Positions 1 to 64,000 of a DNA stretch of 64,000 bases are shown piece after piece. This DNA comes from an uncultured virus (IMG/VR IMGVR_UViG_3300027714_000006) (Duplodnaviria > Heunggongvirae > Uroviricota > Caudoviricetes): the IMG/VR virus record IMGVR_UViG_3300027714_000006; one strand, given 5' to 3'. The position numbers and the translations under genes are program-made. Under the pieces are notes generated by a model that ran no database searches, was not told the origin of the DNA, and saw only the letters and a program-made list of their open reading frames with translations. Each line of letters begins with the position of its first letter. The first letter of the stretch is position 1.

Positions 1-10
1 GAATAAAATT

Positions 11-472
11 ATGGATTACAAAACAAAAGCAGATTTAACTAGAGTCATTGATGATTTCTTTACTGATAACCTTCATGAACAACAAGATGAAAACTTTAAC
101 AAAACTAAAGATTCGAGTTATGGTGGGTTAGGTAGTTATAGGAGTAATTTGTTAGAAACTAACAAATCTTATATGTTAGAAATGCAAGCCCCAGGACTAA
201 CAAAAAACGATATCACGGTAATAGTAGAAAATGGGGTTTTAGTGGTAACGTCAGTAGCTGAAGAGCATCATGACTTATATGACAGTAAAGCGGAGAAAAT
301 AACTTATTTAAGAAGAGAGTTCTATAATACAGAACTAGAGTTGGATTATAGGTTACCAGATAATGTTGATATCGACAATATTAAAGCAAAGGTAGAAAAT
401 GGTGTTTTAGGTATAGTTATACCTAAATTAGTAAAAAATAGTAATAATAAAAAACAAATAAAAATAAGTTAA
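11..472 (+). CDS. Small heat shock protein (Hsp20/alpha-crystallin family)
   Basis: [15 protein letters not shown] and [25 protein letters not shown] match the alpha-crystallin domain pattern. Confidence 0.92.
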
Positions 473-473
473 T

Positions 474-2351
474 ATGACAAAAGTAATTGGAATAGATTTA
501 GGTACTACAAACTCATGTGTTTCAGTAGTAGAAGGTGGGTCACCCACAATAATTGTTAATTCGGAGGGTAAAAGAACAACACCTTCGGTTATATCGTTTA
601 AAGATGGTGATAGAGTTGTTGGGGACCCAGCAAAAAGACAAGCAGTAACAAACCCAACAAATACAATTTACTCTGTAAAACGTTTTATAGGTAGTAAGTT
701 TGATGAGGTAAGTAAAGAAGCTAAAAAAATGGCTTATACAGTAAAAAAAGGTAGTGACGAAAATGTTAATGTGGTTGTAGATGGTAAAACATACGTTCCA
801 CAAGAAATATCAGCTGTAATATTACAGAATCTGAAAAAAACAGCAGAAGAATACCTAGGAGAAACGGTAACAGACGCGGTAATAACGGTACCAGCATACT
901 TTAATGATTCACAAAGACAAGCTACAAAAGAAGCTGGTGAAATCGCGGGACTAAACGTACTAAGAATCATCAACGAACCAACTGCTGCAGCATTAGCGTA
1001 CGGTATAAACGAGACAAAAGATAAAACTATCGCTGTTTATGATTTAGGTGGTGGTACTTTTGACATTTCTATATTGGAAATATCTGGTGGTGTGTTCGAA
1101 GTAAAATCCACAAATGGTGACACACATTTAGGTGGTGATAATTTTGATGAGGTGATTGTTGATTGGTTACTTGAAGAGTTTAAGGAAGAAAGTGGTATGA
1201 ATATAAGTGAAGACCCTTCTGCTTTACAACGTCTAAGAGAAGCGGCTGAAAAAGCAAAAGTAGAACTCTCTAACTCAACAACTACAGAACTAAACTTACC
1301 TTATTTAACTGCCGACACTACTGGACCAAAACATCTAGTTCGTACATTATCTAGAGCGAAGTTTGAGTCTATGGTTGAATTTTTAGTTAAGAAAAGTTTA
1401 ACACCTTGTAGAAAGGCAATTAAAGATGCTGGTTTAAAAGTTACTGAGATTGATGAGATAATTTTAGTTGGTGGGTCAACTAGGATACCAATCATACAAT
1501 CAGCTGTAGAAAAATTATTTAAAAAGAAACCATCTAAAGGAGTTAATCCGGATGAGGTTGTAGCGATGGGAGCTGCTATACAAGGTGGTGTGTTAGTTGG
1601 TGATGTTAAGGATGTTTTATTGTTAGATGTGACCCCACTATCACTTGGTATAGAAACTATGGGTGGTGTGATGACAACGTTAATAGAATCAAACACAACA
1701 ATACCAACGTCCAAAAGTGAAGTTTTCTCCACAGCGGTAAATAACCAACCAGCGGTAGACATTCATGTCTTACAAGGAGAAAGGTCTATGGCACCAGATA
1801 ATAGAACACTAGGTAGGTTCCAACTAACAGACATTCCACCAGCACCTAGAGGGATTCCACAGGTTGAGGTAACATTTGATATTGACGCTAATGGGATAAT
1901 AACTGTTAAAGCTAAAGATAAGGGTACCGGTAAAGAACATAATATTAAGATTGAGTCCGGTAGTAGTTTGTCTGATGAGGAAATCCAAAAAATGAAATCA
2001 GATGCTGAAGCAAACGCAGAAGAAGACAAGAAAAAGAAAGAAGATGTTAATACTTTAAATGAGGCAGATGGACTAATCTTCCAAACAGAAAAACAAATTG
2101 AAGAATTTGGTGATAAATTAGACGACTCAGATAAAACTAAATTAGAAAGTGCTTTAAAAGAACTAAAAGAGGCCGTAGAAGGTAAAAATATGGAAACTAT
2201 AACAACCTTAAAGGAAAAACTAACTAGTGATTGGAACGAAATAAGTACTAAACTTTACGAAACTACCCAAGAAGGGGAAGAGGACGTAAATCAAGAACCA
2301 CCAGTAGAAGAAAGTACTACCGATGTGGAATATGAAGAGGTTAAGGAATAA
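474..2351 (+). CDS. dnaK: Molecular chaperone DnaK (Hsp70)
   Basis: [52 protein letters not shown] and [10 protein letters not shown]; full length, 625 aa. Confidence 0.98.
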
Positions 2352-2382
2352 TTATAAAATATAAGAATTTAAAAAATTAAAT

Positions 2383-2631
2383 ATGAAACCAACGAAAGAA
2401 GAAATAAAAGGAACCAGAATTTTAAATGAGTACGCGTCAAGTAATATATTCGCTACAGAGTATGATACTAAGACTAGTGAACTATTAGTTACATTTAAAG
2501 GTGGTAGAAAATACCAATACCATAATGTACCACATAATTTATTTACTAAGTTTAGGATGTCAGAAAGTCAGGGTAAGTTCTTTAATAGAGAAATATCAAA
2601 AAAGTATAGATATAACGAAATTAAGAAGTAA
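2383..2631 (+). CDS. KTSC domain protein
   Basis: SSNI...YD....LLVTFKGGRKYQYHNVP.......SESQGKFFNREI is the KTSC consensus pattern. Confidence 0.88.
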   Translation: MKPTKEEIKGTRILNEYASSNIFATEYDTKTSELLVTFKGGRKYQYHNVPHNLFTKFRMSESQGKFFNREISKKYRYNEIKK

Positions 2632-2636
2632 TTTAC

Positions 2637-2667
2637 TTGTGTATTAGATTTTTTCTACGTATATTTG
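2637..2667 (+). promoter_or_regulatory. Bacteroidota-type sigma-A promoter upstream of the tRNA-like gene
   Basis: TTG at 2637 and TATATTTG (TAnnTTTG) at 2660-2667, about 30 nt before the RNA gene. Confidence 0.6.
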
Positions 2668-2698
2668 TATCTGAATTAATCAGTAAATAGTAATTTAT

Positions 2699-2770
2699 GC
2701 GGGTGTAGCTTAACGATAAAAGCGACATACATTCCAGTATGTAGACGGTGGTTCGTTCCACCCACCCGCT
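2699..2770 (+). tRNA. Non-canonical tRNA-Gly-like RNA (6-nt anticodon loop ATTCCA, 6-nt T-loop, no encoded CCA)
   Basis: Acceptor GCGGGTG/CACCCGC with U73; D stem GCTT/AAGC; anticodon stem ACATAC/GTATGT; T stem GGTGG/CCACC with loop TTCGTT. Confidence 0.8.
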
Positions 2771-2788
2771 CTAACTTAAAAAAACATT

Positions 2789-2902
2789 ATGATAGCATTT
2801 ATATTAATAGTTGTAGCTTTATTTGTATTTTGGAAACCAGTAATACACGGTTCTAAAAAAGATAGAGATACTTTTAAGTACTGGGAAGAGTATAAAAATT
2901 AA
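2789..2902 (+). CDS. Small single-pass membrane protein, 37 aa (below the ORF-track cutoff)
   Basis: MIAFILIVVALFVFWKPVIHGSKKDRDTFKYWEEYKN; A-rich leader, hydrophobic N-terminus and charged tail. Confidence 0.5.
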   Translation: MIAFILIVVALFVFWKPVIHGSKKDRDTFKYWEEYKN

Positions 2903-2979
2903 CTAAACTAATAGTTAAAAAACATATCGATAACCCCCAGAAGGGGATATTGTGTAAACAAATTAAAAATAAAACAAAC

Positions 2980-3011
2980 AAAATGGTTGCAATTGCAACC
3001 ATTTTTTATTT
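2980..3011 (+). terminator. Palindromic, possibly bidirectional intrinsic terminator
   Basis: Perfect 26-bp palindrome AAAATGGTTGCAATTGCAACCATTTT followed by a T-rich tail. Confidence 0.6.
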
Positions 3012-3025
3012 ATAAAATATTTATA
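3007..3025 (+). promoter_or_regulatory. Putative phage late promoter TATTTATA (two tandem copies)
   Basis: TATTTATA at 3007-3014 and 3018-3025; the same motif precedes at least ten other genes. Confidence 0.55.
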
Positions 3026-3029
3026 AGTT

Positions 3030-3791
3030 ATGGGAGTAAAATCATCGATACTAAAAAGCTTTAAAACTAAGGACCATTTAGCACCATCAATATGGGACGA
3101 AATGGAAGACGGGACATACACTTTGAACCCTAAAGTTAGGTCCACACTACTAAGTGTTTCTGACAGATTTCTTGACTATACCGGTATGGAAGAGTTAAGT
3201 TGTGATATAGACACACAAGAATGTGATGTGTATGATGTGACTATGACTGGTAGTTTAGCTAATTTTAATTGGAGTAAATTTTCAGACATTGACCTACACA
3301 TAATTTTAGATTTTAATGAAATAGACGAAAATAGTGAACTTGTCAGAAATTACTTAAATAGTAAAAAAACCATATGGAATAGTACCCACGATATTACTAT
3401 AGACGGTTATGAGGTAGAAATATACTCACAAGACTATAGAGAAGTACACCATTCTAGTGGTGTGTACTCGGTACTATACAATAAATGGATAGTTGAACCC
3501 TCCTACCAACACGTAACCATAGATGATAAAAAGTTAGATGAGAAAGCAACTAACTGGGTAGACGCTATAGACAGGTTAGTGGAAAGGTCTAAGAATCTTA
3601 AACCAGAAAAAACCCTAAAAGAAATTGAAGACATTAAAGCTAAATTAAAGAAATACAGAAGCTGTGGATTAGAGTCTGGTGGTGAATATTCTTATGAGAA
3701 TTTGGTCTTCAAAGTACTAAGAAGAAACGGGTATATTAAAAAATTAATTGATTTAAAGAATAAACTTATAGATAACATATTAACTATATAA
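3030..3791 (+). CDS. Pol-beta superfamily nucleotidyltransferase
   Basis: TGSLANFNWSKFSDIDLHI (GS...DxD motif) and a third acidic strand EVEIY. Confidence 0.8.
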   Translation: MGVKSSILKSFKTKDHLAPSIWDEMEDGTYTLNPKVRSTLLSVSDRFLDYTGMEELSCDIDTQECDVYDVTMTGSLANFNWSKFSDIDLHIILDFNEIDENSELVRNYLNSKKTIWNSTHDITIDGYEVEIYSQDYREVHHSSGVYSVLYNKWIVEPSYQHVTIDDKKLDEKATNWVDAIDRLVERSKNLKPEKTLKEIEDIKAKLKKYRSCGLESGGEYSYENLVFKVLRRNGYIKKLIDLKNKLIDNILTI

Positions 3792-3841
3792 ATTTTTTCT
3801 TTTTAATCGAAGTATTTATAAGAAACAAATAGACTTACAAT

Positions 3842-4270
3842 ATGGCAATAGGATACGATAACAGCTCGAGTGACAAATTATACTGCGGTGCAGACATACA
3901 ACCGTTTATGCAGATGCCTACCGGGCGTTTGTCTGGGATAACATGTACTTCAGTATACGCTAGAGGTGCTGTGGCTAATCTAGTACTTAATGGTGCTGTA
4001 GTAGCGATACCGGCAGGGAGTACACTAGATATGATTGTAACTCATGTTGGTGGTACTTTAACTGATGCGTGTTTTACATGTAGTTGTCATGATTGTTATG
4101 AGGATGAAAGACAGACCATGAGAGAAAAAATGTGGCCTTTTAACCCAGATAATAGTACAGCAACAGACCCACCTGGACAGTTAGGTGGCCCAGGTATTTA
4201 TAGTGGATATACTTTCTACCCAAATACGTTAGGTGGTAGTAGTCTAGGGGGACCAGGACAATTTAGTTAA
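3842..4270 (+). CDS. Hypothetical protein, probably virion-associated (Cys/Gly-rich)
   Basis: Preceded by TATTTATA at 3813-3820; contains SGIT, SGYT and CTCSCHDC-like Cys cluster (CFTCSCHDC). Confidence 0.6.
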   Translation: MAIGYDNSSSDKLYCGADIQPFMQMPTGRLSGITCTSVYARGAVANLVLNGAVVAIPAGSTLDMIVTHVGGTLTDACFTCSCHDCYEDERQTMREKMWPFNPDNSTATDPPGQLGGPGIYSGYTFYPNTLGGSSLGGPGQFS

Positions 4271-4294
4271 ATAAAAAAAATAAAAATATTAAAA

Positions 4295-5644
4295 ATGAGT
4301 GCATTAAAACCAGTGGGGAGTGAAAAACTACCATTACAAGAAAAAATAGAAAGAATAAAACAAATAGCGGGAATTAGTAGTAAACCTAGTAACGTAACAA
4401 ATTATTCTAATACCCATTATAGTGTTAAAGGGCAGGATGGTAATGTTTATGCTATAATAAAAGAGAATAAACAGTATTTCATAAAATCTGGTAAAGACGA
4501 AAATAACCTTTCACATATTGATGGGCAATTAGGGTCAGCAAATAGAAACGAAACTTTTACTTCTTATTCTACAGCATTAAAAAGACTAAACTTCAAAATG
4601 AAGTCGATTAATGAGGCTAACAATTACGGGGTTATAGAGGAACAAAAAAAAGTACTAAAAATAGACTTACCAACACCAGAACCTGAAGTAGAAGAAGATA
4701 TGGATTTCGATATGGATATGGGTAGTGACGATATGGGTATTGAAGGTGAAGAGATGGATATGGATATGGATGTTGAAGGTGGTGATGAAGGTGATGATGA
4801 AGAAATGGAAATGGATATGGACATTGATGTTGAAGGTGGTGATGGTGCTGAAGAAGAAGACGCTGTTAAAAGTATCCAAAAACTAACTGGTAAATTGGGT
4901 CAAAAATTACGTAAAGCTGATGGTCAAGGTGCATTAGATTCTGAAACGATAAAATATGTGTTAAATTCGGTTATTTCCGCTGTTAATTTAGATAATCTAG
5001 ATTCTGAAGATAGAGAAGAGATTGTAGAAAAATTTGAAGAGACTGATTCTGAATATGATGATTTAGATGACATGGGTGATATGGAGTCTAGTGGTGAAGA
5101 AGAATTTGATATGGGAGACGACGAAGAAATGGAAATGGATTTTGATATGGGAGACGATGGTGGTGATTTGGATTTAGACGAAAACATCCCAGCTATGATG
5201 GGTGCAGCAGGAGCAGCAATAGGTGGTTGGGCCGGAGAAAAAGCTTTAGAAAAAACACTAAGAAGTTTTAAAAAATCAGGAACTAAAATGGATTTCAGTG
5301 ATGATGAATTAGCTAACATATTCCAACCAACAGACGGGGAAGAACTTGCTGAAGGTTACGATAAAGTAAGTAGTGTGATTAACAATTACTTTAAAGTTAG
5401 TAAAGAAGAAAAAGCAAATAATAAACAAAAAAGAAACAACTTTTTAGACTCTAAGTTAACCAAAGCAAGAAAGATAACTTCTATCTTGGAACATACCGAA
5501 ACTATTGAACAAGAATCAGCTAGTAGAAAATTCTTAACTGAAAATGACAACATTGAAGTAGTTGGTAAAAATACTAAAGGTTCTTTAGTGTTTAACAGTA
5601 ATGGTAAGGTTACAGAGATTAGTAGAAAAGGTTTAAAATCTTAA
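4295..5644 (+). CDS. Acidic putative head-internal/core protein
   Basis: Long D/E/M-rich tracts and several (I/L)-x-E sites; upstream of the head module. Confidence 0.55.
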   Translation: MSALKPVGSEKLPLQEKIERIKQIAGISSKPSNVTNYSNTHYSVKGQDGNVYAIIKENKQYFIKSGKDENNLSHIDGQLGSANRNETFTSYSTALKRLNFKMKSINEANNYGVIEEQKKVLKIDLPTPEPEVEEDMDFDMDMGSDDMGIEGEEMDMDMDVEGGDEGDDEEMEMDMDIDVEGGDGAEEEDAVKSIQKLTGKLGQKLRKADGQGALDSETIKYVLNSVISAVNLDNLDSEDREEIVEKFEETDSEYDDLDDMGDMESSGEEEFDMGDDEEMEMDFDMGDDGGDLDLDENIPAMMGAAGAAIGGWAGEKALEKTLRSFKKSGTKMDFSDDELANIFQPTDGEELAEGYDKVSSVINNYFKVSKEEKANNKQKRNNFLDSKLTKARKITSILEHTETIEQESASRKFLTENDNIEVVGKNTKGSLVFNSNGKVTEISRKGLKS

Positions 5645-5658
5645 TAAATTAATCAATC

Positions 5659-6063
5659 ATGTTCCTTGTCTATGTAAATGAACTAGGACCCAACTACAAA
5701 GGGCAAAATGTGTACGAATTTATCTTCTCAGATGATGTAGCTGATATTTGGGGAGAAGATTGGGACAAAACACCAGCACAAGGTAGTCCGACACCCCCAC
5801 AATTAGAAGTTATTACAAAAGTAGGTACACTGTATGATAGTGATATACAATTTGAATTAATCCAAAACTCGGATTATTTTGGTATGTGTGACGCTGTAGA
5901 TAACGTTATCTCTCTATGTTGGGAGATATACGATGATGAAAATATTACAGACTCAAGAGCTGTATTTTCCTTCGGGGAAGACTTGAAGTCGGTTGAAGAT
6001 AAACTATATACAAAAGATTTAATTTTAAATTATGCCAAAAATCTCGAACACAAAACAAAATAG
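5659..6063 (+). CDS. Hypothetical protein
   Basis: 134-aa ORF tightly packed in the operon. Confidence 0.7.
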   Translation: MFLVYVNELGPNYKGQNVYEFIFSDDVADIWGEDWDKTPAQGSPTPPQLEVITKVGTLYDSDIQFELIQNSDYFGMCDAVDNVISLCWEIYDDENITDSRAVFSFGEDLKSVEDKLYTKDLILNYAKNLEHKTK

Positions 6064-8338
6064 AATAAAAATTAAAAAATTACTTAGTAAGGGTATGTCT
6101 ATACCTTTTTTAAGTAAACTTAATGAAAGTGGCATGAATATGTTACATAGTATGGTGGTTAAAGAAGAGGATAAGACCTCAGCTGATATAGCGAAAGATT
6201 ACGCAGACCTATCAAAAGCATACGGTGACATATCAAAAAAAGAACAAGAGTTAGAGGTAAATGAAGATTTTCCAGATGCTTCAGTAGACGGTAAAAAATT
6301 AAAGAAAGACGTTAACGGTGAAAAAGATGTTATAGATGAGAACGACTTAGATGAGGGGTACGATGAAGACACTATACACCCAGGAAAAGGTGAGGTAACA
6401 CAAGACCCACACCAGGTAGGTCCAGACACTGACGATGGGTTTGGGAACCCAAAAGATGACGATGACGGTATGGGTATGTTTGAAGGGGTGACAAAACAAC
6501 ACCTAATAGAAAAATTCGCATCAAAAGCACAAGCAAGATATTTTTACGCTAAAGCGAATGAAAAAGGTAAAGAAGGTAAAAAATGGAAAAAATACGCTAA
6601 AGAATTTTCTGATGATACGGAAGATTTTGGGACTCTACCTGAAAAAGTAGAACAAGATGAAAATATAAAAAATACTAACCCTAAGTTAGTAGAGACTTGG
6701 ATAAAAGAAATTGTACAAAAAAATTCTAGACCTGCTATGACAAAATCTGAATTAATAAGAACAATTAATGAGACAGAAGTTGTTGGTGTAGAGGACGTAC
6801 AAACAGAAAAAGAAACTGGTTTACCTGATTGGTTAGATTTTGAATCTATATTCTCGGGTGGTCAGGAAGCTCCCAGTGAGACAGAATCACCAACTATAGC
6901 ACCAACTAAACCTGGGACAAAATCCCCACCTAAAAGAAGGGGTACACCATATAAACCACATCCAGGGGTTAAACCAAAACCTAAAGCTTTACCAGAATAC
7001 ACTAAATCCCAGTTATTGGAAGCACCACCAATTGATTATGGTGATAACCCAGAAAGGATGGCATCGGATATTGAACAAAAAATAGGTTCACAAGATTTCC
7101 CTTTAGGGGATAATCCAGCTTTTCCAGATGTAGACGCTGATGGTATTCCAGATAATTTTGAAGAGTTAGTAGCTTCTGAAAGATTTAAAGAGGTTGTGGA
7201 TAATGTTAAAAAATATACTGGTTTGGGTCAAGTAACTCAAAACGAGTTTATGCAACTACAGATGATGTTACGAAGTTCCACTATGAAAATATTACAGATA
7301 GAATCACAAAATAAAGAACAATTGGAGACTTTAGCTGTAGAATTGGTAAAAGAATATATGTCACTACCTGATGACGCTGTACAATTTGACGCTAAGATTG
7401 TTGGTATGGGTGAAGTGGATATGTCAGGAATGCAAAAAGGAGAAGAGGAGGAACCATCAGAAGAAGAGATGAGTAGTGAAGAAGAATTATTTGGTACATT
7501 TGAGATGTTTGACGCTGAAAAAGAAAAGAGAAGATTTATAAATTCTTTAATACAAGGTTCAGCTAAGAAAGGTCACTACCTATACCACATGATACCAGAA
7601 AAGATAAACGCTATAAACCCAGAGTTATTAGACCTATATGGTGTTATGATGTCAGTTAATGATTTGGTATATTGGATTATGTCGGACGAGACAGCACAAA
7701 TGATGGGACAAGGTGAAGAATCTGCAGCTGGAAAAGAAGAGATAGATATAGAAACAGACCCACCGACAATAAGAGCAGTAGGGATAACATTCCCAGTATT
7801 AGTACATGAATTAATAAAAGGTGTGATGGAATTATTAGCTTCACAAGGACTTCCTAGTGACCCTAAAAAGGCCGAAATGGTTATGAAGGCAACTGATACC
7901 CTACCAGCAGAAATATGGGACTTAAGATTAGGTCCAGTAATTTGGTCAAAATTTAGAGCAGCTTACCCAGAAGAACTTATGGATGAAGATAAGACAGAGA
8001 TACAAAATTATCTTTTTAGTGAATTCACAAGGATGGAACCAGAAGAGTTTTTTGATTTAGCAAAACAAATTTTATCGGGGAGTGATGAAGGTAAAATGGA
8101 ACTTCAAAAGATTGTAAAATCTATAATTAAAGATTTACAAGAAGATGACTATGATGAAAGTGTAAGTCAAGAAGAACCAACACCACCAACACCAAGACCA
8201 CAAGCAAAACCAAAACAAACTAAACCAAGTGGGGATATACCATCTGACCTAGACATGAATGTCATTCTTGATAAAATATTTAATCAAGGTATGGGCTCAT
8301 TATCACCAGATGAATTAAATTTCTTACAGAGCCAATAG
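6032..8338 (+). CDS. Large acidic protein, putative head-associated, with a C-terminal DUF6576-like motif
   Basis: 768 aa; many (I/L)-x-E sites; ends LDMNVILDKIFNQGMGSLSPDELNFL. Confidence 0.55.
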   Translation: MPKISNTKQNRIKIKKLLSKGMSIPFLSKLNESGMNMLHSMVVKEEDKTSADIAKDYADLSKAYGDISKKEQELEVNEDFPDASVDGKKLKKDVNGEKDVIDENDLDEGYDEDTIHPGKGEVTQDPHQVGPDTDDGFGNPKDDDDGMGMFEGVTKQHLIEKFASKAQARYFYAKANEKGKEGKKWKKYAKEFSDDTEDFGTLPEKVEQDENIKNTNPKLVETWIKEIVQKNSRPAMTKSELIRTINETEVVGVEDVQTEKETGLPDWLDFESIFSGGQEAPSETESPTIAPTKPGTKSPPKRRGTPYKPHPGVKPKPKALPEYTKSQLLEAPPIDYGDNPERMASDIEQKIGSQDFPLGDNPAFPDVDADGIPDNFEELVASERFKEVVDNVKKYTGLGQVTQNEFMQLQMMLRSSTMKILQIESQNKEQLETLAVELVKEYMSLPDDAVQFDAKIVGMGEVDMSGMQKGEEEEPSEEEMSSEEELFGTFEMFDAEKEKRRFINSLIQGSAKKGHYLYHMIPEKINAINPELLDLYGVMMSVNDLVYWIMSDETAQMMGQGEESAAGKEEIDIETDPPTIRAVGITFPVLVHELIKGVMELLASQGLPSDPKKAEMVMKATDTLPAEIWDLRLGPVIWSKFRAAYPEELMDEDKTEIQNYLFSEFTRMEPEEFFDLAKQILSGSDEGKMELQKIVKSIIKDLQEDDYDESVSQEEPTPPTPRPQAKPKQTKPSGDIPSDLDMNVILDKIFNQGMGSLSPDELNFLQSQ

Positions 8339-8378
8339 AATTGTACTCTTAGAATAATTTTGTCGATATTTATTATAT

Positions 8379-10112
8379 ATGGCTATGAATAGACAAGAAT
8401 ATATAAAAGAATACGCTAAGTGTTATAAAGACACCGATTATGCTCTAAGAACATATTTGGAAACTTATGATAATACTCAGAGTAAGTACGTCCCATTTAA
8501 ATTATTTCCCGAACAAGTAGAGATGATTCATGACTATGAAAACTATAATGATAATATAGTTTTAAAGTATCGTCAGGCAGGAGTGTCTACCGCTACATCA
8601 GCTTGGATATCTAAAACACTACAATTCGCATCAAAAGAAAAACCAGAAAAAATACTTATATTAGCTAATAAATTAGATACGGCAGTAGAGATGGCTAGTA
8701 AAATAAAAGGATTTTTACGTCAGTGGCCCGATTGGATAAATGTTGGGTTTTCTAAAGACAAAGACACTCAAAAACATTATAAATTAAATAATGATTCAGA
8801 AGTAAAAGCTGTAGCAACATCTGTGGATGCGTTGAGGGGTTACACGCCCACTATGTTAATATTTGATGAGGCGGCTTACATAGAGTCCGGTGATGATTTA
8901 TGGGCAGCGTGTATGGCATCTTTAGCTACAGGGGGTAAGGTTGTGGTGATATCCACACCGAACGGATTCGACAGGATTTATTATGAGATATATGACCAAT
9001 CCATTAGAGGACTAAACCAATTTAAAATTAGTAGTTTAACGTGGTTTCGTGACCCTAGATTTAATAAAGGATTAAGGTGGGTAAAAACTAAAGATATTAC
9101 ACATTTCCTATTAAATAGAGATGAGTATAAAGATGAAGAAATATTAGAAAACTCGTTAGATAGGGCTGATGAATTATTACAGTTAGGTTACAAACCATTT
9201 ACTGATTGGTTTGAAAAAATGTGTAAAAAATTAAAGTTTGACAGAAGAAAAATATCACAAGAACTAGAATGTGCATTTTTAGGTTCGGGTGATAATGTTA
9301 TACCTTCAGACACTATAGCTGACTTAATGAAAGACGTGTGTGACCCACTAGAGATATGGGTAGGTAATACTCTATGGGTTTGGAAACCACCAAAAGAAGG
9401 TCATCGTTACATTATGGGGATTGATGTTTCCAGAGGGGATAGTGACGATTTTACATCTTTTACTATTATAGATTTTGATGATAGGGAACAAGTATTAGAA
9501 TACTTAGGGAAAATCCCACCAGATATAGCGGCTGAATTAGCAAATAAATGGGCTATAAAATATAAGTGTTTTATTGTGGTAGACATTACCGGTGGTATGG
9601 GTGTGTCAACGTCTAGAAAATTAATAGAACTAGGATACAAAAATTTATATTATGATAATGTAAAATCTAACGACATTTGGAAGTTCAACCCAAACCAAGA
9701 GGATAAATGTCCCGGGATTAACTTTAACAGTAAAAGAGCACAAATAATACAAGCTCTAGAAGAACAATTAAGGACAGGTTTTATTGTTAGGTCACATAGG
9801 TTAATTAATGAGTTTAAAACATTTGTTTATTTAAATGGTCGTCCAGACCATATGAAAGGACACCACGATGACTTAATTATGGCAATTGCTATGGCATTAT
9901 ACGTAGCCCAAAATTCTTTCGCTGAACTAGAAAGGAACACAAACCAGGCTAAAGCAATGTTAGATAGTTGGGTTACCACCGATGTAGCAAGAGAAGAACC
10001 AACCAGAGGTAATAAACCGGTATGGAGTCCACATACAGTTTCAGGGAGACCTGTCAATATGGACCCAAACAACCCTAAAGAATATTTATGGTTATTCGGA
10101 GGACTAAAATAA
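8379..10112 (+). CDS. terL: Terminase large subunit (T4 gp17-like)
   Basis: KYRQAGVST (Walker A variant), IFDEAAYI (Walker B), ISTPNG, nuclease motifs GIDVSRG and HHDDLIMA. Confidence 0.95.
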   Translation: MAMNRQEYIKEYAKCYKDTDYALRTYLETYDNTQSKYVPFKLFPEQVEMIHDYENYNDNIVLKYRQAGVSTATSAWISKTLQFASKEKPEKILILANKLDTAVEMASKIKGFLRQWPDWINVGFSKDKDTQKHYKLNNDSEVKAVATSVDALRGYTPTMLIFDEAAYIESGDDLWAACMASLATGGKVVVISTPNGFDRIYYEIYDQSIRGLNQFKISSLTWFRDPRFNKGLRWVKTKDITHFLLNRDEYKDEEILENSLDRADELLQLGYKPFTDWFEKMCKKLKFDRRKISQELECAFLGSGDNVIPSDTIADLMKDVCDPLEIWVGNTLWVWKPPKEGHRYIMGIDVSRGDSDDFTSFTIIDFDDREQVLEYLGKIPPDIAAELANKWAIKYKCFIVVDITGGMGVSTSRKLIELGYKNLYYDNVKSNDIWKFNPNQEDKCPGINFNSKRAQIIQALEEQLRTGFIVRSHRLINEFKTFVYLNGRPDHMKGHHDDLIMAIAMALYVAQNSFAELERNTNQAKAMLDSWVTTDVAREEPTRGNKPVWSPHTVSGRPVNMDPNNPKEYLWLFGGLK

Positions 10113-10119
10113 TAATAAT

Positions 10120-10365
10120 ATGGGTGTAAGAAAAGTAGGTGGTAATAAATGTGGTAGAGGTTTAACTAGAAATAGTTTTGGTCGTTGCATTAAAAAGAAT
10201 TTAAGACAAGCACTAGACCAGGCTGTTTATGAATGGATATATTTCCCACCCGATTTAAACAAAAGAAACGTACAATCATCTATACCACAAGTACCCTTCG
10301 TTGAGGTCGAGTGTGAAGTAACATATGTATTAGAAGACTATGTTATTTGTGATTATGTGGTCTAG
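10120..10365 (+). CDS. Hypothetical protein
   Basis: 81-aa ORF filling the terminase-portal gap; TATTTAT at 10083-10089. Confidence 0.55.
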   Translation: MGVRKVGGNKCGRGLTRNSFGRCIKKNLRQALDQAVYEWIYFPPDLNKRNVQSSIPQVPFVEVECEVTYVLEDYVICDYVV

Positions 10366-10404
10366 ATAATTGACAACCGATATTATTATCGTAAATTTAA
10401 AATT

Positions 10405-12255
10405 ATGGCAGAAAAAAACTTAACATTATATCAGAGACTAGCTTCCCTGTTTGGACCAAATGGCCCAAGAGCCCCAAAACCATCATACGATTTTGATAAG
10501 GAAGTGCTTTTAAGAACAACCGACAAAGCTGAGTACGAAAAAGAAAAACTACAACAACAACAATCATCTTATATAAATAATCAATGGAGTAAGGTAGAAA
10601 ACCAACTATACCAACAAGCGGTCTACTATGAACCTACAAGGTTAGCTTCTTATTATGACTATGAATCCATGGAGTTTACTCCGGAAATTTCAGCAGCTTT
10701 AGATATTATGGCTGACGAAGCAACAACAATGTCAGAACAAGGGTTTATGTTGAACATATACTCCGAATCAAAAAGAATAAAAAGTATCTTAGCAGACCTA
10801 TTCAATAATGTGATAGATGTGGAAACTAATTTACCTATGTGGATTAGAAATACTTGTAAATACGGTGATAATTTTGTGTATCTTAAAGTGGACCCTAAAA
10901 AGGGGGTTTTAGGTGTAAACCAACTACCAAACATAGAAATTGAAAGAATTGAAAATAAACCAGACGCTTATGGTGCTGGAGCATTTGACGGTGACACTGA
11001 AGATAGGAAGATAGAGTTTGGTTGGAAAGATAAGGATATGGTTTTTAAAAATTGGGAAGTAGCTCATTTTAGGTTATTGGGTGACGATAGAAGATTACCA
11101 TATGGCACCTCGGTACTAGATAAGTCTAGAAGAATATGGAAACAATTATTGTTAGCTGAAGATGCCATGTTGATTTATAGGACTTCTAGAGCACCAGAAA
11201 GAAGGGTATTTAAGGTCTATGTTGGGAATATGGATGATAAAGATGTTGAGGCTTATGTACAAAGAATCGCTAATAAATTTAAAAGAGACCAAGTTGTTGA
11301 CCCACAAAATGGTAATGTGGATTTAAGGTACAATCAATTAGCTGTGGACCAAGATTACTTTATCCCAGTTCGTGACCCGGCAGCACCTATGCCAATAGAA
11401 ACTTTACCCGGTGCACAGAATTTAAGTGAGATTGCGGATATTGAGTACATACAGAAAAAATTATTAGCTGCATTACGTGTACCTAAAGCTTTTTTAGGTT
11501 TTGAAGACGTAGTAGGTGAGGGTAAAAATTTATCATTACAAGACATTAGATTTGCAAGAACGATAAACCACGTCCAAAAAGCTATTATACAAGAACTAAA
11601 TAAAATAGCAATAATACATTTGTATATATTAGGTTTTGAAGACGAGTTAGATAATTTTACATTAGGGTTAACTAACCCATCCACACAATCGGACTTACTA
11701 AAAATTGAACTTTGGAAAGAAAAAGTTACGTTATATAGAGACTGTGTTACCGACCCAGGAAATGGGATTCAAGCAACGTCATCAACATGGGCTAAAAAGA
11801 ATGTGTTGGGTATGAGTGATGAAGAAGTTAAGTTAGATTTACAACAACAAAGAATAGAGAAAGCTGTTGGTGAAGAATTGGGTAAAACTGGTGAAGTTAT
11901 AACAAGTACTGGTATTTTTGATAAAATTGATGCTTTATACGGAACACCAAAAGAAGACGCAGGAGGTGCAGAATCAGGTACAGAAGAAGGTGAAGACACT
12001 GGAGGATTTGGTGACGTACCACCACCTTCAGGGGGTGACCTAGGAGGTGATGCCCCAGAAGAACCACCAGCTGAAGAAGGTGGAGCTGGAGGAGCTGATA
12101 TGGGTGCAGACTTAGAGATAGAAATGTTTGCCAGAGATTCGGACTTACCACTAATTCTTGAGGATAGAACAAACAACGGAGTAATAAAACTTAATAAGGG
12201 TGTTAAGGAATTAGAGGATGTTAGTAAGAACCTAGAAGATTTACTAAAAGATTAG
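10405..12255 (+). CDS. Portal protein (T4 gp20-like)
   Basis: EDAMLIYRTSRAPERRVFKVYVGNM, QDYFIPVR, IETLPGAQNLSEIADIEY and AALRVPK. Confidence 0.95.
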   Translation: MAEKNLTLYQRLASLFGPNGPRAPKPSYDFDKEVLLRTTDKAEYEKEKLQQQQSSYINNQWSKVENQLYQQAVYYEPTRLASYYDYESMEFTPEISAALDIMADEATTMSEQGFMLNIYSESKRIKSILADLFNNVIDVETNLPMWIRNTCKYGDNFVYLKVDPKKGVLGVNQLPNIEIERIENKPDAYGAGAFDGDTEDRKIEFGWKDKDMVFKNWEVAHFRLLGDDRRLPYGTSVLDKSRRIWKQLLLAEDAMLIYRTSRAPERRVFKVYVGNMDDKDVEAYVQRIANKFKRDQVVDPQNGNVDLRYNQLAVDQDYFIPVRDPAAPMPIETLPGAQNLSEIADIEYIQKKLLAALRVPKAFLGFEDVVGEGKNLSLQDIRFARTINHVQKAIIQELNKIAIIHLYILGFEDELDNFTLGLTNPSTQSDLLKIELWKEKVTLYRDCVTDPGNGIQATSSTWAKKNVLGMSDEEVKLDLQQQRIEKAVGEELGKTGEVITSTGIFDKIDALYGTPKEDAGGAESGTEEGEDTGGFGDVPPPSGGDLGGDAPEEPPAEEGGAGGADMGADLEIEMFARDSDLPLILEDRTNNGVIKLNKGVKELEDVSKNLEDLLKD

Positions 12256-12279
12256 ATATTTATAGTAAAATATAAATCT

Positions 12280-13011
12280 ATGTTTGGTAAAATAAAAAAG
12301 GGAATCAACGACATTCTAACAGAATCATATTCTAACAAAAGCACATTTAAAAGAAATTTTAATGTATTAATGGGGTCTTTAAAAAAGACCAAAACACTAA
12401 GAGAATTTTTTACACTGTATGGTGAAATAGATAAACAAAGGTTCACTGATAAAAATGAGGCAAGGATTTTCTTAGAAAACGTCCTAACTGAACTAAAATC
12501 AAAATCTAAAGTTCTAATAGCGGAATCCACAAATATTAATAAACTAATAGAAAAAAGTCCTTATTATAAGGGTGATAGTGAAAAAATTTATCAAAAACTA
12601 GATAAACTTATTTTTGAAAACTTTTCATATAACCCAAGAAAACATAATGAAATAAAAAAAGAATTAGTAACGTGGTTAAATCAACCAGAACAAATTAATG
12701 AAACAACAACAGTAAGACATTCATTATTAGTTTCTAGTTTAACTAGGTTATATAATGAAAAATATTCTTCTTTAAGTGAATCCGACAAAGGTAAACTAAA
12801 AGAATACCTATCCATAGAAGTGGGAGAACTCAAAGAAAAAGTGGATACAAGTAAAGACAATCTAAATAAGTTACTAACGAACCTAATCAAAGAAACTGAA
12901 AATACAGAGTTAAAAGATAAACTTTTAGTTGTAGAAAATGAGGTGGTTGATTGTGGGTATAGAAAAAAAGACTTATTAAGGTTACAACAATTAGAAGAGG
13001 ACCTATCTTAG
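12280..13011 (+). CDS. Hypothetical head-module protein
   Basis: Between portal and protease; TATTTATA at 12257; several (I/L)-x-E sites. Confidence 0.65.
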   Translation: MFGKIKKGINDILTESYSNKSTFKRNFNVLMGSLKKTKTLREFFTLYGEIDKQRFTDKNEARIFLENVLTELKSKSKVLIAESTNINKLIEKSPYYKGDSEKIYQKLDKLIFENFSYNPRKHNEIKKELVTWLNQPEQINETTTVRHSLLVSSLTRLYNEKYSSLSESDKGKLKEYLSIEVGELKEKVDTSKDNLNKLLTNLIKETENTELKDKLLVVENEVVDCGYRKKDLLRLQQLEEDLS

Positions 13012-13066
13012 ATTATTTTGACTTATAAGTAATTCGTTAGTATATTTTACTAAAATAGAATATATC

Positions 13067-13498
13067 ATGAAGTCAGGAAAACAAATCAAATTTAACCTAC
13101 ACCCTAGTTTTAAAACTAACTACGGGACAGTAGACTCCAAGAATTTTAAATCGCTATATATGAATCTTTCATCTTGGGCCCAACCAATTAACGAAGCACC
13201 TAATTGGGTTAGGGTTGTTGGGTTATTAAAAAGAGATATTAAAATTAGTTTAAATGAGGTATTGGACGATAACTTATTTAAAACAGAAAAAAATATTGTA
13301 GATTTGGATTTACGAACAAGTGGTATCGAACTATTAAAAAGAAGTTATATTTCTTGTGAAATAACCCTATTTCTTAAAGTTAAAGAGAACATCCGTTCAC
13401 AAACAATAAAAGATTCTGTACACAAAACAATAGGTCATATTCAAAACCAGAATTTTAAAAATAACAAATACTTTAACTTCTACTCAAATAAAAAATAA
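13067..13498 (+). CDS. Hypothetical protein
   Basis: 143-aa basic ORF with a TTGACT-N17-TATATTT promoter-like element at 13018-13047. Confidence 0.7.
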   Translation: MKSGKQIKFNLHPSFKTNYGTVDSKNFKSLYMNLSSWAQPINEAPNWVRVVGLLKRDIKISLNEVLDDNLFKTEKNIVDLDLRTSGIELLKRSYISCEITLFLKVKENIRSQTIKDSVHKTIGHIQNQNFKNNKYFNFYSNKK

Positions 13499-13541
13499 TT
13501 TTAATTATCTCTATTGTATTTATATGTAAAGATATTAATCT

Positions 13542-14267
13542 ATGCGTACATATAAATTACTTGAAGCTAACGAAATCGGTAAAGGAGTCCTACTAGAAAT
13601 TGATGCGGGACACATATCACCACACTACGATTTAAATAAAAAAATAATAACAGAAACCAAAGGATTTAAAGATTCTGAAGGTGTTTTTATTTATGCTGTC
13701 CTACAGAAGTGTGGGGTTCAAAACAGAAATGGTAGGATATACCCAGCAGACATATTAAAGAGAGAGGTAGACAAATACCAACAACTAATAGGACAAGGTA
13801 GAGCCTTATCCGAATTAAATCACCCAGAATCGTCATTAGTGGACTTAGAAAGAAGTTCCCATAGAGTTGTGGAGACTTTTTGGGACGGGGACACATTAAT
13901 GGGGAAACTACAAATACTAACCTCACCAGCTTACCACACTAAGGGTATTATCTCATGTGTTGGTGATATAGCAGCTAATCTATTAAGACATGGTGTTACT
14001 CTAGGTATTTCTTCTAGGGGTGTAGGGTCACTAAAGAGTGAAGGAGGAAAAAATATAGTACAAGATGATTTTGAATTGATATGTTTTGATTTAGTGTCGT
14101 CACCATCAACTCCAGGAGCTTACCTATTCAAAGACATAAAAGACAAAGACAAATATGAAGAGACTTTAGAAGAGGCAACACCACCACCAATACCAGCAGA
14201 TTTTAATGGTCCAAATACACATGCTTTAACTATGATGAAGAAGTTAAACAACTTTTTAGATAGATAA
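13542..14267 (+). CDS. Prohead core protease (T4 gp21-like)
   Basis: NRNGRIYP, SELNHP, GISSRGVGSL and FDLVSSPSTPGA. Confidence 0.93.
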   Translation: MRTYKLLEANEIGKGVLLEIDAGHISPHYDLNKKIITETKGFKDSEGVFIYAVLQKCGVQNRNGRIYPADILKREVDKYQQLIGQGRALSELNHPESSLVDLERSSHRVVETFWDGDTLMGKLQILTSPAYHTKGIISCVGDIAANLLRHGVTLGISSRGVGSLKSEGGKNIVQDDFELICFDLVSSPSTPGAYLFKDIKDKDKYEETLEEATPPPIPADFNGPNTHALTMMKKLNNFLDR

Positions 14268-14369
14268 AGTTAAATTTTACGGGTTTTGAGGTGTAAAACA
14301 CAAACTTTTTACGTACCCCTCACTATTTATGTATGAATAAAACTATAATAAAAATATATAAGATAATTT

Positions 14370-15851
14370 ATGAGTAATAAATCCTTACTTGAATCGGCTC
14401 TGATTGAAGCCCAACAGATTGAAGAAACTGTTAAATCCAATGCAAAAGAAATACTTGCTTCTACCATGAAGGAAGAAATTGAAGAACTGGTAAAAGAATC
14501 ATTATCCAACAATGGTTTAAAAACAAAAAAAGTAATAAAAGAACAAGAACTCGAAGCTATGGTCGATGATGACGAAGATGTCATGGACATGGACGATGAG
14601 GGAGGAGACACAGAAATGGAGGACGTTTTAGCTATGGCGGACGAAATTGATGTTGACGATATCCCATCACCTGAAGGCGATGACGAGTTTGAACCACTAG
14701 ACTTAACACAAGCATCGGATGAAGATGTACTAAAAGTCTTTAAAGCTATGGGTGCTGAAGATGGCGTAATCGTAAAACAGGACGATGATGTAATCAGCAT
14801 AGAAGATGAGGGTACTGGAGAGGAGTACCGAATAGAGTTAGACGAATCTAAAAAAGATGATGTCGATATGAACGAAGAAGATGAAGACGAGGACGACGTT
14901 GATGTTGAAGCGGAAGACTTGGAAGAAGATGATGGAAATTATTTTGGTGATGCAGCTGAAGATGACTACTCACAAATTGAGAAGTTAGAAAAGGATGCAC
15001 ATTATGATTCTGAACGTCATGACGATATGGAAGAAACGCAAGAACCAACGTATGAAGTTGATATGGACATGGACATGGATGAAGTGGACATGGAAACTGA
15101 TATGGAAGAAAACTATGGTGGTAAGAAAGGTGATATCCCAACGGGAGACCGTAAAAAGAAAGGTCGTTATGGCCGAGGGGGAAAGACTAGAGAAACAGCC
15201 AAAGAAGAAGGGGAAGCAGATTTTCAAGAAATGTATCGTGGAAACAACCTAAGTCAAAAAGTTCATGCAGGTAATAGAACTAACAAGTTCAATAAAGCTG
15301 CAAGAGAAAAAGCCGGAATCAATATGAATGAGTCTAAACGTTCTATAAGAACTCGTTTTATAAACGAAAGAAAAAGAATGGACGACACTAAAATTCTTAC
15401 TGAAACTATCGATAATCTAAAAGGGGAAGTTGGTATTCTTAAAAACAAAAATGGAGAATATAAAAAAGCTCTTAAAATGTTTAGAGACAAGTTAAATGAA
15501 GTCGCTGTATTCAATTCTAACTTAGCTTACGCTACGAAATTGTTTACAGAACACACAACTAACAAGTCTGAGAAAATTAACATTCTTAGAAGGTTTGACT
15601 CAGTTGAATCTCTTAAAGAATCTAAAGCACTATATAAGAACGTGAAGAAACAACTTTCTTCTAGTACTAAAAGTGTTGTAACAGAATCTTACGAGAGTAA
15701 AAATAGCAAAAAGACTGTACAACTTAGTGAAAGTGTACAAAAAAAGATAAATAAATCTCCTGCGACGGGAGCATCGAAATTGAGAGAATCAAGAACGTAT
15801 GTTGACCCACAAATCGCAAGAAGTTTAGATATCATGAGTAAAATAAAATAA
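14370..15851 (+). CDS. Prohead core scaffold protein (gp22-like position)
   Basis: Acidic, coiled-coil C-terminus, many LxE sites; lies between protease and capsid genes. Confidence 0.75.
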   Translation: MSNKSLLESALIEAQQIEETVKSNAKEILASTMKEEIEELVKESLSNNGLKTKKVIKEQELEAMVDDDEDVMDMDDEGGDTEMEDVLAMADEIDVDDIPSPEGDDEFEPLDLTQASDEDVLKVFKAMGAEDGVIVKQDDDVISIEDEGTGEEYRIELDESKKDDVDMNEEDEDEDDVDVEAEDLEEDDGNYFGDAAEDDYSQIEKLEKDAHYDSERHDDMEETQEPTYEVDMDMDMDEVDMETDMEENYGGKKGDIPTGDRKKKGRYGRGGKTRETAKEEGEADFQEMYRGNNLSQKVHAGNRTNKFNKAAREKAGINMNESKRSIRTRFINERKRMDDTKILTETIDNLKGEVGILKNKNGEYKKALKMFRDKLNEVAVFNSNLAYATKLFTEHTTNKSEKINILRRFDSVESLKESKALYKNVKKQLSSSTKSVVTESYESKNSKKTVQLSESVQKKINKSPATGASKLRESRTYVDPQIARSLDIMSKIK

Positions 15852-15879
15852 TAACCAAAAATAAAAAAAATTAAAAATT

Positions 15880-17718
15880 ATGGGTGCTTTATTAGAATCA
15901 GGATTAGTAGGTAATATCGGATTGAAACATCTTAAAGTTATTAGAGAAGACACTATTGAAAAATGGAACAAACTTGGTTTCTTGGATGGACTTAAAGGTC
16001 ATACAAGAGAAAACATCGCTCAGTTATATGAAAACCAAGCGACGCATTTAATCAACGAGGCAACACAAGCTGATGCCTCAGGTTCATTTGAAACAGTTGT
16101 TTTCCCAATAATTAGAAGAGTATTTTCTAAATTACTAGCTAACGACATTGTATCGGTACAAGCTTTGAACTTACCAATTGGTAAATTGTTCTACTTCGTA
16201 CCAAAAATCTCCGACAGACGTTGGGGAGGTGCTGCAGATAACACTTGGAATCATTTCGAACCAAAAGGAATGCCAGGTGCAACTAACGCAAATCAACAAA
16301 CTTACGACACTGTAAACTTATATGACCAATACTATGAAGATGGTAGAGGTTTATTCGATATTTCGAAAGGTAGATATTCAGGTGTGTCACGTACAGCTCA
16401 ATTTGTAACGTGGAACACTACTGGTGGAACAATGACTCCATCCACTATCTACGAAACTCTTACTGGTTCAACTACTAGTGGGACATATAATAGTTACGAC
16501 TGTCTTAATGGTGGACTTAGAAGCTTACTTGTTAGAGTAGGTGGATTTAATAACTTAGGACAAGGTAAATTAGTTGGACCTAATGGTAACGAGATGGATA
16601 CTGAAGAGTTCTTGTCTTCTTTGAAATTCAAAGCGACAAATCCTGTAACTTGTTGTCCAACTGGTAGTACTACTCAGGTAGTTGCAGCTCAAGGGTATGT
16701 ACCTTTTAGATTAGTAACTCAGAAATACGGAAAAGGTATTGTAGATAATATTCCAGGACAAGGTACTTCTTACTGGCCAGGAAAAGATTCTACTTATGAC
16801 AACGTTTGTGATGGTGAAGGTTACCTTTACGTTGAATTAGACTTATCATGTCCAGCATGTATTACATGTGAGTCTGTAGATGGTTACGTTGGAGCTAATG
16901 TTAACGCAACACTAGCAACTACTAACTTTACTGCTGAGTACAGAATTTACCAAGACCTTGAATTTGAAGATGAATTAGGTGAAGTTTCATTTGATTTAGA
17001 CTCTGTAACTGTTTCGGTAACAGAAAGAAAATTAAGAGCTACTTGGTCTCCAGAACTTGCACAAGACGTTAGTGCGTTCCATAACATTGATGCAGAAGCT
17101 GAATTAACAGCTCTATTATCTGAAGAAGTTGCGGCTGAGATAGACCGTGAGATTCTTAAAGATTTAAGAGCGGCAGCATCTTGGACATTAAGATGGGATT
17201 ACAACGGATGGAAACGTTTCCAAGCGGGACAAGCTCCTTATACTCAAAAAGACTGGAATCAAACTCTGATTACTGCTATTAACCAAATTTCAGCACAGAT
17301 TCACAAATCTACGTTGAGAGGTGGTGCTAACTGGATTGTTTGTTCATCTGAATGTTCTGCAATATTTGATGACTTAGAATACTTCCACGCTTCAAACGCA
17401 GCTCCAGACCAAGACCAGTACAATATGGGTATTGAGAAGATTGGAACATTATCAGGTAGATATACTGTATATAGAGACCCTTACTTCCCAGCTAACAAAG
17501 TGTTAATTGGACATAAAGGAACATCTTTATTAGACACAGGATATATTTACGCTCCTTATGTACCATTACAACTTACACCAACAATGTATAATCCATTTAA
17601 CTTTGCACCAATCAAGGGTATCATGACTAGATACGCTAAAAAGGTGGTTAACAATAGATTCTATGGAGCTATTACAATTGACGGTGTTAGAACGTTTGAC
17701 ATTAGAGAACTTAGATAG
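15880..17718 (+). CDS. Major capsid protein (T4 gp23-like) with a Cys-containing insertion
   Basis: ANDIVSVQ, RKLRATWSPELAQD, IDAEAELTALLSEE, AEIDREIL, YAPYVPL and GIMTRYA. Confidence 0.97.
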   Translation: MGALLESGLVGNIGLKHLKVIREDTIEKWNKLGFLDGLKGHTRENIAQLYENQATHLINEATQADASGSFETVVFPIIRRVFSKLLANDIVSVQALNLPIGKLFYFVPKISDRRWGGAADNTWNHFEPKGMPGATNANQQTYDTVNLYDQYYEDGRGLFDISKGRYSGVSRTAQFVTWNTTGGTMTPSTIYETLTGSTTSGTYNSYDCLNGGLRSLLVRVGGFNNLGQGKLVGPNGNEMDTEEFLSSLKFKATNPVTCCPTGSTTQVVAAQGYVPFRLVTQKYGKGIVDNIPGQGTSYWPGKDSTYDNVCDGEGYLYVELDLSCPACITCESVDGYVGANVNATLATTNFTAEYRIYQDLEFEDELGEVSFDLDSVTVSVTERKLRATWSPELAQDVSAFHNIDAEAELTALLSEEVAAEIDREILKDLRAAASWTLRWDYNGWKRFQAGQAPYTQKDWNQTLITAINQISAQIHKSTLRGGANWIVCSSECSAIFDDLEYFHASNAAPDQDQYNMGIEKIGTLSGRYTVYRDPYFPANKVLIGHKGTSLLDTGYIYAPYVPLQLTPTMYNPFNFAPIKGIMTRYAKKVVNNRFYGAITIDGVRTFDIRELR

Positions 17719-17739
17719 TCTTAAGTTTTATATATTAAT

Positions 17740-17768
17740 AAAAAAAGCCCCTTCTGGGGCTTTTTTTT
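17740..17768 (+). terminator. Rho-independent terminator after the capsid gene
   Basis: A7-GCCCC-TTCT-GGGGC-T8. Confidence 0.9.
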
Positions 17769-17780
17769 ATGCCCACAAGT

Positions 17781-17809
17781 TTGACATACCAATTATTTTC
17801 ATTACTTTT
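17781..17809 (+). promoter_or_regulatory. Putative early/middle promoter of the glycan island
   Basis: TTGACA-N16-TACTTTT just before the ATG at 17828. Confidence 0.55.
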
Positions 17810-17827
17810 TGTTCAAATAAAAGAAAT

Positions 17828-19060
17828 ATGAGCCAAATTAAAGTACTAGTAATACCAAGTGATAGAACGGGAGTCTCCAAATTTAGAAGTGTTGACCCAC
17901 ATCTAGCCTTACAAAATTTATATCCAGAAGATTTTTGGGTTGACATTGACTACGAACCACAATTAGAAAATGATGAATACTTAAAAAAATACGATATCAT
18001 TCATTATCACAGAACATTATCACCTAATTACGACTTATCTAAAAAAGTCGCTCCTAGGTTAAAAAAGTTAGGGATAGTCAGTATTATGGATTTGGACGAT
18101 TATTGGTTACCTACAATAGACCATCCAGCTCATATGATGGTAAAACAAAATAATTTAGATAAATTAATTGTAGAAAATTTAAAATTAGCTGAACATGTTA
18201 ATACAACAACACCAATCTTCGCTGACGAAATAAGGAAACTAAACCCATCAGTGGAGGTTTTCCCTAATGCTGTTGACCCCAAAGAAAACCAATTCAAAAT
18301 TGACACACCAGATTCTGATAGGTTAAGGGTGGGTTGGTTAGGTGGTTCATCGCATATGGAAGATTTAAGAATACTATCCGGTGTTGTGGGAAAATTACAA
18401 CCACATATGGATAAATTACAATTTGTATTGTGTGGTTTTGACACTAGAGGGAGTATAACTTTTATAGACCAGGCAACTGGTGAACAAAAACAAAGACCAA
18501 TTGAACCACATGAATCTATATGGTACAAATATGAAGAAATTTTCACTAACAAGTTCAGTACTGTTTCACCAGAATACCATAAACACTTATTAAAATTTGT
18601 TGAGGAAGAATACGCTAATGAGGTTGATATGCCTTATAGAAGGGTGTGGACTAAACCTATTACCACATACGCTTCTAACTATAATAAATTCGATATAAGT
18701 CTTGCTCCGATTAAAGAGCATACATTTAATAGGGTTAAATCCCAATTAAAAGTTATTGAAGCTGGGTTCCATAAGAAAGCATTAATTGCTCAGAATTATG
18801 GTCCATACCAGATAGATTTAATAAGTGCCGCTAACCACGGTGGAGGATTTAATAATGAAGGTAACGCTTTATTAGTTGACACACATAAAAACCACAAAAT
18901 GTGGGATAAACACATAAAAACTTTACTACTTAACCCTTCTTTAAGGGAGGATTTGGGGGAAAGACTATACGAATCGGTACAAAAGTACCATATAGATGTG
19001 GTTACTAAAAATAGAGCGGAGTATTATAAAATGCTCGTAGATAAAAAAAATAAACAATAA
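17828..19060 (+). CDS. Glycosyltransferase, GT-B fold (GT4-like); start corrected from 17663
   Basis: DLDDYW, VGWLGGSSH and FDISLAPI..HTFNRVKSQLKVIEAG; the ORF-track start overlaps the capsid gene and its terminator. Confidence 0.8.
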   Translation: MSQIKVLVIPSDRTGVSKFRSVDPHLALQNLYPEDFWVDIDYEPQLENDEYLKKYDIIHYHRTLSPNYDLSKKVAPRLKKLGIVSIMDLDDYWLPTIDHPAHMMVKQNNLDKLIVENLKLAEHVNTTTPIFADEIRKLNPSVEVFPNAVDPKENQFKIDTPDSDRLRVGWLGGSSHMEDLRILSGVVGKLQPHMDKLQFVLCGFDTRGSITFIDQATGEQKQRPIEPHESIWYKYEEIFTNKFSTVSPEYHKHLLKFVEEEYANEVDMPYRRVWTKPITTYASNYNKFDISLAPIKEHTFNRVKSQLKVIEAGFHKKALIAQNYGPYQIDLISAANHGGGFNNEGNALLVDTHKNHKMWDKHIKTLLLNPSLREDLGERLYESVQKYHIDVVTKNRAEYYKMLVDKKNKQ

Positions 19061-19078
19061 AAACTAAAAACTAAAAAT

Positions 19079-19321
19079 ATGTACTATCAAGCAATCGTAG
19101 CATTCGAGACAGGGGTAATCGACAGTGAAGGAAAACCCAAAGTTAAAAAATTTAAATATATCGTGGAATCAGAATCGGTTTTTGAGGCTAATAAAAGGTT
19201 ATCTCATTATCTTTCAGAAGACACTAGAGACTCAGAAGTTATATCTGTCATCAAAGCACCATATGAAGATATTCTTCACCCACAACTAACACCTAACTAC
19301 TACAATCAAAAATTAGGGTAA
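19079..19321 (+). CDS. Small hypothetical protein (resembles Bacteroidota DUF4494)
   Basis: GKPKVKKFKYIVESESVFEA pattern; resemblance recognised by eye only. Confidence 0.45.
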   Translation: MYYQAIVAFETGVIDSEGKPKVKKFKYIVESESVFEANKRLSHYLSEDTRDSEVISVIKAPYEDILHPQLTPNYYNQKLG

Positions 19322-19384
19322 TATTGTTTGATTTTACTGTTAAGATTTGTTAGTTTTATAAAGAACCAATAAACCTAAAACACT

Positions 19385-20116
19385 ATGTCAGAGAATTTAA
19401 ACAAACTACTATTTTTTCACATTGAAACAGCTGGAATAACTTCTAGTTTAAGTGAACTTGAAAACAAATACCCACTATTACACGATAGTTGGGAAAATAA
19501 TGTGATACATTACATTAGAAAATGGTTTACGGAGGATGACAAATTATCGTCAGAAGAAGTTTTCGTAAAAAGAGCTGCAGGAATACCTGAATTTGCTAAA
19601 ATTATATGTGTAAGTGCAGCATTCCTACAAACTGACAACACACCAAAAGTTGAGACCTGGTGTGATTTAGGTGAAAATCCGTTAGACGAAAAAGAAATTA
19701 TTACTAAATTCAGAGGAATAGTTGAAAAAGTTGATAATTTAGGTTTTAAATTATGTGGACATGAGATAAAATCATTCACTATTCCATGTATAGCAAAAAG
19801 AATGCTTATCAATGGTCTAAAACCACCAAAAATATTCCCTAATCACGAAACTAAACCTTGGGAGATTAGAGCTATAGACACAAAAGATGTTTGGGGTTTT
19901 GCTTCCGGTAGGGGGTTGTACTCTTTAGGTGTTATAAGTTCAGCTATGGGAATAAAAACAGATGACCATCACGATTCTCAGTGGGAACGAAGTGATGCAC
20001 ACAAACTATATTGGGGAAAAGGGGATTTATTTAGAAAAAAAGAAATTAAAGAAAGGTGTGAAAAAAATCTTTTAGAGGTCATGAGGTTAATGTTAAAAAT
20101 AAATTTATTGAAATAA
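19385..20116 (+). CDS. DEDD/PolB-type 3'-5' exonuclease homologue, catalytically degenerate
   Basis: FFHIET, PEFAKIICVS, LCGHEIKSFTIP, KPWE, IDTKDVW and RCEKN align to ExoI/II/III with the Asp residues replaced. Confidence 0.75.
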   Translation: MSENLNKLLFFHIETAGITSSLSELENKYPLLHDSWENNVIHYIRKWFTEDDKLSSEEVFVKRAAGIPEFAKIICVSAAFLQTDNTPKVETWCDLGENPLDEKEIITKFRGIVEKVDNLGFKLCGHEIKSFTIPCIAKRMLINGLKPPKIFPNHETKPWEIRAIDTKDVWGFASGRGLYSLGVISSAMGIKTDDHHDSQWERSDAHKLYWGKGDLFRKKEIKERCEKNLLEVMRLMLKINLLK

Positions 20117-20122
20117 GGTACT

Positions 20123-20737
20123 ATGAATAATAACACTAATAAAAAAATGAAAAGTACTTTATCACAAATAGAAAGGTACGCAAACAGTAACTCAATAGAC
20201 GAAACCCCATTGGAATTACCAAAAATTCTAGGAATAGACCTAGAAGAACTAGAAAACACTTCTTTTATAACTGATGAAGACATTCCAAGGATGGAGGTAA
20301 AGTATGTCAACACATCTAATAATCCAGACCCAGAATACGCACATAAAGACGATAGTGGTTTTGATTTAAGAGCATCAATACCAAACGATACTATGGTTAT
20401 TCATCCAGGTAAAAGGAAATTAATTCCTACCGGCCTTTACTTTGAATTACCAGAGAATTATGAATTACAAGTAAGACCCAGAAGTGGTTTAGCTTTAAAA
20501 CACGGTATAACAGTTCTTAATACACCTGGTACTGTTGATAGAAGTTATAGAGGTGAAATAAAAATTATCCTAATAAATTTAGGTGAAGACCCTTTTACTA
20601 TTAATGATGGAGATAGGGTAGCTCAAGCAGTTTTAAATAACATTCTTAACACCAATTGGGCAAAATATATAAAAGTATCTAAACTAGAAAGTACTAACAG
20701 AGACGAAGGTGGTTTTGGTAGTACAGGAATAAAATAA
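20123..20737 (+). CDS. dut: dUTPase (trimeric) with an N-terminal extension
   Basis: DSGFDL, RPRSGLA, GTVDRSYRGEI, RVAQ and RDEGGFGSTG. Confidence 0.96.
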   Translation: MNNNTNKKMKSTLSQIERYANSNSIDETPLELPKILGIDLEELENTSFITDEDIPRMEVKYVNTSNNPDPEYAHKDDSGFDLRASIPNDTMVIHPGKRKLIPTGLYFELPENYELQVRPRSGLALKHGITVLNTPGTVDRSYRGEIKIILINLGEDPFTINDGDRVAQAVLNNILNTNWAKYIKVSKLESTNRDEGGFGSTGIK

Positions 20738-20741
20738 AATT

Positions 20742-22088
20742 ATGGGATTATCAGTAGTAGTAAGTACAAAACAAAGAGACGAGGAATACGTCAAACATCT
20801 AAAGTCCACATCAGGTTTAAAGGACATAGAAATTATCATTTATGAAAACCCTGGGAAATATTCTTTAACAGAATTATATAATAAAGGGTTAAAAGAGGCA
20901 AAAAATAATAATATTGTTTTTTGTCACGATGATTTAATAATAGAAACTAAAGGGTGGGCAAAGAAATTATTAAAGTTAAAACATAATAATCCAGATTATG
21001 GGATATTAGGTATAGCTGGAACAACGGAATTACCAGAAAATGGTATGTGGTGGACCAACTGGGCTAAAATGATGGGTAGTGTTTGGCATACACATGAAGG
21101 ACGGACATGGCAGTCAAAATATTCAGGAATTTTTAAAAATGAAGTATTAGACGCTTTATTGGTAGATGGTTTATTCTTTTTAGTTGATAGAGATTTAATA
21201 AAAAAGAAATTTGATGACTATTTTAAGGGGTTTCATTTTTATGAGATAGATTTTTGTGTGTCTAATTGGTTAGCGGGTGTAAAAGTGGGTGTAAACTTTG
21301 AGGTTAAGGTTACCCATAAGTCAGTGGGTATGGTAAATGATGAATGGCACAGAAATAGATTTAAATTTGTTGGGAAACACTTTACCAAACTCCCGATAAT
21401 ACAAGAAGGGGGTTTAAAGTTTAACACTATAAAACCTATAAAAAATAATAAAGTAAAAGTTGGTGTTGTTGTTAATAGTGCCTTTGAGGAAGAAGAGTTA
21501 AAAAAATGCGTAGTAGACAATTGCACTTACAATAATGTAGTCTGGTTGGATAGACCTGAAGATGAGGAATGTGATTTATATGTGTTTTTTAATGAAACAG
21601 CACCATTAAATGATGTAATAACCGAGTTTGTTAAAATTTACACTAAAACAACAAATTGTGGGGTTATCACGTCAAGAACTCACGTAAAAGATAATAGTAT
21701 AATCGCGAACGGTATCGACTTAATAGCTAAAGACGGAAAATTAGTTATAAATAAAAACTCATTAGGTAGTTTTTATAATTTTGGTGGTGGTTATAAAACA
21801 AATACTGTTGGTTCACAAGGGTACATTATGGCTTTAAGTAAACGAGCTTTAAAAACTATACAGGACATAGGTACGGATGTTACAAATCCAGCTTCTGGGT
21901 TCCTAATAGGGTTAAGTTTGATTAAAAATGGTTATGTTAATGTACACTCTGAAGAATCTTGTGGTAGATTATTAGATGAATATGAGGAGTTAAGAGACAA
22001 TCCAGATTTAGGTCACGTAAATCAGTTACTAGGGACTTATGATTATAAACGATTTATTAAAAAAACGCAGAATGAACAACAAAAGTAA
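20742..22088 (+). CDS. Glycosyltransferase, GT-A/GT2-like, two-domain
   Basis: YNKGL, VFCHDD, VDGLF and GFHFYEIDFC. Confidence 0.78.
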   Translation: MGLSVVVSTKQRDEEYVKHLKSTSGLKDIEIIIYENPGKYSLTELYNKGLKEAKNNNIVFCHDDLIIETKGWAKKLLKLKHNNPDYGILGIAGTTELPENGMWWTNWAKMMGSVWHTHEGRTWQSKYSGIFKNEVLDALLVDGLFFLVDRDLIKKKFDDYFKGFHFYEIDFCVSNWLAGVKVGVNFEVKVTHKSVGMVNDEWHRNRFKFVGKHFTKLPIIQEGGLKFNTIKPIKNNKVKVGVVVNSAFEEEELKKCVVDNCTYNNVVWLDRPEDEECDLYVFFNETAPLNDVITEFVKIYTKTTNCGVITSRTHVKDNSIIANGIDLIAKDGKLVINKNSLGSFYNFGGGYKTNTVGSQGYIMALSKRALKTIQDIGTDVTNPASGFLIGLSLIKNGYVNVHSEESCGRLLDEYEELRDNPDLGHVNQLLGTYDYKRFIKKTQNEQQK

Positions 22089-22914
22089 AATAGGTTTAGG
22101 ACTTGTAACATATAAAGCTGAACATAGAATATTACAGAGTGCTATTACAGTACCTGACTGGATAGAAAATTTTGTCATAGTTAATGATGGTACCCCATAT
22201 AACCCAGAATCGTACCCAAAAAAAGCCCATATAATACAACACGAAGTAAATGAGTGTGTTGGCAAGAGTAAAAGTGACGCTATAAATTACTTAATATCAA
22301 AAGGGTGTGAACACATTTTTATAATGGAAGATGACGTATTGATAAAAGATGATTCTGTGTTTGAAAAATATATAGAAGCTTCAGAAGCTAGTGGTATTAA
22401 ACATTTAAGTTACGCTCTACAAGGTCCTGCTAATAGAAAAGATAGTAAGGGTTTTTCTACACTAGAAGAAAGAGCAGAAACAGATAATTTAAACGAACCA
22501 AACCCAAAGACAGTCCTATATTACGATGATACAAAAATAGCTTTATACCCTAATTCGGTAGGAGCTTTTTGTTATTACCACAAAGATGTTATCGATAAAG
22601 TTGGGGTGTTTGACCCAATATTTAAAAATGCTTGGGAGCATGTGGAACATAGCTACCAATGCTATAAAAATGGTTTTTGTCCAGAATTCTGGTGGTTTCC
22701 GGATATCTGGGAAAGTTGGTTATATCTAGAAGATATAGAGAACTGTATAACAGAGAGTACAATCTCACACACACCAGAATGGCACTTAAATTATAATGTA
22801 GGTGCAGAACACTATAAAAAGAAACACGGTCATTACCCAACAGGGGCACCACAGGTAGATATTGATACGGTGGTTAGGACATTAAAAAAAATTAAAAAAG
22901 AACACGCAAAATGA
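22072..22914 (+). CDS. Glycosyltransferase family 2
   Basis: IVNDGT, FIMEDDV and VGVFDPIF..AWEHVE; likely start MNNKSKIGLG. Confidence 0.82.
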   Translation: MNNKSKIGLGLVTYKAEHRILQSAITVPDWIENFVIVNDGTPYNPESYPKKAHIIQHEVNECVGKSKSDAINYLISKGCEHIFIMEDDVLIKDDSVFEKYIEASEASGIKHLSYALQGPANRKDSKGFSTLEERAETDNLNEPNPKTVLYYDDTKIALYPNSVGAFCYYHKDVIDKVGVFDPIFKNAWEHVEHSYQCYKNGFCPEFWWFPDIWESWLYLEDIENCITESTISHTPEWHLNYNVGAEHYKKKHGHYPTGAPQVDIDTVVRTLKKIKKEHAK

Positions 22915-23729
22915 AAAAAGTAGATTTATCCGATGTTTGTTTTTTGGTACACGTAAGAATAGATACTGTTGCCAGACAACAAAATTTAGAGATTATACAA
23001 GAATTTTATAGGAAATATGCTGATAACACACAGTTTATTTTTATAGAGGACGACGCTGAACAAAAAATAACAGAGTCAATTACCTTAACAGAAAATGATA
23101 AATATATATTCCATGAAAACGATGGGATATATGTTAGACCTAAATGTTATAATATAGCTTCTAAGGAGACTGACAGACCTGTAATAGTCTCATTAGATAC
23201 GGATATAATCATTCATCCTAAATATATGAAGATGACCGCTGATAGGTTAATAAAAGAAGATAATCTAGCGATTTGTTATCCGTACAACGGTTTATTTTTA
23301 AACCTATACGAACATACCAAAGAAGAGTTTATGGAAACTCTAGACTACGATGATTTAACAAAATATAAACCAGAATCTAAACAAGTTAATTATAGTAATG
23401 GTAAGGTTTTTGTTGGTCATTACGATAGTGTTGGTGGGTGTGTGTTCTTTAATCACGATAGATATAACAAATTTGGTGGATACAACCCAATGTTTAAAGG
23501 TTGGGGTTACGAAGATAACGAAATAACCATAAGAACAAGAGCTTTGGGTTATGATATTAGTAGAGTGATGGATGAAGACGCTATACTATTTCATCTTCCA
23601 CATGACGGTCCAGGACAGTCACCAAAAGCTACACACGAGTTCTACCAAAGTAATGCACAGTTATCAGTTATGACTGAAACTATGACTAAAGAACAAATGG
23701 AGGAATTCATAAAACAATGGGAAGTGTAA
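22911..23729 (+). CDS. Glycosyltransferase with a GT2/GT7 galactosyltransferase-like C-terminus
   Basis: LDTD (DxD motif) and GGYNPMFKGWGYEDNE. Confidence 0.85.
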   Translation: MKKVDLSDVCFLVHVRIDTVARQQNLEIIQEFYRKYADNTQFIFIEDDAEQKITESITLTENDKYIFHENDGIYVRPKCYNIASKETDRPVIVSLDTDIIIHPKYMKMTADRLIKEDNLAICYPYNGLFLNLYEHTKEEFMETLDYDDLTKYKPESKQVNYSNGKVFVGHYDSVGGCVFFNHDRYNKFGGYNPMFKGWGYEDNEITIRTRALGYDISRVMDEDAILFHLPHDGPGQSPKATHEFYQSNAQLSVMTETMTKEQMEEFIKQWEV

Positions 23730-23730
23730 T

Positions 23731-24513
23731 ATGGTAACAAGTACAGGAATAAAGAATTTTAAGTTAGGTAACTCATTATTTAATCTTGCTACAGCTATTG
23801 GGATTGCTGAGGCAAATAATGATGTGGTTGTATTACCAGAAGATTATAGGTTTGCTCCATTTTTTAACATACCTAAAGAATGGTTAAAAAAAGATATTAG
23901 TTTTGTGGTTGAGGAGGGTGAAGGTCCTTTCCATTACACACCTATACCATACACTAAGGATATGAATATAAATGGGTATTTCCAGAGTGAAAAATACTTT
24001 AAACACGCTAAAGATAAAGTACAAGAAATTATAACTGTGACAGAGGATGTTAAGAGGGGTATACAAGACCAAATTAATATAATTCGTTCAGAATATACAA
24101 TATCTTTACATGTAAGAAGAGGTGACTACCTAAATTATCCAAACATACACCCAACCCCAAATCAGGACTACTATAAAGAAGCGATAGAATATATCGTTAA
24201 TGAAACAAAAAAAACAGATATTGAAATATTTGTATTTTCTGATGATATTCTGTGGTGTGTGAATAACTTATTTAGTTTAGCTAAGATAAATGGGATTAAA
24301 AAAGTTAATTTTGTTAGTGATAATGAAAATTATGAAGACTTACATTTAATGTCCATATGTAACCATCAAATTACAGCAAATAGTAGTTTTAGTTGGTGGG
24401 CAGCGTGGTTGAATACCAATAAAGATAAAATTATTGTTTCACCAAATAACTGGTTTGGCCCACAAGGACCAGACCCTAAAGATTTAGTACCGGAAACATG
24501 GAAGAAAATATAA
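23731..24513 (+). CDS. Alpha-1,2-fucosyltransferase-like (GT11)
   Basis: LGNSLF, GYFQSEKYF, HVRRGDY, VFSDD and NSSFSWWAAWL. Confidence 0.92.
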   Translation: MVTSTGIKNFKLGNSLFNLATAIGIAEANNDVVVLPEDYRFAPFFNIPKEWLKKDISFVVEEGEGPFHYTPIPYTKDMNINGYFQSEKYFKHAKDKVQEIITVTEDVKRGIQDQINIIRSEYTISLHVRRGDYLNYPNIHPTPNQDYYKEAIEYIVNETKKTDIEIFVFSDDILWCVNNLFSLAKINGIKKVNFVSDNENYEDLHLMSICNHQITANSSFSWWAAWLNTNKDKIIVSPNNWFGPQGPDPKDLVPETWKKI

Positions 24514-25352
24514 ATTTACATCAAGCAAGAGTATTTGGGATTGGAGGCAGCGACGAACCATCCCAAAATTTCCCTAAATACAATAAAAAAGTTTGTATAT
24601 ATTGGGACCATATGGATTTGAATAATCAGGATTTTAAAGATGCTGATATAAGGATACATATACAAACAGAACCAGAAGCATATAGGAGGTTGAGTCCTAC
24701 TAGTGCAACCAATGATTTGTTATTACAAAATCAAGACCTATTTGATATTATACTAACTTGGGACCCGATTTTACTAGAACAAATACCACACACTAAACCA
24801 TTTCCATTCGGTACGTGTTGGGTGGATTCTGGGTATGAATTTAAAAAGGAGTTTGCTTTATCTTTTTTACCCGGAGCTAAAAGAATGGAGATATTCCCAG
24901 GACATAAACTTAGATATGAGGTTTTACCACAGTTAAATAATTTAGCGAACCAACAATCACTACCAGACACATTAACACCTAATGGGTTAAAGTATCGTTT
25001 ATTCCCACCTACGAGTTACCTACCTAAAAAAGACCCTATTTTTGATGGGTACCAGTTCTCTATTATAGTAGAAAATTGTGATACAGATAATTGGTTCACA
25101 GAAAAGTTGGTGGATTGTATCGCGTCAAAGACAATACCTTTATATTGTGGAGCACCTAATATTGGTGAGTACTTTAATATTGATGGGATAATACCTTTTA
25201 GTAGTTGGCCAGAATTATATGAAATAATTAATAAACTAACTCCAGAAACTTACGATTCTATGAAGGAAGCAATAGAAGATAACTATGAAAGACATTTTAA
25301 GTACTCTGATTTTTGGGAAAGAGTTAGGGGTGAAGTGGAAGAAATATTATAA
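24498..25352 (+). CDS. Alpha-1,3/4-fucosyltransferase-like (GT10)
   Basis: YQFSIIVENCDTDNWFTEKLVDC..SKTIPLYCG. Confidence 0.82.
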   Translation: MEENINLHQARVFGIGGSDEPSQNFPKYNKKVCIYWDHMDLNNQDFKDADIRIHIQTEPEAYRRLSPTSATNDLLLQNQDLFDIILTWDPILLEQIPHTKPFPFGTCWVDSGYEFKKEFALSFLPGAKRMEIFPGHKLRYEVLPQLNNLANQQSLPDTLTPNGLKYRLFPPTSYLPKKDPIFDGYQFSIIVENCDTDNWFTEKLVDCIASKTIPLYCGAPNIGEYFNIDGIIPFSSWPELYEIINKLTPETYDSMKEAIEDNYERHFKYSDFWERVRGEVEEIL

Positions 25353-26080
25353 TGAAAGTATCAATTTGTATACCATCATATGAAGCTAATGGACGAGGTG
25401 TTGAGTTTTTAGAATACAACTTTAATCTATTTGAAAAGCAAACACATAAGGATATAGAGGTTGTCATATCTGACCATAGTCAAAATGACGACATAAAAGA
25501 TTTGTGTGTTAATTGGGCCGGAAGATTAGACATAAAGTATGTTAAAAACTTAGAAAATAGAGGTAATTCTTCTGCTAATAGTAATGTAGCTATGAAGAAC
25601 GCTTCTGGAGATATAATAAAAATCCTATTCCAAGACGATTTTATTATTGATGAAACTAGTATAGAAAAAACCGTTAAGGGTTTTGAAGACGAAACGGTAA
25701 AATGGTTAGCGTCAGCTTGTAAGCATTCAAGTGACGATGTCCATAACCTACATAGCCCATTCCATCCAAGGTTCCATAAGAATATTCAATACGGTGAAAA
25801 TACTATGAGTTCACCTAGTGTTATATCTATTAGAAATCTTAAAGAAAAACCTTATTTTGATGAAAATCTAATATGGTTAATGGACGTGGAGTATTATAAA
25901 CAATTACATGACGTATTTGGTGAACCAGGTATAGTCAATGAATATACTGTTGTAAATAGAGGTTGGGGGAACCAAGTATCAAACAGTATTGTTACACAGG
26001 AAATAAAAATAAATGAATTAAATTACGTATTAAAAAAACACCCTAATGAAGATAGCAGTTATAACGTCCGTATTTGGTAA
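25352..26080 (+). CDS. Glycosyltransferase family 2
   Basis: VSICIPSY, VVISDHS and LFQDD. Confidence 0.85.
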   Translation: MKVSICIPSYEANGRGVEFLEYNFNLFEKQTHKDIEVVISDHSQNDDIKDLCVNWAGRLDIKYVKNLENRGNSSANSNVAMKNASGDIIKILFQDDFIIDETSIEKTVKGFEDETVKWLASACKHSSDDVHNLHSPFHPRFHKNIQYGENTMSSPSVISIRNLKEKPYFDENLIWLMDVEYYKQLHDVFGEPGIVNEYTVVNRGWGNQVSNSIVTQEIKINELNYVLKKHPNEDSSYNVRIW

Positions 26081-26735
26081 CGTACAACAATTACGAACAC
26101 CACAAACAAAATGGCATGGTGTAGATTATTATGCCTATGTAGATAAAGAGCACCCATGTGAAGTGTGGAATCAAATAATTTCACCTGATTTTACTATAGA
26201 TAAACAATTTACTGGTAGAAGAAACGCAAAAATATATAAGATAATGCCTCATGTTTTTTTACCAGATTATGATTATCATATATGGATGGACCCCACACAT
26301 GATATTATATCAGACCCTAAAGAATTTTGTGAGACTTATTTAAAAGATAATGATATAGCACTATTTAAACACCCAGAAAGAGACTGTCTTTACGATGAGG
26401 CAAAAACATTAATAGAACTTACTGAGGGACCTGGTGGTGACTATGATAGTTTAGATAATATTCATAGGCAGTTGGACTTCTATAATGAGGAAGGGTTTCC
26501 TAAAGATTTTGGGTTATTTGAGTTGTCAGCTAGTATAAGAAAAAACACACCACAAATACAGGTCATGAATTTAAAATGGTGGGAAATTATATGTAGGTTC
26601 TCTTCTAGAGACCAGATAAGTTTACCCTTTGTTTTAAATTCTTTAAATATCGACGTAAAAGTACTACCAGGATTTGCTAACAATGGTTTAAGGCAGAACC
26701 CTATAATTCCACAACTATACTATAAAGGATTTTAA
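26046..26735 (+). CDS. DUF616/TOD1-MUCI70-like glycosyltransferase
   Basis: KIMPH, IWMD, FKHPERDCLYDEA and SRDQISLPF. Confidence 0.75.
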   Translation: MKIAVITSVFGNVQQLRTPQTKWHGVDYYAYVDKEHPCEVWNQIISPDFTIDKQFTGRRNAKIYKIMPHVFLPDYDYHIWMDPTHDIISDPKEFCETYLKDNDIALFKHPERDCLYDEAKTLIELTEGPGGDYDSLDNIHRQLDFYNEEGFPKDFGLFELSASIRKNTPQIQVMNLKWWEIICRFSSRDQISLPFVLNSLNIDVKVLPGFANNGLRQNPIIPQLYYKGF

Positions 26736-26736
26736 T

Positions 26737-27408
26737 ATGCCAATATCTAGAGAAAATAATTTAATATTTGTACACATTCCTAAGAATGCTGGTACAAGCA
26801 TCCAAGAAACTTTTAAAATGGAACAAGCGGGTGGACACCAAACATCACAACAAATGAGAAATGAAAACCCTGAACTTTGGGGTGATGGTAGTTCTTTTTG
26901 TGTGGTCAGAAATCCATGGGATAGAATGGTATCCAATTACTACTATTGTATAGCAGAAAAAAGTTTCTGGTTTGATGTTAATAACAGTACTGAAAAATGG
27001 GAATTAGCTGACGGTACTGAAGTGGACGGAAAACCTCAACACCCACTGTATAATCACGTAAAAAGTGCTGGAAGTTTTGAGGCGTGGATGGAGATATTTT
27101 ACACTAGGGGTTATATGGGTAAAACTGGTCCAGAATTTTGGGCTACACAGAATAGGGGGTACGATAACCAATACGATTATTTGATAGATGAAGACGGTAA
27201 AATAATGGTAGACCACGTATTAAGGTATGAAAATCTAAATGAAGACTTTAAAAAGTTTTCAGATAAAGTAGGATTACCTAATGTTGAATTACCAACATTA
27301 AACCAAAGTAAGAAAGTGGATTATAGGGATGTACATACACCACGTACAAGAGAAATAACATATAATGTCTATAAGAAGGAGATAGAATTATTAAATTATA
27401 AATTTTAA
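26737..27408 (+). CDS. Sulfotransferase (Sulfotransfer_2-like)
   Basis: FVHIPKNAGTSI (5'-PSB loop), VRNPWDRMVS (3'-PB motif) and LRYENL. Confidence 0.9.
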   Translation: MPISRENNLIFVHIPKNAGTSIQETFKMEQAGGHQTSQQMRNENPELWGDGSSFCVVRNPWDRMVSNYYYCIAEKSFWFDVNNSTEKWELADGTEVDGKPQHPLYNHVKSAGSFEAWMEIFYTRGYMGKTGPEFWATQNRGYDNQYDYLIDEDGKIMVDHVLRYENLNEDFKKFSDKVGLPNVELPTLNQSKKVDYRDVHTPRTREITYNVYKKEIELLNYKF

Positions 27409-27411
27409 GAT

Positions 27412-28749
27412 ATGTGTAGTTTTATATTTAGTGCAAAAAAAGAATTAAGTCCAGAACAGTTGGGTAGAGCTAATTTTTACCCACAATTTAGAGGACCAGA
27501 TAAGACTAATGCTGTAAAGTTATCGGGTCTTATGTTTTTACATAATCTATTAAGTATAACCGGAGAGTTTACCACCCAACCATTCGTAGATGATGATGTT
27601 ATTTGTCTATATAATGGGGAGATATACAACTATAAAGATTTTGGTGATTATAAATCTGATGGTGAATGCCTAATTTCATTATATAGAGAACACTCGTTCG
27701 ATTTTGTTAAAAAATTAGATGGTGAGTTCGCTATAGTATTAGTTGACCTAAAACAAAGAAAAGTCCTATTCTCCACAGACACATTTAAAACCAAACCAAT
27801 TTTTTATTCTAGTGGTTTAGGTAATTTGGGTTGTGCGTCGTACAGTAGTGGTTTGGCTGGACTAGGTCACCAGAATGTGCAAAAGATGGAACCAAACACA
27901 GCAAAAGTTTTTGATTTAGATTTAATGATGGAGATAAAAACTTTTAAGGTTAAAGAATTTGATTTAAATCAACATAAAGATGATTTTAAAGACTGGAGAA
28001 AAGCATTTAAAAAATCTATAGAGAAAAGAACATACAATCTTAGAGAAAGGATTTTTATTGGTCTTAGTAGTGGTTACGATAGTGGTGCTATCGCTTGTGA
28101 ATTAATAAAACAAGATGTACCATTTAAATCTTATACGGTAATGGGTACTGAAGATAGGGGCATTATAGAACAAAGAAAATTAAAACTAAAAGAAAATACA
28201 GAATTTCAAGAATTATTCAGACACCCTAAAGAATTGAATGACGCTCACAACTACATCCAAAAAAACACAGAAGAATTTAAGTATGTTACATACTCAAACT
28301 CCAGTGACTATAACGAATATTACCTATCATTAATAGATGATAATGGAGCAAACTCATTATCGTTATTATGTAATTACGCTATTGGTGATGGTAAAAAAAT
28401 TCTGTTGTCAGGGATGGGAGCAGATGAATTATTTTCAGATTATGGTTTTAATGGGGTTAAAAAATACAATCACAGTAACTTTGGTGGTCTTTACCCACAA
28501 GACCTGACAAGTATTTTTCCATGGCCTAGTTTTTTTAATAGTAGTATGGAGTCATATTTGGCAAAAGAAGAATATGTGGCTGGAGCCTATGGAATAGAAA
28601 CAAGATACCCATTTTTAGATGTGGATGTGGTACAAGAATTTTTATGGTTAAAACCAGAATTAAAAAACAGATATTATAAATCTGTTTTACACGACTACCT
28701 AAGTCATAACAACTACCCATTTAAGGAAGGAGAAAAAATAGGGTTTTAG
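27412..28749 (+). CDS. Asparagine-synthetase-like glutamine amidotransferase (probably glycan amidation)
   Basis: N-terminal Cys (MCS), RGPD, YNGEIYN, LSSGYDS, SGMGADELF and ETRYPFLD. Confidence 0.88.
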   Translation: MCSFIFSAKKELSPEQLGRANFYPQFRGPDKTNAVKLSGLMFLHNLLSITGEFTTQPFVDDDVICLYNGEIYNYKDFGDYKSDGECLISLYREHSFDFVKKLDGEFAIVLVDLKQRKVLFSTDTFKTKPIFYSSGLGNLGCASYSSGLAGLGHQNVQKMEPNTAKVFDLDLMMEIKTFKVKEFDLNQHKDDFKDWRKAFKKSIEKRTYNLRERIFIGLSSGYDSGAIACELIKQDVPFKSYTVMGTEDRGIIEQRKLKLKENTEFQELFRHPKELNDAHNYIQKNTEEFKYVTYSNSSDYNEYYLSLIDDNGANSLSLLCNYAIGDGKKILLSGMGADELFSDYGFNGVKKYNHSNFGGLYPQDLTSIFPWPSFFNSSMESYLAKEEYVAGAYGIETRYPFLDVDVVQEFLWLKPELKNRYYKSVLHDYLSHNNYPFKEGEKIGF

Positions 28750-28783
28750 TGACTTTATTAAAATATTTTAATACATTTTAAAT

Positions 28784-29428
28784 ATGAAAGAAAAAAGCAT
28801 AGACATAATTATCACCACATATAATAGACCAGATAGGTTAACACAGATAGTTAACAATTTATCACAACAAACCAACATGGACTTTAATTTGATAATAAAT
28901 GATGATGGGGGTAAGGACAGAATAAACCCATCAGACTTCCAAGTTATAACAAAATATATTTGGAACGAAGATATTGGTTACCATAGGGTTGGTAGATTTA
29001 ATGAATCCGTAGCGATGTGTGTGTCACCATACATAATATTATTGGATGATGATTGTATACCACATTATAGAGATTTTGTACAGTCACATTTAGACACATT
29101 AAAAGATTTTGACGCATGTAGGGGAATAGTACAATTCCCTGATGGTGCCCGTGCTAATTCTTGGTTTAGTACTGCTAATTTAGGTATAAGAAAATCAGTA
29201 ATAGATAAAATAGGGTTATTTGACCCTGAGTTTGATGGTCATTATGGTCATGAAGACCAAGATTTAGGTAATAGGATTAAAGAGAATAACTATAGTGTTA
29301 CAATGGATGTGGAACTTACTAGAGCTGACCACGGAATAGAAATTTACGCTGACGGTGATAGGTCTGATGCTATAATAGGTCATAATACAAGATACTTTAT
29401 TAAAAAATGGGGATATGACCCAAGATAA
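28784..29428 (+). CDS. Glycosyltransferase family 2
   Basis: IITTYNR, INDDG, LLDDD and GLFDPEFDGHYGHED. Confidence 0.85.
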   Translation: MKEKSIDIIITTYNRPDRLTQIVNNLSQQTNMDFNLIINDDGGKDRINPSDFQVITKYIWNEDIGYHRVGRFNESVAMCVSPYIILLDDDCIPHYRDFVQSHLDTLKDFDACRGIVQFPDGARANSWFSTANLGIRKSVIDKIGLFDPEFDGHYGHEDQDLGNRIKENNYSVTMDVELTRADHGIEIYADGDRSDAIIGHNTRYFIKKWGYDPR

Positions 29429-30278
29429 TATGAAAACAATAATACCATACGTTACTAGCGGTTTAGGGAACAGATTAAGATGTGTAGCATCTTGTTATGT
29501 TATTTCACAAGAAACTGATAGGGAATTAAAAATATACTGGGACAATCTAATCCCTAATGGTTGTCTAGCTAAACTAGATGAACTTTTTGAGAATGAATTA
29601 CAAACAATAAGTTTAGAAGAGTTAAAAGAATTAAAAAATTATAAAATGTGCATCAACAAATATGATGCTGATAGGGAAGATTGGGAGTTTAAAAACGATA
29701 CATTACGTAATCTTACTGATTTGTATGGTGCTGATGGAAAACATTCATACACTCACGATGACCAACAAGAAAATATTCTAGTCTTTAATATAAGTTTTTT
29801 AGAAGGTGTAAATTTAGAAAAGAGTCATGATTTTATTAGGTCACTAAAACCCATAAAATCGATACAAGATAATATAGATAAGATTAAAAATGATTTAGGA
29901 CTATCTAAAGATGTTATTGGTATACACGCAAGAGGTACTGATTTTCTAGACTCAAGTGTTGATGCTTATATGAAAAATATGTTACCGTATTTAGAAAAAA
30001 ACCCTAACCAGAAGTTTTTCATATCCACTGAAGACCCAGAAATGGAAAAAACAATTGTTAATTCTTACCCTAACAACGTTTTATTTAGGAAAAAAGAAAA
30101 TTATATAATTAAAGAAGATGAAACTGTTTCATGGTTAAACCATAACAATTTCTACATAACTAAAGACCACGCACAAGAAGCTGTGGAAGACATGTTCTTA
30201 TTAGCGGAAACAACAATAGGGATATACGATAACAGAAGTACATTCGCTGAATTAGCTATTATACTATCACAAAGATAA
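29415..30278 (+). CDS. GT23/NodZ/O-fucosyltransferase-like protein
   Basis: SGLGNRL, IGIHARGTD, FFISTED, AVEDMFLL and STF. Confidence 0.75.
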   Translation: MTQDNMKTIIPYVTSGLGNRLRCVASCYVISQETDRELKIYWDNLIPNGCLAKLDELFENELQTISLEELKELKNYKMCINKYDADREDWEFKNDTLRNLTDLYGADGKHSYTHDDQQENILVFNISFLEGVNLEKSHDFIRSLKPIKSIQDNIDKIKNDLGLSKDVIGIHARGTDFLDSSVDAYMKNMLPYLEKNPNQKFFISTEDPEMEKTIVNSYPNNVLFRKKENYIIKEDETVSWLNHNNFYITKDHAQEAVEDMFLLAETTIGIYDNRSTFAELAIILSQR

Positions 30279-30294
30279 AATTGAAAATATAAAA

Positions 30295-30711
30295 ATGGAA
30301 ACATACTACTCTAAACAAGAACCAACAAAATTATTACATATAATAAATAGGCTAAGTGATATTACCACACCTAGAAATAATGTGATACCAGAAAATCACT
30401 TTCTTCAGTTAGCAACTATGAAGTTACAAGGTGGACAAACTTTTAAAGCACACTACCACTTCTTTAAAGATACACCAACAGACAAAGTTATCGCTCAAGA
30501 ATCTTGGGTGGTAATTAAAGGTAAAGTAAAATGTATATTTTACGATATAGACCATGAAATATTATGTACACCCATCTTAGAAGCTGGTGATTGTTCCATT
30601 ACATTAGAAGGGGGACACACCTATGAAATTCTAGAGGATGATACGGTAGTTTATGAGTATAAAACAGGCCCATATGAAGGGCAAGAATTAGATAAAACAT
30701 TTATAAAATAA
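30295..30711 (+). CDS. Cupin-fold protein (WbuC/sugar isomerase-like)
   Basis: AHYH...QE...GGHTY...EYKTGPY. Confidence 0.7.
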   Translation: METYYSKQEPTKLLHIINRLSDITTPRNNVIPENHFLQLATMKLQGGQTFKAHYHFFKDTPTDKVIAQESWVVIKGKVKCIFYDIDHEILCTPILEAGDCSITLEGGHTYEILEDDTVVYEYKTGPYEGQELDKTFIK

Positions 30712-30717
30712 TAAAAT

Positions 30718-31287
30718 ATGAAATCAGATATAAAATTAAATTTAGGTTGTGGTTGGAGAAATTTTGGCCCAAGTTGGGACCACATAGATGGTGGTGATTA
30801 CCCACATTTAAAATCAAGAGATATTTTCAGTTTACCTTATGAGGATGAAAGTGTTTCCTTAATATATTCTTCTCACGTTATAGAGTATTTTGACAGGGAT
30901 GAAATAAATGCACTATTAACTGAATGGAAAAGAGTTTTAATACAAGGAGGTCACTTACGTTTGGCTGTACCAGACTTTACTAACATGTCAGCACTATATT
31001 CTAATGGTAATTTAGAATTAAAAGACATACTAGGTCCTTTATACGGTAAGATGACAATGGACGAAGAAACAATATACCATAAAACGGTGTACGATTTTAA
31101 AAGTCTTAAAGGGGTGTTAGATAAACTGGATTTTGATGGGATAGCTAGATATGATTGGAGAAAAACCGAACATTCTGACTTTGATGACCACTCCCAAGCT
31201 TACCTACCACATATGGATAAAGAACACGGAACATCAATAAGTTTAAATGTTCAGTGTCAAAAGAGGCACATAATGAAAAAAAGATAG
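30718..31287 (+). CDS. SAM-dependent methyltransferase (type 11-like)
   Basis: LNLGCG, SSHVIEY and EWKRVLIQGGHLRLAVPD. Confidence 0.88.
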   Translation: MKSDIKLNLGCGWRNFGPSWDHIDGGDYPHLKSRDIFSLPYEDESVSLIYSSHVIEYFDRDEINALLTEWKRVLIQGGHLRLAVPDFTNMSALYSNGNLELKDILGPLYGKMTMDEETIYHKTVYDFKSLKGVLDKLDFDGIARYDWRKTEHSDFDDHSQAYLPHMDKEHGTSISLNVQCQKRHIMKKR

Positions 31288-31289
31288 AT

Positions 31290-31877
31290 ATGAGTTTTGA
31301 GGTTATAAAAACATTTGAAGATAAGATTGCGGAATTTTTTGGTTCACCGTATGCGGTAGCGGTAGACTGTTGTACTCATGGGGTGGAACTTTGTCTAAGA
31401 CGTGATAAAGTAAAAACCATTAATGTACCACATAGAACGTATCTATCAATCCCATTCCTATCCAATAAATTAGGGATAAATTTAAAATGGAGAAATGACG
31501 ATTGGGTAAATTATTATTATTTAAACCATAATATAATAGACGCTGCGGTACTATGGGAAAAAGATAGTTATATTCCCGGTACGTTTATGTGTGTCAGCTT
31601 CCAATTTAAAAAACACTTAAGTTTAGGTAGGGGTGGTGTGATATTAACTGATAGTAAAGACGCGGCATTAAAACTAAAAAAAATGTCTTATGATGGTAGG
31701 GTTCCTGATGTACCATGGACGAAACAAAATATAGACACTATTGGGTACCATTACTACATGACACCAGAAACAGCAGCCTTAGGTTTGAAAAAGTTACCTG
31801 AGGCTATTAAAATTAAACCAAAACAATGGGTAGTCGAAGACTGGCCAGATTTAACAAAAATGGAGATATTCAAATGA
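31290..31877 (+). CDS. Short DegT/DnrJ/EryC1/StrS-family PLP protein
   Basis: FEDKIAEFFGSPYAVAVDCCT, IDAA and SFQFKKHLSLGRGG; only about 195 aa. Confidence 0.75.
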   Translation: MSFEVIKTFEDKIAEFFGSPYAVAVDCCTHGVELCLRRDKVKTINVPHRTYLSIPFLSNKLGINLKWRNDDWVNYYYLNHNIIDAAVLWEKDSYIPGTFMCVSFQFKKHLSLGRGGVILTDSKDAALKLKKMSYDGRVPDVPWTKQNIDTIGYHYYMTPETAALGLKKLPEAIKIKPKQWVVEDWPDLTKMEIFK

Positions 31878-32851
31878 AAAAAGCATTTATAACAGGAATA
31901 GCAGGACAGGACGGTAGTTACTTAGCGGAGTATCTACTAGAATTAGGTTACGAAGTACATGGGATAGTTAGAAGAAATTCTACAGCCGAGAACCAAGATA
32001 CAAGGATTGTACACCTAGAAGATAAAATACATACGTACTATGGGGACTTATTGGACCAAGGTGGTATAGAAAGATTACTGGATGAAATACAACCAGATGA
32101 GATATATAATTTAGCTGCTCAAAGTCATGTAAGAATTAGCTTTGACATACCACAATTTACAGTACAAACAAATGCAATGGGTGTACTTAATATGTTGGAG
32201 GCATATAGAAGAAGTTGTCCAGATTCAAAATTCTACCAAGCAAGTAGTTCAGAAATGTTTGGACTAACTGTGGATGAAGACAAATCCCAAAGAGAGACAA
32301 CGGTCATGAACCCAGTTTCCCCATATGGGTGCTCAAAAGTTTTTGGGTATAATATGATTAGGAATTATAGGAGAGCTTATAAATTACACGCAACTAACGG
32401 TATTCTATTTAATCATGAATCACCTAGGAGGGGTAGTAATTTTGTAACTAATAAAGTCGTAAAAGCGGCCGCAAGAATAAAATTAGGTTTACAAGATAAT
32501 TTAGAATTGGGTAATATGGACTCTTTTAGAGACTGGGGACATTCTTGGGATTATGTAAGAGCGATGCATTTAATGATGCAACACGATGAACCAGGAGACT
32601 GGGTAGTATCAACTATGGAGACACACTCTGTTAGAGAAATGTGTGAACTAGTGTTTAAATATTTAGATTTAGATTATGAAGACTACATCGAACAGAATCC
32701 TAAATTTATGAGACCAGAGGAACTACCGTACTTAAAGGGTGACTCAACTAAAATTAGAACTGAGTTGGGTTGGGAACCTAAATACACATTTAAAATGTTA
32801 ATGGAAGAGATGGTTGATTATTGGTTGGTGTATTATTCTAAAAACAATTAA
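31874..32851 (+). CDS. gmd: GDP-mannose 4,6-dehydratase (copy 1)
   Basis: ITGIAGQDGSYL, NLAAQSHV, YQASSSE, SPYGCSK, LFNHESPRRG and RDWGH. Confidence 0.96.
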   Translation: MKKAFITGIAGQDGSYLAEYLLELGYEVHGIVRRNSTAENQDTRIVHLEDKIHTYYGDLLDQGGIERLLDEIQPDEIYNLAAQSHVRISFDIPQFTVQTNAMGVLNMLEAYRRSCPDSKFYQASSSEMFGLTVDEDKSQRETTVMNPVSPYGCSKVFGYNMIRNYRRAYKLHATNGILFNHESPRRGSNFVTNKVVKAAARIKLGLQDNLELGNMDSFRDWGHSWDYVRAMHLMMQHDEPGDWVVSTMETHSVREMCELVFKYLDLDYEDYIEQNPKFMRPEELPYLKGDSTKIRTELGWEPKYTFKMLMEEMVDYWLVYYSKNN

Positions 32852-32853
32852 TT

Positions 32854-33756
32854 ATGAAACTATTAGTAACTGGTGGTAATGGTATGGTTGGTTCTACTAT
32901 AGATGCGGATGTCACATTTGCTTCTAAAGAGTGCGATTTAACTAATTTTGATGAAACTTTAGCGTTTTTTAAGAAACACTCACCGGAGGCTGTGATTCAT
33001 TGTGCTGGAAAAATAGGTGGTGTCGGAATCAACTCTAAATTAAAAGGTGAATTCCTTTATAAGAATACTATGATTAATACTAATGTACTAGAGGTTTCTA
33101 GGTTAGTTGGGGTTAAAAAATTAGTATGTTTATTATCTACATGTATTTTCCCAGTGAACGCAAACTATCCATTAACTTCCGACCAGATACATTCAGGAGA
33201 ACCACACCCAACAAGTTTAGGGTATTCATATTCTAAAAGATTAGCTGAAGTACAGATTAGAACATATAGAGAACAGTATGGTGTGAATTATGTTTCTATA
33301 GTACCGTGTAACATATATGGGCCTAGGGATAATTTTAAGATTGATGAGGGTCACGTAGTCCCATCTTTAGTACACAAATGTTACCTAGCGAAAAAAAATA
33401 ACACACCATTGAAAGTTTGGGGGACAGGAAAACCCCAAAGAGAGTTACTATACTCACAAGATGCTGGTGACATATCTATGTGGGCTTTAAATAACTACGA
33501 TTCCCCAGAACCACTAATAACCTCAACATCTACCGAATACTCAATAAAAGAACTTGTTGAGACAATAGTTGACGTTATGGATTTTAAAGGTGATATTTTA
33601 TGGGAAACAGATAAGACAGATGGACAATTCAGAAAACCTAGTGATAATACCAAGTTTACCGAGTTGAATCCAGATTTTAAATACACACCATTAAGAGAAG
33701 GTGTAGAAAAAACCGTAGAATGGTTTATAAAAAATTATAATTATGCAAGAAAATAA
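32854..33756 (+). CDS. fcl: GDP-L-fucose synthase / GDP-colitose synthase (Fcl/ColC family)
   Basis: TGGNGMVG, GKIGG, LSTCIFP, YSYSK, PCNIYGPRDNF, HVVPSL and WGTGKPQRE. Confidence 0.88.
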   Translation: MKLLVTGGNGMVGSTIDADVTFASKECDLTNFDETLAFFKKHSPEAVIHCAGKIGGVGINSKLKGEFLYKNTMINTNVLEVSRLVGVKKLVCLLSTCIFPVNANYPLTSDQIHSGEPHPTSLGYSYSKRLAEVQIRTYREQYGVNYVSIVPCNIYGPRDNFKIDEGHVVPSLVHKCYLAKKNNTPLKVWGTGKPQRELLYSQDAGDISMWALNNYDSPEPLITSTSTEYSIKELVETIVDVMDFKGDILWETDKTDGQFRKPSDNTKFTELNPDFKYTPLREGVEKTVEWFIKNYNYARK

Positions 33757-34867
33757 AATTAAAAAAGCAGTAGTTACCGGAGGAGCTGGATTTATCGGTT
33801 CAAATATGGTAGATAGGTTAGTGGATATGGGGGTACAAGTTACCGTAATAGATAATCTATCCACAGGTAAAAGAGAAAATATTAATTCAGCTGCGTATTT
33901 TTGGGAACAAGATTTAGTTACAGCCGAAGTAGAAACTATAAGTGAATATCTAGAAGATGTTGACGCGGTATTCCATTTTGCCGCCATGGCAAGAGTACAA
34001 CCCTCGATTGAAGACCCAGTAATGTTTAACGAAAACAATGTTACTGCTACTCTAAAGTTATTGAAAGCTTGTGCAGACTCAAAAGTAAAAAGATTTGTAC
34101 TATCGTCTTCGTCATCAATATACGGAGACGCGGAAGTAATGCCAACATCAGAAGAATTACCTAGAAACCCAATGTCACCATATGCAGCACAAAAGATGAT
34201 TTGTGAAGACTATTGTAAATTGTTTAGTGATGTGTACGGGTTAGATACGGTATGTTTAAGGTACTTTAATGTGTATGGTGATAGAATGACAAGAGAAGGG
34301 GCATACTGTACAGTTTTGGGTATATGGGCAGGTCAAGTAGAAGAAGGTAAAAATATTACAATAACAAATGATGGGGAACAGAGAAGGGATTTTACATATG
34401 TAGGTGATGTTGTAAACGCTAACCTATTATCGGCAACACATACAGACAAACTTAATGGTGGGGTTTATAATGTTGGGAACTCTGATAACGTCACCATAAA
34501 TGAGTTAGCAGTTTTATTTGAACATCACACTAATAGTCATGTAGAATATATAGGTGATAGGTTAGAACCAAAAGCAACTTTAGCGGACATAAGTAAAATT
34601 AAAAATAAGTTGGGTTGGAAACCAAACGGAGATGTGAAAAAATGGGTTAAAAACTTCGTAAAAGAATTAAAAAATGGTAGTGAAAAAACCACAACCAAAA
34701 CTGTAGAATTAGAATATGAATTATGGGATATGGTAAGTTATGGTCACGGAGAACCATTAGTTCCTTTTAGTTTAATTTGTAGAGATGAAAGATTTGAAAT
34801 AATATACATGAAGTTTTTAGATAAGATAAAAACCTCACCTTGTATTATAACCACAAAAAACAATTAA
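33743..34867 (+). CDS. NAD-dependent nucleotide-sugar epimerase/dehydratase
   Basis: TGGAGFIGS, SSSSIYG, SPYAAQK, LRYFNVYG and RDFTYVGD. Confidence 0.9.
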   Translation: MQENKIKKAVVTGGAGFIGSNMVDRLVDMGVQVTVIDNLSTGKRENINSAAYFWEQDLVTAEVETISEYLEDVDAVFHFAAMARVQPSIEDPVMFNENNVTATLKLLKACADSKVKRFVLSSSSSIYGDAEVMPTSEELPRNPMSPYAAQKMICEDYCKLFSDVYGLDTVCLRYFNVYGDRMTREGAYCTVLGIWAGQVEEGKNITITNDGEQRRDFTYVGDVVNANLLSATHTDKLNGGVYNVGNSDNVTINELAVLFEHHTNSHVEYIGDRLEPKATLADISKIKNKLGWKPNGDVKKWVKNFVKELKNGSEKTTTKTVELEYELWDMVSYGHGEPLVPFSLICRDERFEIIYMKFLDKIKTSPCIITTKNN

Positions 34868-34869
34868 AG

Positions 34870-36036
34870 ATGACTAAATTAGTTGGTGATACTATAAGTA
34901 AAAAAGACATGGCTGTTTTAGCTGAGTGGTTAACAGGTGGTGATGAGGTACCTAGGTTAACTAAAGGGCCTTTAACTGTAAAGTTTGAAAAAAAATGGGC
35001 AAAAAAGTTAGGAACCAAATACAGTGTATTTGTTAATTCTGGTTCCTCAGCTATATTATTAATGTTGTACGCTTTAAAAACTAGTGGTAGGTTAAAAAAC
35101 GATAAAATCATAGTACCTTCACTATCTTGGGTAACAGACGTTTCTTCTGTCATGCAGTTAGGTTTACAACCAATACTATGTGATTCTAATATGGAAGACC
35201 TATCTGTGGATTTAGGGCATTTAGAGGAGTTATTCATAAAAGAAACCCCGACATGTTTATTATTAGTTACAGTGTTAGGTCTAGTACCTGATATGACTAA
35301 AATAGTAGAACTGTGTGATAAGTATGATGTAACACTTTTGGAGGACACATGTGAAAGTATGGGGTCTAAATTTAAAGGTGATTATTTAGGTACCGCAGGA
35401 CTTATGTCTTGTTTTTCTTTATATTACGGACACCATTTATCTACCATTGAGGGTGGATTAATAAACACAGATGACAAAGAGATATATAACATTCTTTTAG
35501 CTTTAAGAAGTCATGGGTGGGATAGAGATTTATCCACAGAAGACGCTAAAGAATTAAGTGATGAATGGGACGTATCACCTGAAAATAAAGCTTATACTTT
35601 TTATTACCCTGGGTTTAACCTTAGAGCTACAGACTTACAGGCTTTTTTAGGGTTAAGACAATTAGATAAATTAGATAACTTTAGTGTGGTTAGAAAAAGT
35701 AACTTTGATTTGTATAAGAAAAAAATTAATAATAATATGCTTAACTTAAGGGTTGATAAATCTGATTTTATATCCAGCTTTGCATATCCTATAGTTAATA
35801 GGAATAGGTCTAAGATTATGGAAGTAATGACCAAAGAAGGGATAGAAGTTAGACCACTTATAGCTGGTTCTATGGGTAGGCAACCTTTTTGGTTAAAACA
35901 TTATGAGATGCCAAAACTACCAAACTGTGACTTATTACACGAATTTGGGTTCTATATACCAAATCACCAAGATTTAAAAACGGAGGAAATAAATAAAATA
36001 TGTAAAATAATAAACGACTATGGGGACATTTTATGA
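34870..36036 (+). CDS. colD: ColD-like PLP-dependent GDP-4-keto-6-deoxymannose 3-dehydratase (DegT family)
   Basis: VNSGSSA, EDTCES, SLYYGHHLSTIEGG (His in place of the PLP Lys) and RSHGWDR. Confidence 0.72.
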   Translation: MTKLVGDTISKKDMAVLAEWLTGGDEVPRLTKGPLTVKFEKKWAKKLGTKYSVFVNSGSSAILLMLYALKTSGRLKNDKIIVPSLSWVTDVSSVMQLGLQPILCDSNMEDLSVDLGHLEELFIKETPTCLLLVTVLGLVPDMTKIVELCDKYDVTLLEDTCESMGSKFKGDYLGTAGLMSCFSLYYGHHLSTIEGGLINTDDKEIYNILLALRSHGWDRDLSTEDAKELSDEWDVSPENKAYTFYYPGFNLRATDLQAFLGLRQLDKLDNFSVVRKSNFDLYKKKINNNMLNLRVDKSDFISSFAYPIVNRNRSKIMEVMTKEGIEVRPLIAGSMGRQPFWLKHYEMPKLPNCDLLHEFGFYIPNHQDLKTEEINKICKIINDYGDIL

Positions 36037-36805
36037 GGATTCAGTAAATAATAGAAAAGTTACGATAGCATCGTATCCACGTTCTGGGAGTAACTGGTTA
36101 TGTTATTGTATAGAAAGATTAACAGATTTAGTGATTATAGGGTCAGACGACTCTGAAGAAAGAGGAGCGAACATAACCCAATCCAACCCAAAGGCTGTTA
36201 TACATAAAACACATGGTAACGGTACTGATTTTTGGGGTACATTCCCTGGTGAAAATGAAGGGTATTTCTTAATTGTTAGGAACCATAAAGAATGTATTGT
36301 AAGACATCGTAGAATTGATGACCAACCAATACCGATTAATTTGGTATTAAACGATTTACAAGGACTACCTTTATCTGACCAAGAAAATACGGATTACTTA
36401 GCAATGTTAGAGTTATATGATTTATACCTTGGACCAAAAATATTAGTTTATTATGAAGATTTTATAATGAACCCAAAAGAAGAATTATTGAAAATAGTAG
36501 AATGGTATAAACAATTTGGTGGTAAGTTTAATAAAGAAGATATAGATAATTTCGTAGAGGATATTAAAGACCACAAAAAGAAATCGTTAGATAGGTACGT
36601 AGGTATCCATCTAGGTGTAGCAACAGGGGGTGACCCTGATAAACTTAGGTACCAATCCGGGCCAGGGCATAGAAAAGAACACCAAGGAAAAGACGGGAAT
36701 GTTTTACCCGATACATGTCAACAGATTGACGATTATATAATAAATAAAAGACCGGATATATATGATAAATATTTAAAAAGATTTGAGTATGATGGATACA
36801 AATAA
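36020..36805 (+). CDS. Sulfotransferase (Sulfotransfer_1-like)
   Basis: IASYPRSGSNWL, IHKTH, IVRN and YYEDF. Confidence 0.82.
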   Translation: MGTFYEDSVNNRKVTIASYPRSGSNWLCYCIERLTDLVIIGSDDSEERGANITQSNPKAVIHKTHGNGTDFWGTFPGENEGYFLIVRNHKECIVRHRRIDDQPIPINLVLNDLQGLPLSDQENTDYLAMLELYDLYLGPKILVYYEDFIMNPKEELLKIVEWYKQFGGKFNKEDIDNFVEDIKDHKKKSLDRYVGIHLGVATGGDPDKLRYQSGPGHRKEHQGKDGNVLPDTCQQIDDYIINKRPDIYDKYLKRFEYDGYK

Positions 36806-37778
36806 GAAAAAAGCTTTAATAACAGGGATTAACGGACAAGATGGTTCATATCTAGCAGAGTTGTTATTAGAAAAAGGGTACGAAGTTTGGGGTATGTTAA
36901 AAAGAAATTCTGTAGCTGAGAATCAGACTGCAAGGATACCAGATAGTATATATAAAAAATTAAATTTAGAATATGCTGACATGACTGACATGGCTTCAAT
37001 ATGTAAAGTATTGGGTAAATCAAAACCAGATGAGGTGTATAATCTAGCAGCTCAATCACATGTGAGGATAAGTTTTGACCAACCAAAATACACTTTAGAA
37101 AGTATAGGTGCTGGTACATTAAATTTACTAGAATCCATTAAATTAGTTTGTCCTAAGGCTAGGGTATATCAAGCATCATCATCAGAAATGTTTGGTAACA
37201 GTATTGATAGTGATGGGTACCAAAGAGAAACAACACCGTTAAACCCAGTTTCACCATATGGTTGTGCTAAAGTATACGCACATAACATATGTAAAAATTA
37301 TAGAAACTCTTACGGTATGTTTGTGTCTAATGGTATTCTGTTCAATCACGAATCACCAAGAAGAGGAACTAATTTTGTAACAAATAAAGTGGTTAAAATA
37401 GCTGTAGAGATTAAATTAGGTTTGACCAATGAGTTAAAATTGGGTAATATGAAAGCTAGTAGAGATTGGGGACACGCGAAAGACTATGTTGAAGCGATGT
37501 GGTTGATGTTACAACAAGATACACCAGATGACTTTGTATGTTCCACAGGGGTATCTCACACAGTCCAAGACTTGGTTGAGTATGTTTTTAACTCACTAGA
37601 ACTAGATTGGGAAAAATATATTAAAACAGATAAAAGGTTTTTAAGACCAGAAGAACTAGAACACTTAAAAGGTGATTGTTCTAGAGCGAAAGAAATGTTA
37701 GGTTGGGAACACAAATACACATTTGAAACAATGTTAGATGAAATGATTGAATATTGGTTAGAGTATTACGAAAAATAA
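36783..37778 (+). CDS. gmd: GDP-mannose 4,6-dehydratase (copy 2)
   Basis: ITGINGQDGSYL, NLAAQSHV, YQASSSE, LFNHESPRRG and RDWGHAKDYV. Confidence 0.96.
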   Translation: MSMMDTNKKKALITGINGQDGSYLAELLLEKGYEVWGMLKRNSVAENQTARIPDSIYKKLNLEYADMTDMASICKVLGKSKPDEVYNLAAQSHVRISFDQPKYTLESIGAGTLNLLESIKLVCPKARVYQASSSEMFGNSIDSDGYQRETTPLNPVSPYGCAKVYAHNICKNYRNSYGMFVSNGILFNHESPRRGTNFVTNKVVKIAVEIKLGLTNELKLGNMKASRDWGHAKDYVEAMWLMLQQDTPDDFVCSTGVSHTVQDLVEYVFNSLELDWEKYIKTDKRFLRPEELEHLKGDCSRAKEMLGWEHKYTFETMLDEMIEYWLEYYEK

Positions 37779-37802
37779 TAATTAAATTATAAATAAATTT
37801 TA

Positions 37803-38552
37803 ATGGGAAAAAGGAGTAAAAAATTAAGTAGTGAAGAACAACAAGAAGTAGAAGCTTGGATTTATCAAAACAACACTCAGGAGACTAGAATGACAGACAC
37901 TATGACAGTAAATGTTAAGTGTAAAACTGAAAACCAAAAAGCTTTAGTTAACTCTATAAAGGTGAATGAAGTAACCATATGTTCTGGTCCAGCGGGAAGT
38001 GGTAAGACATTTTTAGCGTGTGCTGAAGCATTGAAATTAATAAAAAGATACGCTAAATACAAAAAGATTGTAATTGTAAAATCAGTAACTACTTTAAAAA
38101 ATGAAGAGATTGGGTTTTTAAAAGGTGGTTTAAGGGAGAAGATGGAACCATTTATGTTCTCTTTTGTGCATAACTTTGAAAAGATAGTTGGACAGGCGAT
38201 AACCTCTAGATTAAGAGAATTAAAGACTATTGAGGAGATGCCTATAGCTTACATGAGGGGTATCAACCTAGACAGGTCAATAATAATTGTAGATGAAGCA
38301 CAGAATATATCACAAGAAAATATGAGAACTATAATGACTAGGTTAGGTAAGGACTCTAAAATGATATTTTTAGGTGATGAAAGACAACAAGACTCTAAAG
38401 GTGGTAACGGGTTAACCTTCTTAATGGAACACTTTGCTGAATTAGAGGAAATAGGGTGTATCCAATTCGACAAGTCAGACGTTGTTAGGAATCCACTAAT
38501 AGCTAAAATAGAAAGAGTTTTTGATTCTTTACAAAATAATAAAAAATCTTAA
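37803..38552 (+). CDS. phoH: PhoH-family ATPase
   Basis: GPAGSGKT, IGFLKG, AYMRG, IVDEAQN, TRLG, GD..Q.D and DVVRNPL. Confidence 0.94.
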   Translation: MGKRSKKLSSEEQQEVEAWIYQNNTQETRMTDTMTVNVKCKTENQKALVNSIKVNEVTICSGPAGSGKTFLACAEALKLIKRYAKYKKIVIVKSVTTLKNEEIGFLKGGLREKMEPFMFSFVHNFEKIVGQAITSRLRELKTIEEMPIAYMRGINLDRSIIIVDEAQNISQENMRTIMTRLGKDSKMIFLGDERQQDSKGGNGLTFLMEHFAELEEIGCIQFDKSDVVRNPLIAKIERVFDSLQNNKKS

Positions 38553-38561
38553 TTTAGAAGT

Positions 38562-39131
38562 ATGAGAATATCAATAAGTATAAATGGTGTATTGAGGGAC
38601 GTATTAAAAAAGATGGCCGAAACGTATGAAAAATACACACAAAAAGAATGTAAAAAAGATATAACCTCAACGGATAACCTATTAGACGTGTTTGACTTTG
38701 CTACTGAGGAAGAATTATTTGAATTTATATATGTTGAATGCCCAATGGAAATATTTGGTGCAGGTACAGAAGCAGAAAAACATGTATTTAATAGTTTAAA
38801 TGAGTTCTATAAGGAAAAAAGAGAAGATTATGACATTTATCTAGTTTCAGATGAAATTGAAAAATCTAAACCAGCTACATTATTTTTCCTAGCTAAATAC
38901 GGTGCTTTGGTAGAAAGAATTGAGTTTTATACGATACAAACAATAGACGATTTGTGGGATAGAACAGATATATTTATTACAGATAATAAATTAATCTTGA
39001 ATAAAAAACCTGAGGGTAAGTTATCTATAAAAATAGATAAACCTTACAATAAAGATAGTGAATCCGATATTACTTTGGATTACTTTAAAGATATATTAAA
39101 GTTAGAAGATGACAGATTTAAACAAGTATAA
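38562..39131 (+). CDS. HAD 5'(3')-deoxyribonucleotidase-like protein, catalytically degenerate
   Basis: MRISISINGVLRD (DxD replaced by SxN), IFITDN and KPYN. Confidence 0.65.
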   Translation: MRISISINGVLRDVLKKMAETYEKYTQKECKKDITSTDNLLDVFDFATEEELFEFIYVECPMEIFGAGTEAEKHVFNSLNEFYKEKREDYDIYLVSDEIEKSKPATLFFLAKYGALVERIEFYTIQTIDDLWDRTDIFITDNKLILNKKPEGKLSIKIDKPYNKDSESDITLDYFKDILKLEDDRFKQV

Positions 39132-39438
39132 TTTAGAAGATACATTTAGTTTAGGTATTGCTGGGGCACATTTTTATATAGATTTTGAGGAACTTGAAAA
39201 TCTAATAAGGATAGTAGAACAGAACAAGACTAAAGACGAAGATGGTGTCCCTATAAGTGGTTACGAGATTAATGCCCCTCGTTATGAGATACTAAGGATG
39301 ATGATTGATACTCTTTTAACGTCTATTGAAGAATTAGATGAAGATATGGGGTCTTATAGCTTGAAAAATCTAACAATTCCCTTTAAACTTGCATTCAACA
39401 CATTATCACATTATAAAATAATAAAAGAAAAAAATTAA
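39109..39438 (+). CDS. Hypothetical protein
   Basis: 109-aa ORF in the operon. Confidence 0.7.
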   Translation: MTDLNKYNLEDTFSLGIAGAHFYIDFEELENLIRIVEQNKTKDEDGVPISGYEINAPRYEILRMMIDTLLTSIEELDEDMGSYSLKNLTIPFKLAFNTLSHYKIIKEKN

Positions 39439-39441
39439 AAA

Positions 39442-40506
39442 ATGGAGCAAACAGAACAATTACAAAAGATGCAACAAGCAATCGCTTCACTAGAAGCTCA
39501 AACGTTTAAAATATTTATTTTAACACAAGACACCAAAGGAGTCCAAAGAGCTTCAGTGATTACCAATTACAGAATGGTAAAAGTATTAACTGATTTAGGG
39601 TACGATGCTTGTATCTTACACGAGAAAAAAGACTACCAAGGAGTATCCGAGTGGTTAAGTGAAGAATATTCACAATTACCACACGCTTGTATTGAAGAAG
39701 GTAATCTACAAGTAGGAGCACAAGATTTAGTTATCGTACCAGAAGTTTTTGGTCATGTACTAGAACAAACAAAAGAAATGCCTTGTGCAAGAGCGGTACT
39801 ATGCCAATCTTATGATTACATATTCGAAACACTACAACCAGGACAAAGTTGGCCAATATTTAACGTTAACAAATGTTTAACCACTAGTGACGAATCTATG
39901 AACCACATAAAAAGTGTATTCCCTGGATTAGACGTATCTACATTTAGATTGTCTATCCCGGATTATTTTAAACCTGACGATAAACCAAAAAAACCTATTA
40001 TAGCTATCCATACAAGAGACCCTAGAGATACAGCTAAGATAGTTAAAACTTTCTACGTTAAATATCCACAATATAGATGGGTAACTTTTAGAGATATGAG
40101 AGGTTTATCAAGAGAAGATTTTGCTGAAGCATTAGGTGAATCATGTTTGTCGGTTTGGGTAGATGATATTTCAGGATTAGGTACATTCCCGTTAGAATCT
40201 ATGAAATGTGGGACACCAGTTATAGGTAAAATACCTAACATGAAACCAGGATGGATGGAAGAAAAAAATGGATTCTGGACATACGAATTAAATCAAATGG
40301 TAGATATCACTTCGTCTTATTTTAAAAATTGGTTAGAAGACTCTATACCACAAGAACTATACGACGCGATGGAAGAAACACACGCACAATACTCAGAAGA
40401 AAACGAAACTGAAGATATAAAAAACTTCATAGAAGATTACGCTAACCTTAGAAAAGAAGGTCTAGTTCAAAATTTAGATAAATTTACTCAACCACAAAAC
40501 GCATAA
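39442..40506 (+). CDS. Glycosyltransferase, GT-B fold (GT4-like)
   Basis: VIVPEV and SGLGTFPLESMKCGTPVIG. Confidence 0.78.
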   Translation: MEQTEQLQKMQQAIASLEAQTFKIFILTQDTKGVQRASVITNYRMVKVLTDLGYDACILHEKKDYQGVSEWLSEEYSQLPHACIEEGNLQVGAQDLVIVPEVFGHVLEQTKEMPCARAVLCQSYDYIFETLQPGQSWPIFNVNKCLTTSDESMNHIKSVFPGLDVSTFRLSIPDYFKPDDKPKKPIIAIHTRDPRDTAKIVKTFYVKYPQYRWVTFRDMRGLSREDFAEALGESCLSVWVDDISGLGTFPLESMKCGTPVIGKIPNMKPGWMEEKNGFWTYELNQMVDITSSYFKNWLEDSIPQELYDAMEETHAQYSEENETEDIKNFIEDYANLRKEGLVQNLDKFTQPQNA

Positions 40507-40509
40507 AAA

Positions 40510-41382
40510 ATGAAAGATATAACTGTTTTAATACCCGTACATACAATAGAAGGAAACTTTAATGACTGGTTTAGCAAGTCAATTAAAAGTATTCAAGAAA
40601 ATACAATTAAACCTGAAAAGGTAGCTATAATTCACTGTGATTGTGAAGAAGTAAAATCATTTATGGAAGCATATGATTTTGGTGAACTAAATGTGGAATA
40701 CATGATAAATGAAGGTGACCTAGACTTTTGTTCACAAATAAATTATGGTGTAAGCCAATTAAAAACTACATGGTTCTCTATTTTAGAATTCGACGATGAG
40801 TACTCTACAATATGGTTTAAAAATATAGAAAAATATAAAAACGCTTATAAGAAAGCATCAATCTTCTTACCTTTAGTTGTGGATGTGGATGAAGCTGGTC
40901 AGTTTATAAGTTTCACCAATGAAGCACTATGGGCTATGAAATTCTCAGATAAATTAGGTTTTCTAGATAACACAGCTCTATTAAATTACCAAAATTTCCA
41001 AACTAGTGGTATGGCGATGAAAAAAGAAGACTTCGAAGCTATAGGTGGATTTAAAAGTTCTATGAAACTTACATTTGTTTACGAATTTTTATTAAGAGCT
41101 ACCTATAATGACTTACAAATTATGTCAATACCTAAAGTAGGTTATAAACATACAAACATGAGAGTGGAATCGTTATTCTGGGAATATAAAAACCACAGTA
41201 GTGATAAATTAATGCCAGAGGAAGCAAAGTTTTGGATGGACACAGCTAAAAAAGAGTACTTCTTTAAAGCTGATAGAAAAGTCAAATACACTGATAATGG
41301 TGAAATAAAAAATGTTAGCGTAGATTCTGTTGGTGGTTCTGTAAAAGAAATACAACCAAAGACAGAAGAAACAGCTGAGTAA
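40510..41382 (+). CDS. Glycosyltransferase family 2
   Basis: ITVLIPVH, QINYG, LEFDDEY and IGGFK. Confidence 0.78.
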   Translation: MKDITVLIPVHTIEGNFNDWFSKSIKSIQENTIKPEKVAIIHCDCEEVKSFMEAYDFGELNVEYMINEGDLDFCSQINYGVSQLKTTWFSILEFDDEYSTIWFKNIEKYKNAYKKASIFLPLVVDVDEAGQFISFTNEALWAMKFSDKLGFLDNTALLNYQNFQTSGMAMKKEDFEAIGGFKSSMKLTFVYEFLLRATYNDLQIMSIPKVGYKHTNMRVESLFWEYKNHSSDKLMPEEAKFWMDTAKKEYFFKADRKVKYTDNGEIKNVSVDSVGGSVKEIQPKTEETAE

Positions 41383-41392
41383 AACCTATATA

Positions 41393-42091
41393 ATGCCCCG
41401 TAAGTCAACCCAAAAAGTATATTTCGGTCAAGAACAAGAGTACGCTGTTAGAATGTTTCTAACAGCCAGTACTTGGACTGAAAAAGATAGGATATATAAA
41501 GATTATCTATATGCTCCACTAAATAAAATGATTGACTCTATTATTAGAAGGTATAAATTATATAGAAAAGGTTTAGAATTTAGAGATATTCACGCTGACA
41601 CACTTTCTTTCTTAATTACAAAAGCTGAAAAGTTTAAACCAGAAAAAAATAAAAAAGCTTATTCTTATTTTGGGACCATATGTAAGAATTACCTAATGGG
41701 TCAGATAATAAAAGATAGGAAAGAAATGATTAGAAACATATCCTATGAGGACATCTCCAGTAGTATACAGGAAAGGGATGACATGGTTTATTATATGCAT
41801 AAAGATGGGTTAGAACCTAATGAACTTACTAAAAAGTTAATAATACAGATTGAGGAGTTCATGGAAGAAAATGACCTTAACGAGAATGAAGAAAAAATAG
41901 GATTAGCTTTAGTGGACGTGTTTGTAAACTACGAAGCTATTTTTGTACACGGAAAAGGTAATAAATTTAATAAAAACTTAATACTCCTATCTCTAAGAGA
42001 AATGACCGGATTAACTACCAAAGAAATAAGAAATGCTTTAAAAAAATATAAAGTAATATATAAATCTTTAGTAGAGACACTTAGGAAGTAG
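41393..42091 (+). CDS. Phage late sigma factor (T4 gp55-like)
   Basis: KAEKFKPEKNKKAYSYFGTICKNYL resembles sigma region 2 and gp55; size and position fit. Confidence 0.68.
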   Translation: MPRKSTQKVYFGQEQEYAVRMFLTASTWTEKDRIYKDYLYAPLNKMIDSIIRRYKLYRKGLEFRDIHADTLSFLITKAEKFKPEKNKKAYSYFGTICKNYLMGQIIKDRKEMIRNISYEDISSSIQERDDMVYYMHKDGLEPNELTKKLIIQIEEFMEENDLNENEEKIGLALVDVFVNYEAIFVHGKGNKFNKNLILLSLREMTGLTTKEIRNALKKYKVIYKSLVETLRK

Positions 42092-42127
42092 GGTTGCAAA
42101 TATTTATTGTTATAAAAATATGACAAA

Positions 42128-42496
42128 ATGCCAAGACCTAAGAAAAAACAAATTACATTAGACACGAATAGTGTTTTAGCTTTATTACAGGAGATTTATA
42201 ATGAGTGTGTAGAACAAAGGAACACAGCTATTAGAATTCAGAACAAAATGCTAACTTTTATGCATGGTCCAGAAGACTTACAATTGTTAGGTCCTGTTAT
42301 AAAAGAACAACAAAAAATAGTGGACTCCACAATAGAGAAAAAGATTCAACTATCAAAAATCCAATCAAATCTAACACTAAAAGATTCAGAGGGTGGTGAG
42401 ACACCATTTAGTTTTTCACTAGACGACAAAGACGCTTTAAACGCATTGTTAAATAAAGAGTCGGAAGATAAAGAAGACACTAAATACACAATGTAA
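42128..42496 (+). CDS. Hypothetical coiled-coil protein
   Basis: 122 aa; TATTTAT at 42101. Confidence 0.7.
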   Translation: MPRPKKKQITLDTNSVLALLQEIYNECVEQRNTAIRIQNKMLTFMHGPEDLQLLGPVIKEQQKIVDSTIEKKIQLSKIQSNLTLKDSEGGETPFSFSLDDKDALNALLNKESEDKEDTKYTM

Positions 42497-44415
42497 TGCC
42501 TACAGATAATCAAGAAGCCAAATCAAGTATTGTTACCAGATTCCAAAACCTATCCACGTTTAAAAAAATAAAAGAAGGTAAGGAAAAAAAACAACAACAA
42601 ATAAGGAGTATAATGGACTCCTACGATAATATAAAAGATAAATCTAATAACCTTATACCTTATTTGATGGACCTTATTCAAGTAGGTGGTGGGAAAGATG
42701 CTGTTAAAAGGGTAAGAAAAAAGATAACTACGGGTATTGGTAAAATGAATCCTGAGATTAAAGAAATTATATTTGAAGAACTTCTAAACTTTTTGAATTG
42801 TAATCTAGATTTTGAAATCCCAGCCGCGGATGGACCAGTATTAGGGAATCCAAACGCTAATGATATCGTTCTAGACATTAGAGGGGTTGATATTATGGAG
42901 TTACTTAAGGTTTCACCATCAGACACACCAGGTAAGTTTCTTTATGAAAAAGAATCTATGTCTGTGGGTAGTGTCCCTTTTGCAATGAATAAACAATTGT
43001 ATGATGTTATATCCAACCCTTCTGGTACATTTACCATTTACGGGGCCTCCACCAATAAACTGTTTGATATTGTTTATGACGGTACCACAAGTTTAACTAT
43101 AAGACCATATGGTAGAGATGGGTCATTTTCCACAGGACCTACAGTGCCAGCGAATGCTACCCCATGGAAAGGAGCACCGGGAGAAAATAACTATAAGTTA
43201 ACCGAATTTATAAGAGATTATTTTGATTCTATAGATATGTTTGGAAAGACTAATTTTATGGCTATGCTTTTTGAAATATTAGAAGGTGTGGTATCTATAC
43301 AGTTAGGTAAAACACCTTTAGAGTTGGAATTAGATGGTAAGTTTTGGGAAATAATTAAAAGAATTTTAGGTTTATGTGGTGATGATGATGTGGGTTTAGG
43401 TAATGAAGTTAATGTTTCAGGTACCGGCCATTTATCTGACGATGATGTGGACACTAACTTGTTTGAGTTTGGACCACAAGACCTTAGACACATATATGAT
43501 TTAGCGAATCTAAGAATGAAAGGGATGATTAGGTTTGAAGATTGTGATAATATAGAAAAACCTGTCGATGTGGACGGGATTAATTCGGCACTAGAGTCCT
43601 TACTGGGTGAATCTGACCCAACAGTAGAAAATATTAAGATTGAACAAGCACTAAATAACAATATAAATGGTTTTGGTATTAACATACCTAATTTGGATTT
43701 GAATATTAATTTAGATATTATAAAACAATTACCTAAAATATTAGTCAGTTTAATCCTAACACCAAAGATAATATTACCCATAGTGACAGCTTGGGTGGCT
43801 ATAGGGAACACGATGAGCTCCATAAACAAAGAAGAGTTCCTAAAAGAATTTATTAGGTTGGTTAAAAGAATCATAAAAAGATTAAAAGATTTATTAATAA
43901 AGATTTTATACGATGAAGTAAAAAAATTCATATTACAATTAATAGATTACTTAACCAGTCAAATAATGGGGGAACAAATGATGAAACAAATGCAGATAAT
44001 ACAATCATTAATTACTTTATTAACCACAGTATTGGAAATGATAGATAATTTAATGAACTGTAAAAGTATATTGGATAGTATTATGAGGTTACTAAAAATT
44101 CCTTTACCCCCTGGGGGTGGATTGAACGTGCCTAGTACTTTAAGATTTGCAACTTCTGCACGTCCAGGCTATTCTAAAACTAGAGCGGTTCTTAATACTT
44201 TAGAAAATTTAGAAGAATCTGGAATAGATGTGTCGGATAACCCAGATGGGTCACCTAATGAGTATGTTACAGCATTAATGGCTTATGAAGATGGGAGAAC
44301 AAAGGAGTTTGATACTAATGCTGTCACAAAAGTTGGGATTTACCCCATGACAGTTAAAACACCAGGAGGTATTGGTACTACCGATAAAGGACAAGGTACA
44401 GGATTAACAGCTTAA
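42496..44415 (+). CDS. Hypothetical, probably virion/baseplate-associated protein with hydrophobic helical segments
   Basis: 639 aa; in the late operon upstream of the spike gene. Confidence 0.55.
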   Translation: MPTDNQEAKSSIVTRFQNLSTFKKIKEGKEKKQQQIRSIMDSYDNIKDKSNNLIPYLMDLIQVGGGKDAVKRVRKKITTGIGKMNPEIKEIIFEELLNFLNCNLDFEIPAADGPVLGNPNANDIVLDIRGVDIMELLKVSPSDTPGKFLYEKESMSVGSVPFAMNKQLYDVISNPSGTFTIYGASTNKLFDIVYDGTTSLTIRPYGRDGSFSTGPTVPANATPWKGAPGENNYKLTEFIRDYFDSIDMFGKTNFMAMLFEILEGVVSIQLGKTPLELELDGKFWEIIKRILGLCGDDDVGLGNEVNVSGTGHLSDDDVDTNLFEFGPQDLRHIYDLANLRMKGMIRFEDCDNIEKPVDVDGINSALESLLGESDPTVENIKIEQALNNNINGFGINIPNLDLNINLDIIKQLPKILVSLILTPKIILPIVTAWVAIGNTMSSINKEEFLKEFIRLVKRIIKRLKDLLIKILYDEVKKFILQLIDYLTSQIMGEQMMKQMQIIQSLITLLTTVLEMIDNLMNCKSILDSIMRLLKIPLPPGGGLNVPSTLRFATSARPGYSKTRAVLNTLENLEESGIDVSDNPDGSPNEYVTALMAYEDGRTKEFDTNAVTKVGIYPMTVKTPGGIGTTDKGQGTGLTA

Positions 44416-44416
44416 T

Positions 44417-44632
44417 ATGGAAAAAAACAAATTACAAAATATAATAGAGGAACATAAAGATAAGACTAATAAAGATTTATTAGAAGCTGCAGATACTTTA
44501 AAAAATGAATTTGATGAAACCAAAGAGTTACTAGTTAAACTAAGTAAACATTTGGATTTTGTGGAGGAAGCTTATTTTAAAGTCTATAACGAGTTAAAAG
44601 GTAGAGCAAGACTAACAGAAGATAATGGCTAA
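44417..44632 (+). CDS. Small coiled-coil hypothetical protein
   Basis: 71 aa; overlaps the next start codon. Confidence 0.65.
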   Translation: MEKNKLQNIIEEHKDKTNKDLLEAADTLKNEFDETKELLVKLSKHLDFVEEAYFKVYNELKGRARLTEDNG

Positions 44633-46298
44633 AGGAGTGCAAAAAATTAACCCACAGAATAACATATACTTCGGTGTGTGTATAGACAATAATGACCCTA
44701 TAAGAGCGGGGAGAATTAGACTAGTAGCTGATTTTGAATATAAAAGTGAAACACCACAGAATTACGTTGACTCTACTTACGAAACTTCTTATAGTGATAA
44801 GGGTTACTCTAGCGTGGAAGCTATGTATTGGTCTAAAGATGACCCTTTTCTTACACAACCACTACTACCCATACATATAAACGTTTCACCGAGTGTCAGT
44901 GACAACGTACCTATTATGTTTTACCAAGACTCCAACAAAGAACAGAATAGGGTATACGTAGGTTCAACTATTTCACAACCACACCATTTAGGTGGTACAG
45001 ATGCTTTAGGTGAACATTATGGTTCTGGTAGAAAGGGGTATTCTAAAGGAACTAGAGATAAAGGAAGTGAAGCTATAACTAATAACGAAAAATCAAATGG
45101 TACTTTTGCTAACCCCAATACCGTTTCCATAGACGGAAAAGATAATTCAGATATTATATTGGGTTCTAGGGAGGTGGTTATTAGGGCAGGTAAGTTCAAA
45201 CCAAATACACAATCACCATGGTTCCCAACAAAAAACGATGACGTTACCATGCTCCAACTGTCTAGTTTTATTACAGCTAAAGAAATGGAGAAAACGGTAC
45301 ATGAGGAACCGGAAGTGGAGGTAGGTGAAGTTAATTATTTAATAGAGTATGATATAGACGACCTTAGTCAAGTAGGTGGTTTTTACGGGAATGTTAAATT
45401 ATGGGAAGTAACAGCTAATGGTGAGATAGAGATACCAAGAGCCTTATCAAGTAAAGATATTGGTAAAACTACAAACATTTTAAGTTCTTGGGACACAAAA
45501 CCATTAGTAGAATTATCGTTCGGACCACAACCAATGAGTGGGGTAACGTATTTAATAGATAAATTTATAAATGAAGCGAATGGTAGTGGTCCAGCCGGAA
45601 ACGGATTTTTGGATTCAGTACCATCAGTTAGTGGTGGGTGGTCAAAAAATTTCCTTAACTATAGCCCAATAAGTACAGGTACTGAATCACCAGCAGGGAG
45701 TACTGACATACGTAACTTATGGCCTTTTTACTATAGACCAACAATAGGGTTCCAAGAGGCTGTAGCCACTGGGAATAAAATAGCCGTCCAAATAGAGTCA
45801 CAAATTAAAGGGGTGGTAGGTGTAGATGATAGTTTTGGCTTGGTATTTTCACAATTAAGTCCATCACCTGTAGAAAAAATCAAAAAGACTGAATTAGAAG
45901 AAGCAAAAGACGACCCCGATAAAGAACAAGGTGTTGCGACATTATTAAGTGATAAAATATTATTATTCGCGTACCCATCTAAAATTGCTAGTAAAGGTGA
46001 TAACAATCCGACAAAAGAATCAAAAACAAATTACGACCAATCACCATACAAAACAGGTATAGACCAAAAAACACTAATACAGACCCAGGACAAGTACATG
46101 GAACCTTTAGTAAGGGGAGAACAACTAGTATTACTTCTAGAAATGATGCGAGACTGGATGAGAGGTCACTGTCATCATTTCCCCCAAGGGACCCCATTTG
46201 ATAAACCTAAAGAAGGTAATGTAACACTAAGTGACATTGATGAGGCTTTAAATACTGCGAGGACAGAAATATTAAATCAGAATATTAGAATCAACTAA
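44625..46298 (+). CDS. Baseplate central spike/hub protein (gp5/gpV-like)
   Basis: N-terminal GVCIDNNDPIRAGRIR (gp5 OB-fold start); C-terminal PLVRGE and HCHH metal-binding tip motif. Confidence 0.72.
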   Translation: MAKGVQKINPQNNIYFGVCIDNNDPIRAGRIRLVADFEYKSETPQNYVDSTYETSYSDKGYSSVEAMYWSKDDPFLTQPLLPIHINVSPSVSDNVPIMFYQDSNKEQNRVYVGSTISQPHHLGGTDALGEHYGSGRKGYSKGTRDKGSEAITNNEKSNGTFANPNTVSIDGKDNSDIILGSREVVIRAGKFKPNTQSPWFPTKNDDVTMLQLSSFITAKEMEKTVHEEPEVEVGEVNYLIEYDIDDLSQVGGFYGNVKLWEVTANGEIEIPRALSSKDIGKTTNILSSWDTKPLVELSFGPQPMSGVTYLIDKFINEANGSGPAGNGFLDSVPSVSGGWSKNFLNYSPISTGTESPAGSTDIRNLWPFYYRPTIGFQEAVATGNKIAVQIESQIKGVVGVDDSFGLVFSQLSPSPVEKIKKTELEEAKDDPDKEQGVATLLSDKILLFAYPSKIASKGDNNPTKESKTNYDQSPYKTGIDQKTLIQTQDKYMEPLVRGEQLVLLLEMMRDWMRGHCHHFPQGTPFDKPKEGNVTLSDIDEALNTARTEILNQNIRIN

Positions 46299-46322
46299 CT
46301 ATTTATAGTTAAAGATATTTTA

Positions 46323-47837
46323 ATGGCTCTACATAAATCATATTTTAGTAAAAATAATACAATAGTAAAAGGTAGTGAGGTAAACACTGCTAAAAATCCA
46401 GTCACTGAATTATATTATGGTGGTGGGTATACTTCAATAAACTCTTCTGGGGGTACCACAAGTACATCATCTAAGTTTTCAAGATTTATATTTGATTTGG
46501 ATTTACAGGATTTAAAACGTAAATACGCTGATGGTACTATAGTTGTAGCGGGTGGATGTGGCAATTCGGCTACCACACATACTCTAAGAATGGTGAATAC
46601 TTCGTTTTTTGATACAGAACTTTTAAATACTGAAAATGCCTCTGCACGTATGAGAGCAACTTCTTTTGACCTTTTATTATTTAAAATAGTGGATAATGTT
46701 CATGTTTCAGCGACTACAGCATGTTGGGACGAGGGTGTAGGGTACGACTACAAATCTTCATGGGATTTCCAAGCGATGAAAACGGACAAAAGTTATTCAG
46801 AAAGACCAAGTAACTATTTTAAAGCTACCACCTTACAGTCGTGGTTATATCCAGGAATTTATAATAACGGTGGAGCACCAGCTGTTTCTATTATAGATAC
46901 ACAACATTTCGATAACGGTAATGAGAATATTGTGTTTGATATGTCAGCAGAAATTAATAACATATTAAGTGGTGGTACTCCTGATGATTGTGGGTACGGT
47001 ATTTCGTTTTTTGCTAGGTATGAAAATATGACAGGGTTAACAGAAAGTTATTCGGTAGGGTTTTACACAAAATACACACAAACATTTTATGAACCTTATC
47101 TAGAAAGTAATTATGATGATACTATAGAAGACTCTAGAGCGAATTTTTATGAAGGAAAGACTAATTGTTTATACTTGTATGTGAATGCCGGTGGTCACCC
47201 AGTAGATTTAGACTCTTTGCCTAGTGTTACCATATACGACAATAGTAATAATATTGTTTCAGCACTAACATCCACCAATATATCCAAAGTTACTAAAGGT
47301 GTTTACTGTACTTGTTTTAGTATAGATTGTGATACCTACACCACACCTTGTTTATTTAGAGACCAATGGTCAAACGTAGAAATAAATGGTGTGTGTAAAG
47401 ATAAAGTAACCAACAAGTTCACATTAAAATCCAATAGTGAGTATTTTAATATAGGGACCAATGTGGGTGAACCTAAAACTTATGGTTATTCTTTTAGTGG
47501 TTTAAAAAAGGCTGAAAAAATAGTAGGTGGTGATGTTAGAAAAATTATAGTATCAGCAAGAAAACCATATACGGTTAATGTTAATGTGGATGTGTCTGAT
47601 TTAGAGTATAGGGTATTTGTTAAACAAGGTACACAACAAGTAGAAACACACCCATGGAGTAAAGTTAGTCGTGCATACAACCAAAACTACTTTATTATCG
47701 ACACTGGGGATATGATACCTAATGAGTATTTTATAGACTTAAAAGCCACTTCCAATCTAGAGGTTAACAGTTACCGGGAGGCAATAAATTTCCAAGTTGT
47801 TAGTCAGGCTAATTATTTTGGTAACCCACCTTCTTAA
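46323..47837 (+). CDS. Putative virion structural protein
   Basis: 504 aa, beta-rich; TATTTATA at 46300; SGGT, TGLT and SATT motifs. Confidence 0.6.
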   Translation: MALHKSYFSKNNTIVKGSEVNTAKNPVTELYYGGGYTSINSSGGTTSTSSKFSRFIFDLDLQDLKRKYADGTIVVAGGCGNSATTHTLRMVNTSFFDTELLNTENASARMRATSFDLLLFKIVDNVHVSATTACWDEGVGYDYKSSWDFQAMKTDKSYSERPSNYFKATTLQSWLYPGIYNNGGAPAVSIIDTQHFDNGNENIVFDMSAEINNILSGGTPDDCGYGISFFARYENMTGLTESYSVGFYTKYTQTFYEPYLESNYDDTIEDSRANFYEGKTNCLYLYVNAGGHPVDLDSLPSVTIYDNSNNIVSALTSTNISKVTKGVYCTCFSIDCDTYTTPCLFRDQWSNVEINGVCKDKVTNKFTLKSNSEYFNIGTNVGEPKTYGYSFSGLKKAEKIVGGDVRKIIVSARKPYTVNVNVDVSDLEYRVFVKQGTQQVETHPWSKVSRAYNQNYFIIDTGDMIPNEYFIDLKATSNLEVNSYREAINFQVVSQANYFGNPPS

Positions 47838-47838
47838 A

Positions 47839-48627
47839 ATGAAAGACTTAATAAAAAGAATATTACGAGAACAAACAGAACCTACACTAAAAGACAAAAT
47901 ATTTAGTTTAGTTAAAAATGTTGGGTATGGGTTGGTTGAGTACAACCCCTTAAGTCAGTTAATAAAGTTAATTGCTGGAGCAACACCGACCAAAGCCAGG
48001 TTAATATTTCCAAAAAAAGGGTGGGAAGAGTTTGCTGTTAAAGCTTTAGAGGCGATGGGTCTTGTAACAGGAACCTATAAGACTTTAAAAGAAGCTAATG
48101 AGTTTTTTAATTATTTAAATGATGAGGGTATTATTTTAGAGGAGGTGTTGATTGGTTCTCATGGTACCCCTGGTACTTTATTAATAACACCAAACCGTAC
48201 AAGAAAAAAAGGAGCAGACCAAGAGGTACCAATGACGTATAGTTTCCATGCCGGATTCTTAAAAGGTCTTAAACAAGTTGTGGATTCCAGTACCAAGGTT
48301 TATTTTACAGCCTGTAATGGAGCGGACAAATTAACAATGTTAAAAGAAGCATCAGATTTTTTAAATTGTGAATGTTACGCGTGTATGGGACTTAATTTTA
48401 TTGGGATGGCTTGTGAGGATAGTAACTGGTCTTGTAGTCCGTCAACTGTACCAAGCTTTGGATTTGCACATGAACTGAGTAAAGATGAGAGAACTCTATT
48501 TACAGGTAGCGAAAATTTTAGTAATTCCAAGGAGTATACAGAAAAAGTTAATAAATACTATGAAGAAAAGGGTGTTTGTAGAGAACAACCCAATGTGCCA
48601 TTTAATTGGATAACTATGTTCGGTTAA
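47839..48627 (+). CDS. Caspase-like fold protein (DUF4347/CHAT-like His-Cys dyad) with an N-terminal ILRE leader
   Basis: VLIGSHGTPG and VYFTACNG; likely start MKDLIKRILREQ. Confidence 0.55.
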   Translation: MKDLIKRILREQTEPTLKDKIFSLVKNVGYGLVEYNPLSQLIKLIAGATPTKARLIFPKKGWEEFAVKALEAMGLVTGTYKTLKEANEFFNYLNDEGIILEEVLIGSHGTPGTLLITPNRTRKKGADQEVPMTYSFHAGFLKGLKQVVDSSTKVYFTACNGADKLTMLKEASDFLNCECYACMGLNFIGMACEDSNWSCSPSTVPSFGFAHELSKDERTLFTGSENFSNSKEYTEKVNKYYEEKGVCREQPNVPFNWITMFG

Positions 48628-48667
48628 AATAGTCGGTAACTTACCTACCTAGAACTATTTTTTTTTT
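48626..48667. terminator. Possible bidirectional terminator between convergent genes
   Basis: AAAATAGT...GGTAA-C-TTACC...ACTATTTT followed by a T run. Confidence 0.35.
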
Positions 48668-49355
48668 ACGGATTTAACCTTATTAATCTTACCAAAAAAT
48701 ATTTTATTACCCACCCTAAGACTTAAATTTTCATTTATATTAGTTTCTTCTAATATATTCCTTACTTTCTTTTCTACTATTTCGCTAAAGATTCTTTAAT
48801 CGTTTCTTTTATTACGTTAGCAAAATCAGATGTAGGTATTGTTGTTCTATTTTGAGGTGCAACATTAGTAGGTTTAGATGATGCAGATGGTGGTGGGATA
48901 TCTATTGTTGAACTTTGTGGGATGTTTACTGCTGAGTTAGCGGTATTCCTCATACCATCCACAGAATAATCTTGACTCTTCATTTTTTTAGAAACTTCTT
49001 CTATGAATTCAGGGCTTAACTTATTGGTAGCGTTATTGAAATCCATGGTAGGTATAGGGTTATTAATCATTGCATTTTTAATTGCGTCTGGTAATTTAGA
49101 TTCCATAATCTTTTCCCTACTATGTCCTGACTTAGGGTTCATATTCATTGGTCGTTCTTTTGGTATATGAGCGTTAGGTGAGTTAGGAGCGTTAGGTGGT
49201 AGTTGTGATAACATTTGTTCAGGTGGTACCTGTTCTGTCATTGTTTGGTTCATTGTACGGTTTTGTGAAGTTGGTTTTGTTCCTCCAGTCTCCACCTGTC
49301 CCATAACTTTTTTTGCTTTAAGTAAGGAGTTTTGTAATTTAGTTAAGTCAGCCAT
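48655..49355 (-). CDS. Hypothetical protein interrupted by a 1-nt frameshift near 48786
   Basis: Track ORF stops at 48777, but the -1 frame continues EIVEKKVRNILEETNINENLSLRVGNKIFFGKINKVKSVKKK to TAG at 48655. Confidence 0.65.
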
Positions 49356-49735
49356 TAAAATTTCGCGTTTATATAAACAGTTTTCATAGTTTTATCCCCA
49401 TTGGGGTTATAGTTAGGTCTAACCTCATCGAATGAATCGTAAAGGTTATCAAAGTTCCTAATTCTATCAGTCCTAAACAATCTCCATCCAGGCATTGTAT
49501 TAGGTCTATCAGTTGCTCCGTCTTTTTGCCATGCCCTTACGACCGGGTTTCCTGGACCATTCTTAGTTCTAGAGAGACCAAAACATACGGGCTCTATAGT
49601 CCTCCAACCAGGATTATTGGTGGTGTCACCAGCGTAGTATATAGAAACTAAATTTCTATTTCTAATAGCTTTCATCACCTCATCACGATTGGCTACTTCT
49701 AATATAAGTTCACGAACTGTATTGTAAAGTTTCAT
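49355..49735 (-). CDS. Stand-alone WYL-domain protein
   Basis: AIRNRNLVSIYY...RTIEPVCFG...VRAWQ...GWRLFRTDRI. Confidence 0.8.
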   Translation of the reverse strand: MKLYNTVRELILEVANRDEVMKAIRNRNLVSIYYAGDTTNNPGWRTIEPVCFGLSRTKNGPGNPVVRAWQKDGATDRPNTMPGWRLFRTDRIRNFDNLYDSFDEVRPNYNPNGDKTMKTVYINAKF

Positions 49736-49749
49736 TTTAATTAACTAGT

Positions 49750-50073
49750 TTATATACCTACAGACTTTCCACCAGCTTCATCAGTAACATTATAATATTC
49801 TTTTTTCTTATTATATAGGTTACTAGCTACTAAAGATTTTCTTTCGTTCTTATCTGTTAGACTACCAGTTTCATCACTATAAACCCCTAAGTAACTTGCG
49901 TTACCCTTACCCTTTTCGTCATCACCAGTTGTAGCGTTCGAATGGTTAACCGAATAATTATTTTCTGGGTCATTTGGTTGGTAGATATTTTTAGTTATCA
50001 TTTTTTTATACTCCATCTCCGCGATGTCAGTTAATGTTTGTCCAGGTTTTGAATTGTACTTGTTATCAGCCAT
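49750..50073 (-). CDS. Hypothetical protein
   Basis: 107 aa, in the minus-strand operon. Confidence 0.7.
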   Translation of the reverse strand: MADNKYNSKPGQTLTDIAEMEYKKMITKNIYQPNDPENNYSVNHSNATTGDDEKGKGNASYLGVYSDETGSLTDKNERKSLVASNLYNKKKEYYNVTDEAGGKSVGI

Positions 50074-50089
50074 TTTTAATTGTTTTTAT

Positions 50090-50539
50090 TTAAATATTTA
50101 TTAATCTTTTTATTTCATCGATACTTTCCCTAAGTCTATTAGCCTTGTCAACCGTTGGGACGTGTACCGCTGTCACATTTGCATTATCGTCTCTTTCATG
50201 GGGTTTTTTATGTGTATTCTCAAGACCACCCCTCATTTTTGTTTTACGACCCCTAGATTCCCCCTCCCTAGTTTGTCTCTCCATTTCAGAAAAAGTACTT
50301 TTACCAAAATCACCACCAGTTAACTCGTAACCTGGATGACTTTCGTCATTACTCCTAAAGAAATTATTTATTTTTTTTAGTAGAGCTAAACTTATTACGG
50401 GACTATCAACTATGTTTTGTGCGCGAACGTAACCTTCCGTTGTTTTTGGTCCGTTAAAATCATTTAAAGAAGATTTAATTCTATTAACTAATTTATCAGG
50501 ACAAGTAAATGTCTTATTTTCTAAATTAATGTCCGGCAT
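50090..50539 (-). CDS. Hypothetical protein
   Basis: 149 aa; C-terminal LRESIDEIKRLI. Confidence 0.7.
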   Translation of the reverse strand: MPDINLENKTFTCPDKLVNRIKSSLNDFNGPKTTEGYVRAQNIVDSPVISLALLKKINNFFRSNDESHPGYELTGGDFGKSTFSEMERQTREGESRGRKTKMRGGLENTHKKPHERDDNANVTAVHVPTVDKANRLRESIDEIKRLINI

Positions 50540-51185
50540 TATCGTCTTTCATTAAGTTGTTTATCACTTCCATAAAGTCTTGGTCATCAGCTTCTATAGC
50601 TTTTTTAAGACTTTTAAATTTTCTTTTAACCAAAGGATTTACGTCATGGAGTTCTACAGGGTCACTTAAATCGTTTTCCCCATTTCTTTTAGATAAAATC
50701 ATTTCAATCATATCCTTCATCCTCTGTCTAGATTTTTCATTAATCATCTGTACGTCCTCTTCATCCGGTATTTGACCCATTTCCACAGCCTTATCTTGAG
50801 CTTTTCTAGTTGTCTTACCCAAATCTTCGTACTTTTCCACGGTATCATCCCAACCTAAACCATCGGTACTTATTAGGCCATCATCGTCATTATCAGCACC
50901 TAACTGTTTACCTAAATAGGCTTCACCCCAATATCGTTTATAGTAGTAATCGTAACTCATACCTCTTTGACGTGACCTATCAACTGTTTGGTCCAGAGTA
51001 CTCGAACTGGTCATATTAGCGACATTGACGTTATTAGGTATCTTACTACCAATCAATGAACCATCATAATCTACTAATTCTTCCAGTTCTTCCTCTTCTT
51101 TATTTATCTCATCTAACTCCCATTCATCGTGGGTTTTCCCATTATGTGTGGTCTCACAATCACCTTTATGTTTTAATTTCTTCAT
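50526..51185 (-). CDS. Acidic hypothetical protein
   Basis: 219 aa; minus-strand TATTTATA at 51199-51206. Confidence 0.72.
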   Translation of the reverse strand: MKKLKHKGDCETTHNGKTHDEWELDEINKEEEELEELVDYDGSLIGSKIPNNVNVANMTSSSTLDQTVDRSRQRGMSYDYYYKRYWGEAYLGKQLGADNDDDGLISTDGLGWDDTVEKYEDLGKTTRKAQDKAVEMGQIPDEEDVQMINEKSRQRMKDMIEMILSKRNGENDLSDPVELHDVNPLVKRKFKSLKKAIEADDQDFMEVINNLMKDDNAGH

Positions 51186-51198
51186 GTTTGCTTTTTCT

Positions 51199-51230
51199 TA
51201 TAAATATTAACTACACCTATAAGTATTTAT
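51199..51230. promoter_or_regulatory. Divergent pair of putative late promoters
   Basis: TATAAATA at 51199-51206 (TATTTATA on the minus strand) and TATTTAT at 51224-51230 on the plus strand. Confidence 0.65.
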
Positions 51231-51235
51231 GAATA

Positions 51236-52435
51236 ATGGGACCACAGAATTTAAAGAATTATTATTTTAATAGATTAGACGCTAAATTAGACTACACATC
51301 CTACTATGATTTTTTCTTAGTAGCTGATGAAAGGGATATTAACACGGAAGTTTTATACTCTAAAAATATCATTGGTTACGATGATTGTGAGGTTTTACCC
51401 GTCTGGATAGACTTAGGTAACCCGTCCTCTTCATTGCAATTGACTATGGAATGTGGTACATTTTACCCTAACAATACAATATTGAGTATAAGTGGTACAT
51501 GTTGGTGTCACGCAACACCATCAGCAAAAGATTTGGATTGTATAGATTGTGGGGTTGATTGTTATACCTCTGGGTGTACAGAAATGGGTGGATTTATCAC
51601 ATCCATCTGTGATATAGGGTTAACGGGGATGGATAACGGTTGGACCAATTCTTTAAAAAGAAACGCAGATAAGGTAGAAATCTGTTGGTCTGGTTGTGGT
51701 TACCCTTATTATTGGGAATTATCTCCGGATACACAATTATTAAATGCTGATAATTGTGAATGTAGTCTTAGTGAGGTTACTGACATATATACTGGTCACT
51801 TTAGTGCTGGTACTTGTTGGGAGTCTAGTGGGTTTACTTGGTCACCCAATACTAACATACCTGATTGGATTAAGAGTAAAATAGAAAATGACTACAATTA
51901 CGGAACAGGAATCTACACTTTTAGTACTAGTATACAAAAAACAAACCAAGACTGTGGTGGATTTATAAAAACATCATACACTGTTTTTGTTTCAGAACCA
52001 GAATGTTTATGTTGCCCACCGATAATTGATGACGAACCATGTGAAACTACCACAAGCACTACCACAATACCAGAACCAACAACAACGACAACAACATACA
52101 CGGCACCAACAACCACAACTACCACAATACCAGTACCAACAACAACTACAACAACTTGTAACCCACCCGTTTGTTATGGTATATCTGATTGTAATGCGAA
52201 CGCTTGGTTTCTATCTTTGATACGACCATGTGCGTCACCACTATTAGTAGATGGTGGGTATTATAGTTTCTCTGGGTTAACTAATGGTACATATGACCCT
52301 AATGGCTCGCTAACATATAGTGGGTGTTATAGAACAACAGTGGAACCGTGTGTACCAGATGTATCTACCTTGAGGATTATTGATGGTAATACATTATCTA
52401 ACCAGTTTATCAATTGTGCAACTTGTAATCAATAA
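51236..52435 (+). CDS. Cys-rich putative virion protein with a poly-Thr/Pro stalk
   Basis: 399 aa; TTTSTTTIPEPTTTTTT tracts and many CxC/CxxC motifs. Confidence 0.7.
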   Translation: MGPQNLKNYYFNRLDAKLDYTSYYDFFLVADERDINTEVLYSKNIIGYDDCEVLPVWIDLGNPSSSLQLTMECGTFYPNNTILSISGTCWCHATPSAKDLDCIDCGVDCYTSGCTEMGGFITSICDIGLTGMDNGWTNSLKRNADKVEICWSGCGYPYYWELSPDTQLLNADNCECSLSEVTDIYTGHFSAGTCWESSGFTWSPNTNIPDWIKSKIENDYNYGTGIYTFSTSIQKTNQDCGGFIKTSYTVFVSEPECLCCPPIIDDEPCETTTSTTTIPEPTTTTTTYTAPTTTTTTIPVPTTTTTTCNPPVCYGISDCNANAWFLSLIRPCASPLLVDGGYYSFSGLTNGTYDPNGSLTYSGCYRTTVEPCVPDVSTLRIIDGNTLSNQFINCATCNQ

Positions 52436-52496
52436 TTAATCATGAAATTACAAGTAATAATAGATGGTAATATATTTATAGAATAATTATAATAAT

Positions 52497-53339
52497 ATGG
52501 CTCAAAATTGTATCAATTTTTATATAACCGGAAGTAGTGCACCTTATGATGTATATTTGTGCCAATCTGGTTGTACTAATTGCGTTTATTCGGGACAGAC
52601 AGGTCCTGGTGACGTATTTGGAAATGTATGTTTTCCAATGTGTATTCCTTGTGGTGAAGACTACTGCATAAAGACTATTTCCGTACCACATCCAGAGTGT
52701 GAAAACTGTGATTGTTTCAGTGGTACTTGTTGTTTAACCGCCACTACAATTTTTGGTGGGACCGGGTGCACCTATAACCCATACAATGTTATGGTACAAG
52801 GAGTTATATCCCCACAAAGTACATCAGGAAATACAAATCTAATTGGTAGAGCTGTAAACGCTCCTGGGTTAACAAATGGAAAATATTATAAAACGGATAT
52901 GTTTGGTACGGTACAAGTGGTTTCAGCTACTACAGATAATACAGGTCCTTTCTTTAAATTTACTGATTCGATAGCTTATAACACAGCTTGTGAATCTAAT
53001 ACAGCGTACTGTTTACAGTCCGTTTGTCTAAGTGGTGTTACAACTACAGCTGGGACTTTCAGGGACCACGTAATCTCAACAGGATTCACTCTTGAGTATA
53101 GTTACCCTTTTTCTAGTTACTCGTCCTCCGGGTTAACAAAAGAAAATTATTGGGATAGTCATTTGAAATACTCTCTTTTAACTACGGGTGTTTATGGTTG
53201 GGAAGTCTATGCTTCCAGTACTTCTGGTACTACATTTACCCCAGTTAGACTACTTACCGGTGCCACTCTGGTAGGAACTTATATATCTGTGTATAGTGGA
53301 ATAACTAACGGTGTGACCTACTCAGGAGCATGTTCATAA
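52497..53339 (+). CDS. Cys/Ser/Thr/Gly-rich putative virion surface protein
   Basis: 280 aa; TATTTATA at 52473; shares an LC.S.CTNC module with the giant protein. Confidence 0.7.
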   Translation: MAQNCINFYITGSSAPYDVYLCQSGCTNCVYSGQTGPGDVFGNVCFPMCIPCGEDYCIKTISVPHPECENCDCFSGTCCLTATTIFGGTGCTYNPYNVMVQGVISPQSTSGNTNLIGRAVNAPGLTNGKYYKTDMFGTVQVVSATTDNTGPFFKFTDSIAYNTACESNTAYCLQSVCLSGVTTTAGTFRDHVISTGFTLEYSYPFSSYSSSGLTKENYWDSHLKYSLLTTGVYGWEVYASSTSGTTFTPVRLLTGATLVGTYISVYSGITNGVTYSGACS

Positions 53340-53356
53340 TTTAATATTTTAATTAT

Positions 53357-56300
53357 ATGCCTTCACCAAATTTCTCCGCTTATACTATACAACAAGGTTC
53401 AATTTCTGGACCTAACATATGGAAGTATGATTTATATGAGTGGAATTTAGCCCCCGTAGGTTCACCACCACCATTAATACCTAGGAACGAAGCGGGTATC
53501 ACAGAATCTCCAGAATCTTCGTACTCTGGTCCATTTTTTAATATGGACCCATACTATGGAATGACCCAAAAGAATAAAAAACTTTATGGGTTCGCTGGTG
53601 AAAATGGTTCCATAAGTTCTTGGCAATTACCAGGACAAATCTTCAAAACAGACCAAGACTGGGGAGGTAGGACCAAAACAATATATTCGGGGCTTACATT
53701 AACATTACCTTACGATAACCATGGGTGGCAACCTTTAGTTGGTGGATTTGCTTATGATGAAGCAAACGATTGTTTTACCTTATTAAGGTGTACAAACATG
53801 CAAGGGGTTGATATGACAATGGGTGGTATGGGTTCATGGGTTTACCCAGCTGTTGGTGATTTATATTTACACACTTGGAGTGTTAGTCATCCAAATGCAA
53901 CACCACAACAACCATTTTATTCTGGGACTACCTGTTTTTTAAATAGTGGTCTTGGTTTAGCGTATAGACAGAGTGAGTTATACGCGGTAGGCTATATCAG
54001 TGGGATGACAAGTGGTCTAACATTCCAACACATAAACACAAACAATGGGGTTAACACAGTATTAAGTTATTGTTCAGCACATGTTTCATATGTTATTAAT
54101 AACCAAGCGGGTCGTAATATACCATTTGGTGGAAGAGCGTGGGTTGGTGACTTAACCTACGATGAGTATGATGATAAATTTTACTTTCTATCCTACAATG
54201 GGTTAGCTAAAATAGACCCACAAACCTATAACTGGGAGGTGGTACCCCAAACAGCGTCAACACAAACAACATACGTACCTAATTACAATCATAAAATGTT
54301 TGGGTTTGAGATTATAGAACCTGTTGTTACAACTACCACAACACTTTGTACAGAAGAGTATAGTATAGATGTTTCTCCAGATTTTACAAACTCTACAATA
54401 TCTTTATGTGATTCAGATTGTACCAATTGCCAAATAATGTACGTGTCAGGATGTACAGCTCCACATTTTGGTTGGTGTACAGCAAGTACCACTTGTTTTG
54501 ATTTGACTTTAGAATGTTGTAAAACGTATTGTGTGGAAGTGTTAGCACCAGACGGTTGTTCGTATACTGAGTATATTACAGCTGAATGCCCTTCTACCAC
54601 AACAACAACGACTTATATCCCACCAGAACCAACAACCACAACCACCACTACAGAATGTGTGTGTATTTACCCTGTAGAGTATTTCCAAGGTGTATTATCT
54701 GGTGTAACGTATCCTGGTGATATGTTAGAAGGTTCTTATTGTAATGATGTGACTTCACCGTACATATATAACCACATTAGTAACCCTTCTAATAGTATAT
54801 TAACACACGGTATATTAATAAAACAAAACCCTTGGGGGTCACTACCGATATCTAATAACTGGTGGAGCCTTATTAGGGATATTGGAGCAAACAATTATCT
54901 ATTAGTTGGTACTGGGAGTACATTAACAACTATCTATGACGGCATCCCACCTTTAGCGAACGACTTTTTGGTGACTGATGGTCAGTGTGAGTGTGTTACT
55001 ACCACCACAACAATTTTAGGTTTTACAACTACAACTACATTACCTGGCCAAACAACAACTACAACTACATTACCTGGCCAAACAACAACTACAACCACGT
55101 TACCTGGTCAAACAACAACTACAACAACACTTGACCCATGTGATTTTGGTACAATCCCGTTAACTGGTGATTGTCCAACAACAACAACAACCACGGTACC
55201 ACCAACCACAACAACTACAACACCAGACCCATGTGATTTTGGTACTATACCACTTACTGGTGATTGCGTTACTAGTACGACAACACCAGACCCTTACGCG
55301 TCAACAACAACGACAACGATACCGTGTTGTGATGAGTGTTGCTTAATTACAGGAGCTTGGGAGATAATCAATACGGGAACCACAGGAAATAATGGTTTTT
55401 ATTCGATACATAAAACTTCACCCCACACCCAAACCACGTTACCTATTGCTTTAAAAGACCCAACAATGTGGGGAGCTATACCACATATGTTCTTCCAAGG
55501 GTTCGCTAAAAGAACAACAAATAACTTTTTATATGGGGCATTTTTAGAACATAAAATAGATGATACTTGTAATGGTACATCTAGATACGACTTACACATA
55601 TACCAAGTAAACCCTAACACAGGTAGTGGGTCTTTAGCTCAAACTTATACTGGTTATGATGTGTGTAATAACACAAGTGGTATAAGAACTGAGGAGTTAG
55701 GTGAAGGTTGTTTAGGTTATGATAGCTTAAATGATAAATTAATTTTTATTCCTTATAATAATACTGTTCATCCGGTATATCAGATACAACCATGGGTTAA
55801 TGGTAGTGTAACTTATTTGGGTGATTTTACCGTATTTACAAGTCCACCTAACCCATATGCTCATATGAGTGGGTTATCTAACGTACCAGGAACTAACAAT
55901 TTTTATACTTATTTGGATGAATGTTCTTTTGGTCCAGGAAATTGTAATTCATCAGCTGGTTATGTGTGTATTTTTGATGGTACAACATTAAACGCCAATC
56001 CAATACCTGGGACTATAAACCCATTACTTAATAGTAGTATTTCCGCTGGTTTACTATATGATTGTGAAGACCTTTACATTGTAAGACAACTACCTAGTTG
56101 TTCGGGGGGTACACCACAACAGTTCCAACATACGTGGATTGACGAAAGTCTGATTATATCTGGTCAATGTGCCTTTACTATTCCCACCCCTTGGTCATGT
56201 GCTCCCGGAAATATTCAAGGAGCTGCTCCATTGTTTGGACCAATAATAGGGGCTGAATCACTTAAGTTAAGTTTAAACGTACTTGACAAAGATGGGAATT

Positions 56301-59300
56301 TTGTAAGTATGGATATGTTAACTGGGGACACAACCAACCCACTAACTTTAACGGTATACGACCCATTTACTAACACTAACATAGGACAATGGGACTATAA
56401 TATTGTAATGGATGGTAATTTTCCTGGTGTTCCATCATGTATGCCTACAACACCTTCACCTTGTGGTGAAGGTACTCTTCAGCATCAAAATTGTACCGGT
56501 AATAGAGATTGGTATCAGGCAGGTGTAGCCCAATGTGGCCAATGGCCTAATTCTCCTGCTGGGAATTGTGCAAATATTTTATATCTTGAAAATCCAGCTA
56601 ATATAGGTTTAGGTGTAATGGTAGGTGAACCATCTCAATTTGAAATAACTTTACAATTTGGTGGAATGGGTACACCATGTCAACCAGAATATGCTGAGAT
56701 ATGGAAAGATGGGGGTATGACTACACCAGGAGAAATTGTAACACAAGGGGTATTTGATGTAGGTACAAACGGTAACCTACCAGGGGTGGGGACATTCAAA
56801 GACCAAGTAATGGGTGCAGAGTATATGAAAGTATTGATGTATGACTCAGCCCAATCAGGTCAAGTTTTTAACGGGGATAATTTTACCGCTAGTACTAATA
56901 ATTGGAACTTCACGGTTAGACATCCTGACGGTTCTGGTACAATTATAGGAAGTTGGAAATATGAATTAGTTAGGTACCCAACAGGACCTGGATTCCCTGT
57001 TGCTATTTGTGATGCGACACCACCAATTAGTGCTGGTGCAGGTGGTGGTAGGTGTCGTGGTGGGGCGGCACCTTGTATTGCTGGTGCTCCAGCACTTACA
57101 CCAACTCCACTAATGGAACACACATACTGTTTCTTTTTCAAAAACCCAATACCAGCTGGTAGTCCAATTGACCTATCCGATTACGCCCCAGGCTCCAGTC
57201 ATGGTAACGATATTGAAATTAGTTGGGGAGAAAATACGTGTTGTTCTGGAGCGACAGATAACCTAGTTTTAACAAAATATACATTACCTTCAGGACCTAT
57301 AACTAATACTATATTAGGTAGTATATCTGGAGTAACAGCGTTAGCTGGTTTAGAATGTGCTGGTAGTTTTTGTGAGACACCGGACAATCCTTGTCCCACA
57401 ACCACAACAACTACAGTACCTGTATCGACAACAACAACTACAGACCCGTGTGCCCCATCTACTACCACGTCTACGACAACACTTGGGCCACCAACAACTA
57501 CAACTACTACACCCGCACCACCAACAACAACCACAACCACACTTCTAGTATCGTGTGAATGTGAATGCCCACCTACACCACCTAGTGAATGTCCATGTAT
57601 ATTTTCTGGTACTAATTTTTATGTGTTTTATGATGGGAGTGGTAGTTTTGCTGTTAGTGTAGCTCAATTAGCTAATAATGTGGTTCTACCTTGGTGGCAA
57701 CAATTTATTCAAACATTACCTGGTTATACTGGGTGTTTATATCAGGCTACAGTACCACCACCACAACAACAATCTGAATCTTGGTTAAGGTATTCACGAT
57801 ACCCATGGGAAGGTACAAATGCATTTATACCAACCCCAGTTGGGATAAGTGTTCCACAAGGTGTATGTGGGTCTGGACTTGATATGCCAATAGCCGCGGC
57901 TCTAAATGACCCTAATGCTGTGGTTATTTCTTTTGTCAATGAAACTGAACCTTGGTATAACGATAGTCCATGGTTACCGGTATGTAATGCTCCAAGTGGC
58001 GTTGGTGTTATAACACCACCAGTACCCTGTACTGATTGGAATACCAACCAACTCAACAGTATTAATGTAACATCTGGGTTACAGAAAATAACACCAACAG
58101 AAAATTACTTAAGAGATTTTGATTCTTTTATGGGTACATACTATAATGGTGTTTGGGACCAACCTACTGGTACTCCAGGTAATAATGGTTCATTTAATAG
58201 TTTTGTTTACACATTACCAGTAAATGATACCCAACAGGAAAGGATTACTCAATTAAATGCGTATGGAGCTGTTGAAGGTAGAGTAGTTCCCGCGGTGGAC
58301 TTTGTAGATATTGGTGCCGCAAATAATGGTGGTGGTCTATATAATTTTGATGCTATAAAACAAACAAACCCTTATTGTGCGGATGCTTGTTTTTGGAATT
58401 CTGGTTACGGTCCAGGTAAAACACCTGATGGTAGGTGTGTAAGTGGGTTAACACATTTTGGTTTTATATCAGTACATAGTCACGAATACTTACTATCTAA
58501 TTGGTTAGGGACTACACAAGCTAATAATATTGGTATAGCTACATTATCAGCGACAGTATGTTTTCATACAGCATGTACTTCAGGTATTACAGTAGAAGAG
58601 TGTTGTATCACTGGTTCAACAGCAGAACAATGGATTGTGGATAACCCTGGTTCAGTTAGTGGTTTGGCTATTGGTGAGACATTTAATGACATAGACCATA
58701 AGGCGTGTTATAAGGTTATAGTGACACCTAACCCTCTTCCACCCAATGGGATAACCTTAAACCCACTAGGTCTTTTTGGTATTGATAACTGTGTTGAATG
58801 TATGGCTAATGGAGATGGTGAAGACCCATATTGTGCACCAACAACCACAACTACAACCAAGATATTTAGAACAACAACAACAACTAGTACCACTTTTAGA
58901 CAAATTTATGGGGTAGAAAGATGTTGTTGTCCGTCAGCTGATACAAGGACATACCAACCGATAATGCCGGAAGGTACCCACTATAGTAAACCTAAGACGA
59001 CTGTGACCTTGGGAGACTATGTTAACCTAAACCCTTTACCAAACAGCACTCCCTTACCAACTATACCATTAAACGCAAACGCAAATGTGGATGTTACATT
59101 ACATATGTTTGAGGATTGTCCAGGTGACCCTTCTATACCACAACTGAATGGGTACCCTAAATTTGCTCCAGTATGGCTTGATTCTCAGACAGGGTACGTT
59201 GATAGTGCATACCTTGGTCAAGACTTAGCCGCAGTACAAGAATATTCATTAAATAATCAAAATTTTTATAATCATCTAGGTAGCCCAAACCCTGGAGAAG

Positions 59301-62300
59301 TGATAACTGTAGAAATGGAGTGGACAGTCGCCTGCCCAGATTCAGGTATAGCACTAGGAACATTTACAAATTGCATTAAATATTTGGGTGTTTATACTTG
59401 GTCATACCCTAACGACCCAATATTCGCCCTAGGTAATTGTAGTAATTTCGGTATATTGATGGCTATATTTTGTGACTACTGGATTGCTTATGTAGGTAAT
59501 AGAATATGGGGCCCTTTAAGCGTTAATTACGATATTTGTCCTGTTGGTACCGCTACCGTATTATCAACACATAATGATTGTTATAGTTGTGATGGTGGAT
59601 TAGCGGAGATACGTACTTTTCACGTGTTTGAGGAATGTGAACTATTTTCTTTTTTACCATCACCCACTTCATCACCATTCCCACCTGGTGTGGGCATATC
59701 AGCTATTGACGCCCCGGGAACAACATCAGGACTTATAGACTTTATGACAGCAGTTGGGTTAGATGATATGGTAACTAGAGGTAATTACTTTTATAGTTGG
59801 GTTGGTAGTCCAGGTGTAGGTCAAGTAGTTACCCTACACTCCACTTTAAATGGTTTTAATAATGATGTACTATGTTTAAAATATATGGGAACAGTATCTT
59901 CATCAGCGGTCCCATACTACCCAGTTGGTAATTGGTGGCATTTTGGTGTTAACGGACTATCAACCGGAGGTACTAATAATGAGTGTTGTGTGTGTGAAGA
60001 TTTACAAAGTTTAAGTATGTTACAACAGGTACCACAATTTATTGGTGATACTAGAGATATTTTCGGTCAAATAACCTCACCTGAAAAAACTAAACTAATT
60101 ACCACCGCACCAACAGTTCTATATTACGAACCTACTAATGGGGGGGTTAATAAGGTAGGTTGGGAAGATATAAATGTTAATGGTCTAGCTTATTTAGTTA
60201 AAGTATGGACAAAAGATGGTGACCAATATGTTACAAAAAGTGATACTACTTCATGCACTTATATAGACAAAAAGGCATTTACACCCCCAACTACAACACC
60301 AACAACAACATACGCTATACCGCCAACTACAACTACAACAACATACGCTATACCTCCAACTACAACTACTACAACATACACTATACCCCCAATTACAACT
60401 ACAACAACAGTATTTGGGCAACTAACAACTACTACAACATACGCTATACCAACAACAACTACTACAACATACGCTATACCAACAACAACTACTACAACAT
60501 ACGCTATACCAACAACAACAACCACTACCTTATTTGGACAAACAACCACAACCACAACACAACAATTAGCATCAGGAGGTGGTCCCCTATCTAATTTTGT
60601 TAGAAATGATGGAACATCGGTAAACGCACTTAAGATTGGTGACTTTATCAATTTGTATCAGGATAACGCCTATGGACACCAATCTATAGAAATTCTAGAT
60701 ATTGTAGACCAAGTTAAATACGAATCAGGTGAAGCTAGATGCCTTGGACAAAAACTAAATATATCTACTGATGTTGGTGTGGTACCGTTATTTTCTAGGT
60801 TCCAAAACCTTGAATCGTCACTATCACAATCTCCTACCCTTACCACTACCACCACCATCACCAAATCCACTGCTCCAGTATCTCACCTATTTGAGGTTTG
60901 TTGGAATGAAATTTCTGACTACATACCTAATATAGCCTCCATTCTGGGGACAGTCAACAAAACATGGGGCATCGAATATTTCGGTACACCAAACTACATT
61001 GGTGACGCTTGTTATGATGGTGTTACAAATACTAGTACTGTCCCATCTGTCGATTATTTAGCGAACAATCTAGATTTCTATCAATATCTTGGAAGTCCAT
61101 CTGTGGGTGAAACCGTTAGATGGTGTTACTGGAATGACAATATAACCTACACTAATGGTCCGTCAGGGTTGGGGCCTTCAAGAATACCAGGTATGACGTG
61201 TACTTGTCTAAGATATATGGGTCAAGGTACTCCTGACTTCTATTCTAATTTAGTATGTACTGTAACGAATTCAACTAACGGAACCACTTGTTCAGATTGT
61301 GACACAAATCCAAATTCAGGGTGGGGTGGAAGTTTAACTAACAAAGGTATAACTTGGGATGATACTACTACAAATATGGGTCTTAATTCTTGTTGTTGTA
61401 ATGATGATTACCCTAATGGTGCGAATTGTATGCCAGAACGTATAAACGATACTGGTTGTTCTGGTTTTACATATACAGATTTATCAGCAATCCCTATAGG
61501 TGGAACTTGGTATGACGCTACGTCAGGTGAATGCTTTACTCATATTGCTGACCCAGGACTAACATATTTTGATTTTACCGCTCCAGTACCAAATCCTGGA
61601 GGTCCTTATATAGATTGTGATGCTTGTGAGCAAATTAATGAAATTATTTGTGAACCTGTTACCACTACTACAACAAGACCAAGTGAAATATGGGGGTTAA
61701 AACCTTGTTGTTGTGAAGATGACGTTATAATTGGTGTTGTTCCTAATGTTGGTGATGTAGGTCAAGCCGGAGGATTTGTATTTCATGTTGATACGATTAA
61801 TAACATCATATATGAAGTAGCACCTAAATCAACAGAAATTGGTGGTTTTGGTATGAGATGGGGTTGTTGGGGCACACCTGTACTTCCGAGCCCAACTCTA
61901 GGTACTTCAATTGGTATGGGAAAAATAAATACAAATGAGATTATTGCTGCTGGGTGTCCAGACCCAACCCCATGGGCAACGTATCTCGACACTTTAATTT
62001 ATAACGGGTATGATGATTGGTTTGCTCCAAGTTATAACGAATGGTTAAAATTATGGTTTAATATAGGTCCAGGACAAGCTCTATTATCTCCATTGTATAA
62101 TTTAGCCGACTTAGACGACTTAAAACCTTTTTCAGGTTCAACAGACCAACCACCAATATGGATTACTTCTAGTGAACATCCAGCCAACCCAGTATACGAT
62201 ACAATTGCTATTGGACTCCCAACTACGTGGGGTACAACAATGCAGGTACTGCAGAAGAATTTCCTATTTATGTGGTTAAGACCTGTTAGGTCATATAATT

Positions 62301-64000
62301 ACGCAACTTGTTCTGGATATACAACTACTGATTTATCTACTGTACCAATAGGTAATACATGGTTTGACCCATTATCTGGACAATGTTATGAAAGAATAGC
62401 GTACCCAGGACCAACAAATTATAACGTCAATGTACCACTAAATGGACCTTATGATGATTGTGAGTGTTGTGAGATAACTCATAAGATAGTAGATGATTGT
62501 GTTACAACTACTACAACAATATGGGACCCACCAAAAACAACCACCACAACAACTAATAGACCTACCACAACAACTACTACTCGTCCTCATATTTGTTATG
62601 GTATTAAACCTTGTTGTTGTTTAACTGGACAAACATATAGTATAGGTGATACGGGACCAGCGGGTGGTGTTGTCTTCTATCATGATGGTCAAGGGAATTA
62701 TTTGGAAGCTTCACCATATGATGTAAATTTATCTAACTATGATTTACCCCAAAATATAATAGCCGCAAACGCGACTGATTCAGCACATACATTTACAATG
62801 TGGGGATGTATGAACCTTTATGTTAGTGGAACTTCAAGAGAAATATTCGCGGGTAGTGACAACACATCAAAAATAAATAATGCTTGTACACCAGACATTT
62901 ACGGTTACCCGTGTTGTCCTTCATGTACTACTGATGTTAATTGGGCTAGAACAAACCCTTGTAGTGGTAATACAGTACCTTTTACATATGATTGTAAAGA
63001 TAAAAAGGCTGATGCTGGTGGTGGTTATTTGGATTGTACAAAAGAATACATAGGTAATAGTGTTTGGCCAAACCCTGGAAGTAATTTAGACGCTTCTAAT
63101 ATAACTCTTCATAGTGCAGCTCACATATGTTCTACATTCTCATTTAGTGGATACACAGATTGGTACTTACCTACCATTAAAGAAATGAATGAAATGTATA
63201 ATGGACTTGTTGGTTCTACTGGGGGTCAAACTATTGGTTTAGAAAACCCTCTAGCCGCAGGACCACCAAACGAAACTTTTTACTCTACATATAATTTTGC
63301 TGAAGGTGGGTATTACTGGACTTCTAGTGAATGTGATGCCAGTAGGGCGGAATACTTCCCAATGTTTAATGGGTTTAATAATATACATTTAAGTTTAGGT
63401 ATGTCTAATGGACCTAACTACCCTACAGGTACACCATGTTCGGGTAGAGACTCCATATTCCCTGAGTTATTTAGTTCAGAATTACATAGTAAATCTCTCA
63501 TACCTTACCCAGACATAAATAATAATATTATACAAGGTAGCCCAAAATATATTAGACCTGTTAGAAAGTTTACAACCACTAATGAAACTTGTTCTGGTTG
63601 TACTAAAACAGATTTAAGTTTTATGCCTATCGGTCAAGTGTTTTATGATGTGGGGACTAATATGTGTTATGAGAGAATAGAAATACCAGGACCGGACCTT
63701 TACAATATAAGTGTAGTGCCAAGTATATTCTACCAAGATTGTTTTTCTATTGGTGGATGTTTAGATACCCACCATATTGTATGTACGACAACCACAGTCC
63801 CACCAACAACAACCACAACAACAGCATGGTCAGCTACTACAACAACCTCAACAGTCCCACCAACCACAACAACCACAACATGTCAAGGTTTATCAGCTTG
63901 TTGTAAAACAAATAATATTGTGTTTGCTAGGTGGTGTGGTGATTTAACTAATCCAGCTTCAGGTTTAACTTCTTATAATGCTTTCTACGATACTCTTACA
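53357..64000 (+). CDS. Giant mucin-like multidomain putative fibre/adhesin protein (>3548 aa, 3'-partial; absent from the ORF track)
   Basis: ATG at 53357 (MPSPNFSAYT); every segment I translated is open up to ...GLTSYNAFYDTLT at the window end, and the track lists no terminated ORF in this frame. Confidence 0.88.
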   Translation, partial: MPSPNFSAYTIQQGSISGPNIWKYDLYEWNLAPVGSPPPLIPRNEAGITESPESSYSGPFFNMDPYYGMTQKNKKLYGFAGENGSISSWQLPGQIFKTDQDWGGRTKTIYSGLTLTLPYDNHGWQPLVGGFAYDEANDCFTLLRCTNMQGVDMTMGGMGSWVYPAVGDLYLHTWSVSHPNATPQQPFYSGTTCFLNSGLGLAYRQSELYAVGYISGMTSGLTFQHINTNNGVNTVLSYCSAHVSYVINNQAGRNIPFGGRAWVGDLTYDEYDDKFYFLSYNGLAKIDPQTYNWEVVPQTASTQTTYVPNYNHKMFGFEIIEPVVTTTTTLCTEEYSIDVSPDFTNSTISLCDSDCTNCQIMYVSGCTAPHFGWCTASTTCFDLTLECCKTYCVEVLAPDGCSYTEYITAECPSTTTTTTYIPPEPTTTTTTTECVCIYPVEYFQGVLSGVTYPGDMLEGSYCNDVTSPYIYNHISNPSNSILTHGILIKQNPWGSLPISNNWWSLIRDIGANNYLLVGTGSTLTTIYDGIPPLANDFLVTDGQCECVTTTTTILGFTTTTTLPGQTTTTTTLPGQTTTTTTLPGQTTTTTTLDPCDFGTIPLTGDCPTTTTTTVPPTTTTTTPDPCDFGTIPLTGDCVTSTTTPDPYASTTTTTIPCCDECCLITGAWEIINTGTTGNNGFYSIHKTSPHTQTTLPIALKDPTMWGAIPHMFFQGFAKRTTNNFLYGAFLEHKIDDTCNGTSRYDLHIYQVNPNTGSGSLAQTYTGYDVCNNTSGIRTEELGEGCLGYDSLNDKLIFIPYNNTVHPVYQIQPWVNGSVTYLGDFTVFTSPPNPYAHMSGLSNVPGTNNFYTYLDECSFGPGNCNSSAGYVCIFDGTTLNANPIPGTINPLLNSSISAGLLYDCEDLYIVRQLPSCSGGTPQQFQHTWIDESLIISGQCAFTIPTPWSCAPGNIQGAAPLFGPIIGAESLKLSLNVLDKDGNFVSMDMLTGDTTNPLTLTVYDPFTNTNIGQWDYNIVMDGNFPGVPSCMPTTPSPCGEGTLQHQNCTGNRDWYQAGVAQCGQWPNSPAGNCANILYLENPANIGLGVMVGEPSQFEITLQFGGMGTPCQPEYAEIWKDGGMTTPGEIVTQGVFDVGTNGNLPGVGTFKDQVMGAEYMKVLMYDSAQSGQVFNGDNFTASTNNWNFTVRHPDGSGTIIGSWKYELVRYPTGPGFPVAICDATPPISAGAGGGRCRGGAAPCIAGAPALTPTPLMEHTYCFFFKNPIPAGSPIDLSDYAPGSSHGNDIEISWGENTCCSGATDNLVLTKYTLPSGPITNTILGSISGVTALAGLECAGSFCETPDNPCPTTTTTTVPVSTTTTTDPCAPSTTTSTTTLGPPTTTTTTPAPPTTTTTTLLVSCECECPPTPPSECPCIFSGTNFYVFYDGSGSFAVSVAQLANNVVLPWWQQFIQTLPGYTGCLYQATVPPPQQQSESWLRYSRYPWEGTNAFIPTPVGISVPQGVCGSGLDMPIAAALNDPNAVVISFVNETEPWYNDSPWLPVCNAPSGVGVITPPVPCTDWNTNQLNSINVTSGLQKITPTENYLRDFDSFMGTYYNGVWDQPTGTPGNNGSFNSFVYTLPVNDTQQERITQLNAYGAVEGRVVPAVDFVDIGAANNGGGLYNFDAIKQTNPYCADACFWNSGYGPGKTPDGRCVSGLTHFGFISVHSHEYLLSNWLGTTQANNIGIATLSATVCFHTACTSGITVEECCITGSTAEQWIVDNPGSVSGLAIGETFNDIDHKACYKVIVTPNPLPPNGITLNPLGLFGIDNCVECMANGDGEDPYCAPTTTTTTKIFRTTTTTSTTFRQIYGVERCCCPSADTRTYQPIMPEGTHYSKPKTTVTLGDYVNLNPLPNSTPLPTIPLNANANVDVTLHMFEDCPGDPSIPQLNGYPKFAPVWLDSQTGYVDSAYLGQDLAAVQEYSLNNQNFYNHLGSPNPGEVITVEMEWTVACPDSGIALGTFTNCIKYLGVYTWSYPNDPIFALGNCSNFGILMAIFCDYWIAYVGNRIWGPLSVNYDICPVGTATVLSTHNDCYSCDGGLAEIRTFHVFEECELFSFLPSPTSSPFPPGVGISAIDAPGTTSGLIDFMTAVGLDDMVTRGNYFYSWVGSPGVGQVVTLHSTLNGFNNDVLCLKYMGTVSSSAVPYYPVGNWWHFGVNGLSTGGTNNECCVCEDLQSLSMLQQVPQFIGDTRDIFGQITSPEKTKLITTAPTVLYYEPTNGGVNKVGWEDINVNGLAYLVKVWTKDGDQYVTKSDTTSCTYIDKKAFTPPTTTPTTTYAIPPTTTTTTYAIPPTTTTTTYTIPPITTTTTVFGQLTTTTTYAIPTTTTTTYAIPTTTTTTYAIPTTTTTTLFGQTTTTTTQQLASGGGPLSNFVRNDGTSVNALKIGDFINLYQDNAYGHQSIEILDIVDQVKYESGEARCLGQKLNISTDVGVVPLFSRFQNLESSLSQSPTLTTTTTITKSTAPVSHLFEVCWNEISDYIPNIASILGTVNKTWGIEYFGTPNYIGDACYDGVTNTSTVPSVDYLANNLDFYQYLGSPSVGETVRWCYWNDNITYTNGPSGLGPSRIPGMTCTCLRYMGQGTPDFYSNLVCTVTNSTNGTTCSDCDTNPNSGWGGSLTNKGITWDDTTTNMGLNSCCCNDDYPNGANCMPERINDTGCSGFTYTDLSAIPIGGTWYDATSGECFTHIADPGLTYFDFTAPVPNPGGPYIDCDACEQINEIICEPVTTTTTRPSEIWGLKPCCCEDDVIIGVVPNVGDVGQAGGFVFHVDTINNIIYEVAPKSTEIGGFGMRWGCWGTPVLPSPTLGTSIGMGKINTNEIIAAGCPDPTPWATYLDTLIYNGYDDWFAPSYNEWLKLWFNIGPGQALLSPLYNLADLDDLKPFSGSTDQPPIWITSSEHPANPVYDTIAIGLPTTWGTTMQVLQKNFLFMWLRPVRSYNYATCSGYTTTDLSTVPIGNTWFDPLSGQCYERIAYPGPTNYNVNVPLNGPYDDCECCEITHKIVDDCVTTTTTIWDPPKTTTTTTNRPTTTTTTRPHICYGIKPCCCLTGQTYSIGDTGPAGGVVFYHDGQGNYLEASPYDVNLSNYDLPQNIIAANATDSAHTFTMWGCMNLYVSGTSREIFAGSDNTSKINNACTPDIYGYPCCPSCTTDVNWARTNPCSGNTVPFTYDCKDKKADAGGGYLDCTKEYIGNSVWPNPGSNLDASNITLHSAAHICSTFSFSGYTDWYLPTIKEMNEMYNGLVGSTGGQTIGLENPLAAGPPNETFYSTYNFAEGGYYWTSSECDASRAEYFPMFNGFNNIHLSLGMSNGPNYPTGTPCSGRDSIFPELFSSELHSKSLIPYPDINNNIIQGSPKYIRPVRKFTTTNETCSGCTKTDLSFMPIGQVFYDVGTNMCYERIEIPGPDLYNISVVPSIFYQDCFSIGGCLDTHHIVCTTTTVPPTTTTTTAWSATTTTSTVPPTTTTTTCQGLSACCKTNNIVFARWCGDLTNPASGLTSYNAFYDTLT
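55025..55132 (+). repeat. In-frame 30-bp tandem repeat encoding TTTTTTLPGQ (about 3.5 copies)
   Basis: Units of ACAACAACTACAACTACATTACCTGGCCAA. Confidence 0.9.
55133..55267 (+). repeat. Duplicated DPCDFGTIPLTGDC peptide
   Basis: Two copies with synonymous differences, separated by a Thr tract. Confidence 0.85.
60290..60562 (+). repeat. In-frame 30-33-bp tandem repeat encoding TTTTTTYAIP(P)
   Basis: AACAACAACTACTACAACATACGCTATACC twice exactly at 60451-60510, plus degenerate copies. Confidence 0.9.

What the first reader, a model, noticed from the sequence alone, without database searches (positions are those of the whole stretch)
2699..2773. tRNA-Gly-like RNA that looks chargeable but unable to translate
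Seen: all four stems pair perfectly and glycine identity elements are kept (G1-C72, C2-G71, G3-C70, U73, TCC in the loop). However, the anticodon loop is 6 nt (ATTCCA, or 8 nt if the last pair opens), the T-loop is 6 nt without A58, the D-loop lacks GG, and the 3' end reads CTA. It has its own promoter-like element. Perfect stems with systematically altered loops argue against random decay. Known: staphylococcal non-proteinogenic tRNA-Gly species supply glycine to Fem transferases. I also recall, but have not verified, reports of glycyl-tRNA as the donor for Mom-type adenine modification in phages. Inference: a dedicated glycine carrier for DNA, glycan or protein modification, or a decoy for anticodon nucleases. 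No partner transferase is visible in this window.
Basis: partly seen in the sequence, partly recalled or inferred. Interest (0 to 1): 0.72.

Follow-up and report, generated by a model that had tools for sequence, protein, structure and literature searches.

The report
Conserved odd glycine tRNA look-alike
A large marine phage carries a conserved gene for a glycine-tRNA look-alike whose anticodon loop is one base too long and whose "elbow" has been rebuilt, so it probably can be loaded with glycine but is unlikely to work as a normal tRNA in protein synthesis.

Summary
Window 2699-2770 (+) folds into a perfect cloverleaf and scores 48.4 bits on Rfam tRNA. Its anticodon loop is 8 nt (CAUUCCAG, or 6 nt if C-G closes), its T loop is 6 nt, and its D loop lacks GG. 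It is the only tRNA-model hit in the 297.6-kb T4-like phage genome, whose host is probably a Bacteroidota member.

It is neither an assembly error nor a dying gene. Pattern scans gave 43 distinct variants in marine viral and metagenome contigs and none in 185,579 prokaryote species genomes. Across all of them:
- the acceptor stem, U73, the D stem and the anticodon loop are invariant;
- D loops run from 5 to 9 nt;
- T loops are 6 nt (35 of 42 parsed) or 8 nt (7 of 42), never 7.

A canonical tRNA-Arg(UCU) next to it in 26 loci evolves the opposite way, with fixed loops and covarying stems.

Best reading (about 0.4): a chargeable tRNA-Gly mimic that works off the ribosome, as a glycine carrier or as a decoy. 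No partner was found: Mom, FemAB, synthetase and RNA-repair profiles all gave nothing. The main rival (about 0.3) is an odd but working tRNA-Gly(UCC). I scored it as a new variant of a known kind. Expression, processing and charging are untested.

The parts
2660..2667 (+). TATATTTG, a possible Bacteroidota-type -7 promoter element about 30 nt upstream of G1. A TTG lies about 21 nt further up, at 2636-2638.
   Evidence: Read. Conserved in L003/L004, where it precedes an inserted 55-aa ORF. The consensus TAnnTTTG is recalled, not tested. The sigma-70 scan finds nothing at this position.
2699..2770 (+). tRNA-Gly(UCC)-derived RNA, positions 1-73 (72 nt). Acceptor stem 2699-2705 with 2763-2769. D stem 2708-2711 with 2720-2723. 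Anticodon stem 2725-2730 with 2737-2742. T stem 2747-2751 with 2758-2762. U73 at 2770.
   Evidence: Rfam RF00005 48.4 bits. Fold z -5.13. Only tRNA-model hit in the genome. 43 variants.
2712..2719 (+). D loop AACGAUAA, 8 nt, no G18G19. Its first five bases are complementary to UCGUU of the T loop.
   Evidence: Among the 42 of 43 variants the pattern parsed, D loops are 5, 6, 8 or 9 nt in 13 forms.
2730..2737 (+). Anticodon loop CAUUCCAG: 8 nt, or 6 nt if C2730-G2737 pair. UCC is at 2733-2735. Compared with the canonical loop CUUCCAG it has one extra A, at 2731.
   Evidence: The cmscan alignment shows one insert. The loop is invariant in family members found with patterns that did not specify it (and 25/26).
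2752..2757 (+). T loop UUCGUU, 6 nt, no A58.
   Evidence: In the family the T loop is 6 nt in 35 and 8 nt in 7 of 42 parsed variants, never 7.
2771..2774 (+). Trailer CUAA in place of CCA.
   Evidence: UCUAA follows the acceptor stem in 41 of 43 distinct variants, while the sequence beyond it diverges.
2789..2902 (+). 37-aa ORF with a hydrophobic N-terminal half, starting 18 nt after the trailer. Probably co-transcribed with the RNA.
   Evidence: ORF list. Conserved in L003/L004. No family match above threshold.
2980..3005 (.). Two-way terminator hairpin (11 pairs) with T runs. It ends the unit promoter - RNA - small ORF.
   Evidence: 2 terminator-like sites against 0.3 +/- 0.5 in shuffles. 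Conserved in L003/L004.
2383..2631 (+). Upstream neighbour: 82-aa KTSC-domain protein. The domain is named after the C-terminus of some lysyl-tRNA synthetases.
   Evidence: PF13619, E 2.5e-18. It is a neighbour only in the window-type context.
3030..3791 (+). Downstream neighbour, beyond the terminator: 253-aa Pol-beta-type nucleotidyltransferase with no specific assignment.
   Evidence: PF01909 E 8e-4 and phrog_36119 E 1e-41. AF2 pLDDT 81.9. Foldseek gives only weak matches, best E 7e-3 and TM <= 0.27, to CD-NTases, ANT/LinB and CCA-adding enzyme.

Best explanation
This is a real, selected gene for an RNA that descends from a phage tRNA-Gly(UCC). It is specific to a lineage of large marine T4-like phages, probably of Flavobacteriia.

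In the window it lies in a short transcription unit: promoter-like motif, RNA, 37-aa ORF, terminator. In most relatives it lies between ORFs of a longer transcript.

I infer the following steps:
1. RNase P and RNase Z cut it out of the transcript.
2. It receives CCA.
3. The host GlyRS loads it with glycine, because every nucleotide of the bacterial glycine identity set is invariant.

Its anticodon loop carries an extra A 5' of U33. Its elbow is rebuilt: a 6- or 8-nt T loop, usually no G18G19, G53-C61 often A-U, and D and T loops complementary to each other. I therefore think it is not an ordinary elongator tRNA. It more likely works off the ribosome, either as a private glycyl carrier for an unrecognised transferase or as a decoy for a host factor that reads the acceptor stem and anticodon of tRNA-Gly.

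Shown here: the structure, the family, the pattern of selection, and the absence of known partners. Inferred: processing, charging, exclusion from translation, and the partner.
For: 1. Family. There are 43 distinct full-length variants.
- They came from viral contigs and 83 metagenome stretches.
- There were 0 hits in genome contigs and 0 in 50,697 GenBank phage records.

2. Invariance.
- 52 of 72 positions are invariant.
- These include all 7 acceptor pairs (one G.U in one variant), U73, 3 of 4 D-stem pairs, and C35/C36 with the whole loop CAUUCCAG.
- The loop stayed invariant under patterns that left it free.

3. Elbow.
- T loops are 6 nt in 35 and 8 nt in 7 of 42 parsed variants, in 14 forms.
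- D loops are 5-9 nt in 13 forms.
- Pair 53-61 is G-C in 25 and A-U in 17 variants.

4. Internal control. The same 26 loci hold a canonical tRNA-Arg(UCU) 15 nt to 1.3 kb upstream.
- In the tRNA-Arg, 19 of 42 stem positions vary and 9 of 21 pairs show compensatory change. All 252 cells pair, and its D loop (with GG) and 7-nt T loop are almost fixed.
- In the Gly-like RNA only 7 of 44 stem positions vary. Fisher p = 0.0045.

5. D/T-loop complementarity.
- The longest D/T-loop duplex averages 2.98 (Watson-Crick only), against 2.57 when loops are re-paired at random. 0 of 5000 permutations reach the observed value.
- The window has 5 contiguous pairs, AACGA with UCGUU. AAUGAA with UUCAUU gives 6.
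- Position 16-57 is U.G in 20, U-A in 7 and C-G in 2 variants, and C with A never occurs.

6. It is the only tRNA-model hit in the 93%-complete genome.

7. Precedent. Staphylococcal non-proteogenic tRNA-Gly is charged by GlyRS but binds EF-Tu and the ribosome poorly (PMC7826273, passages). Mom uses Gly-tRNAGly (PMC13219725).
Against: - No expression, end-mapping or charging data. No RNA run holds the stretch.
- No tRNA-dependent transferase or other partner was found.
- No constant gene neighbour. There are three different contexts.
- About 60% of the ORFs have no Pfam match, so a partner could be hidden. This makes the carrier idea hard to refute by annotation.
- An 8-nt anticodon loop does not by itself exclude in-frame decoding. 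I recall yeast mitochondrial tRNA-Thr1 as an example.
- GGA plus GGG make up 41% of 6518 glycine codons, so a decoding tRNA-Gly(UCC) would be useful to the phage.
- The D/T-loop complementarity suggests that an L-shape is still maintained, which also fits a working tRNA.
- The permutation test ignores the relatedness of the variants.
- Patterns fixed part of the sequence in each scan. More divergent members, which might have other loops, could have been missed.
Confidence: 0.4

Rival explanations
1. It is still a working elongator tRNA-Gly(UCC) for GGA/GGG. It is structurally eccentric, perhaps because the changed anticodon loop makes it resistant to a host anticodon nuclease, as reported for other phage tRNAs.
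For: - Rfam tRNA score above threshold.
- It sits beside a canonical tRNA-Arg(UCU) in 26 of 83 loci, like a small phage tRNA cluster.
- U33, UCC and A37 are kept.
- GGA+GGG are 41% of glycine codons.
- D/T-loop complementarity may keep the L-shape.
- Phage tRNAs with anticodon-loop changes that escape host nucleases are described (PMC10264068, PMC11464382, PMC11555353; titles and abstract starts seen).
Against: - The T loop is never 7 nt in 42 parsed variants, G18G19 is mostly absent, and G53-C61 is replaced in 17 of 43.
- The extra base sits next to U33.
- The selection regime is opposite to that of the neighbouring tRNA-Arg in the same genomes.
- From the abstract starts I saw, the published nuclease-resistant phage tRNAs are described as anticodon-loop mutations. 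I did not read their full texts, so I cannot say whether any changes loop length.
Confidence: 0.3
2. It is the RNA partner (Y-RNA-like) or a client of the phage's Ro60-like protein. The small basic MAKLRK protein encoded just downstream in most relatives may take part.
For: - The DUF2828+DUF7788 protein models as a Ro60 ring plus vWA domain. The top 12 Foldseek PDB hits are all Ro60/TROVE, best 9kop at E 2.6e-8 and TM 0.50.
- 24 of 29 loci with at least 1500 nt downstream carry this gene on the same strand. In L139 it starts about 130 nt after the RNA.
- Phage phiLo Ro60 binds Y-like RNAs encoded upstream of its gene (PMC12135203, passages).
- Bacterial Y RNAs mimic tRNA (PMC4201824, title and abstract start).
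Against: - In the window's own genome the two genes lie about 200 kb apart, and nothing tRNA-like lies upstream of the Ro60-like gene.
- Of 80 Ro60-like loci (55-100% identity) only 4 hold the RNA. All 4 are at 85-89% identity. Loci at 100%, 91% and 87% lack it.
- The RNA is a free-ended cloverleaf, not a stem-bulge-stem Y RNA.
- 11 of the 80 loci lie beside ordinary tRNA clusters, so the linkage may only reflect a tRNA region.
Confidence: 0.08
3. It is mainly an RNA-processing or stabilising element: a tRNA-shaped cut site for RNase P/Z that separates or protects the flanking mRNAs.
For: - It is embedded between ORFs. It starts 5 nt after the upstream stop codon in L012.
- An ORF starts 18 to about 60 nt downstream in the window and in 61 of 68 loci.
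- Acceptor and T stems, the parts RNase P uses, are fixed.
Against: - A cut site needs shape, not an invariant anticodon loop, an invariant D stem and the whole glycine identity set.
- Its contexts and flanking ORFs differ.
Confidence: 0.07
4. It is a +1 frameshift (four-base) decoder, like suppressor tRNAs with 8-nt anticodon loops, used for a programmed shift at GGA-N.
For: The 8-nt loop has its extra base on the 5' side. I recall that sufD and SufJ have expanded loops. No call tested this resemblance.
Against: - A crude scan of all overlapping long-ORF pairs (at least 120 codons each) gave 71 pairs, 40 of them in the +1 relation.
- Only one +1 pair lacks a nearby ATG. Its 38-nt overlap holds no glycine codon, and it has a TTG start.
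- The degenerate elbow would also hamper ribosomal use.
Confidence: 0.04
5. It is a decaying tRNA-Gly pseudogene without function.
For: - Non-canonical loops.
- A 29-41 mismatch in 30 of 43 variants.
- T-loop sequences such as CUUGGA or CUCACACU.
- ARAGORN rejects it.
Against: - 52 of 72 positions are invariant across 43 variants, while flanks and the neighbouring tRNA-Arg stems diverge.
- Compensatory G-C to A-U change at 53-61.
- It is kept in three different genomic contexts, and it persists where the tRNA-Arg is lost.
Confidence: 0.04

Closest known systems
Non-proteogenic tRNA-Gly (NP1-3) of Staphylococcus aureus and S. epidermidis
   Same: UCC anticodon. Charged by GlyRS. Altered D and T regions. 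Poor use by EF-Tu and the ribosome. (PMC7826273, passages read.) The phage RNA likewise keeps the glycine identity nucleotides while its elbow departs from the tRNA norm.
   Different: As I recall, the staphylococcal RNAs keep normal loop lengths; this was not stated in the passages I read. They change UUC to UGC/UGU in the T loop and serve Fem transferases. Here the loop lengths change (8-nt anticodon loop, 6- or 8-nt T loop), UUCG is often kept, no FemAB is present, and the gene is in a phage of Gram-negative hosts. The paper states that such tRNAs were so far detected only in those two species.
Phage tRNAs with anticodon-loop changes that escape host tRNA nucleases (PMC10264068; T5 tRNA-Lys against PARIS, PMC11464382; tRNA-Tyr against retron effectors, PMC11555353)
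   Same: Phage-encoded, derived from a normal tRNA, with changes centred on the anticodon loop.
   Different: Those tRNAs are reported as replacements for cleaved host tRNAs, so they must still translate. This RNA has an expanded loop and a degenerate elbow. I saw only search listings and abstract starts.
Frameshift-suppressor tRNAs with 8-nt anticodon loops (sufD, SufJ; recalled) and yeast mitochondrial tRNA-Thr1 (recalled)
   Same: One extra nucleotide in the anticodon loop.
   Different: Those are otherwise canonical tRNAs that act on the ribosome. No candidate shift site was found here.
Bacterial and phage Y RNAs (YrlA) with Ro60
   Same: tRNA mimicry. A Ro60-like gene lies downstream in most relatives.
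   Different: Y RNAs have a closed stem-bulge-stem Ro-binding module and no free acceptor end. The linkage here is confined to a narrow clade.
Pseudo-tRNA tRNA-Other of Bacillus cereus (PMC3399842; title and abstract start seen)
   Same: A tRNA-shaped RNA that does not function in translation yet has a phenotype.
   Different: Chromosomal and of a different tRNA type. No sequence relation was examined.

Membership tests
Canonical elongator tRNA (Rfam RF00005) | Cloverleaf with 7/4/5/5-bp stems and a score above the curated threshold | tested here: met
   48.4 bits against a gathering score of 29. All stems are paired.
Canonical elongator tRNA (Rfam RF00005) | 7-nt anticodon loop | tested here: not met
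   The loop is 8 nt (CAUUCCAG), or 6 nt if C-G closes. cmscan shows one insert. The loop is invariant in 43 variants.
Canonical elongator tRNA (Rfam RF00005) | 7-nt T loop with U54-A58 and G53-C61, and G18G19 in the D loop | tested here: not met
   The T loop is 6 nt in the window, and 6 or 8 nt in all 42 parsed variants. GG is present in only 6 of the 42 parsed D loops (AAGGAUAA 5, AAGGAUGA 1; the unparsed variant L144 also reads AAGGAUAA). Pair 53-61 is A-U in 17 of 43.
Canonical elongator tRNA (Rfam RF00005) | Mature CCA end, aminoacylation, and use by EF-Tu and the ribosome | not testable with these tools
   The gene encodes CUA, not CCA. No RNA run was available.
Substrate of bacterial GlyRS (identity set as I recall it: G1-C72, C2-G71, G3-C70, U73, C35, C36) | Presence of all identity nucleotides | tested here: met
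   All are present and invariant in 43 variants. That they suffice in this altered body is not testable here.
Staphylococcal-type non-proteogenic tRNA-Gly system | A Fem-family glycyl transferase encoded alongside | tested here: not met
   PF02388 has no match at E <= 1 in the genome. There was no FemAB hit in the Pfam scans.
Mom-type Gly-tRNA-dependent DNA modification | A Mom homologue (PF25680 / phrog_1384) in the genome | tested here: not met
   Mu Mom itself scores 2.4e-75 and 7.8e-84 on these profiles. The own genome has no match at E <= 1.
Ro60 - Y RNA ribonucleoprotein | An RNA gene next to a Ro60 gene, and a stem-bulge-stem Ro-binding module | tested here: inconclusive
   A Ro60-like gene lies downstream in 24 of 29 long loci. 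It is unlinked in this genome, and the RNA is absent from 76 of 80 Ro60-like loci. The RNA has no Y-RNA architecture. No Rfam Y RNA family matched.
+1 frameshift-suppressor tRNA | An expanded anticodon loop plus sites in the genome that need the shift | tested here: inconclusive
   The loop is expanded. A crude ORF-pair scan found no +1 junction with a glycine codon. Short ORFs were not covered.

The most novel reading that the evidence does not exclude
The RNA is a phage-encoded non-proteinogenic glycyl-tRNA, which would be the first outside staphylococci. The host GlyRS loads it. Its expanded anticodon loop and rebuilt elbow keep it off the ribosome. It could then work in one of two ways:
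- It could feed glycine to a still unrecognised phage transferase. Possible targets are DNA, the phage's large glycan pathway, or a protein.
- It could soak up a host defence factor aimed at Gly-tRNAGly. GNAT toxins that acetylate Gly-tRNAGly are known; the TacT paper is cited as reference 79 in PMC13219725.
Probability: 0.3. Interest if true: 0.85.

Novelty: new variant of a known kind. Interest (0 to 1): 0.62.

Why it matters
tRNA-shaped RNAs that carry amino acids for jobs other than translation are rare. The NAR 2020 paper read here says dedicated non-proteogenic tRNAs were so far detected only in two staphylococci.

This is a widespread marine phage family that keeps every glycine identity nucleotide. 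At the same time it gives up the 7-nt anticodon loop and the canonical elbow. That combination makes a phage-encoded, ribosome-excluded glycyl carrier or tRNA decoy directly testable.

It also gives a clean natural experiment. Two tRNA-type genes sit side by side in the same genomes under opposite selection regimes. This shows which parts of a tRNA are needed for which partner.

On the practical side, the gene is missed by ARAGORN and by a routine Rfam scan. The one paper I found on what looks like this phage lineage does not mention it in the passages I read (PMC12619734).

Tried and rejected
Expression and reads
- No RNA holder was listed for window 2383-3030, so expression could not be examined. 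The four runs laid are contigs of unknown kind.

Similarity searches
- The 1-kb region and the 76-nt RNA gave no match in GenBank phages.
- The family pattern gave nothing in genome contigs.
- The covariance model R1 gave no hit in one Mucilaginibacter genome.
- BLAST of the RNA against 121 Bacteroidia genomes gave only chance-level matches of 25 nt or less, best E 0.02. It is therefore not a copy of a host tRNA-Gly in those searched.
- attP or integration-site remnant: rejected, because no integrase appears in the scans and the cloverleaf is complete.

Partner search
- The Pfam scan covered 264 of 267 ORFs of at least 70 aa. The three not scanned are 770, 1144 and 4512 aa.
- It found no FemAB, L/F-transferase, GNAT, cyclodipeptide synthase, synthetase, CCA-adding enzyme, RNA ligase, RtcB or reverse transcriptase.
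- Mom and FemAB six-frame searches were empty.
- NCBIfam gave nothing for the neighbours.

Neighbouring nucleotidyltransferase
- The fold search was unspecific.
- The atlas returned only viral NTP_transf_2 clusters.

Ro60 idea
- Followed up and downgraded.

Frameshift idea
- No site found.

Earlier notes of this scan
- Nothing for this genome or this sequence.

Literature
- Searches found no description of this RNA.

I recomputed the statistic from stored files.
Full report
**1. What is there**

Window 2699-2770 (+) reads GCGGGUG UA GCUU AACGAUAA AAGC G ACAUAC AUUCCA GUAUGU AGAC GGUGG UUCGUU CCACC CACCCGC U, followed by CUAA.

- It folds alone into a cloverleaf with 22 Watson-Crick pairs. MFE is -29.8 kcal/mol, z is -5.13, and 0 of 200 shuffles fold as well.
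- Rfam's tRNA model gives 48.4 bits against a threshold of 29. Its alignment has one inserted base in the anticodon loop and one missing base in the T loop.
- ARAGORN finds no tRNA in the window or the genome at default settings.
- The routine whole-window Rfam scan also missed it.

**2. Where it lies**

- The window is part of a 297,623-bp virus record estimated 93% complete. This RNA is the record's only match to the tRNA model.
- The genome is T4-like, with a Gp23 capsid protein, Gp20 portal, gp25, gp32 and a family B polymerase.
- It carries Bacteroidota signatures: two type IX secretion sorting domains and a TonB-dependent receptor.
- Its gene set includes DnaK, DnaJ, Hsp20, ClpB, glutamine synthetase, a sigma factor, PhoH and a KTSC protein.
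- This matches the recently described 'moraphages', large aquatic phages predicted to infect Flavobacteriia (PMC12619734, passages). That match is my inference from gene content. The passages I read do not mention a tRNA-like gene.
- Locally the order is Hsp20, Hsp70, KTSC protein, the RNA, a 37-aa hydrophobic ORF, a strong two-way terminator, then a Pol-beta-type nucleotidyltransferase.
- The sigma-70 scan finds no promoter directly upstream. TATATTTG at 2660-2667 fits the Bacteroidota -7 motif as I recall it.

**3. It is a family**

- Three independent pattern scans of viral contigs each fixed a different part of the RNA:
  - T arm plus 3' acceptor strand (8 of 16 stretches are family members);
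  - anticodon arm (19 of 42);
  - 5' acceptor strand plus D stem (19 of 41).
- One metagenome scan gave 83 stretches.
- Together they yield 43 distinct full-length variants. Some contigs occur in both collections.
- Every part left free in one scan came back unchanged. 52 of 72 positions are invariant.
- The family pattern is absent from one genome each of 185,579 prokaryote species.
- The RNA finds nothing in 50,697 GenBank phage records.
- Contigs from four further public runs cover the RNA with no indel in the anticodon or T loop.

The odd loop lengths are therefore genuine and conserved.

**4. How it evolves**

Invariant features:
- the acceptor stem GCGGGUG/CACCCGC, with one G.U in one variant;
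- U8, A9, G26 and U73;
- three of four D-stem pairs;
- the lower three anticodon-stem pairs;
- the loop CAUUCCAG;
- four of five T-stem pairs.

Variable features:
- the D loop (13 forms, 5-9 nt);
- the T loop (14 forms; 6 nt in 35 and 8 nt in 7 of 42 parsed, never 7);
- pair 53-61, which switches between G-C (25) and A-U (17);
- position 29-41, which is unpaired in 30 of 43 variants and otherwise A-U, G-C, C-G or G.U.

The trailer UCUAA is kept in 41 of 43 variants, although the sequence beyond it diverges.

A subgroup has D loop AAGGAUAA and T loop UUCGAC or UUCGAA. It is closest to a normal tRNA and may be near the ancestral state. The 8-nt anticodon loop is common to all variants.

**5. An internal control**

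In 26 of 83 non-redundant loci a canonical tRNA-Arg(UCU) lies 15 nt to 1.3 kb upstream.

| Feature, same 26 loci | tRNA-Arg(UCU) | Gly-like RNA |
|---|---|---|
| Stem positions that vary | 19 of 42 | 7 of 44 |
| Pairs with compensatory change | 9 of 21 (all 252 cells paired) | not counted for these 26 loci; 2 of 22 across all 43 variants |
| D loop | nearly fixed, keeps GG | 7 forms |
| T loop | nearly fixed, 7 nt | 9 forms |

The difference in stem variation has Fisher p = 0.0045.

So there was enough time for change, and a translating tRNA in these phages looks normal. The Gly-like RNA is under a different, sequence-specific constraint on its helices and anticodon loop, and a relaxed or altered constraint on its elbow.

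**6. A possible replacement elbow**

- In the window, the first five D-loop bases (AACGA) are complementary to UCGUU of the T loop.
- AAUGA pairs with UCAUU, and AAUGAA with UUCAUU (six pairs).
- Observed D/T-loop pairings are more complementary than re-paired ones, with 0 of 5000 permutations reaching the observed mean.
- Position 16-57 is U.G in 20, U-A in 7 and C-G in 2 variants, and never C with A.
- This suggests a Watson-Crick loop-loop contact in place of the G18-U55 / G19-C56 contact.
- The evidence is suggestive only. The changes are one-sided, 14 of 43 variants do not fit, and the permutation ignores relatedness.

**7. What it is not linked to**

Gene neighbours differ. There are three contexts.

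| Context | Gene order | Loci |
|---|---|---|
| Majority | RNA, a 90-aa basic ORF (MAKLRK...), then a DUF2828+DUF7788 gene | basic ORF in 61 of 68 loci with enough sequence; DUF2828 gene in 24 of 29 |
| Window type | Hsp70, KTSC, RNA, small ORF, nucleotidyltransferase | window, L051, L114, L145, L182 |
| Third | a different, unrelated gene set | L142 |

(Counts.)

I modelled the DUF2828 protein (pLDDT 75.8). Its top 12 PDB matches are all Ro60/TROVE proteins. That raised a Y-RNA-like reading, but three results weaken it:
- In this genome the Ro60-like gene is about 200 kb away, with nothing tRNA-like upstream.
- Only 4 of 80 Ro60-like loci hold the RNA.
- 11 of the 80 lie beside ordinary tRNA clusters.

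The linkage looks like a remnant of a tRNA region.

Searches for partners:
- No Mom, FemAB or other aminoacyl-tRNA-using enzyme was found.
- No synthetase, CCA-adding enzyme or RNA-repair enzyme was found.
- The adjacent nucleotidyltransferase has only weak, unspecific fold matches.
- No +1 frameshift site with a glycine codon turned up.
- No look-alike exists in 121 Bacteroidia genomes.
- Cellular tRNA-Gly genes sharing the 5' half are canonical. They occur in Alphaproteobacteria, Planctomycetota, Clostridia and others, not in Flavobacteriia.

**8. Interpretation**

The conserved parts are the ones GlyRS reads, by the identity set as I recall it: G1-C72, C2-G71, G3-C70, U73, C35 and C36. The tRNA core nucleotides U8, A14, A21 and G26 are also kept.

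The parts that drift are the ones the ribosome, the T-loop modification enzymes and the standard elbow need.

The closest precedent is the staphylococcal non-proteogenic tRNA-Gly. It is charged by GlyRS but binds EF-Tu and ribosomes poorly (PMC7826273). The recent demonstration that Mu Mom takes glycine from Gly-tRNAGly shows that phages do exploit this donor (PMC13219725).

I therefore favour a chargeable tRNA mimic that works off the ribosome, either as a carrier or as a decoy, at about 0.4. The odd-but-working tRNA-Gly(UCC) is the main rival at about 0.3. The remaining readings are the Ro60 partner, a processing element, a frameshifter and a pseudogene.

Transcription, processing, CCA addition, charging and exclusion from translation are all inferred. 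None was shown here.

**9. Novelty**

Four literature searches found no description of this RNA. The gene is invisible to standard tRNA finders.

It is a new variant of a known kind, namely tRNA-derived non-canonical RNAs. It combines a one-base-expanded invariant anticodon loop, T loops of 6 or 8 but never 7 nt, frozen helices, and restriction to one marine phage lineage.

Earlier notes of this scan describe other tRNA-derived, probably non-translating RNAs in bacteria (e1-4283467, e1-2134717). They are different families, and I did not test them.

Noticed in passing
G000:C1:48486-49916 (- strand; L189:12486-13916), outside the window: The DUF2828+DUF7788 protein (477 aa) models as a Ro60-like ring plus vWA domain. 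The top 12 PDB fold matches are all Ro60/TROVE. The family is very large (7997 proteins with E <= 1e-5 among the 8000 candidates scored). 11 of 80 viral loci have canonical tRNA genes within 2.5 kb.
   Followed up: partly
window 2699-2770: The whole-window Rfam scan at gathering threshold returned nothing, although the same model scores 48.4 bits (threshold 29) when 501 bases are searched. The speed filters lose this RNA.
   Followed up: yes
L073:121-199, L071:57-135 (-), L095:57-135 (-): Three other phage tRNA-Gly(UCC)-like genes share the same 5' half but have degenerate T arms. L073 has a 7-nt loop CAUCCAG with A at position 33 and the same UCUAA trailer, and its 210-kb record has no tRNA-model hit at all. 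They may be remote relatives or independent cases.
   Followed up: partly
L294, L304, L306 (Micrococcaceae genome bins): tRNA-Gly(UCC)-like genes with D loop AAUUUGUA (no GG), anticodon loop AUUCCAU and T loop UUCAUUA/UUCAUUC. Two tandem copies in L304.
   Followed up: no
L003/L004:3517-3684: Relatives of the window type carry a 168-nt insertion with a 55-aa ORF between the promoter-like motif and the RNA, so there the RNA sits in the middle of a small operon.
   Followed up: partly
window 11-2351; G000 76863-77840; G000 254681-256726: The phage encodes a chaperone set: Hsp20, Hsp70/DnaK (E 1.8e-258), DnaJ and ClpB, plus ClpP.
   Followed up: no
G000:C1:32102-34504 (L188:14102-16504, -): An 801-aa TonB-dependent receptor with plug and CarboxypepD_reg domains is encoded in the phage genome. 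Two proteins carry type IX secretion sorting domains (L189:3358-7320; L203:2043-2570).
   Followed up: no
G000:C1:92383-93739 (-): A calcineurin-like phosphoesterase ORF is followed, in the +1 frame with a 38-nt overlap, by a 198-codon open frame. Its first ATG lies 289 nt beyond the upstream stop. A TTG near its start probably explains it.
   Followed up: partly
G000 about 217.6-233.7 kb (L199:1669-17729): A long sugar-nucleotide and glycan cluster. It includes three GDP-mannose-dehydratase-type enzymes, DegT aminotransferases, at least six glycosyltransferases, a sulfotransferase and an asparagine-synthase-like amidotransferase.
   Followed up: no
majority-type loci, e.g. L012:1606-1887; G000 266963-267232: A conserved 90-aa, very basic ORF (MAKLRK...) starts 20-60 nt after the RNA in 61 of 68 loci. 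It has no Pfam or NCBIfam match. In the window's genome it lies 15 kb away from the RNA.
   Followed up: partly
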